From positions 32,001 to 96,000 of IMG/VR virus record IMGVR_UViG_3300029258_005166: a stretch of DNA of 64,000 nt; one strand, written 5' to 3'. The notes below the pieces were generated by a model. It made no database searches and was not told where the DNA came from. It worked only from the letters and a program-made list of their open reading frames with translations. The position numbers were made by a program, and so were the translations under genes. Each line of letters starts with the position of its first letter. Position 1 is the stretch's first letter. Positions 1 to 64,000 of the stretch are shown here, piece by piece. The stretch is from a virus.

Positions 1-958
1 GAGAATTGATTTCTGTTACAATGTCAGCCGTAGTGTTTCCAGAGATGCCCTCTAGGTCAGCAAAGTCGATTACCTGGACGACGTTGTCAATATTGACATT
101 GTCTGTTCCATCGATAACAACCTGAAGGTCTAGATCGGTCAATCCGGTAAAGTCCCACATTCCTGCTGTTTGATATCCATCGTCAGGATATCGGTCTTTG
201 CTGCCGGTATATTGAGCCTGAGTCATGCCTTGACCAAGACCAACAACGTTATCAAGAATGCTACTTCCAGCCGGGGCAACCAAAGCTCCACCGACGAGCG
301 AATCTTGAACCGACATAAATTCTAGGGACGCATCAGGACCATACGAAAAAGTCGTTCGCACCCCTAAACGATTGTCGCCAGTGTAGAAAAATTCAATACC
401 ATCGATGTCAGTCTCAAGCTGGAGGTTTAGATCCTCTGCCAATTGAGCAGCAGAATAACCACTGGCTACAACGACTGGGTCATCGTGATCTGCATCTGCG
501 AGAACAACAAGGACTTTGGAGGCCAGGACACCATTTAGTCTCCACCTGAAAAATCTTGCTGTCGCAAAGCTGTAATTACCGGCAGTATCAGTCGTGATTA
601 TGATTTGGCCACCGGCTGATGGAACATCAACTTCGGCGGTTTGGGCACGTTCATGACTTACTGCGTCTTCGTCACCTACGCGAACAACAAACAATTCGTT
701 GGCGACCAACAAATACTGTTCGGCGGCATAAATGAGGTACGGGTCACCCGTTTCAGGATGCGGATACCCAAAGACGGTGTTAAGCATTCGCTTAGAACTA
801 ATCATCGTAGGAACATTGATAGGGCCTTTAGATGCAAAGCCCACCAATCCTGCTCGATGAAAGGACTGTTCCGGTGGAATGAAACTTAAGTCTTTCTCAG
901 TTATACGAACAGATGGTGATATTGTGTTGCTCGGCGGAAATCCTCTTAGAATCGCCAT
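1..958 (-). CDS. Tail sheath protein (T4 gp18-like), N-terminal part, runs off the window
   Basis: Hand translation from ATG at 958: MAILRGFPPSNTISPSVRITEKDLS...GLVGFASKGPINVPT...VFG...VVRVG, the sheath signature SP(G/S)V..E.D / GF..KGP. Not in the ORF track because it is truncated. Confidence 0.9.
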   Translation of the reverse strand, partial: MAILRGFPPSNTISPSVRITEKDLSFIPPEQSFHRAGLVGFASKGPINVPTMISSKRMLNTVFGYPHPETGDPYLIYAAEQYLLVANELFVVRVGDEDAVSHERAQTAEVDVPSAGGQIIITTDTAGNYSFATARFFRWRLNGVLASKVLVVLADADHDDPVVVASGYSAAQLAEDLNLQLETDIDGIEFFYTGDNRLGVRTTFSYGPDASLEFMSVQDSLVGGALVAPAGSSILDNVVGLGQGMTQAQYTGSKDRYPDDGYQTAGMWDFTGLTDLDLQVVIDGTDNVNIDNVVQVIDFADLEGISGNTTADIVTEINS

Positions 959-962
959 TTTT

Positions 963-1184
963 TTAATCTCCCTTGTTCTTCTTGTTTGGAATGTACCTTG
1001 TCGAAATTAGACCCTTTTGCTCTAAACGATCAATGTACTCTGTAACCTTTTCATCTTCTAGTAAACAGACATTGTTCTTAGCCCCGACTCCGGGAAGGTT
1101 CAAAGTCGTGAAGGCTCTAGGAGCTTTTCGCGACCTTACTATTAACTGGACTGGACTACGACTCTTATTTCGGACTTCAATCAT
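963..1184 (-). CDS. Small hypothetical protein of the tail operon
   Basis: 73 aa ORF coupled between the gp15-like gene and the sheath gene. Confidence 0.7.
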   Translation of the reverse strand: MIEVRNKSRSPVQLIVRSRKAPRAFTTLNLPGVGAKNNVCLLEDEKVTEYIDRLEQKGLISTRYIPNKKNKGD

Positions 1185-2194
1185 TGTTCTAATTCCTCAA
1201 CAGCTTGTTCCAGTCTCCCCAATGTTTCTGTTATCTCCTCAGGTTCTACTTCGTTGAAAAAATCAACCCGAGTTTTTAACACTGCTTTCTTTCTTACTAT
1301 TGGCTGTGGTATATATGTTTGAGCCGTCATATTAAACTGATATTTGATAATTCTCAGTTTTTGGTCTCCCGGTTCGAAATTTATGTTATTAGCAATGGAG
1401 TCTAAAGTTACAATAACTTCCCATTGAACACCTCTTACGTTTATGTATGCGACAGGACTGAATTTTGGGATGATTTGTTCCTCTATCTGGTCCATCACGG
1501 ACTGATATAGCGTCCAAACAAGCAAGCTATAACTGACATTCATCGGCAGTCCTCTTGCTACCCCAAAGACTGTATCTCTTTCGTACTTCTCACTCACTGT
1601 AAACCCTGGTTTTCGGTCGGGTCGCATGTCGTTCATGTAATCCACGGCCTGATGATAGATGTATCGGGTTTGATCGAACTGATGTTCAGTGGAGTGAATC
1701 GCCATGATGGGCAATCGAATCCGATCTACCACCAAGCTATTGTCCTTTCGCATATTATCGGCCAGGATGTATTGAACAGCACGCTCCTGAGAAGCCCACA
1801 AAATCGGCACGGGATGCAACTTGCCAGTTTGGTCGTCGCTGACAACAACGTTTTTAAAGAGATCGACCATGGCTTCGTTCGTTCCACGAATCGCTTTGGG
1901 ATAACGATAAACAACATCTCGGTTTGGCTTTTGGGGATCTTCGTAAATTTGTCCCGTCTGCATAGGATCGCAAAGCCCACTTCGCCCTAGACCATACTTT
2001 TTATTTGCAGCCTCACTTAACCAGCCCATATCGGGTCGGCTAGCGACTTGTTGGAGGGATGGAGTCCCCTCAGGAAAATCACACTGTTTTGGCGGGTCGT
2101 CTCTGTTGCGTTCTTCTTGAATCGGGCTAATGTCATTGCACTCATTCAGACCCTTGATTTGATGGGTCCCAGGATTTACTGGTTTCCGACTCAT
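1181..2194 (-). CDS. Tail sheath stabilizer/terminator (T4 gp15-like)
   Basis: Motifs LFKNVVV..PVPILWA and IRLPIMAI, plus position between neck and sheath genes. Confidence 0.75.
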   Translation of the reverse strand: MSRKPVNPGTHQIKGLNECNDISPIQEERNRDDPPKQCDFPEGTPSLQQVASRPDMGWLSEAANKKYGLGRSGLCDPMQTGQIYEDPQKPNRDVVYRYPKAIRGTNEAMVDLFKNVVVSDDQTGKLHPVPILWASQERAVQYILADNMRKDNSLVVDRIRLPIMAIHSTEHQFDQTRYIYHQAVDYMNDMRPDRKPGFTVSEKYERDTVFGVARGLPMNVSYSLLVWTLYQSVMDQIEEQIIPKFSPVAYINVRGVQWEVIVTLDSIANNINFEPGDQKLRIIKYQFNMTAQTYIPQPIVRKKAVLKTRVDFFNEVEPEEITETLGRLEQAVEELEQ

Positions 2195-2252
2195 AATATT
2201 TCCTCAACCTAAAGTAGATATTCAAAATTTGTCGTTTCTCACTGAAATAAAT

Positions 2253-2405
2253 ATGGATATGAAACCCTACAAAATAAAGAAGAAGGCAGACTCCATATCT
2301 GTCAAGTACATTCCATTTTCTCCGAAGTTACCTAAGCCCAAGCTACCTAGAAAGCTGTTCACGAAGGTTCATGAGGCCAAAAACGCTGAATGGACGTTTA
2401 ATTGA
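2253..2405 (+). CDS. Small basic peptide, not in the ORF track
   Basis: MDMKPYKIKKKADS...AEWTFN*; an ATAAATA box lies 5 nt before the ATG at 2259. Confidence 0.45.
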   Translation: MDMKPYKIKKKADSISVKYIPFSPKLPKPKLPRKLFTKVHEAKNAEWTFN

Positions 2406-2931
2406 TCTCAAAGTCTGGTTTTTTCTGGGTTACATTACCCTCGCCAGTTACAACGCTTTCTTGGAACCGCTGACAGTAAAGCTCTAATCGAATTTCGCCC
2501 CAAAGCTTATATTCGCCAGTATTTCTTTGGATAATGACCCAATCCTCACGCTTGTGTGGAGTGTGGATGCGTGACCCAATTTTTGGCGGGTGGCCTACCG
2601 CATCCAGAACAGCCCGATAGTTCAATTCCATTTTCAATTCAGTCGGAGCATCAATCCCGAAATGATCTTGCTGATTTTCGGAAGGAACTGGTTCGTAGAG
2701 AGCCCAAAGCTGCACTGGCACTGGAGACCAAAGTTTTCCTGGATCTTCTCTGTAAAGTCGGTCAATCGTGCTTGCCTGTATAAAGACTTCGTAGTAAAAA
2801 ACAGGGGAACCACCCATTTCGATGATCTCTTGATCCCAGAGATTGAACAAACAGTGTTCGGGATTCTCAGGATCGAACTGTTGAATACTTCCAACAGCTT
2901 TATAAGGTTGTCCATTACTATTCAGTAGCAT
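2398..2931 (-). CDS. Neck/head-completion protein (T4 gp14-like)
   Basis: E.I.M.G..V.Y, D.LY.ED and FGID pattern typical of gp14; near the gp13-like and gp15-like genes. Confidence 0.75.
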   Translation of the reverse strand: MLLNSNGQPYKAVGSIQQFDPENPEHCLFNLWDQEIIEMGGSPVFYYEVFIQASTIDRLYREDPGKLWSPVPVQLWALYEPVPSENQQDHFGIDAPTELKMELNYRAVLDAVGHPPKIGSRIHTPHKREDWVIIQRNTGEYKLWGEIRLELYCQRFQESVVTGEGNVTQKKPDFEIN

Positions 2932-2948
2932 GTAGGTATATAGTTTTG
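2932..2948. promoter_or_regulatory. Shared bidirectional late-promoter box
   Basis: TATATA palindrome at 2937-2942 reads CTATATA-5nt-ATG on minus and GTATATA-6nt-ATG on plus, between divergent genes. Confidence 0.5.
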
Positions 2949-3581
2949 ATGATAAAAAACAAAGATGGCACTTCTTATACTCTTAGCAAACCAAACAAAC
3001 TTGCAGCGACACAGTTGAGGTGGGATTTGGAAAGAATGATCTTTCACAATTGGCATTGGGAGGAAATCTTTCAAGAAAAGCTTGAGGATATTGCCGAAAT
3101 CATAGAGAGCGAGAGAGAAAAGGAAGATTTCCAAGCAGAGACCATCGCTATCATCGATGAAATGCCGGAACCAAAACCGGAACCCATCATCGCCATCGAC
3201 AAAAAAGAATCAGAACCCGAACCAAAAATTCAAGAAGAGTTACCTGAATTGAAGAACGTTATCCTTTTCCATTGTCTGCCCGCCCGCGTGAAGCAAACGT
3301 ATGATGATCTTTATGGGGAAAACATAGAGAAGGTGGAGTATGGTAAAAAATTTATCTTTCCAGGCATCATTCTCGCAAACGTGGACCTAATGATGCGTTT
3401 TTGGACCAGTGATCCACATTCGCAAATTGGCAAACAATCCATCGTTTTTCCATACAGGTATAAAGATGGCCCCAAACTCAAAGAATTTCGCTGGTGGCGG
3501 ATCACGCAGAAGATCCCCAAAGAAGTGGGATTTATTTTCGAAGGAATACCGTCTAGCTTTCAACCAGATTTCTCAGACTAA
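2946..3581 (+). CDS. Hypothetical phage protein
   Basis: 211 aa ORF with a PE-rich linker. Confidence 0.7.
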   Translation: MMIKNKDGTSYTLSKPNKLAATQLRWDLERMIFHNWHWEEIFQEKLEDIAEIIESEREKEDFQAETIAIIDEMPEPKPEPIIAIDKKESEPEPKIQEELPELKNVILFHCLPARVKQTYDDLYGENIEKVEYGKKFIFPGIILANVDLMMRFWTSDPHSQIGKQSIVFPYRYKDGPKLKEFRWWRITQKIPKEVGFIFEGIPSSFQPDFSD

Positions 3582-3886
3582 TCAAAGATTTTTGGTGATG
3601 GCTTGGGATTTAAAACTTCCGTGGTGATTTCGGCTTTTATACCTAGCTTGCTAAGTTCTTTCTGATAGTTTGCTACCGCCCTAAAGAAACCGGCCTCGTA
3701 CAAATCAGCCACCAAACGACCAAACCTTTCCATATCTTCCTTAGTTTGCAGAGCGGCAGATATCCGTTCTATGATCGGCTCGTTCTCTTTGTATTTGATC
3801 GGGAGGAGATTGGCGACATACTGCTTCAGCACAAGTCCATGTGGATTTGACAAGTATTGCATCCAACCGGACAAGTCTTCACTCAT
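3578..3886 (-). CDS. Hypothetical protein
   Basis: Likely start MSEDL at 3886, overlapping the upstream stop. Confidence 0.7.
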   Translation of the reverse strand: MSEDLSGWMQYLSNPHGLVLKQYVANLLPIKYKENEPIIERISAALQTKEDMERFGRLVADLYEAGFFRAVANYQKELSKLGIKAEITTEVLNPKPSPKIFD

Positions 3887-4071
3887 TTCTTCTTCCTCTT
3901 TTTCTTGGTCCAATGTTTAATGGGCCCTTCTTTCGGACTTACAGCCGTTTTGCCGGGAGCCCCCCACCAATTCCAGTCTTCCTTAGGCTTTTGGGAGGGA
4001 TCGTAGACGACTCCAGTGCCAACCATTTCGCCCACCATCTCTAACCAAGTTTTAAATTCTAGTTTTTCCAT
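3883..4071 (-). CDS. Putative internal virion peptide (CTS-like N-terminus)
   Basis: Starts MEKLEFKTWLE; CTAAATA box 4 nt before ATG; basic tail. Confidence 0.65.
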   Translation of the reverse strand: MEKLEFKTWLEMVGEMVGTGVVYDPSQKPKEDWNWWGAPGKTAVSPKEGPIKHWTKKKRKKK

Positions 4072-4087
4072 ACTTTATTTAGCAAAA

Positions 4088-4122
4088 AAGCCCGCTTTTC
4101 GCCTACGGCGAAAAGCGGGCTT
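4088..4122. terminator. Perfect 16-bp hairpin with triloop, between divergent genes
   Basis: AAGCCCGCTTTTCGCC-TAC-GGCGAAAAGCGGGCTT with an A-run on the left. Confidence 0.7.
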
Positions 4123-4139
4123 CATTCATAGATACCTAC

Positions 4140-5045
4140 ATGAGTACCACCAGTTGCTACAACAACACCTTGGCAATCAGTAGGCCATCACAGGACGCAA
4201 TGTCAAGTCTTTCTTGCTCAACCACTTCCTGTGAGTCAGATGTCGGCCATGCTGATCCATTGAATAAGTCAGAATTGGGACCTCGTCCTAATCGAGAAAA
4301 GGTACGAGCCCAAATTCGCGAGTATATCCTACACATGCTGGGAGCCCCGGCCCTCAAGCTAGAGTTGGACGAACAAAACATCAATTTTTGTATCGATCAG
4401 GCACTTAAAATATTTGAGGATTATGCTCCTCGCGAATATTTTCAATACTATACGTTCCGTACAGTACCAGGACAGAGTGTCTATGAAATGCCACCTGACG
4501 TAGGACTAGTTCGGAATGTGTTTTACAAGGAACAGGGCACCTTTGCTTTTCAAGCATCGGACTTAGATGGAGCGATCCCAATCGAGTATTTCTATCCCGG
4601 TGGAAGTTACGCCAGCATTCAGGGGGGTTTGATAGACCCCATACAGCCCATTTGGGGCAGGATGGGAGAATGGGTCCTTTATAAACAATACGAACAAATG
4701 TATAGTCGAGTATCCTCTAATTTAGGCGGATGGGAATGGCTTGGTGGATTCAAGCACATCAAGATTTATCCAATTCCGTATACAACGCACCAAGTTATTG
4801 TTCACTACTTGCAAAAATTAAAAGACTGGAACGAAGTCACCCAGGCTATGCAGGAAGGGGCTTTGACCTATGCCAAGGAAATTCTTGCAAGGATACGCGG
4901 TAAATACGCTAACCCGCCCGGTCCCGGTGGCGGCATCCAACTAGATTGGCAGGCTCTACAACAAGAAGCGAAAGACGAAAGAGAGAGATGGTTTTCTGAT
5001 CTTATTGAGAAGTTTGGAGACCTTCCTTACATATCTCTCGATTAG
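4140..5045 (+). CDS. Neck protein (T4 gp13-like)
   Basis: YIL.MLGAP.LKLELDEQ...CIDQAL and IRGKY...PGPGGGIQLD signatures. Confidence 0.85.
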   Translation: MSTTSCYNNTLAISRPSQDAMSSLSCSTTSCESDVGHADPLNKSELGPRPNREKVRAQIREYILHMLGAPALKLELDEQNINFCIDQALKIFEDYAPREYFQYYTFRTVPGQSVYEMPPDVGLVRNVFYKEQGTFAFQASDLDGAIPIEYFYPGGSYASIQGGLIDPIQPIWGRMGEWVLYKQYEQMYSRVSSNLGGWEWLGGFKHIKIYPIPYTTHQVIVHYLQKLKDWNEVTQAMQEGALTYAKEILARIRGKYANPPGPGGGIQLDWQALQQEAKDERERWFSDLIEKFGDLPYISLD

Positions 5046-5163
5046 ACGACTTTCCTCAAATTATTTTGGACTAAAAAAATAACCTCCTTACTAATCTTCA
5101 GCCAATTACGCAGAAGGAAAACAACAGCAAACACGCTAAATATAGCAAGAGGAAATTCAAGAA

Positions 5164-5685
5164 ATGGCTGAAGACCAAGGGCATCCTGCTGGAATGAACT
5201 TCAAAGAATTTATCAATATAGACGAAAACACAAGCATTACTGAACTTTTCAGTGAAGCCACAACTGCTACGCGGTATAGTGTGGAAGTCAACTATCGCAG
5301 CAAAGTCAAAGAAGTTTTAGAAGCTTATGCGAAGATCGTTCTTGGATACGTGAGTGCCGCTCTCAAGCAAAACGATTATCATGTCAAGCAAGTTTTCGAT
5401 GAATCTCCCATGAGGATCATTGTTTCCACTAGAAATTTTGACGACGGAGAGTGGACTGGGATCGTTCTCTTCAATCCTCACAAAGAATGTTTCATAGTAG
5501 CAAAGGGATTCTACAACAAAAACAGAAAGACCGTGTCCATCCAAGGCAGCAAGAAATGTGATGGCGACTCCGCTGCGGAGATCACGAAAGAAATCCGCAA
5601 TGTCATGCACAATCTCAAGGGCAAGAAGGATCGCTATCGCGAAAAACTTCGACCGGTTCCGCTCAAAAGAGGCCCGAAAAGATGA
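5164..5685 (+). CDS. Hypothetical protein with CTS-like segment
   Basis: MNFKEFINIDE at 5194 is a possible start. Confidence 0.7.
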   Translation: MAEDQGHPAGMNFKEFINIDENTSITELFSEATTATRYSVEVNYRSKVKEVLEAYAKIVLGYVSAALKQNDYHVKQVFDESPMRIIVSTRNFDDGEWTGIVLFNPHKECFIVAKGFYNKNRKTVSIQGSKKCDGDSAAEITKEIRNVMHNLKGKKDRYREKLRPVPLKRGPKR

Positions 5686-5906
5686 ATTTTAGGAAATGGT
5701 TAGCCAATGAAGAGAGTGGCTTTCATACGGGCGGCATGATGGCTACAACTAAGCAGGGTTACGATCAAAATCTCCAGGAACCCGAAGGATTGGCATATCG
5801 CAAACCTGTCATTCCAAAGAGGCAAACTTGGCTAGCCAAGAAAATAGCTGCTTTGTTTGGAAAGAAGGAGGAAGCGGGAGCCCCCAATCGGGCTGCACCA
5901 TCTTAA
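5682..5906 (+). CDS. Putative internal virion protein
   Basis: Starts MNFRKWLANEE; ATGA overlap with the previous gene. Confidence 0.65.
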   Translation: MNFRKWLANEESGFHTGGMMATTKQGYDQNLQEPEGLAYRKPVIPKRQTWLAKKIAALFGKKEEAGAPNRAAPS

Positions 5907-6135
5907 TGAGGGAATACATCCCTGCTGAAAAACCTAATACCACACTTATCAAAATGAATAGCGGGGTTGTGCCTAGCCAGCGGTCTAGAAAAATTCCTCC
6001 TATACCCGGCAACGAGAACATACCGCAGATAGAGGTGATTCTAGAAACCCAGGACATGGCCTCGGCCAAATTTGAGGCGTCGGTTTTCTTCAAAGTACGG
6101 CTCCTTCGTATTTCCAATCGTGTCGGATTCGCCAC
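5809..6135 (-). CDS. AtpZ/AtpI-family (ATPase gene 1) membrane protein
   Basis: G.FLDRWLGTTPLF...LGFSAG two-helix signature; the real start may be TTG at 6093. Confidence 0.7.
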   Translation of the reverse strand: MANPTRLEIRRSRTLKKTDASNLAEAMSWVSRITSICGMFSLPGIGGIFLDRWLGTTPLFILISVVLGFSAGMYSLIKMVQPDWGLPLPPSFQTKQLFSWLAKFASLE

Positions 6136-7058
6136 CCAGTTTTAGATGGATAGAAGATGATCTGTCGGATTTCGTTCATATTGGGACTATCGGTTATGCA
6201 GTCGTTTAGATTGATATTTTGACCATCCCAATCATAAACCCTGGCTCCGTGCGGAAGCGGCCAAAGGAAAGTCGCTATATCCTCTATGTATTTGAACAAT
6301 TCTCCCGGATTCTCTTTTGTTCCCACCAGATTGACTTGATTTTTTTCCACCCATTCGGTCGCTGCTTTGCATTTCGATTGATCTTTATCTGGAGAGGTTA
6401 CATCTCGAATTGTCAGATGCTTGACATCGTATTGCTTACATGAGGCCTTAAGAGCAACTACTTCATCGATGCAGTCAATACCTCCTTTTACCGAGGTGAC
6501 GTTAATACGGACATCAAAATCAAGATCTCGCAGGAATTGGACCGTATCCCAAATCACGAACAACGGCTCTTTAGAACCATGCCGCATAATTTGGGCATTA
6601 CGAAAACTATCGTAATGTGTGATAGAAAGACAAATCAAATTAAGACCTAATTTTCTCCACTCACGAAGATCGTCCTCCATTTTTTGAAGTCTAATCCCAT
6701 TTGTTTGAAGTTCCACAAAGGAGAATGGGATATCATCCATGATAGGATTCGCCCATAAAAACCGTCCACAGCGTCGGGTAAATCTTCCAATCTGCCACAA
6801 CTGATAAGGCCAGAGTATCCCGTTCAATCGGTCCAGATATTGGAATACCGTATCCGGGTAAAGTGTCGGTTCCCCTTTGCCCGTAAAGAGAATGGTCTGG
6901 GCATTACCCTCTTTCGCCAACAATACGAACTTCTTAAACCTACTCCAGTTCGGGGTGGCGGGCATCTTCTCGATTCCCGTCATCTTGGAAATGCAATAAG
7001 GACAGGAAGCATTGCATTTCGCCCCACCGGTCATAACGGAACAGGAGAAGATTTCCAT
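6090..7058 (-). CDS. Radical SAM protein
   Basis: CNASCPYC (CxxxCxxC), TGKGEP and QTNG motifs. Confidence 0.9.
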   Translation of the reverse strand: MEIFSCSVMTGGAKCNASCPYCISKMTGIEKMPATPNWSRFKKFVLLAKEGNAQTILFTGKGEPTLYPDTVFQYLDRLNGILWPYQLWQIGRFTRRCGRFLWANPIMDDIPFSFVELQTNGIRLQKMEDDLREWRKLGLNLICLSITHYDSFRNAQIMRHGSKEPLFVIWDTVQFLRDLDFDVRINVTSVKGGIDCIDEVVALKASCKQYDVKHLTIRDVTSPDKDQSKCKAATEWVEKNQVNLVGTKENPGELFKYIEDIATFLWPLPHGARVYDWDGQNINLNDCITDSPNMNEIRQIIFYPSKTGWRIRHDWKYEGAVL

Positions 7059-7441
7059 CAGAATGGCGGCTCCTTACTTTCGTGAATATGCCCACAATCT
7101 TGGCATTTCCATCGAAATACAGCATTCGGATCTCGCACAAGAAAGGTATTCAAATAGTTGCCAAGATATTTGATAAGGACAATCAATTGTTCGGTTTCAA
7201 GAGTAGAATCCGACTGTAATTCACAAGGTCTATCGCAATATTCGCCCAGACATTCGATTTTTTGCTTCCTGGGAAAAAGATCACCATTAGCGATTTCATC
7301 TTCACATTCGTCACTCCCAGGACATTGAGAGCGGCACCAGTTACAGACAAAGAATCCCTTGAGGTCAACCTTCGGAGGCCCATTCCATGAGTTTTCTTGA
7401 GATGAGGGGCAATGCTTTTCGGAGACCATCTTCATCCTCAA
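7058..7441 (-). CDS. Cys-rich hypothetical protein, probably zinc-binding
   Basis: Several CxxC motifs. Confidence 0.55.
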   Translation of the reverse strand: MRMKMVSEKHCPSSQENSWNGPPKVDLKGFFVCNWCRSQCPGSDECEDEIANGDLFPRKQKIECLGEYCDRPCELQSDSTLETEQLIVLIKYLGNYLNTFLVRDPNAVFRWKCQDCGHIHESKEPPF

Positions 7442-7646
7442 AAGGTCTTAGTGATAGAATTTGTTTGAGTCTTTTGGGGCCGATACCTTTAATTTTAGCT
7501 AGCTCGTCTTCTTTTGCTTCGTTCAATCTTGCTATCGGTTTTGGTATGCTTGGTGGCTCTGGTTTGTTTGGTTGTTCGGGCTCTGGTTCGACTAATTCGC
7601 CTACGTCTAGATTTCTTTTTTTCCAATCTTTCCAACTTGGCAGCAT
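7365..7646 (-). CDS. Helix-hairpin-helix (ComEA-like) DNA-binding protein
   Basis: LNEAKEDELAKIKGIGPK...RPF HhH motif. Confidence 0.75.
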   Translation of the reverse strand: MLPSWKDWKKRNLDVGELVEPEPEQPNKPEPPSIPKPIARLNEAKEDELAKIKGIGPKRLKQILSLRPFEDEDGLRKALPLISRKLMEWASEG

Positions 7647-7917
7647 TTTTCTCCTTTTGCTTTTGTCTTTTCTCGCAGGCTTTTTGGGCGGTTTCTTTCT
7701 TAGTATGTTCGCTGATAATCTCCCAGCATTTATTATTATTTAGTTCCTCAGCGTACCATTTATCAGCCCATTTTTGCTTCTTCGGGGCTTGCTCCCCATA
7801 CCTTATATGAGAAAAAACTACCCGATATTTCCCGCATTTCGTGCCCCAAATCTTGCGATCTGCCACTATCGTTTGGTCCTTTCGACAGCGTTTGTTCCAG
7901 ACCAGGGGTTTAATCAT
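7495..7917 (-). CDS. Hypothetical basic protein
   Basis: 140 aa ORF with ATGA overlap to the UDG stop. Confidence 0.55.
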   Translation of the reverse strand: MIKPLVWNKRCRKDQTIVADRKIWGTKCGKYRVVFSHIRYGEQAPKKQKWADKWYAEELNNNKCWEIISEHTKKETAQKACEKRQKQKEKNAAKLERLEKKKSRRRRISRTRARTTKQTRATKHTKTDSKIERSKRRRAS

Positions 7918-8526
7918 GAAATAGTGCCTCCATTAACTTGATCCCTTAGTTTGAGCAGAAGTTGAATGTCGTCCCATGTGTCCTTTTTCGCTTTGGGATT
8001 GCGAAGCAAGTATGAAGGATGATACCACACCAAAAACCAATAGCGGCTCCCAGTCTCATAAACTTTTCCTCGCAATGGTCCCAACGCTTGTATTTCTCCC
8101 AGAAAATTCTCTGCCGCATATTTTCCAAGACAGACAACAAACCTCGGATTTATTATTTCAAGCTGAAGATCAAAGATCGGCCTGCAATTCTTGATTTCTT
8201 CGGGTTTGGGATTTCGATTGTCAGGTGGCCAACATTTCAAGACGTTCATCTTTCTCAGGGTCCAAACCTCCACTTTCCAAAATGTTGTCGAGCAATTTGC
8301 CTGCCCGACCCACAAAGGCTAATCCCTCTCTATTCTCGTCACGACCTGGAGCTTCTCCCACCAACACAATATCTGCATCGGGATTTCCTGACTTCGCTAA
8401 CTGATTGTCTTCCTCGTAATTTATATTGTCAAAGACAATTTGTGTTCTGTTAGCAACTAATTCTGGACATTTTTGACATTCACAAACTTTTGCTTTTAAC
8501 AATTTAAGCATTTCTAGTTTTGTCAT
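7914..8526 (-). pseudogene. Family 4 uracil-DNA glycosylase with an element-derived N-terminus and a frameshift near 8248
   Basis: GEAPG..E..EG..FVGRAG is in ORF 8221-8526; NVLKCWPP.NRNP...C and HPSYLL are in ORF 7914-8315. Confidence 0.85.
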
Positions 8527-8531
8527 TTTGA

Positions 8532-8774
8532 TTATTCCTGCTTAAACGGTTTACCGTCATCTTCTTTCCAAAATCGTCCATTCAAAAAGACAAATTCAGT
8601 TCCTAATTGAACAAATGCCTCATCACCACGCTCATTGAAATATCGTGTGATAACATTAGGAGAATTAACTGGTCCATTGAGGGAAGGAGTAATTTTTACC
8701 TCTTGTGAAACATATAACTTATCTTTGTTGCCATCTGCATCAATTATGGGTATAATTCTCACTTCGTTTTGCAT
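8532..8774 (-). CDS. Hypothetical protein (element cargo)
   Basis: 80 aa ORF in the element operon. Confidence 0.6.
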   Translation of the reverse strand: MQNEVRIIPIIDADGNKDKLYVSQEVKITPSLNGPVNSPNVITRYFNERGDEAFVQLGTEFVFLNGRFWKEDDGKPFKQE

Positions 8775-9400
8775 GAATCGTTCTCCATCTTTTTATTTAT
8801 AGCATCTACTAACTTTGTCATAGGACGCAAGGTATCAACAGGCAATACATAATTTAAGTGACCGTTGCCTTTGCGTCCTGGTTCTACGTTGCATTTTTCG
8901 ACATCTTGCTTTAAGGCAAATCCTGTCATAACAACAATTGCGGACTTCTTCTCTCGATTTTCTTGTTCAATATATGCACATACGAAAATGTCTTTATCAA
9001 GAGGAATCTTCTTTCCCCATTCATTTGTGTGATATATCAACACATCCTCACGGTATCGCATCGCACATTTCATATCAGCTTTATATCCGAAAATTAAATT
9101 GTCTTGCCGATCTCCACCACGCTTATATTCCGTATCAACAGGCAATCCAGTTAATTTACCAAAAGCCATTTGTGCTAAAATGCCAGTTCGGGCAGGTTTG
9201 TATTTATCATCTTTTGTTGCTCCTAAACCTGCTCCATAAGCCCCTGGTTTCGAGTTTCCCCAAAAATTACCTCCTTGTGAGGCTCGCTCGCATTCTTCAT
9301 ATTCTTGCCCCTCGACTTCTACTACAATACATTCTTTTTCTCTTCCATTAAATTGCCGTTTCGCAATTTGTGGCTGAAAAATCTTCGTTGGATGATACAT
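8759..9400 (-). CDS. Putative PD-(D/E)xK restriction endonuclease
   Basis: GDRQD...ADMK motif; overlaps the 3' end of the methylase; start MYHPT inferred. Confidence 0.5.
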   Translation of the reverse strand: MYHPTKIFQPQIAKRQFNGREKECIVVEVEGQEYEECERASQGGNFWGNSKPGAYGAGLGATKDDKYKPARTGILAQMAFGKLTGLPVDTEYKRGGDRQDNLIFGYKADMKCAMRYREDVLIYHTNEWGKKIPLDKDIFVCAYIEQENREKKSAIVVMTGFALKQDVEKCNVEPGRKGNGHLNYVLPVDTLRPMTKLVDAINKKMENDSCKTK

Positions 9401-10343
9401 TAAAAATCCTTTCATTAAGAACATCCTTGATTATACATCCACTAGGATAAATTAGCAATTCCATTTTTGTTCTTGTCAGCCGTTCGCCTGTCTTCTTATC
9501 TTTCAAGGCTGTAATGCTATAATTCACTCCATCAATTTCTTCGATAAATGCCCAATTATATAAATCCCTAATTTCTGGACAATCATCATAAGATAAGACC
9601 CATTGATGTTTCGTATTTTTTAATGAAGTAGCCAAACGATGATGGTCTTCCTCGGTGAAGCCATGTTGATATAAGTCATTGCCTTTCACAAAATACGGTG
9701 GATCGAGATAAATTACAGCATCGTTTTCGGTGTCATCAATAACATCAGCAAAATCCAGGCAAGTGCATCTGTTCTTTCTAATTGAAAGCCCAACCATTTT
9801 TGTATGAAGTTGGTCAATTTTCTTGCAAATATAATCAGGCGACCAACGACAATCAATTGGATACTTAACTTCATCAGTCATACCACGTCCAGCAATATTT
9901 TCTTTTTTTCGCCCACCGAGCGGGCCACCTGACATTGTGCCAAGACCTGAATATGAAATTTGATGGATTGCTAATTTCATAAAACCATATTGAGCGATTT
10001 CTTCGGCAGTTTTGGGTTTTGTTGGATTTTCCGCAGTAAGTTCTGTTTTGAAATCATCAAACTTTTTCACTGATGGCGTGAATTTATTAACCAATTTTTT
10101 CAAAAAGTCAGGATGTTGAATAACGGAAGTCCAAAGGCAGGAAATGCCTAAGTCATTATCATTGATCCATAGTTTCTTAATCAATGTATTATCTTGAAGA
10201 ACTTTCAATCCGATACTGCCACCACCAAAGAAAGGTTCTCGATATTCAAGATTATGTCCGTTTGCAATTGTGTCTAACCGAGCGGCAATTTGATTTCTTA
10301 ATTTACTTTTTCCGCCTGGATACCTAAAAAAGCTCATTGTCAT
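9348..10343 (-). CDS. Dam/D12-class N6-adenine DNA methyltransferase
   Basis: RYPGGKS, EPFFGGGS and YLDPPY motifs; AGGAGA RBS before ATG 10343. Confidence 0.92.
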   Translation of the reverse strand: MTMSFFRYPGGKSKLRNQIAARLDTIANGHNLEYREPFFGGGSIGLKVLQDNTLIKKLWINDNDLGISCLWTSVIQHPDFLKKLVNKFTPSVKKFDDFKTELTAENPTKPKTAEEIAQYGFMKLAIHQISYSGLGTMSGGPLGGRKKENIAGRGMTDEVKYPIDCRWSPDYICKKIDQLHTKMVGLSIRKNRCTCLDFADVIDDTENDAVIYLDPPYFVKGNDLYQHGFTEEDHHRLATSLKNTKHQWVLSYDDCPEIRDLYNWAFIEEIDGVNYSITALKDKKTGERLTRTKMELLIYPSGCIIKDVLNERIFNVSSNEDFSATNCETAI

Positions 10344-10371
10344 GGTTCTCCTAGTTCTTATTATATTTGTT

Positions 10372-12444
10372 TTATACTTCTGTTGCAACGGCAACTTCTA
10401 ATTCCTTAACTGAAAGAAATTGTCCTTTCTCGTTGCGTTGTATTTTTTGCTTTTTCTTACTTTCTGATATTTTCTTACGAGTTTCTTCATTCATTGGCTT
10501 TCCCAGACGGCAATTCCTACGTCCGTTGTATTTTTCATTGATCGCTTTAAATTCTTTTGAGTCCAAAATTTGTTTCGGAATAAATGGATTGACCGAGATT
10601 ATTTCAACTCGACATATTTTACAGATGTTGTTTTTCTCGCCAGTCGTGTCAAAATGCAATTTGATTTCTTTAAGATGAGGACGTAACAAAATTGCTTTGT
10701 CTTCACCGCTCGCTTGTAATACGTCTTTGCAAAGAGTTTCAATGGTCGAAGCCATTTTCAATAAATGTTCTTTGGCACGACGATATTCTGGCACTAAAGA
10801 AACCAGATTCGCTTCTAGCACTTCAATTTCTAGTTGTTTATCCTTGATGAATTGTTTAACATCGGGGTCGTCTGCTATATCACTGAATTTCAAAATCAAT
10901 TTTTGTTTTTCAGATTTTAGATCAGCGATTTTAGATTTTACCGACTGACTGGCTTCATCAAATATTTCTTGATATGTAAGCTCGAAATAATCAGCATTGG
11001 CATCAGTTGCCGTATATTTCCAAGCACGTTTTTGGAAATTCTTGGTCTTTTCTTCGTCGGTTTCGCCAGGAAGGTTTGTCAAAATAAATCGGTACATCTT
11101 CTGGGCGACTTCGCCGCAAAACTCATTGGCATTGGATGACTTCACTTTCTCACAAAGAGCGGTATAACTTTGTCCAAGCCATTTAAGCCAATTGTCGATT
11201 ATTTCATGGATAACATCGGCTTTGACAGCACCACATTTATTACAGCGATAATTTTTTGACGGCTTCCATTTTGTGCTATTGGAGACATAAAGAATATCTT
11301 GACAATTATCACAGAACAAAAAACACTTCGCCCAAAAATCACCTAAATTAGCTCGTCGTAATCGTTTATAATCAGTTTGATTGTCTTTGAGGTATTTGTT
11401 TATTCTATCCCATTGCTCCACCGAAATAATGCGAATGGACGTTCGTTCTTCTTCGGTTAGAGGGACGACAACTATCTCGGTATTCAACCGAGCAGTTTTG
11501 GCTTTCGAGACTTGATTATCAATTGGATAACCCTTGTAGATTGAATTTGTTAATATGCACTTGATCGTCTTGGCACCCCACTGCGAACTCATACTTTTGA
11601 TGTTTTTCGCATTCAAAATACAAGCAATTTCGTGCGAGGTTTTATAGTTTGGAGCATCAGCCAGATCAAAGATTTCTTTTATAATTTTGGCACGTTCGAC
11701 ATTGATGATTTCTGTTTTTCGGTCGCCTTTTTCCATTGACGGGGCAGACGTAAGCAACACCCAATTATGACCATCTTGAACCCATTGATCGTGATATGCT
11801 TCTCGCTTGCCATCTGGTAATTCTTTCCATCGCATCAATGCGTAATTGGCACGACTTCTGGTATTTTTAGGTGGATCAGTCCAGTGTCGTCCCTCACATT
11901 TTTTGTAGCCATCGTAAATGACCTTATATTTGAAGGTTCCTTCACGATTGAACACAATCCAGTCGTATCCATAAGCACACATTTTGCCAGGGCTAGATTT
12001 TTTCTCAATGGTTTTGCGACGGGCAATTTGAGTTCTATATCCTTTCTTTTCTATTTCGGCAGAAGAAGCCAGTTGATTTTGCACTGTTCTCATTGTTGAC
12101 GCAAGATCGTTCATATCAACAATTTGTTCATCATTGGCAGTGATGATTTTTATATCCAACTGCTTCAAAGAGGTGATGAAAAACCCAATTTCGGCAGGAT
12201 TTTTGAAGCCAATTCTATCGTGATCTCGATAAATGACATATTCTGGTTTGGTGGTTTTTAATTTAGAAATTAAATTTTGTGCTTCATCGAGCATGTCCCA
12301 GCGTGGTACGCCATTTAATGTTATTTCATCAATCATTTTCCAACCCATTTTGCTAATAAACGGATCAATTATCATGTCTTGATTAGACAGTTCCATCGGG
12401 TCAGAAACATTGGATTTTCTTCTTATTTTAACACAAGTAGTCAT
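10372..12444 (-). CDS. Large serine recombinase (integrase)
   Basis: N-terminal resolvase motifs RRKS...Q and DRIG; AYGY; recombinase domain IL.N.IYKG; zinc ribbon CDNC/YRC; coiled coil; NUMOD3-like tail. Confidence 0.88.
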   Translation of the reverse strand: MTTCVKIRRKSNVSDPMELSNQDMIIDPFISKMGWKMIDEITLNGVPRWDMLDEAQNLISKLKTTKPEYVIYRDHDRIGFKNPAEIGFFITSLKQLDIKIITANDEQIVDMNDLASTMRTVQNQLASSAEIEKKGYRTQIARRKTIEKKSSPGKMCAYGYDWIVFNREGTFKYKVIYDGYKKCEGRHWTDPPKNTRSRANYALMRWKELPDGKREAYHDQWVQDGHNWVLLTSAPSMEKGDRKTEIINVERAKIIKEIFDLADAPNYKTSHEIACILNAKNIKSMSSQWGAKTIKCILTNSIYKGYPIDNQVSKAKTARLNTEIVVVPLTEEERTSIRIISVEQWDRINKYLKDNQTDYKRLRRANLGDFWAKCFLFCDNCQDILYVSNSTKWKPSKNYRCNKCGAVKADVIHEIIDNWLKWLGQSYTALCEKVKSSNANEFCGEVAQKMYRFILTNLPGETDEEKTKNFQKRAWKYTATDANADYFELTYQEIFDEASQSVKSKIADLKSEKQKLILKFSDIADDPDVKQFIKDKQLEIEVLEANLVSLVPEYRRAKEHLLKMASTIETLCKDVLQASGEDKAILLRPHLKEIKLHFDTTGEKNNICKICRVEIISVNPFIPKQILDSKEFKAINEKYNGRRNCRLGKPMNEETRKKISESKKKQKIQRNEKGQFLSVKELEVAVATEV

Positions 12445-12619
12445 CTCCGAATTTTCCTTTTTGATACCTTATATAGAGTATCATTTACAGAAATTTTCAG
12501 AGAAAATCCGAAAATAATTTGACCTATAAAAGAACAGTCGGAGAAGGCAGAAAGTGTCTAAAAATACCTGATGCGGGAGTGGTTTAGACCAGAAGGGTCA
12601 AGATAGCCGAATAAAACGG

Positions 12620-12748
12620 CTAATTAGAGAAGCAAGGATTGCCCCGACCTAGAACAGTCTGAATGCGAAACTCAACAAGTTCCTTACACTTCTTGCACTT
12701 GGCTATCTTCTGCCCCAGTTGTTTTAGTAGATCTTTTTTCGTCGTCAT
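12620..12748 (-). pseudogene. Displaced original 5' end of the UDG gene
   Basis: Hand translation MTTKKDLLKQLGQKIAKCKKCKELVEFRIQTVLGRGNP|CFSN*, matching the family 4 UDG CxxC..L...R...V.G.GNP start. Confidence 0.85.
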
Positions 12749-13517
12749 ACTTGTAATTTACCTTAAATCCATTTTCTTGGACGAAAAGGAGGGTGTTAAG
12801 CATGGAAGCTGGCATTCCCATGTCGCTCCAAAAACCAGATATGTAGTTTACGCTCATCTTTCCCAATTGGAAATACTCATTGTTGATGTCGGTGATTTCC
12901 AATTCGCCTCTGTCACTGATATTCAAACGATTCGCGATTTCATAGACATGCCGTGTGTAAAGATACAGCCCAGTTACCGCCCAATTCCCCTTAGGCTTTC
13001 TAGGCTTTTCTTCAATGTAATGTCTCTGGCCTGCCACCGTGTATACGCCAAATCGTTCGGGATCGGGAACTTCTTTTACAAAAATCGAGGCAAGCGGCGG
13101 ATCATAGCCACGACGGTGATTGATTTCAAATATATCGAATTGCTTTTTGAAAAGGTCTTCGTAGAAATTGTCGCCCAAAATGACGGCAAAGGGATCGTCT
13201 TGAGTAAAATCTTCTGCCAATTTTAAGGCAGATGCGATGCCTAATTCAACATGTGCAACATCTTGAACCTTGTAGGTAAATCTCGCCCCGAAGTTCCATC
13301 CATCCCCCAGATTTTCGATTATAGATCCGCTGTGTTCCCTACTGGAAATGACAAGAATATCTGTAATACCACTCCGAATCAACGTATTGATCGGATAGAA
13401 AATCATCGGGACGGCTCCATCATTTCCCGAATACAAAGGACACAGATGTTTGTTGGTTGCTAGGGTCGAAGGTCGCATCCTCGTTCCATAGCCACCTGCT
13501 AAAATAACCCCTCTCAT
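12684..13517 (-). CDS. rfbA: Glucose-1-phosphate thymidylyltransferase-like nucleotidyltransferase
   Basis: GVILAGGYGTRMRP, LGDN, EEKP, SDRGELEITD and WSDMG motifs. Confidence 0.9.
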   Translation of the reverse strand: MRGVILAGGYGTRMRPSTLATNKHLCPLYSGNDGAVPMIFYPINTLIRSGITDILVISSREHSGSIIENLGDGWNFGARFTYKVQDVAHVELGIASALKLAEDFTQDDPFAVILGDNFYEDLFKKQFDIFEINHRRGYDPPLASIFVKEVPDPERFGVYTVAGQRHYIEEKPRKPKGNWAVTGLYLYTRHVYEIANRLNISDRGELEITDINNEYFQLGKMSVNYISGFWSDMGMPASMLNTLLFVQENGFKVNYKYDDEKRSTKTTGAEDSQVQEV

Positions 13518-13526
13518 GTTTGCCCC

Positions 13527-14096
13527 CTAATTCAATCTAACGTCAGTTGGAACGTGATTAAGTCCCAATTGTTGCCATTTTTGTCGGCTCAAAGCCATAT
13601 AGCCTTTCTTCCATACGTCAGGTACATACATGCGATCAGGATCGGTGCCAAAGATTATGTCGAACTGGGGAACCTCTTGGGGAAAAACCAACCAACCAAA
13701 ATTGGCAATTTCATTTTCCAATTGTTCTCTGTCCCATTTGGCATAACCTGTTAAAATTCGAAAAGAGTCCTTGGAGATGACAATCTGATTCAATTTGTCG
13801 CTTGTCATGCTCCAATAGAGTCCCGGAAGAACTTCATCTTCGGAAAACTCGGGGCTTTTATGAATCGCATGCATGGGCCCAAATACAGGTCCACCAAAGT
13901 AGATCGAATCTTCCCGTTGACACTTGCAATTGGTATCGAGATCAGACCAGACTTCTTTCAGGGATTGTCCAATTGGCCTATTTAAGATAGCCCCCGTTAC
14001 CAAGTCCTCGTCTTCTCTGAGAATCAGAACTAGGCTACGACGGAACTCGTCGGGCCGCCCAGGAGAGGCAATAAGTAACTGACCAACTCGGCTCAT
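13527..14096 (-). CDS. YqgE/AlgH (DUF179) family protein
   Basis: GQLLIASP, ILNRP, FGGPV and GYAKW...QLENE motifs. Confidence 0.9.
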   Translation of the reverse strand: MSRVGQLLIASPGRPDEFRRSLVLILREDEDLVTGAILNRPIGQSLKEVWSDLDTNCKCQREDSIYFGGPVFGPMHAIHKSPEFSEDEVLPGLYWSMTSDKLNQIVISKDSFRILTGYAKWDREQLENEIANFGWLVFPQEVPQFDIIFGTDPDRMYVPDVWKKGYMALSRQKWQQLGLNHVPTDVRLN

Positions 14097-14145
14097 AGGT
14101 CTTCCTTTCTGACCTATTGTAGCTTAGACTTTGCTTTCTGTAAAG

Positions 14146-14718
14146 TTAGCCCTCTTTGATAATCTGTACTCCCGACATTGGATCTTCGTTCAAAAGTTTC
14201 TCTGTCCCATCTTTGGGGGATGTTGGAACCTCGTTAAGGGGCTGCGGTTCTGTCGGTGGGACTACGTGTTCTACAGTGCCCTCTGCGGTTACTTGATCCG
14301 GTTGATTCAAAATCAGTTTTTCTTCCATTTCCTCTTCCTTTGCTTCATTAAGCGGTTCTAGTTCGGCCTCAGGTTGGGTTTCAGGTCTCGATTCGGATTC
14401 TTCCGGTGGACGAACGGTCTTAACCAAAATGGCCTCGCGATTCCTTACGCACTGCATAAAATAATCGTCCCCGTCCCATTCTCCGCTTCCTGGCACCGTT
14501 GTGCCATCTGAATTGTATACTACAGGGCCAACAACCGTGACCGATTCTCCGGTCAAAACGGAGATACCCGGCTTGGGAAGTTCTAAAGTGGCTTTATTTC
14601 GATTGCGGAATCGATATAAGCCCTTTCCTTGAAGATGATGGTCCATAAGTGCTTTCCTTTCGGCCATCTTCTCATATTTTGTCTTTTTGCGTCTAGACGT
14701 AACGTGTCTTGTTGTCAT
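14146..14718 (-). CDS. Hypothetical protein, possibly prohead core/scaffold-associated
   Basis: Acidic C-terminal half with three L-N-E motifs; start MTTRH inferred. Confidence 0.65.
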   Translation of the reverse strand: MTTRHVTSRRKKTKYEKMAERKALMDHHLQGKGLYRFRNRNKATLELPKPGISVLTGESVTVVGPVVYNSDGTTVPGSGEWDGDDYFMQCVRNREAILVKTVRPPEESESRPETQPEAELEPLNEAKEEEMEEKLILNQPDQVTAEGTVEHVVPPTEPQPLNEVPTSPKDGTEKLLNEDPMSGVQIIKEG

Positions 14719-14828
14719 GCTGACCTCATTTCTAGTTGTTAGTTGTGAATACGAAGCCTCCACAATGGCATTAAAAGAGTGACATTAAGAAAATATCACA
14801 CTCTATTTATTAACCGAGGGTAAAAAAT

Positions 14829-14859
14829 AACCCACTTTCGCCGTAGGCGAAAGTGGGTT
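14829..14859. terminator. Perfect 14-bp hairpin, GTA triloop
   Basis: AACCCACTTTCGCC-GTA-GGCGAAAGTGGGTT with A/T runs on both sides. Confidence 0.75.
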
Positions 14860-14902
14860 TTTTCGATCCGTTCGGAAAGGAGGTTTAACACCTTACGGTG
14901 CT

Positions 14903-15676
14903 TTATTTTTTCCTGCCCATAATCTGAGCATCAAGATCGGTTGTTGCTTTTCTTGGATTCATCCAAAACTTTGGATATTGGGCACTGAAGTAAGCGGGCG
15001 GATAATTGGCACTCCAACCAGTACGAGCCCGTTGTTCTTCAGTCGCTTCCTCTCCCTTCGGGGAATCTGTTTCTTCACCTTGAGGAACATCTGCGGGTTC
15101 AGCGGCAGGTTCTTCACCGATTCTGGTTTGCGGTGCGAATCCGGGTTCACCCGGTTTTGGACCGATACCATCCCAGAATCTTTCATTTGGGTCAGCATTA
15201 ACCATACGATTTACGCTGGTCCACCAGCCTTTTTCCTCATCTGTTAAAGTGGATTCCTTTTTCATCCCTTTGCCACAATTTTTGCCGGAACACTTCTTCT
15301 TGAACTTGGGCTCAAGATCTTCGTCTTCGTCGCCATTGCCGAGTTTCTTCTTCAGCTTAATCTTGATGTCCTCTTCACCCTCGTCTTCTTCTTCCTCGGG
15401 CTCTTCTTCCTCGGGCTCTTCAACATCAACATCGGGCTTCTCTTCAACATCAATGTCTTCTTCATCTTCTTCTTCGGGCTCGGGTTCGGGCTCTACGTCA
15501 GCAAGCATTTTTTTCTTGCCTTTCTTCTTTTTGGCCTCTTCCAGGGCTTCATCCTCTTCCAGTTCAGGATGGGAACCCATAACACCCAGCGAATTGGGAG
15601 TGCGAAGACCGAGGGGTGTAGGCCCTGCGGCTAGAAAGGATTCGTTGTAAAGTTTGTAATCTTTATAGGATAGCAT
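14903..15676 (-). CDS. Acidic/lysine-block putative prohead core or internal protein
   Basis: Starts MLSYKDYKLYNE; long E/D tracts. Confidence 0.7.
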   Translation of the reverse strand: MLSYKDYKLYNESFLAAGPTPLGLRTPNSLGVMGSHPELEEDEALEEAKKKKGKKKMLADVEPEPEPEEEDEEDIDVEEKPDVDVEEPEEEEPEEEEDEGEEDIKIKLKKKLGNGDEDEDLEPKFKKKCSGKNCGKGMKKESTLTDEEKGWWTSVNRMVNADPNERFWDGIGPKPGEPGFAPQTRIGEEPAAEPADVPQGEETDSPKGEEATEEQRARTGWSANYPPAYFSAQYPKFWMNPRKATTDLDAQIMGRKK

Positions 15677-15728
15677 TGATCTACCTCACTTAAGTTGTCG
15701 CGATAACTAATTTATATAGGAGGTTGCC

Positions 15729-16565
15729 ATGAAAAAATGGACAATTTTACTACTAGCGTTATTGCTCCTGGTCCTCTGGATCAAAAAGACCCGAAATACC
15801 GGACCTCGGTATATATCCGAGGGAGAGATCGTCCAACCGGGCGAAATCAGCCCGATTCCTCCGGGAGTAGTTATCCCGGTTGTAAAGGAAATCAATGAGC
15901 GAAATTGGCAAATTCAGAGTGTTATATTCAGGGAAATCAAGCTTCGTTTCAAAGAAGGTGTGTTTAGTATTGGACTGCATGGCGATATGTTTTACGAGAA
16001 ATCCAGGAATTTTCAAGCTGAACTTAGATCGGTTTTTGGAAAGGAACTGGAACTGGGTTCCAATGACACTTACTTTTGGTTTTGGTCCCGAAGAATGGAG
16101 CCTCCCGCGATCTTCTATTGCCGACATGATGAGATGCACAAATCTAGACTACGGACTCCTTTTAATCCCGTCTGGATTATTGAATCTCTTGGTTTAGGAG
16201 AGATTTCAACACAGGACGCTCAGGTAGAAATGATGGGCAAATATTGTAAGATTGTCCAAATGAGGAGAAGCACACTGGGAAAAATGGTCAAGAAAACGAC
16301 CTTAATCGATTGCCAGAAAAAGGCCATCATTGGTCATTACATTCACGACAACAATCAACTAATTGTGAGTAGTGAAGTTGAAGAGTTTTCCCATCTAGAT
16401 GGATTTATGATTCCGAAGAAAGTTTGTGTTATTTGGCATGAAGAAAAAGTCGTTCTTCACTGGGATTTTCTGGAACCGGCATACATCAAGACAGGAAGTC
16501 CGCGTCTTAACATCGATTGGAAAATGCCTCGCGGAAAATTGATGATCGACATGGCTACTTATTGA
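15729..16565 (+). CDS. Membrane-anchored protein resembling planctomycete hypothetical proteins
   Basis: N-terminal hydrophobic anchor; LGSND.YFWFW..R.EPPA..YCRH motif, recalled rather than searched. Confidence 0.6.
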   Translation: MKKWTILLLALLLLVLWIKKTRNTGPRYISEGEIVQPGEISPIPPGVVIPVVKEINERNWQIQSVIFREIKLRFKEGVFSIGLHGDMFYEKSRNFQAELRSVFGKELELGSNDTYFWFWSRRMEPPAIFYCRHDEMHKSRLRTPFNPVWIIESLGLGEISTQDAQVEMMGKYCKIVQMRRSTLGKMVKKTTLIDCQKKAIIGHYIHDNNQLIVSSEVEEFSHLDGFMIPKKVCVIWHEEKVVLHWDFLEPAYIKTGSPRLNIDWKMPRGKLMIDMATY

Positions 16566-16770
16566 GCTTTCGTCTGGCGATCTGGGCTCTTCGCTTTCGT
16601 TCGATAGTTATCCGACTATCCTGTCTCTCGCTATTGGCCGATTTAAGAGCCTTCAACTGTTGCCGTCTCGATGGCACTCGATTGATTCCCCCTTTCGCAG
16701 GCCGTGGTCCAATTGTGGGTCTACGACCATGTCTGCGACCACTTCCACATCCACATCCTGGCATTTGCAC
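16555..16770 (-). CDS. Small Arg-rich GCGC peptide
   Basis: MPGCGCGSGRRHGRR...; GAGG RBS. Confidence 0.6.
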   Translation of the reverse strand: MQMPGCGCGSGRRHGRRPTIGPRPAKGGINRVPSRRQQLKALKSANSERQDSRITIERKRRAQIARRKLNK

Positions 16771-16771
16771 C

Positions 16772-16900
16772 TCACAAGATTTTGGTTTCTTTGTGTTTAA
16801 CTAATTTTCGCTGCGTGTTCCGGTTCTTTTTTAGACTACGACGCTTCACAAGACCTGAACGACCGCCCTTTTTTCCGCCGCCTCTACATCCACAACCCAT
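16772..16900 (-). CDS. Small basic MGCGC peptide, not in the ORF track
   Basis: MGCGCRGGGKKGGRSGLVKRRSLKK...KIL*, 42 aa; TAATG overlap with the sigma gene stop. Confidence 0.6.
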   Translation of the reverse strand: MGCGCRGGGKKGGRSGLVKRRSLKKNRNTQRKLVKHKETKIL

Positions 16901-17556
16901 TATTTTTCTAAGCCTCCCTTTTTCAGCCGTCGAAGTAGGTCTTTCTTTGCTTGGTGAATCGCTCTTTTGACCGTTCCTATAGGAAGATCTTCTTCTTGAG
17001 CAATCTCACTAATTTTCATTCCATCGAAATATTGCTTCATCAAGAATCTAGTTCGTCTTTCACTATATCCTCCCTCTGCAAGCATTGCCTGCAAAGCTCG
17101 ATACATGAGTTCTTTGTGTTCATGTTCTGAAGCCAAAGTGGTTGGATCATCTTTCGAAGAGATGCTCGGAAGACCAAATCCGACTTTACCCATTTTCTTA
17201 GGGCTCATTTTTAAGACGGTTTCCCCCGGATCAGAAACGGTAGATATTTTTTGTCTACGGTAATAGTTGGCCATCGTATTGCGAATGACCGACCAGATCC
17301 AATTTTGAAAATTCTTGGGAGGGGCCTTTTCCATTGCTTGGATTATTCTTTGAATAACCTCTTGTGTAATATCTTCAGCATCTTGTTGGTTCTTGCTTTT
17401 TCGTAGAATAGCTGAAAAGATTTTTCTCTCCCACCTTGCTAGAAGATTCGCAAGTGCAGACCGGTCCCCTTCTTTTGCGGCAGCTACAAGAACTTGGTCC
17501 TCTGTATCTTCCGAAAATAGCGGGTCATCATTTAACCAGTCTCGAAAATCCATCAT
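16900..17556 (-). CDS. ECF-type sigma-70 factor with CTS-like N-terminus
   Basis: DAEDITQE, F.NWI..V.RN (region 2) and EIA....PIGTVK (region 4); starts MMDFRDWLNDD. Confidence 0.88.
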   Translation of the reverse strand: MMDFRDWLNDDPLFSEDTEDQVLVAAAKEGDRSALANLLARWERKIFSAILRKSKNQQDAEDITQEVIQRIIQAMEKAPPKNFQNWIWSVIRNTMANYYRRQKISTVSDPGETVLKMSPKKMGKVGFGLPSISSKDDPTTLASEHEHKELMYRALQAMLAEGGYSERRTRFLMKQYFDGMKISEIAQEEDLPIGTVKRAIHQAKKDLLRRLKKGGLEK

Positions 17557-19685
17557 TGTTCCTGTTCTGGGGATTTGGGGGGAGAGAAAGGCTTGCTAAT
17601 TCTTTCTCGTTGCTCCGGTGATGTTAAAGGGGAAAGTCCTCGTATCATTTGTTCTCTTTCGGCCTTTCTTCTTTTAGCTTCTTCTTCCGGTAGTCCGTAC
17701 AGTAGATGTTTCAATGGAATCATTTCTGATACCTTGGCATATCCATGTGTCACAGGAATCTTAATTGTTTTAAGGGCATTCCTTCCTTTATCGAGCCAAT
17801 TGTTGACCATACCTGTTGTCGCTGGAATAAATGGCAACATCGTATCTGTGAGGCTGTCAATCAAATCTTTTAACTCAAATATGGCAATAGCATTTCCCGA
17901 TTTCCAAGGAGCTTTCTGTAATTGACGCAAGTAATCTCGTATATCATGGATAACGTTGTGTACAGCAACCGTTTGCTGTCTCGTTCTCTTGTCAAGTTCT
18001 TTTCTTCGCTCCACGATAGCGTCAAACATTCTGCTGTGTCCTCTTCCCAAGGAACTTCCTTCGCCGCGTCCCAGCTTCGCAATCTTTTTTACCCCAGCCA
18101 AAGCCTTCTCCAAATGTTCCTGGCTCCTTTGTGCCATTTGTGTTGTGTGCTTTTCTTGGCCTGCTGCCGAGGGCCTTTGCATCGGAACGATCTTTTGTCC
18201 TCGCACTTGGGGAACAGGAGGAAGAGCCCACAAGGGGATTCTAATCATGAGTTGATTCAGCCTGTCTTCTCTCCCCTTCCACAATTTATGTTCTTTGCTC
18301 CCCGGCCTATGTTTGTATCTTTGATTGGTTGCGTTATTCCAATCTTTTTTCATTTGTTGAAGCAGTGTGTCTACGGCTGCCATTTGTTCATCAAGCAATC
18401 GGTCAATCTCCGCTTTGTTTTTAAAGACGTTCTCATTAAGGGTTTTTTGAATATCATTCGGCAATTTGGCTATAACATTCGGTGCCGAACGCATAAAATC
18501 CTCTGATCTCTCTTTCCGTGCCTCATGCTCCAGTTTGTTCCATTCCGCCGCACAATGTCGTTGAGCCCCTCCTTCTTTTAGTCCCACCGATCTCATTCCA
18601 GCACTAATGTGTGGTTCGTATTCGCCCCGTTCATTTTTATTGAAACCATAGTAACAAAGCAATATCATTGCTTGTCGATAACCCTCATCCCCGGTCTGCT
18701 TCAACTGCTCTAATGCTCGAAATAGTAGTTCTTCTCTCTCCGATTGCATTAACTCTCTGTCGGGAATTTTGAATGGTGAGCGGCCAAAAGTCTCTGCCCC
18801 ACCACCGGGTCGTTGGCCACCTTTGCCCGTTACGACGGTTGGGGCGGTTTCTCTGCCCATTACTGGATCTCCCACTCGACCCCGTCTAGCACCTCCAATA
18901 CCAAGACCCGGCTCCCATTCTTCTCCTTCCTCGCCAGCACCGATTTCAGTCGGAACCATGAGGTGACCCCTCTTTTTTTCTCTCGCCTGTATTTGGGCAA
19001 TCTGCTCTGGACTCATTCCCCGATATTTTTCGGCCTCTTTTTCAGCTTTCTCTTCGGGAGTCATTTCTACCGACTGAAAAAAAGGTTTTGCCCTTAGTTT
19101 TTCCTGAGTCCGAAGGATGTCGCTTCCACGCTTTGCTAGGAGAGGCATATATGCTGCTACACCTCGCTGAAAAATATCACTGATCGGCTTGTATTGTCCT
19201 TTTGATTTCTCGGTAATCTGTGTGAGTAATTTTTCAAACATCGGACCAATAATTTCAAGAGCCCTTTCAGGGTTGCCTGTTTTTCGTTCGGCGGCTGTCC
19301 TCGCTACTTCAAACAATTCCCCGATTACGTCCCTGGCTCGTTCTATGTCGTTCGCAAGTGCCACCGCATTTGGATATCGTTGTCGAGCCTCCTCGGGCAT
19401 ACCTCGTTCTAGTTGTTCGGGACTCATGGCATCTAGAATACTAACCGCCTTTCCACGTTGTTGGCTAAGTGTTGCCATCTTCTCCTCTACAGCCGCACGT
19501 TCTTGACGTGACAATTGCTTAGATGCCTCCTCTTTTAGCTGGGCATGCCAACGCATAGTATGGGCAGCATCGATATACTTCTGCTCATCTCCTCCTTGTT
19601 CCAGAAAGAGACAAACGGCTTCAACGACAACCCGCTTAATATCTTGAACGTTTTCTTCTAAGCAGAGCCATTCCCTAAACAACAT
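17553..19685 (-). CDS. Large putative virion protein with divergent sigma region 4-like segments
   Basis: Starts MLFREWLCLEE after a GAGG RBS; contains LFRALEQL..RQAMILLCYYG and TTGMVNNWLDKGRNALK. Confidence 0.6.
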   Translation of the reverse strand: MLFREWLCLEENVQDIKRVVVEAVCLFLEQGGDEQKYIDAAHTMRWHAQLKEEASKQLSRQERAAVEEKMATLSQQRGKAVSILDAMSPEQLERGMPEEARQRYPNAVALANDIERARDVIGELFEVARTAAERKTGNPERALEIIGPMFEKLLTQITEKSKGQYKPISDIFQRGVAAYMPLLAKRGSDILRTQEKLRAKPFFQSVEMTPEEKAEKEAEKYRGMSPEQIAQIQAREKKRGHLMVPTEIGAGEEGEEWEPGLGIGGARRGRVGDPVMGRETAPTVVTGKGGQRPGGGAETFGRSPFKIPDRELMQSEREELLFRALEQLKQTGDEGYRQAMILLCYYGFNKNERGEYEPHISAGMRSVGLKEGGAQRHCAAEWNKLEHEARKERSEDFMRSAPNVIAKLPNDIQKTLNENVFKNKAEIDRLLDEQMAAVDTLLQQMKKDWNNATNQRYKHRPGSKEHKLWKGREDRLNQLMIRIPLWALPPVPQVRGQKIVPMQRPSAAGQEKHTTQMAQRSQEHLEKALAGVKKIAKLGRGEGSSLGRGHSRMFDAIVERRKELDKRTRQQTVAVHNVIHDIRDYLRQLQKAPWKSGNAIAIFELKDLIDSLTDTMLPFIPATTGMVNNWLDKGRNALKTIKIPVTHGYAKVSEMIPLKHLLYGLPEEEAKRRKAEREQMIRGLSPLTSPEQRERISKPFSPPKSPEQEQ

Positions 19686-19738
19686 TTGTATTACCTCACT
19701 GGAGTATATAGGATTTTCGTCTCCATTTAGTGAGGTAG

Positions 19739-19769
19739 TCGCCCGCTCCCGCATTGCGGGAGCGGGCGA
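19739..19769. repeat. Perfect 14-bp hairpin with triloop and no T-tract on the coding strand
   Basis: TCGCCCGCTCCCGC-ATT-GCGGGAGCGGGCGA. Confidence 0.75.
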
Positions 19770-19775
19770 GCTTGT

Positions 19776-20678
19776 TTATTGATTCTTAAGCCATTTATAG
19801 TATTCTCGGATTCCTGCTTTAATATCAAATTTTGGATTCCATTTGAGCTTACTAACAGCTTTTATGACACTGCATTCGGTGTGATTTTGGTAACTTTGTT
19901 CATAAGGATTTGGGATATATTCGGGAGAAATCTCGGTTTCCATAACCTCGTTCCAGGCTTCGACGATATCGTTGAATGAGACGGCTTTACCAAAACCGAC
20001 GTTGAAAATACCGCTACCTGAATACTGGCTTGCCAACAGATTGATTTTAACTACGTCTTCGATGTAGCACCAATCTCGTTTTTGCTCTCCATCTGAGAAC
20101 AATTTGGGGGATTCTCCATTCTTCATCTTTTGGTAGATCTGATATACCATACTGGCTCTTTTTCCTTTATGGCTCTCTCCTGGTCCGTAGACGTTGCAAT
20201 ATCTGAGTCCAATAATGTTTGCTCTAACCTCGTCGGAAAAATTCTTGGCGAAGCTATCGAACAGGGCTTTCGAAATACCATAAGTGTTGAGAGGCCTTAT
20301 ATAGGTCATGTCGTCTTCTCGATACGGGACACAAGCATCTCCGTAAACTGCTGTGGAAGAAGCATAGACAAATTGTCTGCATCCGCCCTCATAGGCCTTT
20401 CTAAATAGCTCTTTTGGGGCTTCAACATTTGCTCGACTCATTTCGCGAGAATCGTTATCTAAAGTATCGTTATTAGCTGCTTGATGGAAAACGATATCTA
20501 AACTTTTCACTTCTTTCCAGTCAATTCCGGTTAGATGGCAATTAAGCAATTTAACTTTGCCGGGCAACTTATTTTCTGTTTGGCATCCCGTAGCAGTTAC
20601 CGAATGCCCCAATTCTACTAGAATTTTTACTAAATTTGAACCAATAAAGCCTGTTCCCCCCGTGACTAACACTCGCAT
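19776..20678 (-). CDS. NAD-dependent epimerase (ADP-heptose 6-epimerase, HldD/RfaD-like)
   Basis: TGGTGFIGSN, YASS.AVYG, PLN.YG.SK and NVYGPGESHKG..ASM motifs. Confidence 0.88.
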   Translation of the reverse strand: MRVLVTGGTGFIGSNLVKILVELGHSVTATGCQTENKLPGKVKLLNCHLTGIDWKEVKSLDIVFHQAANNDTLDNDSREMSRANVEAPKELFRKAYEGGCRQFVYASSTAVYGDACVPYREDDMTYIRPLNTYGISKALFDSFAKNFSDEVRANIIGLRYCNVYGPGESHKGKRASMVYQIYQKMKNGESPKLFSDGEQKRDWCYIEDVVKINLLASQYSGSGIFNVGFGKAVSFNDIVEAWNEVMETEISPEYIPNPYEQSYQNHTECSVIKAVSKLKWNPKFDIKAGIREYYKWLKNQ

Positions 20679-20743
20679 AATTTCTCCCCTTTTTTAGCAT
20701 TTCCCTCTGGCGTAATCTAGTCTGATTTGTTAAAATTGTCAAT

Positions 20744-20884
20744 ATGAATGATGTAGAAAAAACCCTTCTAGAAGAGAAACAAAGGTTCCTTTTGAAAATA
20801 ATAGAGTGGGCCCAAAAGCATGGTAAGAAAGTCGAACTACTGACTATGAGTGAAATTTTAAAGGCCGCTAGGTGTAAACTCTAG
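20744..20884 (+). CDS. Small hypothetical protein, not in the ORF track
   Basis: MNDVEKTLLEEKQRFLLKIIEWAQKHG...CKL*, 46 aa. Confidence 0.4.
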   Translation: MNDVEKTLLEEKQRFLLKIIEWAQKHGKKVELLTMSEILKAARCKL

Positions 20885-20981
20885 GTTTATGTAGCAAAGG
20901 TTTGCCTTTGCGAACTAATTTTTCTCGCCTTTGCTGGCTCTTAGTACGTTCTTGTTTCTGAAGCCACTCTCGGAAATTCAT
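20868..20981 (-). CDS. Small CTS-tagged basic peptide, not in the ORF track
   Basis: MNFREWLQKQERTKSQQRREKLVRKGKPLLHKPRVYT*; CTAAATA box 4 nt before ATG. Confidence 0.65.
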   Translation of the reverse strand: MNFREWLQKQERTKSQQRREKLVRKGKPLLHKPRVYT

Positions 20982-21017
20982 ACCCTATTTAGACATTAGG
21001 CGACTAGATATGGTTGT

Positions 21018-21329
21018 ATGAAACCCATGAATTTTCGAGAGTTTGTTTATCAAGAAAAACCTCGACAGAATTATGCTGATATCGAGGTTGCGAATCTCTA
21101 TTTTCACAATCAACTTAAAGTCAGGGAGATTTCCGAACTAACCGGCAGATCAATTGGTGAAATTTACAGGGTAATTCGCATACAAGGTGAACCAAATCGA
21201 AAACGGCGAGATCAAGGAAACGTAATCGCCCTGGCCGATTCGGGCCTTGGACTCAGAACAATTTCCGATCTTACGGGCTACACAACTAGGCATATTCGAA
21301 ATATCTTGAAAAATGGTAAGTCCGACTGA
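21018..21329 (+). CDS. Tandem HTH DNA-binding protein with CTS-like start
   Basis: VREISELTGRSIGEIYR and LRTISDLTGYTTRHIR helices; MNFREFVYQE segment. Confidence 0.75.
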   Translation: MKPMNFREFVYQEKPRQNYADIEVANLYFHNQLKVREISELTGRSIGEIYRVIRIQGEPNRKRRDQGNVIALADSGLGLRTISDLTGYTTRHIRNILKNGKSD

Positions 21330-22107
21330 CATAACCTTCGTTTATTCTGGTGGCGAGACAAATCGAGAGATAGAGTCTTCCTTAGGTGGTAGTGCGTCAA
21401 TCTATCCTATCGTAGAAGGATTAAACAACCTTTTCCCAAACATAGAAGAATCGAGCATCCAGAATACCGATTTTACCGACTATCGTTGTCTCTATATGTT
21501 CAATGATAGCTTAATAGATCCCTTCTCCAATGTCACAATTGCCATGTCAGAGAATCTTGAAGTCTTTATTGGATTAGATGAATTTCTTGATGACGAGCAA
21601 TCTGTTTTGATTACAGGAACAGCTACCGGAGGATCAGTAACTCTCAAATACGAAGAGACAAACCTTGTTTGGAATTATGATGCAGATGTAGACACATGGG
21701 CGAACAATTTAAAAATAGCCTTAAACAATTTGTCGGTTCTTTCTGAGGTTGTCGTGACTGGAATCAGCATTGTTGGGGGAACTCTTTTTACGGCAACATT
21801 TGCAGGAGCCGATGGAAATCGAAACCACCAACTGCTTGAATTGGTTTCCAATGACTTGACTGGAATCACTGATATTACTATTGAAAAAGAAATTGAAGGT
21901 GGGCCCATCAACAAAACCACCACAACAATAGCAACTCCAACTGTTTCTCCTGCTAATGTTGCCTTTGGGCAACCAATTCTTGAGGTCTGGGAAATTGGAA
22001 ATATGCATCCCGGTGACCGACTGCCAATTTGGGTAAAGAGAAATATTCTTCAAGGAACTACTCCTTTAATTAGCGACGGCGTGTCGTTAACAATTGAGGG
22101 AGACTAA
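21313..22107 (+). CDS. Probable virion structural protein
   Basis: Thr/Gly-rich beta-type composition; SLGG..S and NNLF motifs. Confidence 0.55.
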   Translation: MVSPTDITFVYSGGETNREIESSLGGSASIYPIVEGLNNLFPNIEESSIQNTDFTDYRCLYMFNDSLIDPFSNVTIAMSENLEVFIGLDEFLDDEQSVLITGTATGGSVTLKYEETNLVWNYDADVDTWANNLKIALNNLSVLSEVVVTGISIVGGTLFTATFAGADGNRNHQLLELVSNDLTGITDITIEKEIEGGPINKTTTTIATPTVSPANVAFGQPILEVWEIGNMHPGDRLPIWVKRNILQGTTPLISDGVSLTIEGD

Positions 22108-22790
22108 TGGAGTGTCCGCTAACCGGTAAACCTTGCGAAAAACCTAAACCTTATTCGATTACCGAAATAGAAAATGGGCAAGTGTACACTTTTAAACTTT
22201 GTGAAGATTGCATTCTTGCCTATATCGAAAAACAGAAAAGCAATCCAGTTCAAAAGACGGTAAATGTGATACAGAAACTCGTAAAAACTCTTGGCACATT
22301 ATTGGGGATGTTAACCAAGACTAAACCCGAACCCGAACCCGAACCTGAATCCAAACCCGAAAAGATTCTATCATCAATGGATATTCGTTGTCCTGTTTGT
22401 GGTTCAGCATTTACGGACTTGGCATCTAAAATGAAATTTGGTTGTCCCCAATGCTTCGAAACATTCTCAGGGCCAACTATTCATCTTGTTAAAACGCTTC
22501 AAGATGGTTTAAAACATGTAGGGAAGGTTCCCAAAACACATGGAGTAAGTCATAAATCGAAAAAGAAAATCAACCCTGCCAGATATCTTGCCATCAAACA
22601 AGGCCAGATGGAAGATGCGGTTGTTGCAGAAGATTATGAGAAGGCCGCTTTAATTCGCGATCAGATGCAGATTTTTGAAAATCTCATTCATTCGTTCAAA
22701 GAAGCATCAGAGCAAAAAGATCAACAGCGAATTGTTGTCACTTATCGTGAGATTCGCAAATTTGTGGATAACGATCAGGACTACGGCTAA
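22107..22790 (+). CDS. McsA-like protein (CxxC repeats plus UVR domain)
   Basis: LCEDC, CPVCG, GCPQCF, HVGKVP and AV.AEDYEKAALIRD motifs. Confidence 0.8.
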   Translation: MECPLTGKPCEKPKPYSITEIENGQVYTFKLCEDCILAYIEKQKSNPVQKTVNVIQKLVKTLGTLLGMLTKTKPEPEPEPESKPEKILSSMDIRCPVCGSAFTDLASKMKFGCPQCFETFSGPTIHLVKTLQDGLKHVGKVPKTHGVSHKSKKKINPARYLAIKQGQMEDAVVAEDYEKAALIRDQMQIFENLIHSFKEASEQKDQQRIVVTYREIRKFVDNDQDYG

Positions 22791-24976
22791 CCTTCTATTG
22801 CGTCCATGAGTTTTCTTGGATCTATAATACCATATCCTTCAAAAAACTTTCTTCCCGCGAGCTTTCTATTGCGAATCGGAGTTGTATGGGTTCTGAGTAC
22901 CTTGCGATAATCATCAACTGTTTTCAATGTTAGTTGATCGGTCTTTCTGCTGTAAGCCAACAACAATGCTGCCACTCCACAGGCAAACGGAGCCGCCATA
23001 CTGGTTCCCGAGAGAAAGGCATACCAATTGTCGGGGACCGTGCTGAAAATCCTTCCGCCCGGTGCCATAAAATCTAATTGTTTACCAGTATTTGAAAAAT
23101 CAGATCTATCTAGGTCTTCATCAATAGAGCCAATCGAAATTGTTTCGGGATAAGCCGCTGGGTAGAAAACTTCGTCTGTTCTGCCCGCATTGCCAGCCGC
23201 GACGAAGCACGGGATTCCTCTCTTGGCCGCAAACTGTATGGCCTTACGAACCTGTTGAATGGGTCGTGGGGCTCCCAAAGACAAACACATCATGTCGGCA
23301 CCTTGAGTGACTGCCCAACGAATCCCTCTGGCTACATTTTCTAAGTTTCCATCGCCCTTCTCATTGAGAACCTTTACCGGCAATACCTTAGATTTGGGAG
23401 CCACACCGACCGTGCCGATCTTATTATCCAGGGCACAGATGATACCCGTGACGTGTGTGTTTGATACAAAGTGACCATTTGCAATATAAGTATTTGTTTT
23501 TTGGGTTGTGAAATCGTAAAAATTTCCTTCAAAAACTTCCTGATGGATATTTTTTATTCTTCTTATGGATCTTCTTTGACTGGTTTGATTTGCCAATATC
23601 CTTTGTTTTTTGTGCGGTGAAGCAATCCACTTAGCAATTTCCGCTGGCAATTTGCTGAAAACCACATTAAATATTGGAAATTTAAGGTTATTTTTTCCTC
23701 TGAATTTGTTTTTGTACCTAACAATACCAGCAGATATTCCAATTCCATTTAAGATTGCAGATAGATGTTCTGCAAAATCTTTTGAAACAGTAGTAACTCG
23801 ATTACCCGTGTTAGTTCTTGAAATACACCCATCACCATCAATAACACCACCAAGAAATGCTTGAATGATAGCAAGCGGTGATTTTCCTATAAATTCAGGC
23901 AAAGTCTGGAAATAAGTTTTTCCTTTTGATTTAATTCCTACCGCTTGCAATAGCAAAACAAGTCTTTTTGAATTTATCAACAATCTCGGACAGCGATTCT
24001 TTGGACAATCTATTCTACAATTGAATCCCAATTCTTTAAGAAATCTTTTTGCTTGTTCTAAGATCGCTTCATTTTTATTTGTTATGTCAACTCGATAGTT
24101 GCGATCATGAATGATATGGCCATCGGTCAACACTAAGCCACAAATATATGCCAATTTTTCATTTGCAAATTCGGTAGACATAACCCATTGTTTTTGCCGA
24201 CACTTTTTGCAATTTGATTTCGGGATTTTACATTTTGGGATATGCCCACAATTTTTGCATCTCCAAACTTCATACGTGATTCTGTAGGGCTCGCTTGAAA
24301 GGCTAACTGAACTATTGGATAAAATCAGCCTGTCTTCTTTGTCTAATTCATCTGCTCTTTTCTTGAAAATTTTTGACCTGCGTCCTTTTGTCATTCTCGA
24401 AACGATTACCGGGTGCCACGGTGTTAACTTCAATTCAAGTCCACCTTCCATCTCAATACAGATTAAATTGGTTTTTACTGGCATTTTGTGAACGTGCGTT
24501 ACAGTATCAACCACAGTTTTTTCTGTTTTTAGATCGAAAGAAATGGTTTTGATTCCTAGAGAAGAAACATCACGTAATTTTGATGTATACCCATCTGAAA
24601 ATTTTTGGTTTTGTTCCTGTACGGGCAACCGATTATAGAGTTCTTCTATGGTTTCTGTACCGCAAAAATTAGTTTGGATGATCGATGATGGATGGACACA
24701 TCCATGTTGATTGTCGTCCCAAGGTTTTCGTCGAGGATTGATGAAATTGACTCCGGGAAGAAGGTTTGCTTTGAGATCAGGATGATCTAAATCACAGCCT
24801 GTATCCAGAACAGCGACTTTTACACCCTCACCCTTAGTGATTTTCCATGCATCGGGCAAATCAAAAGTGCTTATACCCCAGCCCAAGTGCTGTCGGATTT
24901 CCTGTATGGATACAATCTCCTCCCTTTTGAAAGGAAATAGACTGCACTCTCCTTTCTTCTTTTTCTTAGCAGCCAT
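22787..24976 (-). CDS. S8 subtilisin-family protease containing an intein
   Basis: Catalytic motifs VAVLDTG, HG|THV, AAGN and SGTSMAAP. Confidence 0.92.
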   Translation of the reverse strand: MAAKKKKKGECSLFPFKREEIVSIQEIRQHLGWGISTFDLPDAWKITKGEGVKVAVLDTGCDLDHPDLKANLLPGVNFINPRRKPWDDNQHGCVHPSSIIQTNFCGTETIEELYNRLPVQEQNQKFSDGYTSKLRDVSSLGIKTISFDLKTEKTVVDTVTHVHKMPVKTNLICIEMEGGLELKLTPWHPVIVSRMTKGRRSKIFKKRADELDKEDRLILSNSSVSLSSEPYRITYEVWRCKNCGHIPKCKIPKSNCKKCRQKQWVMSTEFANEKLAYICGLVLTDGHIIHDRNYRVDITNKNEAILEQAKRFLKELGFNCRIDCPKNRCPRLLINSKRLVLLLQAVGIKSKGKTYFQTLPEFIGKSPLAIIQAFLGGVIDGDGCISRTNTGNRVTTVSKDFAEHLSAILNGIGISAGIVRYKNKFRGKNNLKFPIFNVVFSKLPAEIAKWIASPHKKQRILANQTSQRRSIRRIKNIHQEVFEGNFYDFTTQKTNTYIANGHFVSNTHVTGIICALDNKIGTVGVAPKSKVLPVKVLNEKGDGNLENVARGIRWAVTQGADMMCLSLGAPRPIQQVRKAIQFAAKRGIPCFVAAGNAGRTDEVFYPAAYPETISIGSIDEDLDRSDFSNTGKQLDFMAPGGRIFSTVPDNWYAFLSGTSMAAPFACGVAALLLAYSRKTDQLTLKTVDDYRKVLRTHTTPIRNRKLAGRKFFEGYGIIDPRKLMDAIEG
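23459..24700 (-). mobile_element. Intein (414 aa) with LAGLIDADG endonuclease
   Basis: Starts CVHPSS; block B LTPWHP; GLVLTDG and GVIDGDG; ends YDF...YIANGHFVSN followed by Thr+1. Confidence 0.92.
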
Positions 24977-24988
24977 AGTACCTCCTTG

Positions 24989-25450
24989 CTACTTTTCGGT
25001 TTTAAGCTTATCCCTCCATTCGCCGTTTCGATACTTGCCTACAATCCAATCAATAGAAGTCGAAATCAGGTTATAAATGATGTATTCTTTGATTTTCGCC
25101 GCAAACGGTTTTAGCCAGATAGGAACGGCTTCTTTGACAACATACTCATATAAAGCGTCAATATATTTCAATACAGTCGCCTTCTTGTCGGCCCCATCCT
25201 CTAGAACGTCATCAACCATGTTGATGAACTCATCCAAACTGTCAAGCAGAAACTTGGTCACGCTACCAAGATCAATTTTAGCTCCCCACTTCCAGAACTT
25301 CCAGAAGTCCCACCAACTTTTCTTTTTTTCTTCTTTAGAGGCATCCCATTCATCAGCAAGTGCCAATATCCGTCTGTCCATTTCCGCGATATTGTGTACT
25401 ACACCTGCTGGGTCCCCTTCTACTTTTTCCAAATTAAGTTTTCGAATCAT
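24989..25450 (-). CDS. Hypothetical helical protein
   Basis: 153 aa ORF upstream of the protease. Confidence 0.7.
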   Translation of the reverse strand: MIRKLNLEKVEGDPAGVVHNIAEMDRRILALADEWDASKEEKKKSWWDFWKFWKWGAKIDLGSVTKFLLDSLDEFINMVDDVLEDGADKKATVLKYIDALYEYVVKEAVPIWLKPFAAKIKEYIIYNLISTSIDWIVGKYRNGEWRDKLKTEK

Positions 25451-25452
25451 TT

Positions 25453-25755
25453 TTAACCCCCTATAATGTCAATCGCCTCTTGTAGTGTGCATAACTCCTC
25501 TTCAAGAAAAACGCGATTAAATGTGGTTTCGTACACTTTCACATCGGTTACGGGAAAACCACCGAAAAGGTAGCCATCGTTTAGAAAGCGAGCTTTAATA
25601 GTGACTTTTTCAAGGAAACCCTCTTCGGCACTTTTTAGTATGTAAACCGTTTCCATGATGTCGTATTTAAACATCACACCTCCCGCACAATCCTTGTGAT
25701 TTCCTACTCTATATAGGGTAGGGCAAGGGTAGTTTACATGACAAAAGTCAGACAA
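25453..25755 (-). CDS. Hypothetical protein
   Basis: Likely real start MFKYD after a GGAGG RBS. Confidence 0.6.
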   Translation of the reverse strand: MSDFCHVNYPCPTLYRVGNHKDCAGGVMFKYDIMETVYILKSAEEGFLEKVTIKARFLNDGYLFGGFPVTDVKVYETTFNRVFLEEELCTLQEAIDIIGG

Positions 25756-26688
25756 TCAACCGTGATAAGAAAAAAGAGTGTTTTATTTGTGTTGGGTGGC
25801 GGGATTGGAAACATAATTCAAGCCACACCAGCAATTAGGATCGCTTCCGTTGATTGGAATGTGGATGTTTTGCTACACTGTAACAGTACAAGCGATCTCA
25901 AGATTTTCGATATTCCCGAGATCCATAAACTTTATGTAAACACCGCACCCAGATTAAATTACGAATACCAACTCAATGGCCCATTTACTCCTGGGAAGAA
26001 GCACAAAGCCAATAAGGTGTGTAAATCTCGAATCCACTATGCCCAACACATCCCGGAGGCAAACGTTTACTTGGACTTGGTTGCCCAAATGGGAATGAAA
26101 ATAGATGAAATACCACACACCAAGATCAACATAGGCATCAAAGGACCCTATCCCAAAAACCATGAAACGGTGACCATCTATCCGGGATCTAAATACGAAT
26201 GGTCAATGAAGCGATGGGATAAATACGATGAGTTGGCTAAACATTTTGATAACGTGGTTGTAGTTGGCACACATAATGACATACATTCCAATGGTAAGCT
26301 CCCTTGGTTTACTAAACAATGGCATTGGCCCAAAAATACAGAATTTTTCAGCGGGACTTTGCAGGAAGCGGCCTTCATTATTTCAAAATGCAAAATGTTT
26401 GTTGGGAATGATGGGGGCTTGGCCCATGTTGCAGCCGCGACTAGTGTGCCAACATTCATCTTGTTTGGTCCCTCGTCCACAGTCAAGAACAAGCCACCGG
26501 TGCCCAATGCCAAAGTAATTGCAATGGATATTCCCTGTAGGCCCTGCCAATTCAGGACAGAATTTCCTGGCAGTAAGAAGCAGATATTCGGGGCAAACAA
26601 GAATGATTGCGAGCATCACATGAAGTGTTTGAGAGATCTGTCTGTGAGAAATGTTTTGAAACAAATCAAAAGTTACTCAAGAGGATAA
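25738..26688 (+). CDS. Glycosyltransferase family 9 (heptosyltransferase-like)
   Basis: GIGN....TP, KRW, VGNDGG.AHVAAA...PT..LFGP and CRPC motifs. Confidence 0.9.
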   Translation: MTKVRQSTVIRKKSVLFVLGGGIGNIIQATPAIRIASVDWNVDVLLHCNSTSDLKIFDIPEIHKLYVNTAPRLNYEYQLNGPFTPGKKHKANKVCKSRIHYAQHIPEANVYLDLVAQMGMKIDEIPHTKINIGIKGPYPKNHETVTIYPGSKYEWSMKRWDKYDELAKHFDNVVVVGTHNDIHSNGKLPWFTKQWHWPKNTEFFSGTLQEAAFIISKCKMFVGNDGGLAHVAAATSVPTFILFGPSSTVKNKPPVPNAKVIAMDIPCRPCQFRTEFPGSKKQIFGANKNDCEHHMKCLRDLSVRNVLKQIKSYSRG

Positions 26689-27377
26689 CCGAATCTATCC
26701 ATAAGCTCTTTGTTCGTTTTGATGACGGCCTCTCGCAGCTTTGGACTATACTTGCATTTTCCCTTCCACTCATGAGATCTCGATGTCACGTTCGCTTCGG
26801 GATAAGTCAGAATAACCGACTTGTCAAAATCCTCATTGGCTCTTTCCAGCACCGCGATCAAGTCGCGACGAAGGTATTCCGACTTCCCCACGAAATCTAC
26901 CTTCTTATCGCCCTCTTCCCATTTACCGTTTATCTTTTTGTAGCCCAGGCGTCCCAGCATAGCATTGCTGACAAAATCAGGGAAGTATTCCAGGTAGTAC
27001 CTGATAAACTCGCTGAAATCGTAACTGAGACAAACCGCTTCGATTTTTCGACTACCCAATTCCTTTTCTTTGAGCCACCTTTCTATCGCCCCCGTTCTTA
27101 TCGAATAAGACCATTTGCTTTGCAACCAAGTTAGAGGGTTTCTTACAAAGGTAAAAATCAATCTGTGTTTGGGCCTCGGATTGACTTTCGTCCAATTGTC
27201 AACCATCAAATCATCGTAGACTTGCTCGATACCCGAATGTCGTCTTTGTATAACAGTCTTTTCTGCGGGTCCACTCTCTAAGTACGGCATCTTCATGGCC
27301 CGAACCACTTGTCTACAAAACGATCCTCCTGTCTTGGGGATGTGGATCATTGCACTGTTAGGAAGAATTAGGGCCAT
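26673..27377 (-). CDS. Sulfotransferase family protein
   Basis: HIPKTGGS (5'PSB) and FVRNP..W..S (3'PB) motifs. Confidence 0.85.
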   Translation of the reverse strand: MALILPNSAMIHIPKTGGSFCRQVVRAMKMPYLESGPAEKTVIQRRHSGIEQVYDDLMVDNWTKVNPRPKHRLIFTFVRNPLTWLQSKWSYSIRTGAIERWLKEKELGSRKIEAVCLSYDFSEFIRYYLEYFPDFVSNAMLGRLGYKKINGKWEEGDKKVDFVGKSEYLRRDLIAVLERANEDFDKSVILTYPEANVTSRSHEWKGKCKYSPKLREAVIKTNKELMDRFGYPLE

Positions 27378-27393
27378 GTCTTAGATATGCATA

Positions 27394-28011
27394 TTAAAGA
27401 TAATCGTTGCGAAACAGCCAGTTATGGAAGGTGATTCGAATCAAGTCCTGCATGTAAGGAGATAGTGTTTTTTTGTAGGAACCAGGAGTGCCATCCGTGA
27501 TGTGGTTCGAATGCAACAATGTAACCGGATCACGCTGGTTGCCCTTAGGAATAGGCAACGACTCAATTTTTTTATGGATTGCTGCGGGATTGACCTCAAC
27601 CTTCAACAATTTCGCTAAGTCCTGGATGTATAGGTTCTTGTTTCGCACAAGATCCTCATACTTGATCTCTAGATGGCTAAAAGGCTTCCATGGACGATAT
27701 TCCCGCACTATTATCCTGTGCAGATAGTCGATACACTCGCTTTGGTCTATGAGTCCCCTTCGAACCGCCGAGGCGGCAATATCCCGTAGATCTCTTTTGG
27801 TGGTAAAGATTCTGTCTGAATCTAGAAGAAATTTTCTTTTGTTATGGCATTTGACAACGTGGATCGGTGCGGTATTTTCGGCATCATAATCAGTAGCAAA
27901 GCACGAATAGACTTCATCCCCAGTGACTTCCATAATCAGTCGCACAGCGTTAAAAAGCCACGTACTGCCCGATCTGTGACAACCAGCACAAGTAATTTTC
28001 TTTGTTGGCAT
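27394..28011 (-). CDS. Sulfotransferase domain protein
   Basis: GCHRSGSTW, RDLRD..AS and YEDL motifs; start at 28011. Confidence 0.8.
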   Translation of the reverse strand: MPTKKITCAGCHRSGSTWLFNAVRLIMEVTGDEVYSCFATDYDAENTAPIHVVKCHNKRKFLLDSDRIFTTKRDLRDIAASAVRRGLIDQSECIDYLHRIIVREYRPWKPFSHLEIKYEDLVRNKNLYIQDLAKLLKVEVNPAAIHKKIESLPIPKGNQRDPVTLLHSNHITDGTPGSYKKTLSPYMQDLIRITFHNWLFRNDYL

Positions 28012-28036
28012 ATCTACTATTATATAGGAAAGAAAA

Positions 28037-28696
28037 ATGATTGTTGTTAAGCTATTTGGTTTGCCTAGAACTTGCACCAATGTAATTGAGGTGGCTCTAA
28101 AGACAAACTTCAAAAATCTGGTAATTTGGACGAATTTTCCCTGTTGGAAGCACGGGGAAAACACGCACGTCGGGAGAACTATTAAGAGAGAAAAGCACCG
28201 ACAACATCCAGCCGTAGACACAGACGATCTTAAGTTTATTGTCTGTACCAAAAACCCATACGACTGGCTCGTTTCCCTTTATAATTTTGAGGTTATAAGC
28301 AAACGACAGAAGAAGAGCTTCGATGACTTCCTAAGAACTCCCACATGGCACTATCGGAACGAAAACGAAAATAACGATGCCATCACCAAATTCAATACTT
28401 TGACATATCATTGGTTGACCATGTTCGATGATTCCTCGGCCTTGCAGCAAGTCAAATCGGAAGACATGAGAAAGAATCAGGTTGCCCTTCTGACTCGGTT
28501 GGAAAAAGCATTCGGTCTCACCAGACAACGTGCTGATCTAGCTCCCGTCATCAAACGAATCGCTCCGGGAGCCAAAATCACCAAGGAGAAGTTCAAGAAA
28601 AAAGAGATGGACTTCTCGAAAAAGCAGATGGAGTTCATCAACTCTCGTTTGGATCGCAAAACCATGAAGATCGCCAAATATACTTTTAAACGGTAG
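28037..28696 (+). CDS. Sulfotransferase-like protein
   Basis: GLPRTCTN, WKHG and KNPYDWLVS motifs. Confidence 0.7.
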   Translation: MIVVKLFGLPRTCTNVIEVALKTNFKNLVIWTNFPCWKHGENTHVGRTIKREKHRQHPAVDTDDLKFIVCTKNPYDWLVSLYNFEVISKRQKKSFDDFLRTPTWHYRNENENNDAITKFNTLTYHWLTMFDDSSALQQVKSEDMRKNQVALLTRLEKAFGLTRQRADLAPVIKRIAPGAKITKEKFKKKEMDFSKKQMEFINSRLDRKTMKIAKYTFKR

Positions 28697-29363
28697 AACA
28701 CATATACATTTTTCTACAATGCCCCGTGTGATTCTCTCTTCGGAACTCGCCGTTATTCAGATAGGTTCTCTCATGAAGCCAGAAGCACCAAGAGCCCGGT
28801 CTTTCGGGAGTAATGTCTACAACCGTCATACCCGTTGATTTAAGTTGCTTTTCAAGCCATGCGTAGCTGAACCTTGATCCCTGCGAATCGGGCAGATGAT
28901 GGTCGTGATTGGTTTTTTTGCCTCTCGAAACAACTTGATCGATTCGATCAGAGTCATCGGAATCGCGAACGATTGTGGAAATAAAGATTGTGCCTCCATC
29001 ACGCAAACAACCCGGCATTCCTTTGACGAGTTTTTCTGGATTCGGGAGATGATAAAGCAGCCCCAAGCAAAGGACATAGTCAAAACAACCCGGCATCGGC
29101 AGCCGATCTTTGCTGAAGTCCATTCGATGCCAATCTCTTTTAGGAAATCTCTTTTTCCCTTCTTCTATGTTGGCCGCCCGACCTTCTACAGAAACCACGG
29201 TGGCCCCCAGTTTTTCGAAATCGCCCCCTGGCAGGCCTATTCCCGCCCCCAACTCTATCATCATTTTGCCTTGAAAGTCATTCCGAGGCACAAAGTCAAA
29301 GATTCTGGCATTCCTGTCCGAGATAGCTGAAGTGTAGTGTCTCTTGTCAAATACAAATTCCAT
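28686..29363 (-). CDS. Class I SAM-dependent methyltransferase
   Basis: IELGAGIG and GLLYHL motifs. Confidence 0.85.
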   Translation of the reverse strand: MEFVFDKRHYTSAISDRNARIFDFVPRNDFQGKMMIELGAGIGLPGGDFEKLGATVVSVEGRAANIEEGKKRFPKRDWHRMDFSKDRLPMPGCFDYVLCLGLLYHLPNPEKLVKGMPGCLRDGGTIFISTIVRDSDDSDRIDQVVSRGKKTNHDHHLPDSQGSRFSYAWLEKQLKSTGMTVVDITPERPGSWCFWLHERTYLNNGEFRRENHTGHCRKMYMCSTV

Positions 29364-29370
29364 AGTGACC

Positions 29371-29934
29371 TCAGTTTTTCCAAGCTACGACTAGCGATTT
29401 GTTGACTTCGGGATATTCGTACTTTTTGAAGACGCTAGCGTAAAGTTTGTCGCGTTCTTTCCAGGTGAATTGCTTTTTATGCCATTTGGTGTCTGGGTGG
29501 TTCAGTGGTATGCTGGTAACAATGACTCCTTTGTCCTTCACCAATTCGTTAAACAGCCTCAAAATCTTTTCTTGTCCACTAGGCAGATGTTCAAGAGTTT
29601 CAAATGATACAATTGCATCAAGAGGCTCGTTGATGTGGCTCTTCAAGTCATTGATGTCACCAAGTTTCCATTGGATGTTGGGATGGTCGTTGAATCGTTT
29701 GCAAAGACGCAACGCTTCTTCTGAGTTGTCCATCGAAGTTACCTTGCAGCCATGAAGTGCAAGCATCTTACTCCCATATCCAGAACCACAGGCCACATCC
29801 AAGACCGAGTTTTTGGATTTGATAAGCGACAAGGCATATTTGTATCGAATCAAGTGGTTGCGTCTGACAGAATCTATTTGATCGATATTCTCTAAGGCCG
29901 CTTCAACATCTCTTATGACTATTCTTTCTCCCAT
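29371..29934 (-). CDS. Class I SAM-dependent methyltransferase
   Basis: H..RY, VLDVACGSGYG and SFETLEH motifs. Confidence 0.88.
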   Translation of the reverse strand: MGERIVIRDVEAALENIDQIDSVRRNHLIRYKYALSLIKSKNSVLDVACGSGYGSKMLALHGCKVTSMDNSEEALRLCKRFNDHPNIQWKLGDINDLKSHINEPLDAIVSFETLEHLPSGQEKILRLFNELVKDKGVIVTSIPLNHPDTKWHKKQFTWKERDKLYASVFKKYEYPEVNKSLVVAWKN

Positions 29935-32006
29935 TTCCCTTCCAATGCAAAGTCCAATTTTCCCTCATTCATCAATTTGATAATTCCCTCAGGATGTACT
30001 CCGGGGAATCTATCCCAACCACCACCGCCCATAGGATGGGTACTTTTCACCAGCGAAGGTTGTTGTCTCCATTTTAAAAAGATGTTATCGACATAGGAGT
30101 CATTGTTGTTTCCAGATTGATATTTGTAGTAGTAGAGCTTCTGTCGGATTTTTTGTGTGGGTCGTACCCAAGAGTAGTGATAAAACATCTTCTCGGAACC
30201 CCTCCAGCAGGGAAAGACTTGTTTTACGGTTTTGCCTTGATCTGTACTCACATGCAAATGATTTGTTCCAGTATATTTGAATCCATCTTTCCACCGAACA
30301 ATTCTTTCTTGAGGATAAGTGCCCCATTTGCCTGTGCCAATGACATTCATATAATTCCAGAATAACCAGAACTGTACAATAAGGACATCATATTGCTGCA
30401 TAAGCTCGGTGATTCGCCACAACTTATCCGGTTTGTAAACTTCATCACCATCAAGAAGAAACATCCAATTTCCGTGTCGAAGATATTGGGCATAGGAATT
30501 TCTCATTTCCACCTTGTCTTTCCAAACCCTTCCAGGTGGTTCTATAACTCGCCCACCATATCTCTCGACCAGCTTTTTAGCAATATCCAGTGTATTGTCT
30601 GTTGGATAGCCTTTTTCGTCACACATTCCAGATTTGTAGGCATACTCATTACCCCCAATCACAAAGAACCATTCGTCTACGATGCTGGAAACGCTATCCA
30701 CAGAGGCCTCAAGAAACTCTTCTTCATTGCAGGCAATCACACATCCACAAACTTTTCCGTTTGCATGTTTTTTGATAGATGGGCTAGGAGGACAAGATCT
30801 TGCAGCTTTGACCATAGGGTCTATTCTGCCACTGTGAATCCACCTCTTCTTAAAAAGTTCTCGGTTGTTTTCATAGAAAGGGTGCTTCCCGGCCTTGGAG
30901 TGACCAAGCATGTGATAAATTTGGGATTGTGGTTCATAGAAAATTTTGTAGCCGTTTGTTCTCGCACGAAGGCAAAGATCGGCATCTTCCCAATAACCAA
31001 TGCGATAAGCAACATCAAAACCCTCCAGATCCAAGAAGACATTTCGACGCATGGCAAAACAACATGCTGTGACCATCTCTCTTTCTTCAGGGATATAAAG
31101 GTCGGAAGGAGCGTTATCTACGAAAAACTGATCGTGGTCACGACCTTTGTAGGTATTCCTACCAATGTGAAGGAATGAGTTTGTTTTCCATGACCACTCA
31201 GAACCCGCTGAATCAATCTTTCGATTTCTAACCTGAAGATTGCCAACAATACCAATTTTTTTATCGGATTTAAGTCTATCGATCAATGGCTTGATCCATC
31301 CGGGAGTTACGGTGCAATCGGCATTTAGAAAAATCAAATACTTGCCTGTTGAAAAATGAACTCCAGTATTGCAAGCTGCCCCAAACCCCTGATTGTGTGC
31401 CCTTTTAACGATCTTCCCAATTTGGGTTAGTGGTTCGTTAAGTTCCTGTCTCTTGAACGTCCATCCATCAATGACTTTGATTGAGGAGTGGTCGGGAGAT
31501 GCGTCATCGACATAAATGATTTCCTTAGTCAAGCCATCGTCATTAAGATCCCATGTCCTGATTTGATCTATTATGACTTCCTGGCTTCGAAACATTGGGA
31601 CAATAATGGAAACATCGACATGATTTTTCGACAAAAACCATTCAGGAACCTCTGCTAATTTAACATCTTTTAAATAATCGAAAGGCTTATCGTAAAACTC
31701 TGTGTTGGGTCTCTCTCGTTTTGCGTTTTTAACTATGCGAGTGGGCCTATTTTTTGTGAGACCACCCTTTCTATGATTGAACGTCCTTCGTAGTTTCTTT
31801 TGTTTTTTGGCGAATTTGGACTGTTTTTCAGTTTGAATAGCTTTTTCAAGATCTTGGGTGGTTATCGGGTTTTTTCTTCCCTTAGCGTCTTGGAACTTTT
31901 GCTGCCTAGCTCGAATCAATCGTTCCTGCATAGAAAGCCGACGATAGTTCGCTGAATTGGGTCCTTCCTTTCTTTCAATGGCCTTTTTCTGTATTTTTTT
32001 AACCAT
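29919..32006 (-). CDS. Two-domain GT2 glycosyltransferase with a basic N-terminal extension
   Basis: First domain VSIIVP, VDDAS, FLNAD, WEDADLC; second domain NEEE, LDGDE. Confidence 0.88.
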   Translation of the reverse strand: MVKKIQKKAIERKEGPNSANYRRLSMQERLIRARQQKFQDAKGRKNPITTQDLEKAIQTEKQSKFAKKQKKLRRTFNHRKGGLTKNRPTRIVKNAKRERPNTEFYDKPFDYLKDVKLAEVPEWFLSKNHVDVSIIVPMFRSQEVIIDQIRTWDLNDDGLTKEIIYVDDASPDHSSIKVIDGWTFKRQELNEPLTQIGKIVKRAHNQGFGAACNTGVHFSTGKYLIFLNADCTVTPGWIKPLIDRLKSDKKIGIVGNLQVRNRKIDSAGSEWSWKTNSFLHIGRNTYKGRDHDQFFVDNAPSDLYIPEEREMVTACCFAMRRNVFLDLEGFDVAYRIGYWEDADLCLRARTNGYKIFYEPQSQIYHMLGHSKAGKHPFYENNRELFKKRWIHSGRIDPMVKAARSCPPSPSIKKHANGKVCGCVIACNEEEFLEASVDSVSSIVDEWFFVIGGNEYAYKSGMCDEKGYPTDNTLDIAKKLVERYGGRVIEPPGRVWKDKVEMRNSYAQYLRHGNWMFLLDGDEVYKPDKLWRITELMQQYDVLIVQFWLFWNYMNVIGTGKWGTYPQERIVRWKDGFKYTGTNHLHVSTDQGKTVKQVFPCWRGSEKMFYHYSWVRPTQKIRQKLYYYKYQSGNNNDSYVDNIFLKWRQQPSLVKSTHPMGGGGWDRFPGVHPEGIIKLMNEGKLDFALEGKWEKE

Positions 32007-32033
32007 CCTACCAACATTGCTTCTTACTTGGTT

Positions 32034-32426
32034 TTAACCTGCTTGCTGTCCAATTCCTGCTCCTGCTGGTTGCTGGGGTACTTTTCCAGTAACCACCTGT
32101 TGGGCTGCCTGTTTCATTTGGGCCCCCGTGACCGGACCTTGGCCCTCGTCCCAAACTGCTTGCAAAATCTCGCGAATAATCGCTAGCTGTTGGTCTTTTG
32201 TCAAATTCAATTGTGCAAATTTGCCAAGAAATCGTTGCAAAAGCGGTTTAAGTTGGCCTTTGATCTCGTCAAGCGTGTTGCCTTGAGATGGAGCTACGGC
32301 GGGTTGTTGTCCCGGTCCTGCTGGCGGCTGTCCCATTGCTTGCATTTCTTGAGGGGCAACGCCCGGTTGTGGCATTTCCTCAGTAGCGGCTTCACGATAG
32401 TTAAAGTAATCTCTAAACTTAATCAT
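32034..32426 (-). CDS. Q/P-rich putative internal virion protein
   Basis: Starts MIKFRDYFNYRE. Confidence 0.65.
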   Translation of the reverse strand: MIKFRDYFNYREAATEEMPQPGVAPQEMQAMGQPPAGPGQQPAVAPSQGNTLDEIKGQLKPLLQRFLGKFAQLNLTKDQQLAIIREILQAVWDEGQGPVTGAQMKQAAQQVVTGKVPQQPAGAGIGQQAG

Positions 32427-32433
32427 TTCTCTC

Positions 32434-32832
32434 CTATGAAGGCATGGGCCTTAGATTTGCATTTACGTCGTTTCCGAAAGTGTCTTCCGTGGGCTTTTGT
32501 CCTGTGGGAATTTGCTCTTTTCGTTTGCTCGGCTCCTCAGACTCAGCATCGGTTTTCTCTACCTTCTCAACAAGTTCATTAACTTTCTGAGCCCAACCCG
32601 TTACTTTCTCCTTGGGAACATCCAATAAAGCAGACATCGCATCAGCATTTCCGCAGACTGTGTTAAAGTCATCCCAGAAATTACCACAACCTTCTTTACG
32701 CAGATGCATGCCCGACCTGACGGCTTCCATGGCTTGGCCTTCTTCTCCGCTTCCAAGAAGTGGACCTTCTTCGTCACCTTCCAGGTCGGGATGCTGCTCT
32801 ACTAGCTTCCACATCTCTCTGAAGCTTAACAT
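32434..32832 (-). CDS. Putative internal virion protein
   Basis: Starts MLSFREMWKLVE; AGGAG RBS. Confidence 0.65.
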   Translation of the reverse strand: MLSFREMWKLVEQHPDLEGDEEGPLLGSGEEGQAMEAVRSGMHLRKEGCGNFWDDFNTVCGNADAMSALLDVPKEKVTGWAQKVNELVEKVEKTDAESEEPSKRKEQIPTGQKPTEDTFGNDVNANLRPMPS

Positions 32833-32843
32833 TTTGCTCCTAA

Positions 32844-33176
32844 TTAGGTTACGATTGACAAAATTGCTCCTAAGCCAAAAGCTCCGGGAGGATTATTGTC
32901 ATTCCAATCACCGGCTACATATGTATTTCTTACATACAAAGCCTGTTCACCGTAAAGGGTAAATTCAGTTCCATTGACTCCCTCTGCTGCCCCCGCAAAT
33001 CCCGACCTAGTATTAACAAAATTAGCCTTTTCGGTCCTACCTCGGTCTGGACTACTCTGATACGTTGTGGGATGCAGAACAAATTGGTCTTTTATGTTTG
33101 TATTGGGACCGAATTTTTCTGTACGAGTTAGTTCTAAGTTAACTCTAAACGTAATTTCTGGGTGTGGATTAGCCAT
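32844..33176 (-). CDS. Hypothetical protein
   Basis: 110 aa ORF with AGGAG RBS. Confidence 0.65.
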   Translation of the reverse strand: MANPHPEITFRVNLELTRTEKFGPNTNIKDQFVLHPTTYQSSPDRGRTEKANFVNTRSGFAGAAEGVNGTEFTLYGEQALYVRNTYVAGDWNDNNPPGAFGLGAILSIVT

Positions 33177-33203
33177 ATTGGTCTCCTATATGTTCCTTTA
33201 ATC

Positions 33204-33425
33204 CTATTTAGTTAGATGCCTTGGTTTTCGTTTTCGCGACGGCTTTTTCCCCTTTTTCCCGAAAAGCTCTTCGGGATCAAACGGCTCATTTCTTTGAGGA
33301 ATATTGCCCGCCATATATTTGCTACGCAGACGCTTAAAACCGTCGTCTACCGCCGTATTGGCAAGCATTGCCGTGTGAACGGGGCCTGATTCGTCTTCTA
33401 AAAACTTTCGAAACTCAAGTATCAT
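33204..33425 (-). CDS. Putative internal virion peptide
   Basis: Starts MILEFRKFLEDE; CTACATA box 4 nt before ATG. Confidence 0.65.
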   Translation of the reverse strand: MILEFRKFLEDESGPVHTAMLANTAVDDGFKRLRSKYMAGNIPQRNEPFDPEELFGKKGKKPSRKRKPRHLTK

Positions 33426-33447
33426 ACCTTATGTAGTTTTTGAATAG

Positions 33448-33478
33448 GGAAAAACCTCGGCTTTGCCGAGGTTTTTCC
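33448..33478. terminator. Perfect 14-bp hairpin with triloop
   Basis: GGAAAAACCTCGGC-TTT-GCCGAGGTTTTTCC. Confidence 0.75.
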
Positions 33479-33480
33479 TT

Positions 33481-34233
33481 CTAGTAATTCATCCAAAGGT
33501 ATGTCATCTTGTGATTGGATATCCTTTTCCTAACGCATCTCCAACCATCGTAGTATCTTTTGTAGAGTTTCGAAAGTCGTCCACTAATAAGAACTTTACC
33601 TCTAAATTGATTCAGAACATTAGCCAAATCAATATGGCTTTCTACAGACATCACAAAGTCATCATCTTCACAATCTTCGTCCATAAGAGGTGGATCACAA
33701 TAGCATAAGAAGTTTTCATCATCAAAACTTCGGATTACCTCCTCGGCTGGGCGATGGAAAATATGAACATCACTTACCCGTTCCGCAATTCTGGGTAATT
33801 CTGCGATGATTCCCTTCCATGTGGTTTCCGTTGTTTCGGAAGGTTTTGCGTAGGTTTGCTTGAGACCACCCCAACTCATTCTACGCAGAACAAATTCAGC
33901 GATTGCATGATCCATGTAGTCCTTAGGATCTGCAACTCGACTAAGTGCCCGATTGAACGTATTTTCCGTATATTTGGTTCGTTTGAGCCTACCTATAAAG
34001 TCCTTGGGCTCATCCCTTAGGGCCCTAAAAATTTGTAGGATTCCGAGATCAGTATCGTTGATTGACTCTTCAAATGATCGCTCTTTATTCAGAAGAACAC
34101 TCGCAGCCCCGGCATAGGGCTCCAAATAGCTCATTTCTTCATAGTTTTTGGGGAAATAGCTGAGTATCCAACTCGCCAGATAATATTTGCCGCCAGGAAT
34201 ATTGAAGGGTGGTCGAAACATTTTATCATTCAT
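33481..34233 (-). CDS. Dam-like adenine methyltransferase with variant DPPL motif
   Basis: PGGKYY, EPYAGAASV and YCDPPL motifs. Confidence 0.85.
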   Translation of the reverse strand: MNDKMFRPPFNIPGGKYYLASWILSYFPKNYEEMSYLEPYAGAASVLLNKERSFEESINDTDLGILQIFRALRDEPKDFIGRLKRTKYTENTFNRALSRVADPKDYMDHAIAEFVLRRMSWGGLKQTYAKPSETTETTWKGIIAELPRIAERVSDVHIFHRPAEEVIRSFDDENFLCYCDPPLMDEDCEDDDFVMSVESHIDLANVLNQFRGKVLISGRLSKLYKRYYDGWRCVRKRISNHKMTYLWMNY

Positions 34234-34429
34234 CAGGTGTCCTCTTGTGGATTACTTTTCCGCATTCATGGCAATTCAGATCATAATTGCCGTAACCGTT
34301 GCTCGCAGCCCAGAAAGACCCTAGTTTCATTTTTTTGCCACATTCAGCACATAACGCTACCATTCTGGGTTCTTCTTGTTTGTCGTCCCTAAACCAATAA
34401 CTGTCTTCACTCATTTTTGTTTCCTCCAA
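34226..34429 (-). CDS. Small zinc-finger protein
   Basis: CAEC and CHEC motifs. Confidence 0.6.
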   Translation of the reverse strand: MEETKMSEDSYWFRDDKQEEPRMVALCAECGKKMKLGSFWAASNGYGNYDLNCHECGKVIHKRTPDE

Positions 34430-34453
34430 CTAAATAAGTAAAAAGGAGTGTAA

Positions 34454-34738
34454 ATGTCTGCTCGACAATTCCAAAGAAGACGCTGTATTTCGCCGGATAC
34501 AATCTCGAAACCTACTTTTTTAGCCATGTTGGGTGATCCTCCTGGCAAGAGTTTTAATACACAGCAAGAGGTCAGTGACAGCAAAATCAGAGCTTATTTT
34601 GAAAACTTGAATGATGACCAATGGCAGATCCTCACCTTCAATGCTGAAACGAGAGATGTCTGTGTAGAGGTAATCTCTCCCGCAGGTTCCAGAACAATGA
34701 CGGTCACACTGCCGTATCTCAGCAATTCAAAGCCTTAG
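34454..34738 (+). CDS. Hypothetical protein
   Basis: AGGAG RBS and a CTAAATA box upstream. Confidence 0.65.
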   Translation: MSARQFQRRRCISPDTISKPTFLAMLGDPPGKSFNTQQEVSDSKIRAYFENLNDDQWQILTFNAETRDVCVEVISPAGSRTMTVTLPYLSNSKP

Positions 34739-35238
34739 TTGAGCCACTCTAAGAATTTCTTTGCTGATTGGTATCCTTTTGCCTGCTTTTCGATTTTCTC
34801 AGAGCCGGTCACAACAAAGTAAGCGGGGATGTGTTTGACGTTGTATTTCTCTGCAAGGTCCTGGTTTTCATCTGTGTTCACAAACCATACAACAAAATCT
34901 TCTAGGACTTTCTGTACCTCTGGTTTTGATAGGGTTTCCTGTTTCATTTTTCTACATGCTGAACACCAATCAGCAGAGAAAAATAGAAATATGTTTTGTC
35001 CGGTCTGTTCGGCCTGTTTTAAAGCCTCCTCGTAACTCTTGGGTGGTCCAATTGGTTTTTCTGGTTCTGATTTTGGTTCTCTGAAGATATTTCCATCGAT
35101 TTCCCAATTATTCCATTCTTGTTGTTGCTCTGGTTGACCTTGATTAGATTGATATGTCGTTTTATACCAATACAGTCCAACAAGAATGACAGCGGCTACA
35201 AGCACGGCGGTTATTAGAATTTTTGTGGTTTCAGTCAT
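34735..35238 (-). CDS. Membrane-anchored thioredoxin
   Basis: N-terminal TM segment; FSADWCSAC active site. Confidence 0.85.
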   Translation of the reverse strand: MTETTKILITAVLVAAVILVGLYWYKTTYQSNQGQPEQQQEWNNWEIDGNIFREPKSEPEKPIGPPKSYEEALKQAEQTGQNIFLFFSADWCSACRKMKQETLSKPEVQKVLEDFVVWFVNTDENQDLAEKYNVKHIPAYFVVTGSEKIEKQAKGYQSAKKFLEWLN

Positions 35239-35340
35239 TTTTCCTCCGGGGCTACTAAAGTATTTAGCGTATGACTATATACTTTAACAATGCTGTTGTG
35301 TGGGTTTCGCATTCAACAAATGAGCATCGGAGTAACAAAA

Positions 35341-36024
35341 ATGAGAACATTCAACGAGTTTTGTACTGACTGGGCCACATACCGAAGATTTGACGAAATG
35401 GCCCAAATTATCGAAGAGAACAACCTAGACCTGATGGCCATTCTAGATGGCACAATAGAAGATCTTATTCGACTAGACCCAGAAAAGGGACAATTCTTAG
35501 TCGAACAAGGCTTTTGGCATAGTGTTGGCAAAGGACTTAGGACAGTAGGTCAACATATCAAAGGCGGATGGGAAGGTTTCAAAGCTGGTCTTAAAGGAGA
35601 TCCGCAAATGACCAGAGCATTACAGGCCTTTCTTCATGCGGCTCAACAAATGAATTTCGATGCAAATCAAGTTGAAGATGCAATCATGGGCAACCTACAA
35701 CAGCAACGGCAACAGGCTGCTCAACGACAACAGGCTGGCCAACCACAAGGCGGGGCACCACAAGGCGGGGCACCACAAGGCGGGGCACCACAAGGCGGGG
35801 CACCACAAGCCGCAGGCGAAGACCTAACAAGGGGAGTATTAACTCCTGAAGAACAAGCCGAAAGGCAGCAAAAATTGCAAGCTCAACAAACCGCTGCGTG
35901 GCATGCTCAACAGAGGCCCGCAAAACCAATGACGCAGGCTCCTCAGTCAGGAGCCGGTCCTGTAAGACCAAGACCGAAAACAAGGGAAGAGGAGGAGGTT
36001 GAAAGGCTTACTCAAGGAGTTTAA
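35341..36024 (+). CDS. Q-rich putative virion protein with PQGGA repeats
   Basis: Starts MRTFNEF after a GGAG RBS. Confidence 0.65.
   Translation: MRTFNEFCTDWATYRRFDEMAQIIEENNLDLMAILDGTIEDLIRLDPEKGQFLVEQGFWHSVGKGLRTVGQHIKGGWEGFKAGLKGDPQMTRALQAFLHAAQQMNFDANQVEDAIMGNLQQQRQQAAQRQQAGQPQGGAPQGGAPQGGAPQGGAPQAAGEDLTRGVLTPEEQAERQQKLQAQQTAAWHAQQRPAKPMTQAPQSGAGPVRPRPKTREEEEVERLTQGV
35743..35809 (+). repeat. 15-nt tandem repeat x4 (CCACAAGGCGGGGCA), coding
   Basis: Identical units encoding PQGGA. Confidence 0.9.
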
Positions 36025-36794
36025 ACCACCTTTACAACGTAATCAAGAAACGATTGTCGCATTTGCCATTTAGGATACTTCTTTTTCTCTGACGCACGTT
36101 TTAGACGTTCAGAAATTATGTCTTGTTCAAAGAACTCTTCTGGATCTCTAGCATCCAACAAAGGCTTTACGTTTTCGATACCAGCATTGCGAAACCATTT
36201 TTTATAGGTTGCTTGGGGAAACCAGACTTTTCTTATGGGCTCTAGTTCATAGCCCATTGACTTTAACTCTTCTTCTGTAAACACGGCATGAACAAAAGCC
36301 TTGTTGATCTGTTGATACAGGTGTCCCCCATGCCGACCCACCCATGGATGGCACCGAACATAAATGTGGCCTCCGACAATTGTATGTTTGATTGCTTTTT
36401 TCAAAATTGATGAAGGTTCTTCTTCCACAGAATGGTCAAGAACATCGTATAGAACAACAATATCAAATTCCTCATGTTCAATCTTGGAATAATCCGTTGT
36501 CAACAACCAATTTTTTTGTTTTTTCTCCCAAGAAAGCTTACCGACTGAACGAATATCATAGCCTACGGCCTGCGTGGCCTTTTTTGCTGCCTCAACAGCC
36601 ATGTGTCCTTCCCCGCAGCCAAAATCAAGAACCTTTTTGTTCTTCAAGGGACTGTTTATCATGAAACTGAGAATTTCGTTTGCTCGCAGTTTTTTATCGT
36701 TTTCATTCTCAGTATCACAAATCAATGGATCAGGAACCGCTTTGGGCCACTCGTCGCTTTGTAGTAGTTCTTTTAGTTCTTCGAAGTTATGCAT
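36021..36794 (-). CDS. Class I SAM methyltransferase (paralog of 45107-46243)
   Basis: VLDFGCGEGH, DVLDH and RCHPW..RHGGH motifs. Confidence 0.85.
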   Translation of the reverse strand: MHNFEELKELLQSDEWPKAVPDPLICDTENENDKKLRANEILSFMINSPLKNKKVLDFGCGEGHMAVEAAKKATQAVGYDIRSVGKLSWEKKQKNWLLTTDYSKIEHEEFDIVVLYDVLDHSVEEEPSSILKKAIKHTIVGGHIYVRCHPWVGRHGGHLYQQINKAFVHAVFTEEELKSMGYELEPIRKVWFPQATYKKWFRNAGIENVKPLLDARDPEEFFEQDIISERLKRASEKKKYPKWQMRQSFLDYVVKVV

Positions 36795-36802
36795 TTTTCA
36801 CC

Positions 36803-37624
36803 TCACAGTAATTTGACCACATGGCTGTTCCAATCAATTTCATTCACCGGCTGCACCAGAGACACGTTTTCAATCTGTTCTGCTCTTAAGAGGTTCTCAA
36901 GATACAACGGAAAGAACACGTTATTTACGTTCCAACACTTAAAGTTTCCTACGAAGTGAAGGATCTTGGCTTGTCTCATTCTAGCAGCCATGTCTTTTTC
37001 TGGAATTTTCATTATAGGAGTATTGAACTCCAAAGGTAAAAAATCAATTTTAACGTTGTTCTCCAGAAGAAAGACAACCAGTGTGTTTTCTACAGCCCCG
37101 CCATTTGCATAATATTTCTTGTTTTCCCGGCAACATCTACGAATCAATTTGAGTGTGTTTTTGTTAATCAAGTCGGTATTGAAGCACCATATGCCGCCGT
37201 TAAATGTGGGTTGATTTTTATGATGCTTTTGCCAAAAGCCTCTTCCATAAAACCTGTCCGACATTTTGCGGAACTGCCACCCTTCAATGGCACTGAATGA
37301 ATCGGTTTCCAGTAGTTCGGGGAAAGGTCCTTTAATGAGAAGATCGGAATCTAGGTAGATAATTTTCCTCCACTTTTTCATATCCTGTCCAAACAAATGC
37401 ATCTTAGCCGAAAAAATCCGTTCTCGTCGTAAAGGAACGTCAAGCATTGGCCACACAGGCTTGACCAATATCCCTCGATCCCGAAACCAATTCGCGTCTT
37501 CTGCATCTGGAGTCAGCAGCATGTAATCGCCGTTCCATCCGCAATTCCAGTAAATGTTGGAAAAGAGTTGGACGGCATGAACAAAATGGTTTCTTTTACA
37601 TAATACCGCAATCAAATCTTTCAT
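36803..37624 (-). CDS. Glycosyltransferase family 8-like
   Basis: IIYLDSD, FNGG and ILHF motifs. Confidence 0.8.
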   Translation of the reverse strand: MKDLIAVLCKRNHFVHAVQLFSNIYWNCGWNGDYMLLTPDAEDANWFRDRGILVKPVWPMLDVPLRRERIFSAKMHLFGQDMKKWRKIIYLDSDLLIKGPFPELLETDSFSAIEGWQFRKMSDRFYGRGFWQKHHKNQPTFNGGIWCFNTDLINKNTLKLIRRCCRENKKYYANGGAVENTLVVFLLENNVKIDFLPLEFNTPIMKIPEKDMAARMRQAKILHFVGNFKCWNVNNVFFPLYLENLLRAEQIENVSLVQPVNEIDWNSHVVKLL

Positions 37625-37633
37625 AGATTTTGG

Positions 37634-38974
37634 CGGCAGGAAACCTCTACATTCCGCAGGAATGCTTGACCTGTGAACGTTGAACGAGCGAAGCGAGTGA
37701 AAATGCGAACTAGGTCAAGCCCTTGTGGTAGTGGAGGAATGCCGCCCTCCTTAAAATAATTTTGAAATAGTGAAACATTTTCGTCCATCATACTATATAT
37801 AATAGTATGACGAAAACATTGCGAACCTATAAATTGAAAATAATCTCCAAACACCCAAGGTTCGCTGAGGTTACTGAGTCCTACAAGAAAGCAGCAAATT
37901 GGCTTTCGGAGATTGTTTTTAAGAGAAAACAAGTTGTTAGTCCTAACAATCTTTCCAGAGAGTTTTATGGAAAGATTAGAGAGGATTTTAATTTGCCTTC
38001 GCAATTGACTTGTTCTTTGTTCCGTCATGTTGCTGGAACTTACCGAAGTATGAAATCCAACAAGAAATGGAACTTGGCTATTTATAAAAAACCAAGCATC
38101 CCACTTTGTTGGAAGCGAGACTTCAATATCAGGAAGAAAGGTGTTAGTATTTGGGGAGAACTCATTACTTTCCTCACAAAAAGACTTCCAAAAGGCAAAT
38201 GGTCTGACTCTAAACTTAAAAGAATTAAAGGTCATTGGTATCTTTGTTTGACTATTGAATTGGACATTCCTGATGCCAAGCCCACTGGTGGTATCATTGG
38301 TGTGGATAGAGGACAAAAGAACATTTTGTGTGCAATTGACCCCAAAACAAATAAAACTTTGTATGTCAAAGGAAAAGAATTGAAGCACAAAAGGTTATGT
38401 ATTCGTCAAACAAGAGCAAAAGTGGCCAGCGTTGGTACTCGTTCCGCTAAAAGACTTCTTCAAAGGTTGAGCGGAAGAGAAAAAGCCGTAACGCAAAATA
38501 TTCTGCATATTGCATCTAAACAATTGGTTATTTTTGCTCAAAGTGTTAATGCTAACACTATCACTTTTGAGAACTTGACTGGATTTAAAAACAATCAAAC
38601 TAAAAACAACAAGAAACAACACCACAAGCAACGAGCAAGAAATAATCGTTGGTCTTATGCTTTGTTGGAGTTTTTTACAACTTACAAAGCTGCTGCTTAT
38701 GGCATTGGTGTTTCTCATGTTCCTGCTAAAAATACTAGTCGTGGTTGTCCTAAATGTGGTCATGTTTCTAAATCCAACCGAAACGGATTAGTGTTTCGGT
38801 GCGAGGTCTGTGGTTTTACAGACAACGCAGATCGTATTGGTGCTACTAATGTAGCACTTCGGTCGCTCCTTCAACGGCAAGCTGCTGAAGGACGAGCCAT
38901 GTGTCAATTGGCTTATAGTAGCGATAATTAAATATCAGCTACAAGCCCCTGCCTTTGTGGCAGGGGTAATTGAC
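37634..38974 (+). mobile_element. IS200/IS605 (IS1341-like) TnpB-only element
   Basis: Hairpin-rich left end; right end GCCCCTGCC..GGCAGGGGTAATTGAC; removing it restores the sulfotransferase end WRQNL* with an ATGA overlap. Confidence 0.75.
37807..38931 (+). CDS. tnpB: TnpB RNA-guided nuclease
   Basis: RuvC motifs GVDRG, FENL and NAD..GA.N; zinc finger CPKC/CEVC. Confidence 0.92.
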   Translation: MTKTLRTYKLKIISKHPRFAEVTESYKKAANWLSEIVFKRKQVVSPNNLSREFYGKIREDFNLPSQLTCSLFRHVAGTYRSMKSNKKWNLAIYKKPSIPLCWKRDFNIRKKGVSIWGELITFLTKRLPKGKWSDSKLKRIKGHWYLCLTIELDIPDAKPTGGIIGVDRGQKNILCAIDPKTNKTLYVKGKELKHKRLCIRQTRAKVASVGTRSAKRLLQRLSGREKAVTQNILHIASKQLVIFAQSVNANTITFENLTGFKNNQTKNNKKQHHKQRARNNRWSYALLEFFTTYKAAAYGIGVSHVPAKNTSRGCPKCGHVSKSNRNGLVFRCEVCGFTDNADRIGATNVALRSLLQRQAAEGRAMCQLAYSSDN

Positions 38975-39738
38975 CGCCAAATATCCAAAGACAAATTCAG
39001 TTTGTCTTCTAGTTTCTCAATTTCAGGAGCGTAATATCTTTGAAGTTCGATCTCTAAACCGGGCGGAACTGAGAATCTTGGAGCATCATTGAATTTCTGT
39101 TTCAAACAGGTTGGCCAATGGCTCTTGTCAACGCCAAGATATTCGTAAAGCCCTTGCACAGGATTAAGTTGGTTGAGGAATTTCTCCGATATGAGAATTT
39201 TAATGTTTGAAAACCACTTTTCGTAGAGTTCAATGAAATCGACATAATGTCCACGTTCAAGATAGATGAAAGGGCACATGACTCCATCATATTCCACGTC
39301 ACGGATAGTCGTATAATTATTGGGAGGTCCGCCCAGGATGGCTTCCTCGATTCCTCGGCTCTCTTTCTGGCTCCGTACACTTAAGAAATAGTTAGAAATC
39401 GCTCTCTGTACGGGATTTCTCAAAATGAACAGAATTGTGGCTTCTGGGTAGAATGAATGTATCCTTGCTGGAATTTCTAGATGCTTGCCCAGAAGGTCTA
39501 TGTCTGCGTAACAGACACTTTTTTCGCCCAATATCTTTTCTGATCGATTGCAAAAGTAGCAAGATTCATAGAAATCCCTGCCTTGCAAAAATCTATCCCG
39601 ATAGGCAAAAAACTTGGGTTCTGGTTGGGGTCCTCCTATAGGACGAGCAACATAAATCTCGGGATGACTATCCAAAATGTGAGCGAGATATGTCGTTCCT
39701 GAACGCTGCATGCCGACTATGAAGAAATGTTTTGCCAT
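38935..39738 (-). CDS. Sulfotransferase (heparan sulfate ST-like)
   Basis: GMQRSGTT, GEKS and LRNPVQRAISNY motifs; C-terminus supplied by the IS. Confidence 0.85.
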   Translation of the reverse strand: MAKHFFIVGMQRSGTTYLAHILDSHPEIYVARPIGGPQPEPKFFAYRDRFLQGRDFYESCYFCNRSEKILGEKSVCYADIDLLGKHLEIPARIHSFYPEATILFILRNPVQRAISNYFLSVRSQKESRGIEEAILGGPPNNYTTIRDVEYDGVMCPFIYLERGHYVDFIELYEKWFSNIKILISEKFLNQLNPVQGLYEYLGVDKSHWPTCLKQKFNDAPRFSVPPGLEIELQRYYAPEIEKLEDKLNLSLDIWRSITPATKAGACS

Positions 39739-40529
39739 TAGTTGGGTCCTTTGGACATGTTTAGTTTCTTTTCTAATGGGCGAAGGTTTGATAAGGCCCA
39801 ACATTCTAAGAACTGGGAATCTGCCATAGAAGTGTATTTGAATGAATAATGAGGAATTATGTGGTCAATATGCCAAGTACGCCGCTTATCATTAGAACGA
39901 CCGCCGTAGTTATCCCAATCCATCCAGGGTTCCCAAAGAGATTCTAAGTGTGCCTTCAATTCTTCTATAGAATAAGGAAGATAGTTTCTAATGGACTTTT
40001 TTCGCTTGTATGAACCATTGTGTTTCAGCATCCCTCTTATCGAACAGCTTACCGCATGTCTTAATTTTCGCACCGGATCTTTTCTTTTCCATCTGGAATA
40101 GGCCGCTGCATTTTTCCAAAGCCCCGGTTGCTCTGAACGAAACCAACCCTGTTTACAACCGCAAGATTTTTGACCGCTTTTTAAACAACTAGTGGAAATA
40201 GATTTTTTGTTTCCACATTCACACTCACAGAGCCAATAAGCGTTTCCATTGCGTGTCTCGGCATATCTCAATACCGTCAGCATTTGGAACTTTTGGCCTG
40301 TTAGATCTTTTATGTTGGCCTCAAATGCTCTTTGTTTTTGATGACATCCGCAGGATTTAGTTCCATTGCTTTTTAAACCACTGTGTCGAATGACAACCTC
40401 TTTGCCGCACTTGCACCTACAAAGCCACGCGGATTGTCTTTGCTTGCCAGTAGGAATGAGGCCTGCATATTTTAATACCTCTAGTTTGCCAAATGTTTGC
40501 CCTGTCAAATCTTCTAGTTTTCTAGGCAT
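39738..40529 (-). CDS. HNH-like homing endonuclease
   Basis: Two DLTGQ.F..L.V..WLC.C.CG..SCGC repeats; HIDHIIP...NLRPL....N.SK. Confidence 0.8.
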   Translation of the reverse strand: MPRKLEDLTGQTFGKLEVLKYAGLIPTGKQRQSAWLCRCKCGKEVVIRHSGLKSNGTKSCGCHQKQRAFEANIKDLTGQKFQMLTVLRYAETRNGNAYWLCECECGNKKSISTSCLKSGQKSCGCKQGWFRSEQPGLWKNAAAYSRWKRKDPVRKLRHAVSCSIRGMLKHNGSYKRKKSIRNYLPYSIEELKAHLESLWEPWMDWDNYGGRSNDKRRTWHIDHIIPHYSFKYTSMADSQFLECWALSNLRPLEKKLNMSKGPN

Positions 40530-40559
40530 GACCTATAATAGTAAAACCTCCATCACCAT

Positions 40560-41072
40560 TCAAGCCACAATGCCACTTTCTTTGAGAATTGCGGCCAATT
40601 TGATAAGATGTTTACACATTCCTGGGAGGTGTTGAGGATTAGCTTCCCAGAGATCAGCCCCTTCGTATTTCTTTCTGTTTCTACCGTATAGTGACTTATC
40701 TAGAAAGTTATAATGCCTAAAGCGAAAATTGAAATCGTTACATGCACACTTAAGAAGTACGTTAGTGTTTTTTATCGAAAACCGATCTAGAATGTAGGCC
40801 TTTCCATCACTAGCCATCAGAGAAACAGTATTGGGCTGTGCCTCTTCATGATAATTAACTTGCTTAAAAACAACAATGGGTGCATACGCTTTATGGTTGC
40901 TTTCCGCAAGGCCTTTAACAAACAATGTCTTCATGCCTAGAAAAGGAATCCATTGAAGTGAAGAGATAGTGATTGGATCTATAGCATGTTGTCGTTTCGT
41001 TGTGTTAGGAAACGCAGCCACAGTATTTTGGTAAAGCTCTTGTAAAGAGGATTCTAGCCATAATTTAGCCAT
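40560..41072 (-). CDS. SWIM zinc-finger phage protein
   Basis: CACNDF...MCKHL; start MAKLW with CTAGATA 4 nt upstream. Confidence 0.75.
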   Translation of the reverse strand: MAKLWLESSLQELYQNTVAAFPNTTKRQHAIDPITISSLQWIPFLGMKTLFVKGLAESNHKAYAPIVVFKQVNYHEEAQPNTVSLMASDGKAYILDRFSIKNTNVLLKCACNDFNFRFRHYNFLDKSLYGRNRKKYEGADLWEANPQHLPGMCKHLIKLAAILKESGIVA

Positions 41073-41111
41073 AATGTATCTAGAATTATTAAGCAGATGC
41101 CTATATAAAAC

Positions 41112-41237
41112 AAGAGCGGCGAAGAAAACTTCGTCGCTCTCGGGCAATTCGATTTAACTCGAATTAAGGCAACTAGAAAGTCAGTCTAAAGACTGTTGAT
41201 TTTAAGCCGCTCGCCCCTGCGGGGCGAGCGGCTTTTT
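41112..41237 (+). ncRNA. Candidate structured small RNA
   Basis: CTATATA box at 41101, three stem-loops, then a terminator hairpin with T-run; no + strand ORF. Confidence 0.35.
41204..41237. terminator. Perfect 14-bp hairpin with triloop
   Basis: AAGCCGCTCGCCCC-TGC-GGGGCGAGCGGCTT. Confidence 0.75.
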
Positions 41238-41245
41238 GTATTTAA

Positions 41246-41581
41246 TTAGGCATTGCCTGTCTTAACGACAGCCCACATAACATGGTCGGTTCCCGTACCG
41301 GCGATTGCGAATGATTCGAAATTTCCATCGGAATCATCGGTTTTTGCGGAAACACTGGCCAAATTGGTAGCTTCTGGAGTCAAAATGACGGCATAGTTCG
41401 TTTCACTGCCATCGAGGGCGGTGGGGAACGTAACCGTTGCAGCACCAGCGGCTAGCACAACCGTACCAGCAGCGACAACGTGGGGAGTCAAGAGAGGCAC
41501 AAATTGGTCACGGCCATTACCCGGACCTTTATTCCCATCAGCGGCTCCAGGGCCGACACCTGTGACAGAAGTAGCTCCCAT
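41246..41581 (-). CDS. Probable virion structural/decoration protein
   Basis: Ala/Gly/Thr-rich; ATVTFPTA..Y.V..T...W.V pattern. Confidence 0.6.
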   Translation of the reverse strand: MGATSVTGVGPGAADGNKGPGNGRDQFVPLLTPHVVAAGTVVLAAGAATVTFPTALDGSETNYAVILTPEATNLASVSAKTDDSDGNFESFAIAGTGTDHVMWAVVKTGNA

Positions 41582-41687
41582 TGTATCTCCTTTTAATTGA
41601 TTTTAAGGGTCTTCAGGAATATCTAGATCTATCATTTCCTTTTTAGGAGTATTTTGGAAAAAAATTCCTCCGAAGCTATATATGGGT

Positions 41688-42260
41688 ATGACGCATATAA
41701 TTAGTCCCAAAGTGAATAACAGACAGAAAGATTTCATTATCGGCACGATTTTGGGTGGATCATCAATTGTAAAGCCATCAAAAGGCAAAAATTGCTATCT
41801 ATCAATGCGAAGCAAGAACATTGAATGGTTGCGATTCAAAGCCACAGAATTGGTCCATTTGGCTTCTAATGCTCCCATTACCAAAGAGAAAACAAATCGA
41901 TGGCATTCGATTTGCTATCCAATTTTCAATGAATTTAGGGAGATGTTTTATGATAACAGAGGCCGTCGAAGGTTACATTTGGACAACTTGAGTTTACTGA
42001 GGGACATGGCTTTGGCCGTTTGGTTTGGCGATTGTGGCACTTTTTCGCGAGGTCATGCAATCATAAATACCCATATCTGGAAGAAAAAAGGCACAGAAAC
42101 TATCCATGAGTATTTCACTTGTCTAAGCTTTGATTCTTCGATCATTAAGCAACGCAACAACTATAGGATCAAGTTAGACCAACACTCCTCAGAGAGCCTT
42201 TGGAGGCTCATTGGTCCTCATATGCCTACGTTTATGCCGTTTGCTAGCCACCAAAGATAA
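41688..42260 (+). CDS. LAGLIDADG_2-type homing endonuclease, possibly degenerate
   Basis: IIGTILGGS and LAVWFGDCG motifs; motif 1 lacks the acidic residue. Confidence 0.75.
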   Translation: MTHIISPKVNNRQKDFIIGTILGGSSIVKPSKGKNCYLSMRSKNIEWLRFKATELVHLASNAPITKEKTNRWHSICYPIFNEFREMFYDNRGRRRLHLDNLSLLRDMALAVWFGDCGTFSRGHAIINTHIWKKKGTETIHEYFTCLSFDSSIIKQRNNYRIKLDQHSSESLWRLIGPHMPTFMPFASHQR

Positions 42261-42789
42261 CGCACCAATATCGCACCCCATTGTTATCTTCGGCTATTCC
42301 TGCACCCGCGTGCGAATAATGTGGATTTACAATATTTTTGTGGTGGTCAGCGGATCTCATCCAAGCATCCATGGTTTTCTTGCCGTCGTTATAGCCAAAG
42401 GCAATGTTTTCACCGACGTATTTCCAATTACCACGTACTCTATGCCCTACAGTTGCACCGTTAGCGTCCTTGTGGGTAAGTGTTCTTATTCTTGCCATCC
42501 ATTCCGCTTGTTCTTGGGCGGCTCGGGTGAGTTCTTGACTTGTCCTTAAAGCTCCAAGTCGTTGATTGTAGCGAATGACGTTGTGTTCTCTTATCAAACC
42601 ATCTCTTTCGACATCTCGATAGGAGTATCGTTCATCATACCAATCATAAATGCCATCATCATAATAATGGTGGGGCCGCTCATAGTCATAGTGATGTCTG
42701 GGCGGTTGGTATGGATACGGTTGATACTGCGGATTCTGGCATCCGACAAAAACAATCGCAATCAAAAGTGCTAGTGTAAGATATCTCAT
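42244..42789 (-). CDS. CAP (SCP) domain lipoprotein
   Basis: Lipobox FVGC; HN..R, GENIA.G and WMRS..H..NI motifs. Confidence 0.88.
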   Translation of the reverse strand: MRYLTLALLIAIVFVGCQNPQYQPYPYQPPRHHYDYERPHHYYDDGIYDWYDERYSYRDVERDGLIREHNVIRYNQRLGALRTSQELTRAAQEQAEWMARIRTLTHKDANGATVGHRVRGNWKYVGENIAFGYNDGKKTMDAWMRSADHHKNIVNPHYSHAGAGIAEDNNGVRYWCVIFGG

Positions 42790-42844
42790 TTTGCCTCCTC
42801 TTTTTCTATTTAGGTAGATCGGTGAAAAAACACTCTCTTAATGC

Positions 42845-43654
42845 ATGGCAACTTTACTACGTCCCCCGGTGAAATATCATGGTGGCAAATACTATTTATG
42901 CCGCTGGATTATCGAGCAAATGCCCAAGCATACGATCTATGTCGAGCCGTTCGGAGGAGCAGGTTCGGTCCTATTGAATAAGAGTCCAGCCAAAACAGAA
43001 GTTTACAATGACTCTGAATACAGCATTTACAACCTGTTTCGGACACTAAAAGAAGAAGGAAATGCTCTTCTCGCCCGATTACGAGAAGTAAAATATGAGA
43101 AAGAGCAATATCTTGAGTTCAGGACTATTTATCGCTCGAACGACTTCTACTTGCTCGATCCTCTGGAACAGGCCGCAATCACCTATTCTGTGCGAAGAAT
43201 GTCGCGTGGCGGTCTCTGCGGGACTTTTTGCTGGTCTTCTCGGCTCTATGGCGACGGAGTGCCAGGAGAAGTTCATAGTTGGAACACCATGCTGCCCAAT
43301 TTACCGACCATTTCCGAGAGATTGAAGTTCGTGGACATTTGGAACTTTGATTGGTCTGAAATCATAGCTTGGTACGACAGTCCCAATACCGCCTTCTACA
43401 TCGATCCGCCATATTTGAAGTCTACACGGGTATTCAAAACAGCATACTTGGTCGAAATGACCAAAGAAGATCACGAAAATCTTGCTAATACCTTAAATAT
43501 GGTAAAGGCCAAAGTCATGCTTAGTGGATATCCCTCTGAATTTTATTCTCAATACTATGGTGACTGGCGATGTGTCGAAAAGGAAGTGCCAAATCATTCT
43601 TCGCATGAAAAGAAAAAAAAGATCAAGCGAGAATGTCTGTGGCTGAACTTTTGA
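42845..43654 (+). CDS. Dam-like adenine methyltransferase
   Basis: YHGGK, EPFGGAGSV and YIDPPY motifs. Confidence 0.92.
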   Translation: MATLLRPPVKYHGGKYYLCRWIIEQMPKHTIYVEPFGGAGSVLLNKSPAKTEVYNDSEYSIYNLFRTLKEEGNALLARLREVKYEKEQYLEFRTIYRSNDFYLLDPLEQAAITYSVRRMSRGGLCGTFCWSSRLYGDGVPGEVHSWNTMLPNLPTISERLKFVDIWNFDWSEIIAWYDSPNTAFYIDPPYLKSTRVFKTAYLVEMTKEDHENLANTLNMVKAKVMLSGYPSEFYSQYYGDWRCVEKEVPNHSSHEKKKKIKRECLWLNF

Positions 43655-43655
43655 A

Positions 43656-45110
43656 ATGAGAATCCTGTATTTATTGAGTCATCTTCAACGAAGCGGCGGC
43701 CACGGCATAGTCGATTTCATTATACAGAATTACGACAACATTCATTTCTTCAACGACTGCACTCCAACATCTTTGAAGGGAAAAGGTCCGTGTAAGGGAA
43801 TAAAGAAGGGCCAGCGAGTCCATGCAATTGTGTCGTTTGAAAACATACCTCCTTCCGCAATCAACAATCCTCCGATTCTTCGAAACTTCGATTATGACCT
43901 ATTGTTGAAGATTGTTCTGCTAAGAGATCCTTTTAATTGGTGGGCTTCTAGTCAAGCCGATCCTCAGTGTCGAAAAAAAAGAAAGCCGTTATTGTGGAAG
44001 CAATTTGCAAAAGAATATTTGAATCCTGGTGATTGGATTCCTATCAATTTCAATAGATGGTTCACAGAGGAACAATATCGAAAAGAAGTGGCAGAACGAC
44101 TCCATCTAAAGAATTATAATCTCCCGCCAGAACAGCGACTATGTAAGGCGGGTCCTGGCAGTAGCTTTCAAAAGCACACAAGGCCCCAAGATTTGGATTT
44201 GCTAAATCGTTGGCCAAAATACTTGCAATTGCCTGCTTTCAGAAACTTCTCTGGAGATTCCGAAGTTCAAAAATACGCAAACAGCATCTTCGGAATGAAG
44301 GTCAATCTGCCAGAAATGGATTCGAAAAAGATTCTTGTTGGTCCTTTCGTGGGAGAGTTCGGATGGGAATTGATATGGCAGGCTCAAGTTCGAAACCACA
44401 TTCAAACAACAGAATATGAAAAGATCGTGGTATCGACAAGACCCGACCGCTTTTTCTTTTATAAAGATTTCGCCACACAATTTGAGCCAATCCTTACACC
44501 TGATGGTAAGGCCGATAAAATGCAATGCAATGGTCCAAAAACGACAAAACTTGTTCAAGAAGTATTGAAGAAATACATGAATCATTATGTTCTTTTTCCT
44601 AAAGATAGAAAAAATATGAAATGCAAATATCTTCGTTGGGGTCAATACAACGAGGATTTAAGTTTTGACCTATTGATCCATTGTCGTAATCGAATCCACC
44701 GTAAATCCGACAATTGGTCACTCGATAATTGGGAAAAAGTGATGGAGGCTTTTCCAAACCTATCAATAGCTTCAATTGGAACAAAAAAAGCGGCTCTCAA
44801 GCCCAAAAGATCTATCGATTTGAGAGACATGCCGCTAGAAAAGCTGGTAGATATCATGGCATCGAGCAAATTGCTCGTTGGACCTAGTTCGGGACCGATG
44901 CATCTTGGCTCATTGTGTGGTATAGAACATATTACATGGTCACCAAATTTTCACGTTAAGCCACGATATCTAACTTATTGGAATCCTTTTGGAACTTCCG
45001 TACACTATTTTAGTACAAAAAATCCTTCCACATCGACTGTCATAGGCAAGATCAACGAGGTTTTGAAAGGCCCAACTTTCGAACGACAGAAAAGAATTAA
45101 GTTTCTTTAG
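43656..45110 (+). CDS. Sulfotransferase-like plus GT9-like fusion protein
   Basis: N-terminal QRSGGH and LRDPFNW.AS; C-terminal GEFGWE and VGPSSGPMHL. Confidence 0.7.
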   Translation: MRILYLLSHLQRSGGHGIVDFIIQNYDNIHFFNDCTPTSLKGKGPCKGIKKGQRVHAIVSFENIPPSAINNPPILRNFDYDLLLKIVLLRDPFNWWASSQADPQCRKKRKPLLWKQFAKEYLNPGDWIPINFNRWFTEEQYRKEVAERLHLKNYNLPPEQRLCKAGPGSSFQKHTRPQDLDLLNRWPKYLQLPAFRNFSGDSEVQKYANSIFGMKVNLPEMDSKKILVGPFVGEFGWELIWQAQVRNHIQTTEYEKIVVSTRPDRFFFYKDFATQFEPILTPDGKADKMQCNGPKTTKLVQEVLKKYMNHYVLFPKDRKNMKCKYLRWGQYNEDLSFDLLIHCRNRIHRKSDNWSLDNWEKVMEAFPNLSIASIGTKKAALKPKRSIDLRDMPLEKLVDIMASSKLLVGPSSGPMHLGSLCGIEHITWSPNFHVKPRYLTYWNPFGTSVHYFSTKNPSTSTVIGKINEVLKGPTFERQKRIKFL

Positions 45111-46243
45111 ACATCTCGAAATCCCAATTCGTAATCAATAAATTCTATATCGAGATTGCTCATTTTCTCACTCTTCCACTCCAATGCTTCTGTGTTTTCC
45201 AGAATCCGCTTTCTTGCGATTCCAGATTTAAAGAAGTTTTCAAAGGGAGTTTTGACAGATCGTTCACAAACAACATTTGCCCCAACGTTGTTAAACCACT
45301 CCAGATAAGTCGTATCAGTCAGGACTTTTTGGACATTATCTAAGTCAACACCTTGGGCCGTAAGTTCCTGAGGAGTAAAGATCAGATGGGCATAGGCCAA
45401 ATTGAGTTGTCTATAACAATGCCCTCCATGTCTGCTAATCCAAGGATGACAACGCACTTTGACAATTGTGTTGGCTTTACACACAGATTTTACTTGTTCA
45501 AGCAACTTAAGAGGATCATCGGCATGATCCAATACGTCGAAGAGAAGAATACAATCATAAGGGCCGAGATCCTCTACTTGTTCAAAATTACTTGTTAAAG
45601 TCAGATTGTCTTGAGTATGGAAGGTGATCTTGGGATCATAACCAACAGATAGGGCAGCCTGTTTTGCGGCAACTTGGGCCATATGCCCTTCTCCACATCC
45701 GCAATCTAGGAACGTCATATTCTTAAGATCAATGTCTAGGTAGCTTTCAATGATTTCCGTTGCTCTCGTAGTCTTCTCTACTTCCGAAGCTGCATCGCAA
45801 ATCATTTCAGGAGCTATGGCGTGTGGCCATTCGTCGTTGAGATCATTCAAAATCGCTAATTCTTCATTTGCCGTCAATTGCTTGCGACCTTCAATAAGTT
45901 GAAGGGATTCTGAGGTTCCGTCTAGTAAAGTAATCTCCAAGAGATACAGTGGATCATATGGATCGGCATAAGTCGAAAGAGATTGTCGATCCGCGAAATA
46001 TAAGTCGAATGATTGATCCTCTTGGGAGGGTTTGACCACAATGTCCCAACAATCATGTCTTGCTGGATACTCCCAATAATTACCTTTAGGTTTTGCATCC
46101 TCCTTATCTTTTAGAACGATGCGATGTGGGAAATCCGCAACCCCTTCAAGTTTAACGTGAAGATCGGTAGCTTCTTTCGCTCCGTGATCTCTAAATCGAC
46201 TAGTATACTTGGTCTCACTAGGACCCATCAAATATGCCTTCAT
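45107..46243 (-). CDS. Class I SAM methyltransferase with an extra N-terminal domain
   Basis: FLDCGCGEGH, DVLDH and RCHPWISRHGGH motifs. Confidence 0.85.
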   Translation of the reverse strand: MKAYLMGPSETKYTSRFRDHGAKEATDLHVKLEGVADFPHRIVLKDKEDAKPKGNYWEYPARHDCWDIVVKPSQEDQSFDLYFADRQSLSTYADPYDPLYLLEITLLDGTSESLQLIEGRKQLTANEELAILNDLNDEWPHAIAPEMICDAASEVEKTTRATEIIESYLDIDLKNMTFLDCGCGEGHMAQVAAKQAALSVGYDPKITFHTQDNLTLTSNFEQVEDLGPYDCILLFDVLDHADDPLKLLEQVKSVCKANTIVKVRCHPWISRHGGHCYRQLNLAYAHLIFTPQELTAQGVDLDNVQKVLTDTTYLEWFNNVGANVVCERSVKTPFENFFKSGIARKRILENTEALEWKSEKMSNLDIEFIDYELGFRDV

Positions 46244-46294
46244 GTGGTCTCCAATTTCTGTTTTATATTAGTAATGCTGCTGCATTTATAAAGT

Positions 46295-46645
46295 ATGCAT
46301 GGTTTTTTAGACTTTTTAAAACGGAAACTAGCCTGCGGTTGTGGAGACCCCTATGAAGCGGGACCCAGCAAGATTCATGGCCATGGCGTCATTATTACTA
46401 GACCCGTCAAAAAGGGTGCGTGTCTTGGAATTACCCATAAACTTTTGGACAATGGGATGTGGGAGATGCTCAAGCCATTGGGCGACTACAACCATTCATC
46501 CACAAAAGAAAATGCCATTGTGCTAAAGGGTCCAACAGTGAGAAAGATTTATGTCTTGAGAGATATGTCGCCGGGAGAAGAAATGTTGGTTGATTTTCGA
46601 AAACAAGCAGATTTGGAGCAGCCGCAAGAAGGGTGGCTAGAATAG
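46295..46645 (+). CDS. SET-domain lysine methyltransferase
   Basis: SKIHGHG, NHS...N and GEEMLVDF motifs. Confidence 0.82.
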   Translation: MHGFLDFLKRKLACGCGDPYEAGPSKIHGHGVIITRPVKKGACLGITHKLLDNGMWEMLKPLGDYNHSSTKENAIVLKGPTVRKIYVLRDMSPGEEMLVDFRKQADLEQPQEGWLE

Positions 46646-46646
46646 A

Positions 46647-46847
46647 CTAACAAACAACTAAGGCTCCGAGATTCCACTCGCTTTCATAGTTCCAATGAAA
46701 TGAATGCTCTTCTAAGACTTCCAAAACGATAGCTCGCATCACAGGACTATTTCCCGTGATGATTCTCAAAGGCGGCTCGTTTAACAAGACGAAATTCTCT
46801 ACCAATCGACTTGCCCGTTCATGCCTTGTGCCATGTAAATCAAGGGT
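46647..46847 (-). pseudogene. Smr/MutS2-like domain without a start codon
   Basis: Hand translation TLDLHGTRHE...IITGNS...NLGALVVC*, preceded in frame by TAA. Confidence 0.6.
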
Positions 46848-46872
46848 TTAAAACAGTTGCCTTAAAACCTGC

Positions 46873-47640
46873 GGAAATCTAGGAGAACCTAAGCAAAAAC
46901 TTTCCTTAATTTGAGAAAATGTTGGATAACCCCAATGCCAGACCTGAATATGCTCGTTCAACTGATGCGAAACGAAGATTGCTTCAAGAACCTTCACAAC
47001 ACGAAAACTGCCAAGCAAACGATCCGCAAGGTAATCACTGATTGGTGGAACTTCCGAAAGGCACTGAAGGCGTACAATAAGGACTCAAGCGGTTTCAAGA
47101 GGAAACCTAAACCGCCCAAGTACAAAGAGAAGATGGCACAAGTCATTTTCTACAATGAGACGATCAAAGGCGGTCAGTCTAAGAAGAAGCAACTTGAAAC
47201 CATCACACCTACAAACAAGTGTTTTTCAATTCGTAGCGATCGCAAGTTTAAACAAGTGATTATTACTCCGAAGACATTTGGATTTGTGATCGAGGTTCAA
47301 TATGAACATCCACTGAAAAAAGGACGGAGTAAAGCGAAAGACACAAGCAAAGCCAGTTTCCTTGACCATGACCCAATACCTGCTTATGATGAAAACGCTG
47401 AGTCGCCACAATTTAGTGGTAGCCGAGTGGAACGAGGGCTTTACAAAACATTCAGACCCATTCACGCAGACGTGAATGGCAGTTTGAACATAGGGAGAAA
47501 AGTAATCGGAGATAAGGTTTATGCCTTCTCCGATAGGAGCATTGCCGCAATGCCAGTACGAGTCAATCCATTGAAGGTTTCTGCGTAGAACGGCAGAAAC
47601 AGGTTGATTTCGTCAAACCTAGATTTCCTTAGATTTCTGG
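46873..47640 (+). mobile_element. Internally deleted IS607-like element with TnpB remnant
   Basis: GG at both junctions; AAATCTA(G/A)G motifs at the ends; ORF 46911-47588 has TSKASFLD and HADVNGSLNI but lacks RuvC-I/II. Confidence 0.7.
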
Positions 47641-48153
47641 GAACGGTTTCCATGTTCGTATTGTATACTCCACAAGATCAAACTTCTCATGTTTTTCAAG
47701 CGTTCTTCTCTTCCATTTCCACCAATTGATTTTTGGGAAATGAGTATCTCCCTTATGTTTTCCGAAAACCTGACTTACAATAATCCGGTCTACAAGACCC
47801 GATTTCATTGCTGTTTCATATACCATCCCACCACCAATAATGAAAATTTCATTCGAAGAATGCAGACAAGCGATATGGATGGCTTCCTGAAGATCTGCGG
47901 CGAGATATATGGGAGATTTTCTCGTCAGGTGCCCGCCTGGAATTTCTACCAATCCATTAGAGATAACAACGTTGATCCGTCCCGTCAAGGGCTTCTTGGG
48001 CAAACTATCCCAAGTTTTTCTTCCCATGATTACGGGATGTCCCATTGTTCTTTCCCGAAATAGAGAAAGATCCTCGGGAATATACCAGGGTATTTTTCCC
48101 CGATTTCCGATTATTCTTTTACCATCAAAAGCTACAAGAATTGTAATCATCAT
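47629..48153 (-). CDS. folA: Dihydrofolate reductase
   Basis: IG..GKIPW.IPEDL, IMGRKTWDSLP, IIGGG and GDTHFP motifs. Confidence 0.95.
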   Translation of the reverse strand: MMITILVAFDGKRIIGNRGKIPWYIPEDLSLFRERTMGHPVIMGRKTWDSLPKKPLTGRINVVISNGLVEIPGGHLTRKSPIYLAADLQEAIHIACLHSSNEIFIIGGGMVYETAMKSGLVDRIIVSQVFGKHKGDTHFPKINWWKWKRRTLEKHEKFDLVEYTIRTWKPFPEI

Positions 48154-48158
48154 ATAAA

Positions 48159-48734
48159 CTATGGATTATTTTTATGTTTCTTTTTTCCCTTGTGCTTCTT
48201 TCTCATGCTTTCTTTAGTTTTGCAATTTCTCCAGGGGAACGGCTTGTTAGGAATTGGTTTATCCAAAAATTTGCAAAGCGGAGGCCATCCAACACCATCA
48301 CAGAGATGGTATATTAACACTCGTTCGTGTCTAGTTTCATCACCGAAATATTCCAGGGCTTCGGAATAATGGCGATAATGCGATTCTCTATACTTTTTCT
48401 CAGTGATATGTCTTTTGTTTCTGTTGTGCCATTTAGCACTTCTGACCCAAGAATCTACATCTCTCATTGTAAGAATAAATTGACTGTTTGGGTATTGTAT
48501 ATCTAATTCTCGGTAATATTTATGAAGTAAACTATCCGTAAATGCTTGATATGGTAATCCTTCAACTAATCCCTGACCTAATCGAAGATTTTTCAGTATT
48601 ATTGGATTTTGCTTTCGAGGCCCATCGATAGTTTTAAATCCCAAAATTTTGAGTGCTTTTGATAAACTCGTTGTTCCTGTTTTGAAAAGACCTATCCCGA
48701 AAATCATGCCATATTTAGATTTGTCAAACCGCAA
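48159..48734 (-). CDS. Sulfotransferase family protein
   Basis: [22 protein letters not shown] and [14 protein letters not shown] motifs. Confidence 0.85.
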
Positions 48735-49518
48735 TTGGGGCCCGAATTGCAGAATGACATCGGTAGTTTTTAATTACAATGTCATCATATTCAAAGTCAT
48801 CAATGTTTTTAATCTCTTGATTCAAAAATAAGGTCGGCAAATCGAACCATGTTCTCCCTAATTGCTCATTGACTTGATTTAGATGATTTTGGTAAATATG
48901 TACATCAATTCCATGCCATACAAATTCTCCAGCCGGGAATCCGGTAACATGAGCCATCATACATGTCAACAAAGAATACGATGAAATATTGAATGGTACT
49001 CCGAGAAAAAGATCACATGATCTTTGAAACATTGAGCAATTTAATTTGCCGTCCATTACGTTAAAAATAAACGCAAAGTGGCATGGAGGCAAGGCCATAT
49101 TTGGCAATTCTCCAACATTCCAAGCAGAAACCAATAATCTTCGGGAATTAGGATTTGCTTGAAGCTGGGTGATTACATTTGTGATTTGATCGATTTCCTG
49201 CCAATTTCTCCACTGTACGCCGTATACAGGCCCGAGATCTCCTCTCTCGTCAGCCCATTCATCCCAAATTGTCACATGATTTCGCTGGAGGTATTCAATA
49301 TTTCCGGTTCCCTTCAAAAACCAGAGCAATTCATAAATCACAGATTTCAAGTGAACTTTCTTGGTTGTCAATATAGGGAACCGATCCGACAGATCAAACC
49401 GGAGCGTTCTGTCAAATACTGCAAGTGTCCCCGTCCCTGTCCTATCTTTTTTCTCTACCCCATTTTCTAACACGTCACGCAAAAGATCCAAGTATTTAGG
49501 ATCGACATCGTTCTTCAT
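48724..49518 (-). CDS. thyA: Thymidylate synthase
   Basis: DRTGTGT, ELLWFL, ALPPCH and [13 protein letters not shown] motifs. Confidence 0.97.
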
Positions 49519-49585
49519 AGCAACACCTCCAGGAAATACTATAGACAATCGTCCCAAAAAAATCTAGGCAAACCTCATATAAAGC

Positions 49586-50329
49586 ATGGATAAGATCCAC
49601 GTCTATTCGCCGTGCTACAACGAAGAGAAAATGTTGCCGTACTACCTGCGGCATTACGAAACAATAGCAGACAAGATCTTCATCTATGACAATGAATCCA
49701 CCGACCAGTCAGCCGCAATCATAGAGAAACATCCGAAGGCTGTTTTAAAACATCTACCGTATCAAAAAAATCTTCCTTTAAACCGGATTCTCGACAAAGT
49801 GAGAAACCATAAATGGAAAAAAAGCCGAGAGCAAACTGAGTGGGTAATTGTCTGTGACCTGGATGAGTTTTTGGTTCGTCCCAAATTACATTGCTTCCTA
49901 GATAAGTGTGCAGAGCAAGGGACAACGATTCTTCGTGCCAAAGGATTTAACATGTATTCCGAGGAATTTCCGCAAACTACAGGACAAATTTACCATGTTG
50001 TCAATCAGGGAGTTGCTAGTGTTTGGTATGACAAGAAGGCTATTTTCAATCCCAACAAGGTTACAACTATGCAATTTGGTCTAGGGTGCCACCATGCCCG
50101 CCCAAAAGGGGATGTAAAAATAGGAAGAGATCGATTGTTGAATCTCCTGCATTTTAGATATTTAGGTGTCGAATACACAAAGGAACGAGTGCAAATCGGT
50201 GGTTCCCGAAGAAAACTTGATCGAGCCCAAGGAATGTCTCGACACTTCATTTTGTCAAAAGCTCTCAAGATGGTGAAACCACCAAACAAAACAAAAAGAC
50301 CTCCTTGCTTAGAAATGCGATTGATGTAA
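49586..50329 (+). CDS. GT2-family glycosyltransferase
   Basis: YNEE, YDNESTD and CDLDEF motifs. Confidence 0.85.
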   Translation: MDKIHVYSPCYNEEKMLPYYLRHYETIADKIFIYDNESTDQSAAIIEKHPKAVLKHLPYQKNLPLNRILDKVRNHKWKKSREQTEWVIVCDLDEFLVRPKLHCFLDKCAEQGTTILRAKGFNMYSEEFPQTTGQIYHVVNQGVASVWYDKKAIFNPNKVTTMQFGLGCHHARPKGDVKIGRDRLLNLLHFRYLGVEYTKERVQIGGSRRKLDRAQGMSRHFILSKALKMVKPPNKTKRPPCLEMRLM

Positions 50330-50360
50330 CTCTTCTATTGATGAAAGAAAGGAGGGTAAG

Positions 50361-51179
50361 ATGAAGACACTTATCATTTTAATTGCACTGTTGTTCGTTC
50401 CCGCCGTATGTTGGGGTAAAGAAGTTCAAGAACCACCTGTTACAATTCCAAATGCTACCAAGCCCGTAGCAGATCCCGTAGCACAGGCCATTGGATTGGA
50501 ACCCGATAAGGCCGTTCCACACGACGATTCGAAAACCAAGAAAAAGAACGCCGAAAAGAAACTGTTCGCCATCTCATCTGTTACTTATCCCGGCAACAAT
50601 TGGATGGGACATGGTTGGCATCAGGGATACGGAGGATATGGAGATGGTTGGGGTGATTACCATCACGCTAGCACAGCAGGAGAAGGGTATTTGTCCGGTT
50701 ATGGTCGCCTATATCGAGGCTACGGACAATATCTTGTAAGCAGAGGGATGTATCTCAATCTCTATCAAGATGCTCGTCATAGAGCCATCGTTAATCATCG
50801 CGATGCAGTGCATACTTGGTGGCAACTCAAAGACGAATATAAGGAACGATTTAGGAGAGATAATCCAACATACCTAGAACGACAAGAAAGACGTTTTGAT
50901 ACAGCCATCAGAGCCCATGAGATCCAAGAGAAAGAAAAGAAACTAATCGCGGCGGGCATTTTGCCGCCAAGAGAACCTAGTTCTTTCACATACCAAGGCA
51001 TAACGTACCCCAGCTATAAAGCATTCAAAAGTTCGCCCGGCTGGATCAATATGAAAATGGAATCCATGCAAAACATAGCGGACAGAAAAAGACAAGCCCA
51101 AGAACAAGAAGAGCGATATCGCCAAGCCCTTCAGAAGTTTGAAGAATCTCGAAATACTGTCAAAGGCTCGACCTACTAA
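50361..51179 (+). CDS. Secreted protein resembling a planctomycete-specific family
   Basis: Signal peptide; YHHASTAGEGY..G...AR..AI.N motif, recalled rather than searched. Confidence 0.6.
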   Translation: MKTLIILIALLFVPAVCWGKEVQEPPVTIPNATKPVADPVAQAIGLEPDKAVPHDDSKTKKKNAEKKLFAISSVTYPGNNWMGHGWHQGYGGYGDGWGDYHHASTAGEGYLSGYGRLYRGYGQYLVSRGMYLNLYQDARHRAIVNHRDAVHTWWQLKDEYKERFRRDNPTYLERQERRFDTAIRAHEIQEKEKKLIAAGILPPREPSSFTYQGITYPSYKAFKSSPGWINMKMESMQNIADRKRQAQEQEERYRQALQKFEESRNTVKGSTY

Positions 51180-51197
51180 ACTTGGGATCAACCACCT

Positions 51198-51235
51198 AAG
51201 GCACCGCTCCCGCGAAGCGGGAGCGGTGCCTTTTT
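51198..51235. terminator. Perfect 16-bp hairpin with GAA triloop, between convergent genes
   Basis: AAGGCACCGCTCCCGC-GAA-GCGGGAGCGGTGCCTT. Confidence 0.8.
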
Positions 51236-51519
51236 CATTTATATCGAAGTTTTACGATATAGAAATCGGCATCTTGACCAATTGACGTAAATTCAACTTT
51301 CGTGAATGTCCATTTCTTCATTGGAACCCAGACAGTGATCCACATTGGTCTTTCAATCCGTTGAAGCACCACACTATCCTCAGGATCGTACTCTCGTTTT
51401 ATTGTAAGCATTGGATTGCATTTTTTTAAAAAGAACAATGTGGTTTCTTTTTTGTCTTCATCAACAATTGCATTCGAACAATGTTGCCCATCAAATTCGT
51501 ATTTACGTCCGTATGACAT
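51235..51519 (-). CDS. Hypothetical protein
   Basis: 94 aa ORF at the end of an operon. Confidence 0.6.
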   Translation of the reverse strand: MSYGRKYEFDGQHCSNAIVDEDKKETTLFFLKKCNPMLTIKREYDPEDSVVLQRIERPMWITVWVPMKKWTFTKVEFTSIGQDADFYIVKLRYK

Positions 51520-51520
51520 T

Positions 51521-52309
51521 CTATTTCTCCACTTTCTCTAGTTTATCTCTTGGTCCCACCCAATGCACTATGTAACTTTCTGGGTGGTCAATTCGTATGG
51601 CTTTCAATCTTTCTTTCGGGTCAGAAATTAAATATTGTTCACGTTCATGAAACTTGCCACGCATCTTAAAGTTCGGGGGAGTGTTGTATTTGATATCCAA
51701 CAGAATCAAGTCCGTTTTCCCCAGAGTGTTCACGGCATAACAGAGCATGTCTTGATCGCAAGTTTTGGTTTTTTCTCGCAGGATTGGGTTGGAAGTCACA
51801 AAGAACGTGGTGGCGGCCCACAAATCTATGATTTCATTTCCCTTATTCCAACCCACCACTCCCGAATTGAGAGGCACGATTCCTGCACTTGGGCAACATA
51901 GCCGACCGAGCAGTTCCAAACTGGCGGCCATATCGGGGCTCGTAAACGGAAAGACAAAGAAGGCTTCCTGTCGGTCCAGGACGTTGAACATCTCGTCCAA
52001 TCCTCTTAACGGAACAGCGTCGGCATCAATCCAAATGGTTTGATCGAAAGGACTTTGCAGACACTTGAATGGCTTTTGGTAGGCCTCGATTGGGATCTTC
52101 CGTGTTGATTTCCCCTGACAGAGAAAGGGGTGCATAGGTATCGGATCGAGCCAAGTCACATCATATGATTCCAAGAGTGCCGCATATTCTTCGCACAGGC
52201 CATCATCGAAAACGGCAAGTTCTATTCCTTGTTCTTGACAGGACAAGGCGAAAAGCTCTAGGGTGGGGATGTATAGATCGGCAGCCCCAGTAATGATTCC
52301 CTTAGACAT
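51521..52309 (-). CDS. GT-A fold glycosyltransferase (GT8-like)
   Basis: KP, WIDAD, NSGV, DQ and IVHW motifs. Confidence 0.8.
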   Translation of the reverse strand: MSKGIITGAADLYIPTLELFALSCQEQGIELAVFDDGLCEEYAALLESYDVTWLDPIPMHPFLCQGKSTRKIPIEAYQKPFKCLQSPFDQTIWIDADAVPLRGLDEMFNVLDRQEAFFVFPFTSPDMAASLELLGRLCCPSAGIVPLNSGVVGWNKGNEIIDLWAATTFFVTSNPILREKTKTCDQDMLCYAVNTLGKTDLILLDIKYNTPPNFKMRGKFHEREQYLISDPKERLKAIRIDHPESYIVHWVGPRDKLEKVEK

Positions 52310-52724
52310 CTTTTTTTAAAGCCCAACAATCATAGTGTTTTTTTGTGACACGGAAACCACATTTCTCATAGAATTTTTTAGCACGATACACAAAGGCAGT
52401 CTCCACAACAACTTTGGATTTGTTCAACCTTTTTGCCTTTTTTATTGCTTCTTGAATCAACTTAGTGCCAACACCTTTTTTCCGACTCCCTGCTTTCACT
52501 ATCAGGGCGGAAATATAGATGCTGTTTCGTATAGGTGTCAGTACAATTGTTCCAACAATGATTTCGTTATCGATTGCAATTTTAATTTCATGGTTTTTGA
52601 TAGCTGCATCGATAGCTGCGAGTCTCGCATATTCAAGACAGATATCTTTGCCAATTTTGTTTAAGGAGCAAAATAAGCCCAAAAGAGCCTTTCGATCCTG
52701 ATGTCTAGCAGATACGGTTTTCAT
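52302..52724 (-). CDS. GNAT acetyltransferase
   Basis: V....RKKGVGTKL and FYEKCGF motifs. Confidence 0.88.
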   Translation of the reverse strand: MKTVSARHQDRKALLGLFCSLNKIGKDICLEYARLAAIDAAIKNHEIKIAIDNEIIVGTIVLTPIRNSIYISALIVKAGSRKKGVGTKLIQEAIKKAKRLNKSKVVVETAFVYRAKKFYEKCGFRVTKKHYDCWALKKDV

Positions 52725-53140
52725 TTATTTCCCTTAAAGGGATTCGCCCCTAAATTCAAGATCATCTGGAAGCTTTTCATACGAGGGGCAGGCAACTCAG
52801 TCCACCGAAACCAATGCCAACATTCGCATTTGTTGGGTTCCATTACTTTTGCTTCGCCTGAAATCCAGTCGGCCACCATGAAGATCGTGACGTAGTGTTT
52901 GTTTTCATCAAAGTATCTGGCATTCGCTATCGTCCAAAATTCGGGATGAGTTACATTTAACTCTGGGCCCGCTTCTTCGTGCATCTCGCGAATGGCTGCA
53001 TTGGCAAATGTTTCCATAAACTCTAGGTGCCCACCTGGAAAAGCCCAGGTGCCATAGCAATGGTTGCATTTCCTCTTGTGCATTAGAACTTTGTCTTCAC
53101 GTCGAATCGCTAGACAGATCCCTACTTTCGGTCTTTCCAT
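52721..53140 (-). CDS. Nudix hydrolase (NUDT15/MutT-like)
   Basis: PGGHLE..E....AAIREMHEEAG and EPNKCE.W.W motifs. Confidence 0.9.
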   Translation of the reverse strand: MERPKVGICLAIRREDKVLMHKRKCNHCYGTWAFPGGHLEFMETFANAAIREMHEEAGPELNVTHPEFWTIANARYFDENKHYVTIFMVADWISGEAKVMEPNKCECWHWFRWTELPAPRMKSFQMILNLGANPFKGNK

Positions 53141-53481
53141 TGGCCAAGCCTTTCTTTAACACCTCAAAGCTATAGTTGTGTTTAAGATAGTGAGCAATAT
53201 CTGTATCAGTATAGCCCAAAGCTAGACCTAATGCAATGTCGAATTTAACCGTGGTTTCATCAAACTTTCTACCTCTATCTTCGTAAGGATACAAATCCCA
53301 AGCCGCCGAGACCGCATCGAAATCTTCTTCGTAACGGTAGACGGCATACTTAGCCATGTTGGGTGGTCGTTTGGCTAATTTAGGGATGCGTTTCATTTTG
53401 ATGTAACCTGTTTCCACGTAACGGTTTGCGGCAAGCCAAGCAAGCTCCTCTTTAACAACAGCAATAGGTTTTTTGCCATCT
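53097..53481 (-). pseudogene. 3' part of an IS-interrupted hypothetical gene
   Basis: Joins in frame with 55702-55762 to give MSKKKGKKVQPLPEPIKDLA-DGKKPIAVV. Confidence 0.65.
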
Positions 53482-53517
53482 GTGACGCACCACGGGGCAA
53501 GCCCCGTGGCTTCGTGC

Positions 53518-54707
53518 CTATCTAACCGATGCAAGTTCGGTTAGGGCTAAGCATTGTTTTTTCTTGGCTCTACGACAAGCACTGTCATTATCTGACTGTA
53601 ACCTCTTATCATCCCCAAGCGTAAATTCCCGTGCGTCCCACGGTATATTTTTCATCGCTATATTCTTAATGTTGATAGCGGCATTTAAGTCTCTGTCCAT
53701 CTTCATTCCACATTGTTCACAACAGAATGTTCGGTCTTGAAGCATTTGGTCTGTGTCCTTCCATCCACAACAATGGCAAGTCTTACTGCTTGGCTCAAAT
53801 GTCCCTATTTCAAGAAACACTTTGCCACTCCACTCTGACTTATACTTCAACTTTTGCTTAAAACTATACCAACCAACATCGGCTATACTTTTGGCAAGAT
53901 TGTGGTTTTTCATCATGCCTTCAATGTTCAGTGTTTCCAAAGCAAATCCATCATATTTGGCTATCATACGACTTGTGATTTGATGTTGGAAATTACTTCT
54001 TGATGAAGTCTCGCAACCTTGATCCGTTGTTTGTTTCTGTTCTGCCCGCCTTTCTTTCTCCGAGAAAGTATACGTTGGGCTTTATTCAACCTTCTTTCAT
54101 GCTTTCTTAATACTCGTTCGTTTCCGATTGTTGTCCCATCGGACAATGTAGCAAATGTTTTCAGACCTACATCTATGCCAACAACATTGTCTGTGTTTGT
54201 ATTTGGTCGTTTGATTTTTAGTTCGCACAAAACTGAACAATACCACTGGTCGCCATCTTGTTTAACAGTGATACTTTTGACTTTACCTTTATATGGTCTG
54301 TGTTTAACCCATTGAACTTCGCCAATCTTTGGAATGAATACAAACCTTTTGTTGAGACGAAACTTCTGTGGAACAGTTAAACCATCTTGATATTTCTTTT
54401 TCTTGTGTTTGGGAAACTCACGGATGCCTGCAATGAAGTCTTTTAATGCTCTATCAAAAAACCTGCCCACTTGTTGAAGTGATTGGCTAAACGTGAGTCC
54501 GAGAAAGTCATGTTCTTTTTTGAGTTTAGGGATGGAAGTAATGAGTTCGTGAGCAAATACGAACTTACCTGTGGTTTCATACTGCCGCTGGTTCATATCA
54601 AGAAACCTATTCCAAAGGAAACGGCAGTTTCCACATTGTTGTTTTAATTGTTGTTCCTGTTTTTTCGTTGGATACAACCTATATCTGTATGCTCTTAATA
54701 TCTTCAC
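53518..54707 (-). pseudogene. tnpB: TnpB split into two ORFs
   Basis: AYRYRLYPT and GIDVG are in 53964-54707; ETLN, PSSKTC and DRDLNAA are in 53518-53967. Confidence 0.88.
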
Positions 54708-55135
54708 TCTTCCTCATCAAACTCTTTTTGCTCTTGAATGTATCCTTTAATTGTATCAGCACTGACAAACCCAATCGTGCTAATGAATTTTCCTTCTGAC
54801 CACAATGAACCGCAACGTGAGTAGAAATTTTTGAGTGCATAGAAATTCTTAAACAACTCAATGGCTGATATACTCTTGAAAGTTCGCACAATATCTGATG
54901 GGGCAACCGTTGGTTTTGCACCTATGAAAAGATGCACATGGTCAGGCATGACTTCCATCTCTATAATTTCATACTCATACTTCTCGGCAATTTGTTGGAA
55001 GATTTCTTTCAGTTCTTTTGCTACATCACCTTTCAACACTGAAAATCTAAACTTTGGACACCACACAAGATGATATTGGCAAAGATAGACACAGTGGTTA
55101 AGTGCTTTGTATTTCTTCTTGCGTTTCTTGCTCAT
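54704..55135 (-). CDS. tnpA: Y1 HUH transposase
   Basis: YHLVWCPK.R, PDHVHL, LW and YI..Q motifs. Confidence 0.95.
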   Translation of the reverse strand: MSKKRKKKYKALNHCVYLCQYHLVWCPKFRFSVLKGDVAKELKEIFQQIAEKYEYEIIEMEVMPDHVHLFIGAKPTVAPSDIVRTFKSISAIELFKNFYALKNFYSRCGSLWSEGKFISTIGFVSADTIKGYIQEQKEFDEEE

Positions 55136-55511
55136 GGAGTTCGTATTTCTCCTGCACCGCAGTCCTAATTAGGTCTTGGTAGGAGAGGGTCTTTTCTTCT
55201 TCCACAGAGAAAATGCGAGCCAGCCGTTCCAACTGTCTCTTCCAATCCTCTGGACCTATTCTATTATAGTAGCATCCCTACTATATCTATACAACAAAAT
55301 GTAATTTTGATGGAATTTTTGGAGATTTCACCAGACCATCAACAGACAACAATATACTAAATAGAATTGAGCGTAGTCAATAATTCATACTATGGCGGCT
55401 TACATCCACGACCCAAGGGCTGGCACTTTCGTTCGTTTCGCTCCGCTCAACTCGCTCTCAGTGCCAGCATTTTTGCGTTGCAAAAATGTCATGGTTTTAC
55501 GCCGCCGATTA

Positions 55512-55701
55512 TAACGCTGCGAAAAATATCGCAGCACGGGCTGCATCAACCAGCCTATTGTCGTCCGCTAAGGAACTGTCAAAAGTTGCTTAGAATTGGA
55601 ATGACAAGCCCCTACAATCCGAAGGATTGTTGGGTCATAAAGCGAACGAGCGTTAGCGAGTGAAACTATGACTCAACCTCTTTAGGGTAGGGGTAGTTGA
55701 C
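55512..55701 (+). mobile_element. 3' remnant of a second TnpB element with its right end
   Basis: NAAKNIA coding tail followed by ACAAGCCCCTAC...GTAGGGGTAGTTGAC. Confidence 0.7.
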
Positions 55702-55762
55702 CTGCAAGATCCTTGATTGGCTCTGGTAAGGGCTGTACCTTTTTCCCCTTTTTTTTAGACAT
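55702..55762 (-). pseudogene. 5' part of the IS-interrupted gene
   Basis: GGAGG RBS and MSKKKGKKVQPLPEPIKDLA. Confidence 0.6.
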
Positions 55763-55837
55763 AAATACCTCCGAAATGAGTTTTAAGGTGTGAAAATTAA
55801 GGTGTGATGCTATAGAAGAGTATGAAATTCCAAAAAA

Positions 55838-56617
55838 TTACATTAACCAAGTGGGCTGAAGTAATCTGCGATGAAGTTCGGCATTTTTCTCCATAAAAGG
55901 AATTGTCCATTCAATACCTGTCTTTTTTATTCGACTCATTACAAGTGCCATTTCCGAAAGTCTTGATTGAAAACGTTTTCTTGAAACTGACCTTTGCCAT
56001 ATTCGTTGCATTTGGCCGACAGACGCAATGGTTCGATTCGCTACACTCAGAAGTGCCCTGATTCTGGCCGATTTGATTCTTTTTGCATGATTTCCAAAGG
56101 AAACGTGATGAAGCAAAAGCTTTTGAAACTTAGGTGTATTTTGAATTATGGATTTTCGAACCGCAAAGTTACATGTCCTGAAAGACTTAAACCCATATTT
56201 TGTTCTTGGGTTGTCTGTGAATGCCATATTCCAATGAATTATGGCCGCACTTTGGCTCGAAAGCCGAGAAGCAAGTTTTGGACTGATCCAATCATCATCA
56301 TCTATAGGCACAATGTAGGCATCCTCCTCATTCTTCTTGCATTCCTGTTTAAGAGCTTCGAAGCCTTTAACCACCTTGACTCCTACAAATGTCTCTTCGG
56401 CAAGCTCCTTGACTCTCGCCCGAAATGTGAAATAGTCTATTTGAAAAATTTGATTCCACAAATCAAAAAATATTTTGTTTGCTTTAAACCATTTCAGAAT
56501 AGCCTTCCCTTCGGTCTCTCTCCCTCCAGGGCCGAATCTGGGATTTTGGCTCATAAATTCCTTCATCGTCATATCCGCCCAGTCAATATTATGTCTGACA
56601 AATACGATGGTTTCCAT
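55838..56617 (-). CDS. Glycosyltransferase-like hypothetical protein
   Basis: PIDDDDW DxD motif; start METIV inferred. Confidence 0.55.
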   Translation of the reverse strand: METIVFVRHNIDWADMTMKEFMSQNPRFGPGGRETEGKAILKWFKANKIFFDLWNQIFQIDYFTFRARVKELAEETFVGVKVVKGFEALKQECKKNEEDAYIVPIDDDDWISPKLASRLSSQSAAIIHWNMAFTDNPRTKYGFKSFRTCNFAVRKSIIQNTPKFQKLLLHHVSFGNHAKRIKSARIRALLSVANRTIASVGQMQRIWQRSVSRKRFQSRLSEMALVMSRIKKTGIEWTIPFMEKNAELHRRLLQPTWLM

Positions 56618-56686
56618 TAAAGTCCTCAGAGAGTCCCGCCGATATTTATTGTAACTAATTAACATTCTAAAACGGAGAAACCTGAA

Positions 56687-57133
56687 ATGACTATCGCAAC
56701 AAAAGTAAATCCAAATCATGTCTGCCAAAATGACCTCATGGCCTTTATTTACTTCGCCCGAGTGGAGAAAAATGATCGGGGAGAAACCCTAAAGGTATAT
56801 GATCTAGACAACCAGAAGGAAATGTGAGTCTCTGGACCACAACTCATCGAAAATTCGTTTTCTGCGGATCGGTATGAAAAAGAAGAAAGGGTCGCAAAAA
56901 TGAAGGCCGCTGAAATCCTGGTCAACGCTTATCACCGACCTCTGACCGTCTGCTTCGTCAAGAACGATGGCACAGAAAGAACCTTGAGGGGCCGACTCGT
57001 CAAACCAGAACCACTCCTGGGACGCAGCACTGTTGAAGATCTCGACGTAACCAATGGAAATCGTCTGCGTCTGGTCGATCATCGAACCATCAAATGGATA
57101 GTCGTGGATGGTACTAAGTATACGGTAAAATAA
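56687..57133 (+). pseudogene. SH3/WYL_2-like protein with an in-frame TGA at 56825
   Basis: GGAGA RBS; frame is continuous across the TGA into TVCFVK.DGTERTLRG. Confidence 0.6.
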
Positions 57134-57184
57134 GAGCCTTTGCGGCAAAAGGCTCTTTGCCGCTTTGCGGCAAAAGGCTCTTTG
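57132..57184 (+). terminator. Duplicated hairpin/terminator
   Basis: CTTTGCGGCAAAAGGCTCTTTG occurs twice. Confidence 0.6.
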
Positions 57185-57201
57185 TCCATCTACATATAGG
57201 C

Positions 57202-57813
57202 ATGAAGCGATTTGTTTTGCTCAACAAGTTGATTAAAGCCAATCAGTATCGGAGTTATCTTGAGATCGGTACGGCCAAACATGAAACTTTCCGAAGAATT
57301 GCGTGCGATATAAAAGTGGGAGTTGATATATCCAACAAATACAGTCCTACTTATCACATGTCATCGGACGTTTTTTTCCAGAAACCGTATCAATTTAAAC
57401 CCAAGAATTTCGATCTTATTTTCATTGATGGATTACATTTACAAGATCAAGTAATGCGGGACATCCTAAACTCACTTGCTGTACTCACGCCAAACGGTAC
57501 TATTGTCTGCCACGACATGAATCCTGCCACCCAAAAAACTCAATTGCCCAAACATCCCAAACGACGAGGAAGCTGGCATGGAGATTGTTGGAAAGCCTGG
57601 GTGAGCTTGCGAAGATCCCGAAAGGACTTGCAAATGTTCGTTGTGGATGCAGATTCAGGTTGTGGGGTTATCAGAAGAGGCTGTCAAACCATTTTGAGCG
57701 ACAATGAAGAGTTAACATGGGAGAATTTTCGAAAGTATCGCAAAGAATGGCTCAATCTAATCACTATTGAAGAGTTTCTTTTACGGCTCAGATATTCGGC
57801 TTCTTTTCTATAG
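57202..57813 (+). CDS. Methyltransferase (Methyltransf_24-like)
   Basis: YLEIG, FDLIFIDGLH, CHD and WHGDCWK motifs; CTACATA 5 nt before ATG. Confidence 0.85.
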   Translation: MKRFVLLNKLIKANQYRSYLEIGTAKHETFRRIACDIKVGVDISNKYSPTYHMSSDVFFQKPYQFKPKNFDLIFIDGLHLQDQVMRDILNSLAVLTPNGTIVCHDMNPATQKTQLPKHPKRRGSWHGDCWKAWVSLRRSRKDLQMFVVDADSGCGVIRRGCQTILSDNEELTWENFRKYRKEWLNLITIEEFLLRLRYSASFL

Positions 57814-58336
57814 GAATGTAGGGAGGAGCATTTTCATCTTTTGCCGATAGAATATACCCTCCTGGTGGCTTTCGAATTTCGGCCTCGGGCCATTCTATTC
57901 CAAATGATTGGTAATGCCAATCCTTCTCTACGCCGGGTTGATAAGTTTGGTCTTTTAGATAAACCATCACCGTGGGCTCCTCGGCAGCAAAGAAGCCATG
58001 TCCACAACCTTTAGGAATAAAAACTTTCATGGCAAGGTGCCCAGATAACCATATGCCCTCCCATTCCAAATAAGTCGGGGAATCGGGACGTAAGTCTACG
58101 ATAACATCAAATAGACTGCCTGTCACACATGAGACAAATTTGTTGTAGGGAGCCCAATGAATGCCCCTGATTACTCCTCGGGTTGATGTGGAACATACTA
58201 TGTGATTCCATTTTGCTTGGATTTTCGAATCCACCCAATCTTCACTATAGATCTCTTGTAGAAACCCTCGATAATCTTCATATTTCTGTGTCTTAACCGT
58301 ATAACAATCTCGTATTTTTGTTGGTGTAATCTTCAT
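57788..58336 (-). CDS. rfbC: dTDP-4-dehydrorhamnose 3,5-epimerase
   Basis: D.RG, RGIH, DVIVDLRPDSPTY, IPKGCGHGF and LSAKD motifs. Confidence 0.92.
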   Translation of the reverse strand: MKITPTKIRDCYTVKTQKYEDYRGFLQEIYSEDWVDSKIQAKWNHIVCSTSTRGVIRGIHWAPYNKFVSCVTGSLFDVIVDLRPDSPTYLEWEGIWLSGHLAMKVFIPKGCGHGFFAAEEPTVMVYLKDQTYQPGVEKDWHYQSFGIEWPEAEIRKPPGGYILSAKDENAPPYIPIEKKPNI

Positions 58337-58338
58337 TG

Positions 58339-58686
58339 TTATCTAGAATGACTTGGATTTCGCCATTCTTCTATACATCGAGGGCATGTATACCCATGTC
58401 TCTCATTAAATTCTTCACAAGCGGACGATCCCCCGTGATGGAAACAAAAGTGTGCGTAAGGCAATTCGGCCTCTTTGACAGCAATGTGTGTGCCTAAACG
58501 ATGCCACCAACCTTTTCCGACGTATTCATAGGTATTCCCCTGATGGCCTCCGCAATGTTCGTTCCTTCCACAGTGACATATAGTTCGCCATCTGTAATGG
58601 TAGTTCCCCAGTGGACATCGGATCAAAAGCCAAGGAAAGTATTTAACACATAGACGATGGAACCAAGTTGACCTTGCACTAGCCAT
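58339..58686 (-). CDS. Cys/His-rich hypothetical protein
   Basis: 115 aa ORF. Confidence 0.5.
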   Translation of the reverse strand: MASARSTWFHRLCVKYFPWLLIRCPLGNYHYRWRTICHCGRNEHCGGHQGNTYEYVGKGWWHRLGTHIAVKEAELPYAHFCFHHGGSSACEEFNERHGYTCPRCIEEWRNPSHSR

Positions 58687-58699
58687 GTCTTAACAGAGT

Positions 58700-58731
58700 A
58701 AGCCCGCTGGCTTTGCCAGCGGGCTTTTTTT
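58700..58731. terminator. Perfect 12-bp hairpin with triloop
   Basis: AAGCCCGCTGGC-TTT-GCCAGCGGGCTT. Confidence 0.75.
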
Positions 58732-59113
58732 AGTTTTTGCCTCTATCTACTACGTTCATTTGAACACGATCCGCTTGCCAAAACTTCCTGCCAAATTCAA
58801 CAATGACATCAGGATCAAATGGCTTACAAGAAAATAGATTAAACAAGACTAATCCAGTTGCCAAAGCATGGATAACAATGTTGCTTGTTTTAATCCATTG
58901 AAATACACTTATTCCTTTAAGATGAGGTTCTGTGGCCTCCATATCCACCCAAAAGATTGGCTCGCCATGAGCCTCCATATCTGAAAGTTTGATGACTTCA
59001 TCGAGAAAAACCCTCAGATTTTCCGTGGTTGCCTTGGCAACGTCACAACCATGAAAGTCAATTACGGCCTCTAATCCGTAATTCCCAGTCGAAAAATGTT
59101 TGTTGTATGTCAT
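58730..59113 (-). CDS. speD: S-adenosylmethionine decarboxylase-like proenzyme
   Basis: YG....D..GC, GIS..Q.I.TSNI.IH and LFSCKPFD motifs. Confidence 0.78.
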   Translation of the reverse strand: MTYNKHFSTGNYGLEAVIDFHGCDVAKATTENLRVFLDEVIKLSDMEAHGEPIFWVDMEATEPHLKGISVFQWIKTSNIVIHALATGLVLFNLFSCKPFDPDVIVEFGRKFWQADRVQMNVVDRGKN

Positions 59114-59154
59114 TCATGGGACCTCCAATAGATTAACTATTTAGAAGAGTAATT

Positions 59155-59424
59155 TCAAATTTTAGTAAGATCAAAAGAGGTCCATTTGAATGGATTTTTA
59201 AGTCGGGCTAGGTCCTTTGGATCGGCTATGCCGGGACGAACCATTTTCAAAGGTTTTTGGCTGTATTCAATGTCGTAATATGTTACAAAATCGGCAGCGG
59301 TAGGCGTCACGGCCAGAGGAGGATAATTGCCCAAAGTATCCCCAATGTCGGTGTATAAACCAAGTCTTGCACCGGTTCTAGTATCGTTTTCAGTTAGCCA
59401 CAATCGAAAATTAAGGAATTTCAT
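59155..59424 (-). CDS. Putative internal virion protein
   Basis: Starts MKFLNFRLWLTE; carries an RTG...GNYPP motif. Confidence 0.65.
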   Translation of the reverse strand: MKFLNFRLWLTENDTRTGARLGLYTDIGDTLGNYPPLAVTPTAADFVTYYDIEYSQKPLKMVRPGIADPKDLARLKNPFKWTSFDLTKI

Positions 59425-59957
59425 ATCATTTTTTGGAGATCGTTCAAAGCTCCATGACCTCCACCTCCCGGAGCCGAAGGCCCAGTAATTAAATATCGTT
59501 TCTGTAAATCTGGATCAGTTGTACCTATCGCTGCATCTATATCAACAGGCTGAATGCCTACATTTCTTAAACGATCAGAAATGTCTTGCAAAACACTTGG
59601 GTTCACCGGCCACTGATTGTTTTGGGCTAGTCTTTCAAGATCGAAGATAACCTTTTGAACTATATCGTTTTTGTCTGTTCCCTGAGGAGGTATAGCAGTA
59701 TCATCGGGACCATAAATTGGTCCTGATGATACCTCGTTCCTTCTTTTTAACCATTCTGAAAAAGTAACAAACCATTCGTTTTTTTTGCGTGGGAGGCCTT
59801 TTCTTTTTGTTTTAGCGAAATGCCGAAGTTGTTTTGCCGACATACTGTTATACATTTGTTTTGCTGCACCATATAAACTTCCTGGATCGATTTCTCCACG
59901 TTTGGCTGCTAAAGCCATTGCTGCTGCCTTTTGTTGTTGTTTTGATTCTGCTGGCAT
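59421..59957 (-). CDS. DUF3008-like protein with a C-terminal extension
   Basis: MPAESKQQQKAAAMALAAKRGE...GA..QMY.SM..FAKTKRKGLP. Confidence 0.75.
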   Translation of the reverse strand: MPAESKQQQKAAAMALAAKRGEIDPGSLYGAAKQMYNSMSAKQLRHFAKTKRKGLPRKKNEWFVTFSEWLKRRNEVSSGPIYGPDDTAIPPQGTDKNDIVQKVIFDLERLAQNNQWPVNPSVLQDISDRLRNVGIQPVDIDAAIGTTDPDLQKRYLITGPSAPGGGGHGALNDLQKMI

Positions 59958-59964
59958 GATGTTC

Positions 59965-60504
59965 CTATTTTCGTTGAAAAAGAGAAATGGTTGTCTTTGT
60001 GCCGTCCTTTGAACTAAAAATTATCTGGTTGATTTTTATGGAGTTATTGTCAAAAGGATCAAGGCCATCATATTTCTTACCCCTTCCTTTCTTGACGTAA
60101 GCAATAGTTACATGAGGTTTGTAGATTGGATGACTGCTGGTATACTTTAAGCTATCTCTTAGTTTCGCATTCAATTTGTGCAAATCAGGACTACGAACAT
60201 CAATTTTAATTACATCATATTCATCATCTGAAAACAAAGATATTTTTCCCAATTTTATGTTTATGGGCTGAATACTCTTTAAGAGTTTTTTGACGGCATC
60301 CGGCTCGGAATCGTGGATTCCGTAAAGAACCGTGGCATGAATTTCATCTTCTCTTCCGAGTTCATGTAATTCATTATCTGGAATGTGAACCTTTCCCCAT
60401 TTGATGATTTTATTTGCAAGAGCATGGGGTAAATTAACTTGTGTCGAGGAAAAGTCGTAGTTTGTGTTCTTCTTTTCTTGTAAAAATTGCTGCCAAGTTT
60501 TCAT
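59965..60504 (-). CDS. 2H phosphoesterase, anti-CBASS Acb1 (T4 gp57B)-like
   Basis: Two HxT motifs, IHATVLYG and YKPHVTIAY; starts MKTWQQFLQE. Confidence 0.8.
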   Translation of the reverse strand: MKTWQQFLQEKKNTNYDFSSTQVNLPHALANKIIKWGKVHIPDNELHELGREDEIHATVLYGIHDSEPDAVKKLLKSIQPINIKLGKISLFSDDEYDVIKIDVRSPDLHKLNAKLRDSLKYTSSHPIYKPHVTIAYVKKGRGKKYDGLDPFDNNSIKINQIIFSSKDGTKTTISLFQRK

Positions 60505-60516
60505 ACATTTATATAG

Positions 60517-60553
60517 GCACCTTTTCGCCCTTTGGGCGAAAAGGTGCTTTTTT
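60517..60553. terminator. Perfect 14-bp hairpin with triloop, between divergent genes
   Basis: GCACCTTTTCGCCC-TTT-GGGCGAAAAGGTGC. Confidence 0.7.
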
Positions 60554-60566
60554 AACTAAATAAGAT

Positions 60567-60917
60567 ATGGAATTTTGCAAATGGCTAGAAAATACAGAGT
60601 CCATTCACCCGACATTGGAACGGATTACGCAAGATATGTGCAAAGGAGGAATTTGCACTCCTTGCGAACTCAATAGCGGTTTGTGCGATCAATGGGCAAA
60701 TGAGGTTTTCGAAAGATTAACCGAAATGGGTATTGATGCCGAGATATGGTCCACCGTCTGGGAAAGATCTTATGCGGACCACATGTTTGTTAAAATCGGA
60801 AGTAAGTTTTATGACGCAGAAAATATAGATGGAGTAGATGACTATATGGAGCTTCCCTTTTTTCAGCGTTCTTTTGCTAAACGTGGCGTCCGAGAACCAG
60901 TCCACCGAATTATTTGA
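60567..60917 (+). CDS. Putative internal protein with a Cys-His-Asp (papain/transglutaminase-like) pattern
   Basis: Starts MEFCKWLE; GLCDQWA, HMFV and YDA motifs. Confidence 0.6.
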   Translation: MEFCKWLENTESIHPTLERITQDMCKGGICTPCELNSGLCDQWANEVFERLTEMGIDAEIWSTVWERSYADHMFVKIGSKFYDAENIDGVDDYMELPFFQRSFAKRGVREPVHRII

Positions 60918-60923
60918 TTGCTG

Positions 60924-61121
60924 CTATTTTTCTTCCTTCTTTTTTTTCTCTTCATCCTCTTTTTCTTTCAAAAAAGAAGAGAAAGAGCGACCCCTACCTC
61001 TACCCTTGCCTCTGCCCTTACCTCGACCTCCTCGATCTAGATCATCTTCTCCGCATGGGCCTATTCCTCTTCCAGTACGAGGGCCTTCTCCTTCGGGACC
61101 AGTTTTGTCAAATCCAGGCAT
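60924..61121 (-). CDS. DUF5320-like Gly/Arg-rich protein
   Basis: MPGFDKTGPEGEGPRTGRGIGPC. Confidence 0.75.
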   Translation of the reverse strand: MPGFDKTGPEGEGPRTGRGIGPCGEDDLDRGGRGKGRGKGRGRGRSFSSFLKEKEDEEKKKKEEK

Positions 61122-61299
61122 GTTATTCTCCTTTTAGTTTATTCACAAATAGTTACCTTAAGTACATATCCCAACCTATTATATTTAATTGTATTTGTTT
61201 TTTCTTCTTGAAAAAGCCAAATTCTTGAAAAAGCCAAACACCATCACTACTGTAGAAGTAGGATGAAATGGTAGAATTTGTGGAACACGGGAGATTCAG

Positions 61300-61476
61300 A
61301 TGACATATTTAGACGAGTTCTGTGAATGGTTGAAGAACCATCCAAACCATGAACCATTGCCACAAGCAATCGGAGAAGCCCTTGGTCATGGCTGTGGAAC
61401 CGATGATCCCGATTGGCAAAGGCTTGTAGAGCTTTGGAAGAAACGACACGAAACCCAGTGCAATTGTGACAAATAG
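61300..61476 (+). CDS. Small hypothetical protein, not in the ORF track
   Basis: GGGAGA RBS; MTYLDEFCEWLKNHP...CDK*, 58 aa. Confidence 0.55.
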   Translation: MTYLDEFCEWLKNHPNHEPLPQAIGEALGHGCGTDDPDWQRLVELWKKRHETQCNCDK

Positions 61477-61512
61477 AGGAATGAAAAGAAACAATTTCTT
61501 TCCTCGCCTAAA

Positions 61513-61806
61513 TTAAGCTGTTCCCTTGATGAAATCGTGAAATCTTTTAATGGTGCCCTTCAATGTGGGTGTTACATTATAAGCTCGGTGTGTGTTAGTT
61601 ACATACCATGTTTTACCATTTATTGTTGATTTCCAAACTGCTGGTGTGAGATTTCCTTCAGAATGATGCCATACTGCTTTGGATCGCATTACTTGTTCTC
61701 GTTCTTCGGGAGTTAATTGTTTGCGGTTTTTCTTGAGTGTTTTGAAATTAGGTTCCTTTCGACCATCATGTTTTTCTTCTATTATCCATTCGTAGAAACT
61801 TCTCAT
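61513..61806 (-). CDS. Putative internal virion protein
   Basis: Starts [11 protein letters not shown]; ATATATA box 5 nt before ATG. Confidence 0.7.
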
Positions 61807-61840
61807 GATTTTATATATGCTTTATTTGAGAAAGAAATTT

Positions 61841-62161
61841 TTACCTGAAGTTTTCGTTCATTTCATCGGCTTCGGCTTGACTCTTTAGTAGTTTATAAAC
61901 CACATGTCCTGAGTTCATTGCCCATGCAAGTGCTTCTTTAGTTCTTCCTGATTCCCATAATTCTGCCACTTGTGTGGCTTGACCTTCGATGACTTCTGCT
62001 AGTATGGGATCGTCGAAAGCAATTTCATTCAATGTTGAGGTGAAGAAATTATCATCGACTCCGTGTTCTAATGATACACCAAGGGAAATGACCGTTTCCC
62101 TTTTTAGCTTCGGCAATCTGATTTTGATTATCGGCTTTTTGTTTCTTCTGTTTTTTTTCAT
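61841..62161 (-). CDS. Hypothetical protein
   Basis: 106 aa ORF. Confidence 0.6.
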   Translation of the reverse strand: MKKNRRNKKPIIKIRLPKLKRETVISLGVSLEHGVDDNFFTSTLNEIAFDDPILAEVIEGQATQVAELWESGRTKEALAWAMNSGHVVYKLLKSQAEADEMNENFR

Positions 62162-62182
62162 GGTATTTCTAATGATCTAAAA

Positions 62183-62392
62183 TTAAGTTTCTATCCACTC
62201 AAACCATCTATCTATCTCCCATCCAAGCCTGGGATTGAAGTTGAAAGCGGCTCTGTTTACGAGCCGCTTTCGTATGTGATAAAAACCTTTCTTTTTGCCT
62301 AGAGTACAGTGTTTAACAACTTCTAAATCCGACTGACCATGAAAATGGTGGCCCGCCGTATTGCCGATGGCTATTTTGTTTTTCTTGTTCAT
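62183..62392 (-). CDS. Hypothetical protein
   Basis: 69 aa ORF. Confidence 0.45.
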   Translation of the reverse strand: MNKKNKIAIGNTAGHHFHGQSDLEVVKHCTLGKKKGFYHIRKRLVNRAAFNFNPRLGWEIDRWFEWIET

Positions 62393-62433
62393 TTTTATGC
62401 GAGATATACTATATTAGTTATAGTCAATAACAT

Positions 62434-63597
62434 ATGGAGCAAATAATGTATCTACAAGACATAGATGGTATTTTACCAGCCCAGAAAGTAAAAATCAAGT
62501 ATGATTGTAACGGCGGTTACGAGCGGTGCGGCAAGGAGTGGATGCTGAAGCTCGAAAACGCACAAAAGAACTTCGCCAATAACGACGGCAAGCATATTTG
62601 CCGATCCTGCCAAATCAGTAAAAAGAATCCCATGCGGGACAAAAAAGTACAGGAGAAGATCAAGGAAACCACCATGAAGAGGTATGGGGTATCTTGTGCC
62701 CTGAACACTCAGGAAAATATTGAAAAGCGAAAAAAGCTTTTTGAAAATGAAGAAAGAAAGACCGAGTGGAATCGAAAACGTCGAGAGACTTGCAGGAAGA
62801 AATATGGAGCCGACCATGCCGCCCAGTCGGATCAAGTTAAAAAGAAACAACGGCAGACCATGATGGAAAACTATGGTGTCGAGTTTCCATATCAGTCCGA
62901 AGAAATCATGGCAAAGATGAAAAAACACAATATGGAAAAGTATGGTGTTGAAAATGTTGCCCAGCTTCCAGAAGTTCAAATTAAGATGGCAAAGACGACT
63001 CTTGAAAAGTATGGAGTAGAGCGTTACAACGAATTGCCTGAAATGCGTGAATATTTGCGAGAGAATTGCCGTGAATGGCTGGCCGAGAGTTGGGCGAATC
63101 CTTGGGCCAAGGGGATTACGCGACCGGAGGAGTGGAATCAGAAGCAGAGGGAAACTGTTGCGGAGCTTGTGGCAAGAGGAGAATGGCACACGGGCGATAA
63201 AAACTCAATAAAAGGGCGGTATAGTTCCAAGAAATGCACAAAAAAAGATCCTTTGTTCAGATCTAGTTACGAACTTATAGTACATATATGGCTTGATGAA
63301 AACCGAGATGTTTTGGGCTACGAGTATGAGCCATATATGATTGCATATTACGATACTGAAGGAAAGCATAGATATTACTTTCCTGACTTTTTGGTGAAAT
63401 TCAAAAGAAGTCGGTTATTTTTGCTGGAGGTTAAAAATGACTATGCATTGAAGTTCGCGATCAATATCAGCAAGGATAAAGCGGCCAAAGAGTATGCATC
63501 TCAAAATGACTTGGATTACGAATTGTGGTCTAATCAAAAAATTAAAGAGCTTGGTATCGATCACTCTAATTTTCAGGAGCGGTACATTCTCTTCTAA
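62434..63597 (+). CDS. TnsA-like PD-(D/E)xK endonuclease with KYG repeats (putative homing endonuclease)
   Basis: T..(K/R)YG repeats; FRSSYE, YEP..I.Y, YFPDF and LEVK motifs. Confidence 0.8.
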   Translation: MEQIMYLQDIDGILPAQKVKIKYDCNGGYERCGKEWMLKLENAQKNFANNDGKHICRSCQISKKNPMRDKKVQEKIKETTMKRYGVSCALNTQENIEKRKKLFENEERKTEWNRKRRETCRKKYGADHAAQSDQVKKKQRQTMMENYGVEFPYQSEEIMAKMKKHNMEKYGVENVAQLPEVQIKMAKTTLEKYGVERYNELPEMREYLRENCREWLAESWANPWAKGITRPEEWNQKQRETVAELVARGEWHTGDKNSIKGRYSSKKCTKKDPLFRSSYELIVHIWLDENRDVLGYEYEPYMIAYYDTEGKHRYYFPDFLVKFKRSRLFLLEVKNDYALKFAINISKDKAAKEYASQNDLDYELWSNQKIKELGIDHSNFQERYILF

Positions 63598-63610
63598 TTC
63601 TAATTCAAAG

Positions 63611-63646
63611 AAAAAGCCCGCTTGCCTTTGGCAAGCGGGCTTTTTT
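63611..63646. terminator. Perfect 16-bp bidirectional hairpin with triloop
   Basis: AAAAAGCCCGCTTGCC-TTT-GGCAAGCGGGCTTTTT, between convergent genes. Confidence 0.85.
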
Positions 63647-63689
63647 ATTTGCTATAAGTCATTATCTGACTTGCACTTACGGTGTAAAA

Positions 63690-64000
63690 TCAGATCACAA
63701 AATTGGCAATGCTCAATCTTGCGTAAAACTTCGCTCCCTCCCTAAGCAACTTTTTGCCGTACCTGGTAAGTATACCCTTTCGAGGACAAAAGCTATCAGG
63801 ATCAAGGACGACCGGAGTCTGTGTCAGCGGAACGTAAGGACAATAAAAATATCCAGAGTCCATATAGCTGTCACCCTTGTAACCCATCAAGATTTGACCT
63901 GTTGGGAACAGAGGATCTTTGTAAAGTCGCCATCTGTTGTTCACAGTACCGACATATTGGATGCCGAGGCTGCTTGTGAAGGTCTCAGACGGAGCGGGTG
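63690..64000 (-). CDS. Major capsid protein (T4 gp23-like), C-terminal part
   Basis: Y.DP...MGYKG...DSGYFYCPYVPL...DPDSF.P..G..TRYG. Confidence 0.95.
   Translation of the reverse strand, partial: PAPSETFTSSLGIQYVGTVNNRWRLYKDPLFPTGQILMGYKGDSYMDSGYFYCPYVPLTQTPVVLDPDSFCPRKGILTRYGKKLLREGAKFYARLSIANFVI

Follow-up and report, generated by a model that had tools for sequence, protein, structure and literature searches.

Why does the start of a UDG gene in a huge phage lie several kilobases from the rest of the gene, and what stands between the two? The window, by which we mean the whole 64,000-nt stretch analysed here (positions 32,001 to 96,000 of IMG/VR virus record IMGVR_UViG_3300029258_005166), carries on its minus strand a 38-codon UDG start (12748-12636) that is parted from the UDG body (from 8383) by 4,255 bp. 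The interval at 12638-8384 (minus strand, 4,255 bp) is, with high confidence, a serine-integrase mobile element of a huge phage, inserted in a family-4 UDG gene. Measured from the central AA of one junction to the central AA of the other, this 4.3-kb element spans 4,255 bp and encodes a 690-aa integrase, a Dam-family methyltransferase, two further ORFs of 221 and 80 aa, and another UDG N-terminus. Its GC content is 0.370 versus 0.44 in the flanks, and element GC is also below that of the flanks in two related loci, L012 and L004. The setting is a phage one (an IMG/VR virus record; CheckV, 25% of 135 kb), and the 135-kb record has a single integrase copy and a single UDG locus. A T4 gp15-like tail gene is found at 1181-2194 of the window. 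All data are metagenomic assemblies. In gene direction, the features are:

12620-12748, minus strand: orphaned original UDG 5' end, with 38 host codons to GNP (12636), four element codons and a stop (ORF reading)
12615-12665, minus strand: attL, with host arm, central AA (12640-12639) and integrase-proximal element arm TCCTTGCTTCTCTAATTAG containing in-frame stops (junction reading, symmetry)
12605-12621, minus strand: short hairpin (AGCCG...CGGCT) just inside the element end (sequence, aligned position in relatives)
12462-12483, minus strand: palindrome TGATAC-N10-GTATCA around CTCTATATAA, 18 nt upstream of the integrase start
10372-12444, minus strand: large serine integrase, 690 aa, full length (Pfam, alignment, AF2, Foldseek)
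9348-10394, minus strand: Dam-family (D12 class) N6-adenine DNA methyltransferase, 348 aa, cargo (PF02086, 3.1e-21)
8759-9424, minus strand: 221-aa cargo ORF, candidate nuclease, at the position held by a MutH/Sau3AI-like enzyme in LR756511.1
8532-8774, minus strand: conserved 80-aa backbone ORF, 84% identical to the 81-aa ORF of LR756511.1
8380-8526, minus strand: element-encoded replacement UDG N-terminus, 49 codons (ORF reading; 80-94% identity to the N-termini of P0006-P0010)
8360-8410, minus strand: attR, with integrase-distal element arm CAGTTAGCGAAGTCAGGA, central AA (8385-8384) and host arm TCCCGATGCAGAT (junction reading, symmetry)
8250-8379, minus strand: UDG body part 1, in frame with the replacement N-terminus (DADIVLVGEAPG...GLDPEK; Pfam UDG positions 2-48)
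8221-8250, minus strand: frameshift lesion, with the break between 8250 and 8249; frame A ends at TGA 8223-8221
7914-8249, minus strand: UDG body part 2, in the other frame (MNVLKCWPPDNRNP... to the stop; Pfam UDG positions 54-140, 8.9e-18)

The two junctions delimit the element. On the minus strand the stub-side junction reads GGTCGGGGCAATCCTTGCTTCTCTAATTAG, while the far junction reads TTAGCGAAGTCAGGAAATCCCGATGCAGAT and joins MTKLEMLKLLKAKVCECQKCPELVANRTQIVFDNINYEEDNQLAKSGNP and DADIVLVGEAPG in one reading frame. A 42-codon ORF (MTTKK...LGRGNPCFSN*) starts with the ATG at 12748 and takes its last four codons and stop from element DNA; the stub overlaps the 3' end of an NTP-transferase ORF (12684-13517). 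At the other end, the reading frame of the replacement N-terminus continues into the UDG body at the Asn codon of GNP. The core common to both window junctions is AATCC (5 bp, versus 13 bp in L012), and AA is present in all eight junctions compared. The element ends form an inverted repeat around AA with 12 of 15 positions matched, a symmetry reached at 3 of 63,960 window positions and, at identical spacing, in 2 of 59,685 pairs. The original prediction had put the UDG start about 4.26 kb from the rest of the gene, joined the two in frame at a repeated AATCC core, and described both this inverted repeat and a divergent, element-encoded N-terminus fused in frame to the body. Re-reading both junctions and the ORFs bore out all of these sequence statements.

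Large serine integrases act on attP and attB sites that are imperfect dyads of ~40-50 bp with little in common beyond the central dinucleotide. The rejoined element ends (attP) give a dyad of 15/24 at AA versus at most 11 at eight other offsets; LR756511.1, an independent copy, gives 16/24 at AA versus at most 10 elsewhere. The attB dyad is weaker (9/24). From this symmetry we infer that the crossover point is the central AA. The element arm of attL is conserved in L012, L008, L009 and L004. At the position of the hairpin, relatives carry CCGTCC...GGACGG together with a T-run; a generic terminator scan did not flag the window's own hairpin, which may insulate the integrase from UDG transcription. 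The palindrome is a promoter or operator candidate. It is conserved in L012, L009 and L007, deleted in the decayed L008, and its motif is not enriched within the window.

The 690-aa protein is a large serine recombinase, with catalytic, Recombinase and zinc-ribbon/coiled-coil domains accompanied by att dyads. Pfam places a Recombinase domain (PF07508) at residues 250-354 (E 1.9e-10); on the window protein alone the Resolvase match is weak (E 0.0018; 18.8 bits against a cut-off of 23.3), and Pfam gives no match to the PF13408 zinc ribbon. Across 37 relatives, R9, S11 and R77 are invariant down to 17% identity (consensus YxRxSxDxQ), and at least 90% conservation is seen for Q22, R48 and the four near-invariant zinc-ribbon cysteines (C378, C381, C401 and C404). 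Recombinase is matched in all 37 aligned proteins, Resolvase in 25 and Zn_ribbon_recom (PF13408) in 22. The AF2 model (pLDDT 83.9) has long helices at 409-577 between beta segments, as fits a zinc-ribbon domain with an embedded coiled coil. Its top Foldseek matches are full-length serine integrases (9y66_A, E 4.6e-17; also PhiC31, Bxb1, 4kis and TP901-1), full-length structures align with it over ~660 columns, and the fold of the catalytic domain resembles TP901-1, Sin and gamma-delta. Enzymes of this class recombine attP with attB unaided; recombination of attL with attR requires a directionality factor. The integrase has five close homologues in 5.8 billion proteins, and pattern scans of limited sensitivity found no relative in 185,579 prokaryote species, one genome each.

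Related phages have both the interrupted and the uninterrupted gene. The original prediction had suggested looking for an intact UDG in relatives and for integrase homologs next to udg fragments, and both turned up. P0011 (193 aa, on nine contigs) is a single uninterrupted UDG that reads straight through the join (...TVLGRGNPEADIVLVGEAPG...). It shares 27/38 residues with the stub and 114/149 with the window UDG body, and only 12/37 with the element N-terminus. P0011 and four chimeric UDGs were compared as proteins, and the empty site is known at the protein level. Among DNA loci with an integrase relative, all six distinct ones (the window, L012, L008 with its identical L010 and L011, L009, L007 and L004) show part of a UDG gene at the edge of the element. 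The integrase lies in the opposite orientation in L007 and L004, for which there are two possible explanations.

A second complete element is present in LR756511.1, an uncultured phage of 595,163 bp, with the same backbone and different R-M cargo: a stub, the integrase (79% identical), a Dam MTase, a MutH/Sau3AI-like REase, the 81-aa ORF (84%) and an intact 201-aa chimeric UDG (TIGR00758, 1.1e-55, above cut-off). Four more intact chimeric UDGs occur on different bodies. Between the window and LR756511.1, the replacement N-terminus is 80% identical, the host stub 53% and the body 51% and 43% in its two parts. The NTP-transferase next to the element shows 41% identity in a comparison that gives 79% for the integrase. 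Across six chimeras, N-termini average 82% identity (73-98) versus 51% (39-61) for bodies. In all 15 chimera pairs the N-termini resemble each other more closely than the bodies do, with the step at GNP.

The replacement N-terminus supplies the first two of the four cysteines that serve as Fe-S ligands in family-4 UDGs; in an alignment of 55 such proteins, 52-54 keep the cysteine at each of the four positions. The N-terminus also has a 12-residue insert (14 residues where 49 of the 55 have 2) that includes residues encoded by the att arm. The insert is found in 5 of the 55, all chimeras; P0066, the sixth row, also has 14 residues at this position, but their sequence is unrelated. The chimeric UDG can fold, to judge from the model of chimera P0007 (pLDDT 93.7, with only residues 31-50 lower at 71-72), which superposes on the Thermus family-4 UDG 1ui1 with a TM of 0.86 and an rmsd of 2.0.

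In the window, the UDG gene itself is broken, a two-frame body that the original prediction overlooked while its anatomy otherwise stood. Frame A runs over 8526-8221, and UDG positions 54-140 lie in the other frame (ORF 8315-7914), with PF03167 matches to the pieces at 6e-13 and 8.9e-18. Family-4 UDGs P0006-P0010 are intact; the window copy lacks one intact frame. At the lesion, the body is 11 nt shorter than that of P0011, as counted at the protein level, and 8 nt shorter than those of LR756511.1 and L007; DVYI of the closest intact relative is missing or recoded. The sequence is identical, with 0 differences, in Logan contigs of four out of four runs, which may all derive from the source sample. 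Because the body is frameshifted, neither the chimeric nor the excised form would be functional here, and on its sequence the window UDG is a pseudogene whether or not the element is excised. The 11-nt deletion came later and, by frameshifting the body, left the UDG gene dead. The integrase and the two att arms, by contrast, look intact. Of the proposal that this is a UDG-targeting, gene-restoring element, the targeting and the replacement 5' end thus hold, and restoration in this phage does not.

The cargo differs between copies. The methyltransferase, the D12-class DNA methyltransferase of a putative type II R-M cassette, also matches the PADLOC models PD-Lambda-5_B (2.2e-51) and MTase_II (2.1e-39), as well as TIGR00571 (9.7e-18, under that model's cut-off). 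The 221-aa ORF gave zero matches in Pfam, PADLOC, NCBIfam and PHROGs and falls only in viral hypothetical clusters in Atlas. By its position it is a candidate nuclease: the gene held there by LR756511.1 matches PF02976 (4.5e-09), NF040973 (2.9e-13) and PADLOC REase_II (3.3e-11). The 80-aa ORF is conserved despite this difference in cargo and has no family match in the profile libraries searched. It is a candidate recombination directionality factor.

Taken together, this is an integrative element parasitising huge phages, of which our literature search found no description. Its anatomy, the fold and catalytic residues of its integrase, the uninterrupted allele, recurrence on divergent UDG genes and the identity step at the junction are demonstrated. 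On the favoured reading, a large serine integrase inserted the element into the phage's family-4 UDG gene within the conserved G-x-G-N-P motif, where the Asn codon provides the AA. In gene direction, the inserted DNA begins with an arm that bears stop codons and a hairpin; the integrase follows, then an exchangeable cassette of methyltransferase and candidate nuclease, the 80-aa ORF and the replacement UDG 5' end. Because the last codons of this 5' end are the other att arm, integration would yield a full-length chimeric UDG, which is probably co-transcribed with the element genes, since it is co-directional with them and they are tightly packed. The element could spread between co-infecting phages via a circular attP form, excision would need a factor (either the 80-aa ORF or a phage protein), and the R-M cassette might serve as a competition or addiction module.

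Assembled contigs of four runs contained no empty-site, excised or circular form; contigs drop rare variants. Furthermore, some copies have decayed. The L008 integrase is frameshifted and truncated and its host UDG stub frameshifted, the L004 integrase is truncated, and neither the whole 254-kb record of L004 nor the 15-kb locus read for L008 yielded a UDG body. Given these copies and the frameshifted UDG body of the window, the family may often be a dead end. Such observations, with the small size of the family and its confinement to huge-phage-like contigs, would fit a single ancient insertion that became fixed and was inherited vertically, leaving a domesticated, now immobile block of R-M genes and remodelled UDG. 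We consider this unlikely, however. The backbone is 79-84% identical where adjacent phage genes and UDG halves are 41-53%, and the neighbours vary (NTP-transferase in the window and L008 versus Thg1 and Nudix in L012 and L004), as does the cargo. In addition, there are two integrase orientations, UDG bodies that are 76% identical carry either form (P0010 versus L007, 99/131), and the window integrase is full length with all catalytic residues kept.

More improbable still is a regulated switch, in which the phage would toggle between two UDG isoforms, each with its own N-terminus, by reversible excision and integration. In its favour, either form would be in frame, and the window, L012, L009 and L004 all retain an open stub ORF, but an open stub of 38 codons is weak evidence. 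Both forms share the frameshifted body in this phage, the L008 stub is frameshifted, and the UDG body is missing from L004's record and the part of L008 read. Joined forms were absent from the contigs of the four runs, and the switch that the original prediction had entertained found no support. Least credible, to the point of being nearly negligible, is that integrase and att sites are the phage's own lysogeny module for entering a bacterial udg gene: serine integrases usually serve temperate phages and the att arms look like UDG coding sequence, but the half-sites lie 4.26 kb apart with the two halves of one phage gene as outward flanks and phage genes to either side, there is no contiguous attP, the limited-sensitivity scans found no prokaryote relative, and the 135-kb record has one integrase copy and one UDG locus. 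An intein, intron or homing-endonuclease insertion was rejected, as no element ORF has such a Pfam domain.

Tentatively, at somewhat less than even odds, we read the family as hyperparasitic mini-elements that cross between co-infecting huge phages, with a G-N-P landing site, a replacement 5' end, exchangeable R-M genes and a sister clade of opposite polarity. If this is true, DNA for the conserved G-N-P motif serves as a near-universal landing site, and insertion is paid for by the replacement 5' end, with the integrase-binding arm translated as a tolerated surface loop. Exchangeable R-M cassettes would then be weapons or addiction modules inside a phage, and the sister clade (L007 and L004) may insert in opposite polarity via the complementary central dinucleotide.

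Several known systems share parts of this design. In the accounts cited, SPbeta (SprA/SprB) in spsM, skin in sigK of Bacillus and Clostridioides, and the Listeria phage A118 in comK are each placed by a large serine recombinase within a protein-coding gene (PMC5499854, PMC5025042, PMC3556126). The likeness lies in a serine recombinase that puts an element inside a coding gene at a short core. Elements of this type are prophages or remnants of 48-134 kb in bacterial chromosomes; the gene is broken while they are integrated, and precise excision with a directionality factor rejoins it. The UDG element, unlike these, is 4.3 kb long, is housed in a phage genome and brings its own replacement 5' end, so that the gene remains complete with the element in place.

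In tRNA-targeting tyrosine-integrase elements, and in phage 21 and e14 in icd, attP duplicates the end of the target gene. As in the UDG element, the displaced gene part is carried by the element, and insertion thus does not destroy function. However, those elements use tyrosine recombinases and long identity segments and replace the 3' end, whereas the UDG element uses a serine integrase and a 2-bp centre, replaces the 5' end and has an att arm that encodes an additional loop of the protein. Transpovirons and integrated virophages of giant eukaryotic viruses are likewise mobile elements hosted by very large viral genomes, though their machinery is unrelated and they belong to another domain of life. 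Inteins, group I introns and homing-endonuclease genes are also selfish DNA in conserved phage-gene motifs that keeps the host product intact; they do so by splicing and home by double-strand breaks, where the UDG element supplies a new 5' end instead. One such intein lies in the window at 22787-24976. Lastly, PLE satellites of Vibrio cholerae phage ICP1, as far as the cited accounts describe them, are small elements with a large serine recombinase and a life cycle that depends on a lytic phage, a protein of which can act as directionality factor (PMC7145576, 10.1101/2024.08.21.608926). On the same accounts, PLEs differ in that they integrate in the bacterial chromosome rather than a phage genome, and block the phage.

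The element resides in a phage genome. Its source record is a 135,444-bp IMG/VR virus with a CheckV completeness of 25%, which suggests a full genome of roughly half a megabase. Phage genes flank the element on both sides (for example, a T4 gp15-like tail-sheath stabiliser at 1181-2194), and its GC content is 0.370 versus 0.44 in the flanks. Note that all sequence data used here are metagenomic assemblies. The gene order in the window is as follows:

13517-12684, minus strand: NTP-transferase gene
12748-12620, minus strand: 42-codon ORF, of which the first 38 codons are a family-4 UDG-like start, ending ...LGRGNPCFSN and a stop
Between the 42-codon ORF and the recombinase, minus strand: about 190 nt of non-coding DNA
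12444-10372, minus strand: recombinase, 690 aa
10394-9348, minus strand: D12-class adenine methyltransferase
9424-8759, minus strand: 221-aa ORF
8774-8532, minus strand: 80-aa ORF
8526, minus strand: second UDG-like start, 5 bases past the 80-aa ORF, running in frame via ...QLAKSGNP to DADIVLVGEAPG (the UDG body)

The orphaned UDG start (12684-12748) overlaps, in another frame, the final 65 nt of the NTP-transferase ORF. In L008, another locus with a relative of the integrase, the NTP-transferase is 32 residues shorter than its window homologue and does not overlap the stub. Elsewhere in the window, a 729-aa subtilase (22787-24976, minus strand) is split by an intein that contains homing-endonuclease domains of the LAGLIDADG type (Peptidase_S8, 1.9e-49; Intein_splicing, 5.2e-15; LAGLIDADG_3, 6.8e-19). 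This intein is a second selfish element of the same phage, unrelated to the one in the UDG gene.

An uninterrupted relative identifies the stub and the body as the two halves of one phage gene. We searched 5.8 billion proteins with the 101-aa chimeric ORF of the window, requesting longer proteins. The original prediction expected an intact UDG in a relative, and P0011, a 193-aa UDG found on nine contigs, indeed reads through the proposed join without interruption (...KIAKCKRCKELVEFRVQTVLGRGNPEADIVLVGEAPGRDENREGLPFVGRAGKLLDNIL...). Its N-terminus matches the orphaned stub at 27/38 residues and its body matches that of the window at 114/149, so both must derive from a single gene; the element's N-terminus matches P0011 at only 12/37. 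Against viral contigs, P0011 found only L014, a 34% relative, and the C-terminal half of the UDG gave nothing useful.

The replacement N-terminus also occurs on other bodies, in the full-length UDGs P0006, P0007, P0008, and P0010. Among six chimeras, N-termini are 73 to 98% identical (mean 82%) and bodies 39 to 61% (mean 51%), with the N-terminus being the more similar part in 15/15 pairs. We aligned 55 family-4 UDGs, chosen among 120 matches listed. The G of the G-N-P motif is present in 55/55, the N in 49, and the P in 40. Two residues separate this G from the preceding V-F in 49/55 proteins, versus 14 in the five chimeras of this alignment, and the last part of their 12-residue insert is the translated integrase-distal arm (QLAKS-GNP in the window). 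One other row, P0066, has 14 residues at this place, an unrelated stretch. The replacement N-terminus provides the first two of four cysteines, conserved in 52 to 54 of the 55 proteins, which we take to bind the Fe-S cluster of family-4 enzymes. The model of P0007 is confident (pLDDT 93.7, pTM 0.91; lower, at 71 to 72, for residues 31-50) and superposes on the Thermus family-4 UDG 1ui1 (TM 0.86, rmsd 2.0 Å), making it plausible that the chimera is a working enzyme with an extra loop.

In the window itself, the UDG is broken. The element's N-terminus had been described as fused in frame to the UDG body; this holds at the junction, but the body is not one frame, which had gone unnoticed. Pfam positions 2-48 share the replacement N-terminus's frame, which has its stop at 8223-8221; positions 54-140 are read in a different one. 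The closest intact relative has ...GLDPEKDVYIMNVLKCWPP... at this place; in the window, GLDPEK is followed by the break and then by MNVLKCWPP. By codon count, 11 nt have been lost between 8250 and 8249 compared with that relative, or 8 nt compared with LR756511.1 and L007, both of which are one codon shorter there. The same 5.2 kb was present in Logan contigs of 4/4 runs with 0 differences (these runs may be the source sample filed several times), and thus the lesion is not one assembler's slip. Judged by its sequence, the UDG of the window phage is a pseudogene, whether the element is present or not. In the element region, the contigs of four runs, possibly the source sample, contained no differences, joints, or loose ends, and no excised-form junction was seen among these assembled contigs. 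The window also reads KCWPP (8215-8235), as do P0011 and P0012, where the family consensus is KCRPP with an Arg at least 90% conserved in the 55 aligned UDGs. Since the Trp is present in intact relatives too, it marks the lineage and is no sign of decay.

The recombinase is a genuine large serine integrase. Taken alone, it matches Pfam Recombinase at 1.9e-10 and Resolvase at 0.0018, the latter below cut-off. Searching 1.84 billion representative proteins with a profile returned 154 matches at E ≤1e-3, including 16 at ≤1e-30. We aligned 37 sequences, comprising the window integrase, five close homologues, and 31 of the 150 listed matches, the latter selected as near-full-length (at least 610 aa). 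R9, S11, and R77 are invariant among them, conservation is at least 90% at Q22, R48, and the four cysteines of the zinc ribbon, and the consensus reads YxRxSxDxQ. Recombinase was matched in all 37, Resolvase in 25, and Zn_ribbon_recom in 22. In the AlphaFold model (pLDDT 83.9), the domains follow the expected order: catalytic domain, long helix, recombinase domain, and a zinc ribbon into which a long helical segment is inserted. Foldseek matched this model best to full-length serine integrases on att sites (9y66_A at 4.6e-17; 9dxd, 9dxh, PhiC31 9rah, Bxb1 9iu2, 4kis, and TP901-1 3bvp). The integrase had 0 matches in a PDB sequence profile search and none in PADLOC or NCBIfam. A pattern scan of limited sensitivity with its alignment found no relative in the contigs of 185,579 prokaryote species, with a single genome for each, and an alignment of distant relatives gave nothing useful against viral contigs.

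The ends of the element have the architecture of att sites. Both junctions share the repeated AATCC core that was originally proposed, with 4,255 bp from AA to AA. The 12/15 inverted repeat of the element ends is likewise present; such symmetry is reached by just 3 of 63,960 window positions and by just 2 of 59,685 pairs with the same spacing. The 24-bp dyad symmetry peaks exactly at the AA (15 matches versus at most 11 at eight other offsets). Because the AA is kept at 8/8 junctions of integrase-family loci and the bases that follow are variable (AATCC, AACCC, AACGC), a crossover on the leading dinucleotide of the Asn codon would fit. A palindromic AT crossover, permitting both polarities, was rejected: three junctions read AAC, not AAT, and the symmetry is centred on AA. 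In the integrase-proximal arm, stop codons terminate the stub within four to five codons (5/5 junctions), and a small hairpin lies beyond it at a conserved position. We read this as insulating the integrase from UDG transcription. A generic terminator scan did not flag the hairpin, promoter-like sites showed no excess over shuffles, and the CTCTATATAA motif was not enriched (3 matches versus 3.38 expected).

Elements of the same design occur in other phages. By tblastn against GenBank phages, we found a single record, LR756511.1, from an uncultured phage (595,163 bp); it was also the only close match to the chimeric UDG in the phages collection, where the other 13 records were <60% identical. 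Its locus contains:

UDG stub, ending ...TVFDSGNPNFSN and a stop
Integrase, 79% identical to that of the window
Dam methyltransferase, only 26% identical to the window methyltransferase
MutH/Sau3AI-like restriction enzyme
81-aa ORF, 84% identical to the window 80-aa ORF
Intact 201-aa UDG with the same replacement N-terminus (80% identical; family-4 model, 1.1e-55)

The host parts of these two loci are 53% (stub) and 51% and 43% (body) identical; at the level of sequence, the element is more conserved than its surroundings. The neighbours are Thg1 and Nudix in LR756511.1, and an NTP-transferase upstream in the window.

The prediction that integrase homologues would lie beside udg fragments was borne out at 6/6 distinct loci with DNA, and several of these copies are decaying. 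L009 has a stub ending ...TVFGEGNASSYN and a stop, then the start of an integrase. In L008 (L010 and L011 have the identical 15.2 kb), an NTP-transferase with 41% identity to that of the window precedes a stub and then an integrase, both of them frameshifted; the integrase breaks off near residue 409, and the part of the locus read contains no UDG body. L004 has a stub ending ...GEGNPSFSN and a stop, an element arm, and a C-terminal integrase remnant, with no UDG body anywhere in its 254-kb record. In L007, the integrase adjoins a UDG body. Directly past the truncated integrase of L008 is a 75-aa ORF (8308-8535, minus strand) ending ...NADCNGSANIGRKVIRNE, which may resemble the C-terminal end of TnpB/IS200-605-type proteins; possibly, the integrase was cut short by an inserted IS. 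A 150-kb relative (IMGVR_UViG_3300042453_005121, 8001-9165) has an NTP-transferase 63% identical to the window's, with a Nudix-like gene of opposite strand as its immediate next neighbour. The whole record is devoid of UDG, and so part of this phage group appears either not to need UDG or to encode it at another place.

The integrases of L007 and L004 share a 20-residue insert and are 78% identical over the part surviving in L004, which was the only viral contig found with the L007 integrase. In both, the direction of the integrase gene relative to UDG is reversed. Either the whole element would have inserted in reverse polarity, which in serine integrases results from a complementary central dinucleotide, or its interior would have been inverted; there is evidence for each. 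The upstream region of the L007 integrase shows homology to the integrase-proximal side of the window (43/55 columns; score 48 versus a shuffle maximum of 31), and the alignment places a TCGGCTAT..TTGAC block at about equal distance from the core in both, favouring reverse-polarity insertion. The outer bases of the L007 arm resemble the integrase-distal arm of LR756511.1 (24/31), which speaks for an inverted interior or for convergent selection to keep a frame open. All that runs into the L007 body is a short open frame, LTGKRQIADNDCQLKKFGNP, which lacks the cysteine pair. UDG bodies 76% identical occur with either clade (P0010 versus L007, 99/131).

Cargo differs between copies. The 221-aa ORF of the window and a 211-aa ORF of LR756511.1 are unrelated. 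Neither the 221-aa nor the 80-aa ORF matched PADLOC or NCBIfam, PHROGs returned 0 families for six proteins, Atlas gave only unnamed or weak clusters, and the 80-aa ORF found nothing useful in viral contigs. Complex prediction of integrase residues 365-640 with the 80-aa ORF, a candidate directionality factor, scored 0.20 against a mark of 0.32 and is uninformative either way. In L004, an ORF of about 160 aa (6946-7429, plus strand) sits in the interval from the integrase remnant to the element arm. This ORF had no match in Pfam, its GC content is 44% in a phage of 55 to 57%, and it is possibly cargo of the second clade.

In the model we propose, the crossover point, excision factor, chimeric UDG activity, and cargo function are all inferences. 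A circle whose joined ends form attP (distal arm, AA, proximal arm) would encounter attB in the UDG gene of a co-infecting phage, and the integrase would exchange strands at AA. The old UDG 5' end would be orphaned and the element's own would take over, placing UDG behind the tightly packed, co-directional genes of the element. Excision by serine integrases requires a directionality factor, as exemplified by SprA/SprB. Here, it could be the conserved 80-aa ORF or a phage protein, which some integrases are described as borrowing (PMC7145576; 10.1101/2024.08.21.608926). The restriction-modification cargo could attack unmethylated co-infecting genomes or penalise element loss.

If true, this would add a layer of parasitism on huge phages and account for the way in which restriction-modification cassettes reach these phages and spread from one to another. 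It is also an unusual evolutionary solution for an arm bound by the integrase to be translated as well. Furthermore, the small, divergent integrase clade comes with several natural attP/attB pairs, and attB variation at codon wobble positions is a ready-made data set on site tolerance.

Serine-integrase integrative elements are textbook knowledge for bacterial chromosomes. A full-text literature search, covering few subscription journals, turned up none described as residing in phage genomes or targeting udg, nor any that repairs a phage gene it has entered with a 5' end of its own. A Thermus-phage preprint (10.64898/2026.04.20.719267) concerns tRNA-targeting elements of bacteria and has no bearing here. 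Among the nearest biological analogues of the element, SPbeta and skin leave the interrupted gene broken until excision; tyrosine-integrase elements carry a duplicated 3' end of their target, and inteins and introns spare phage genes by splicing. PLE combine a serine recombinase with phage dependence, but reside in the bacterium, whereas the element described here resides in the phage.
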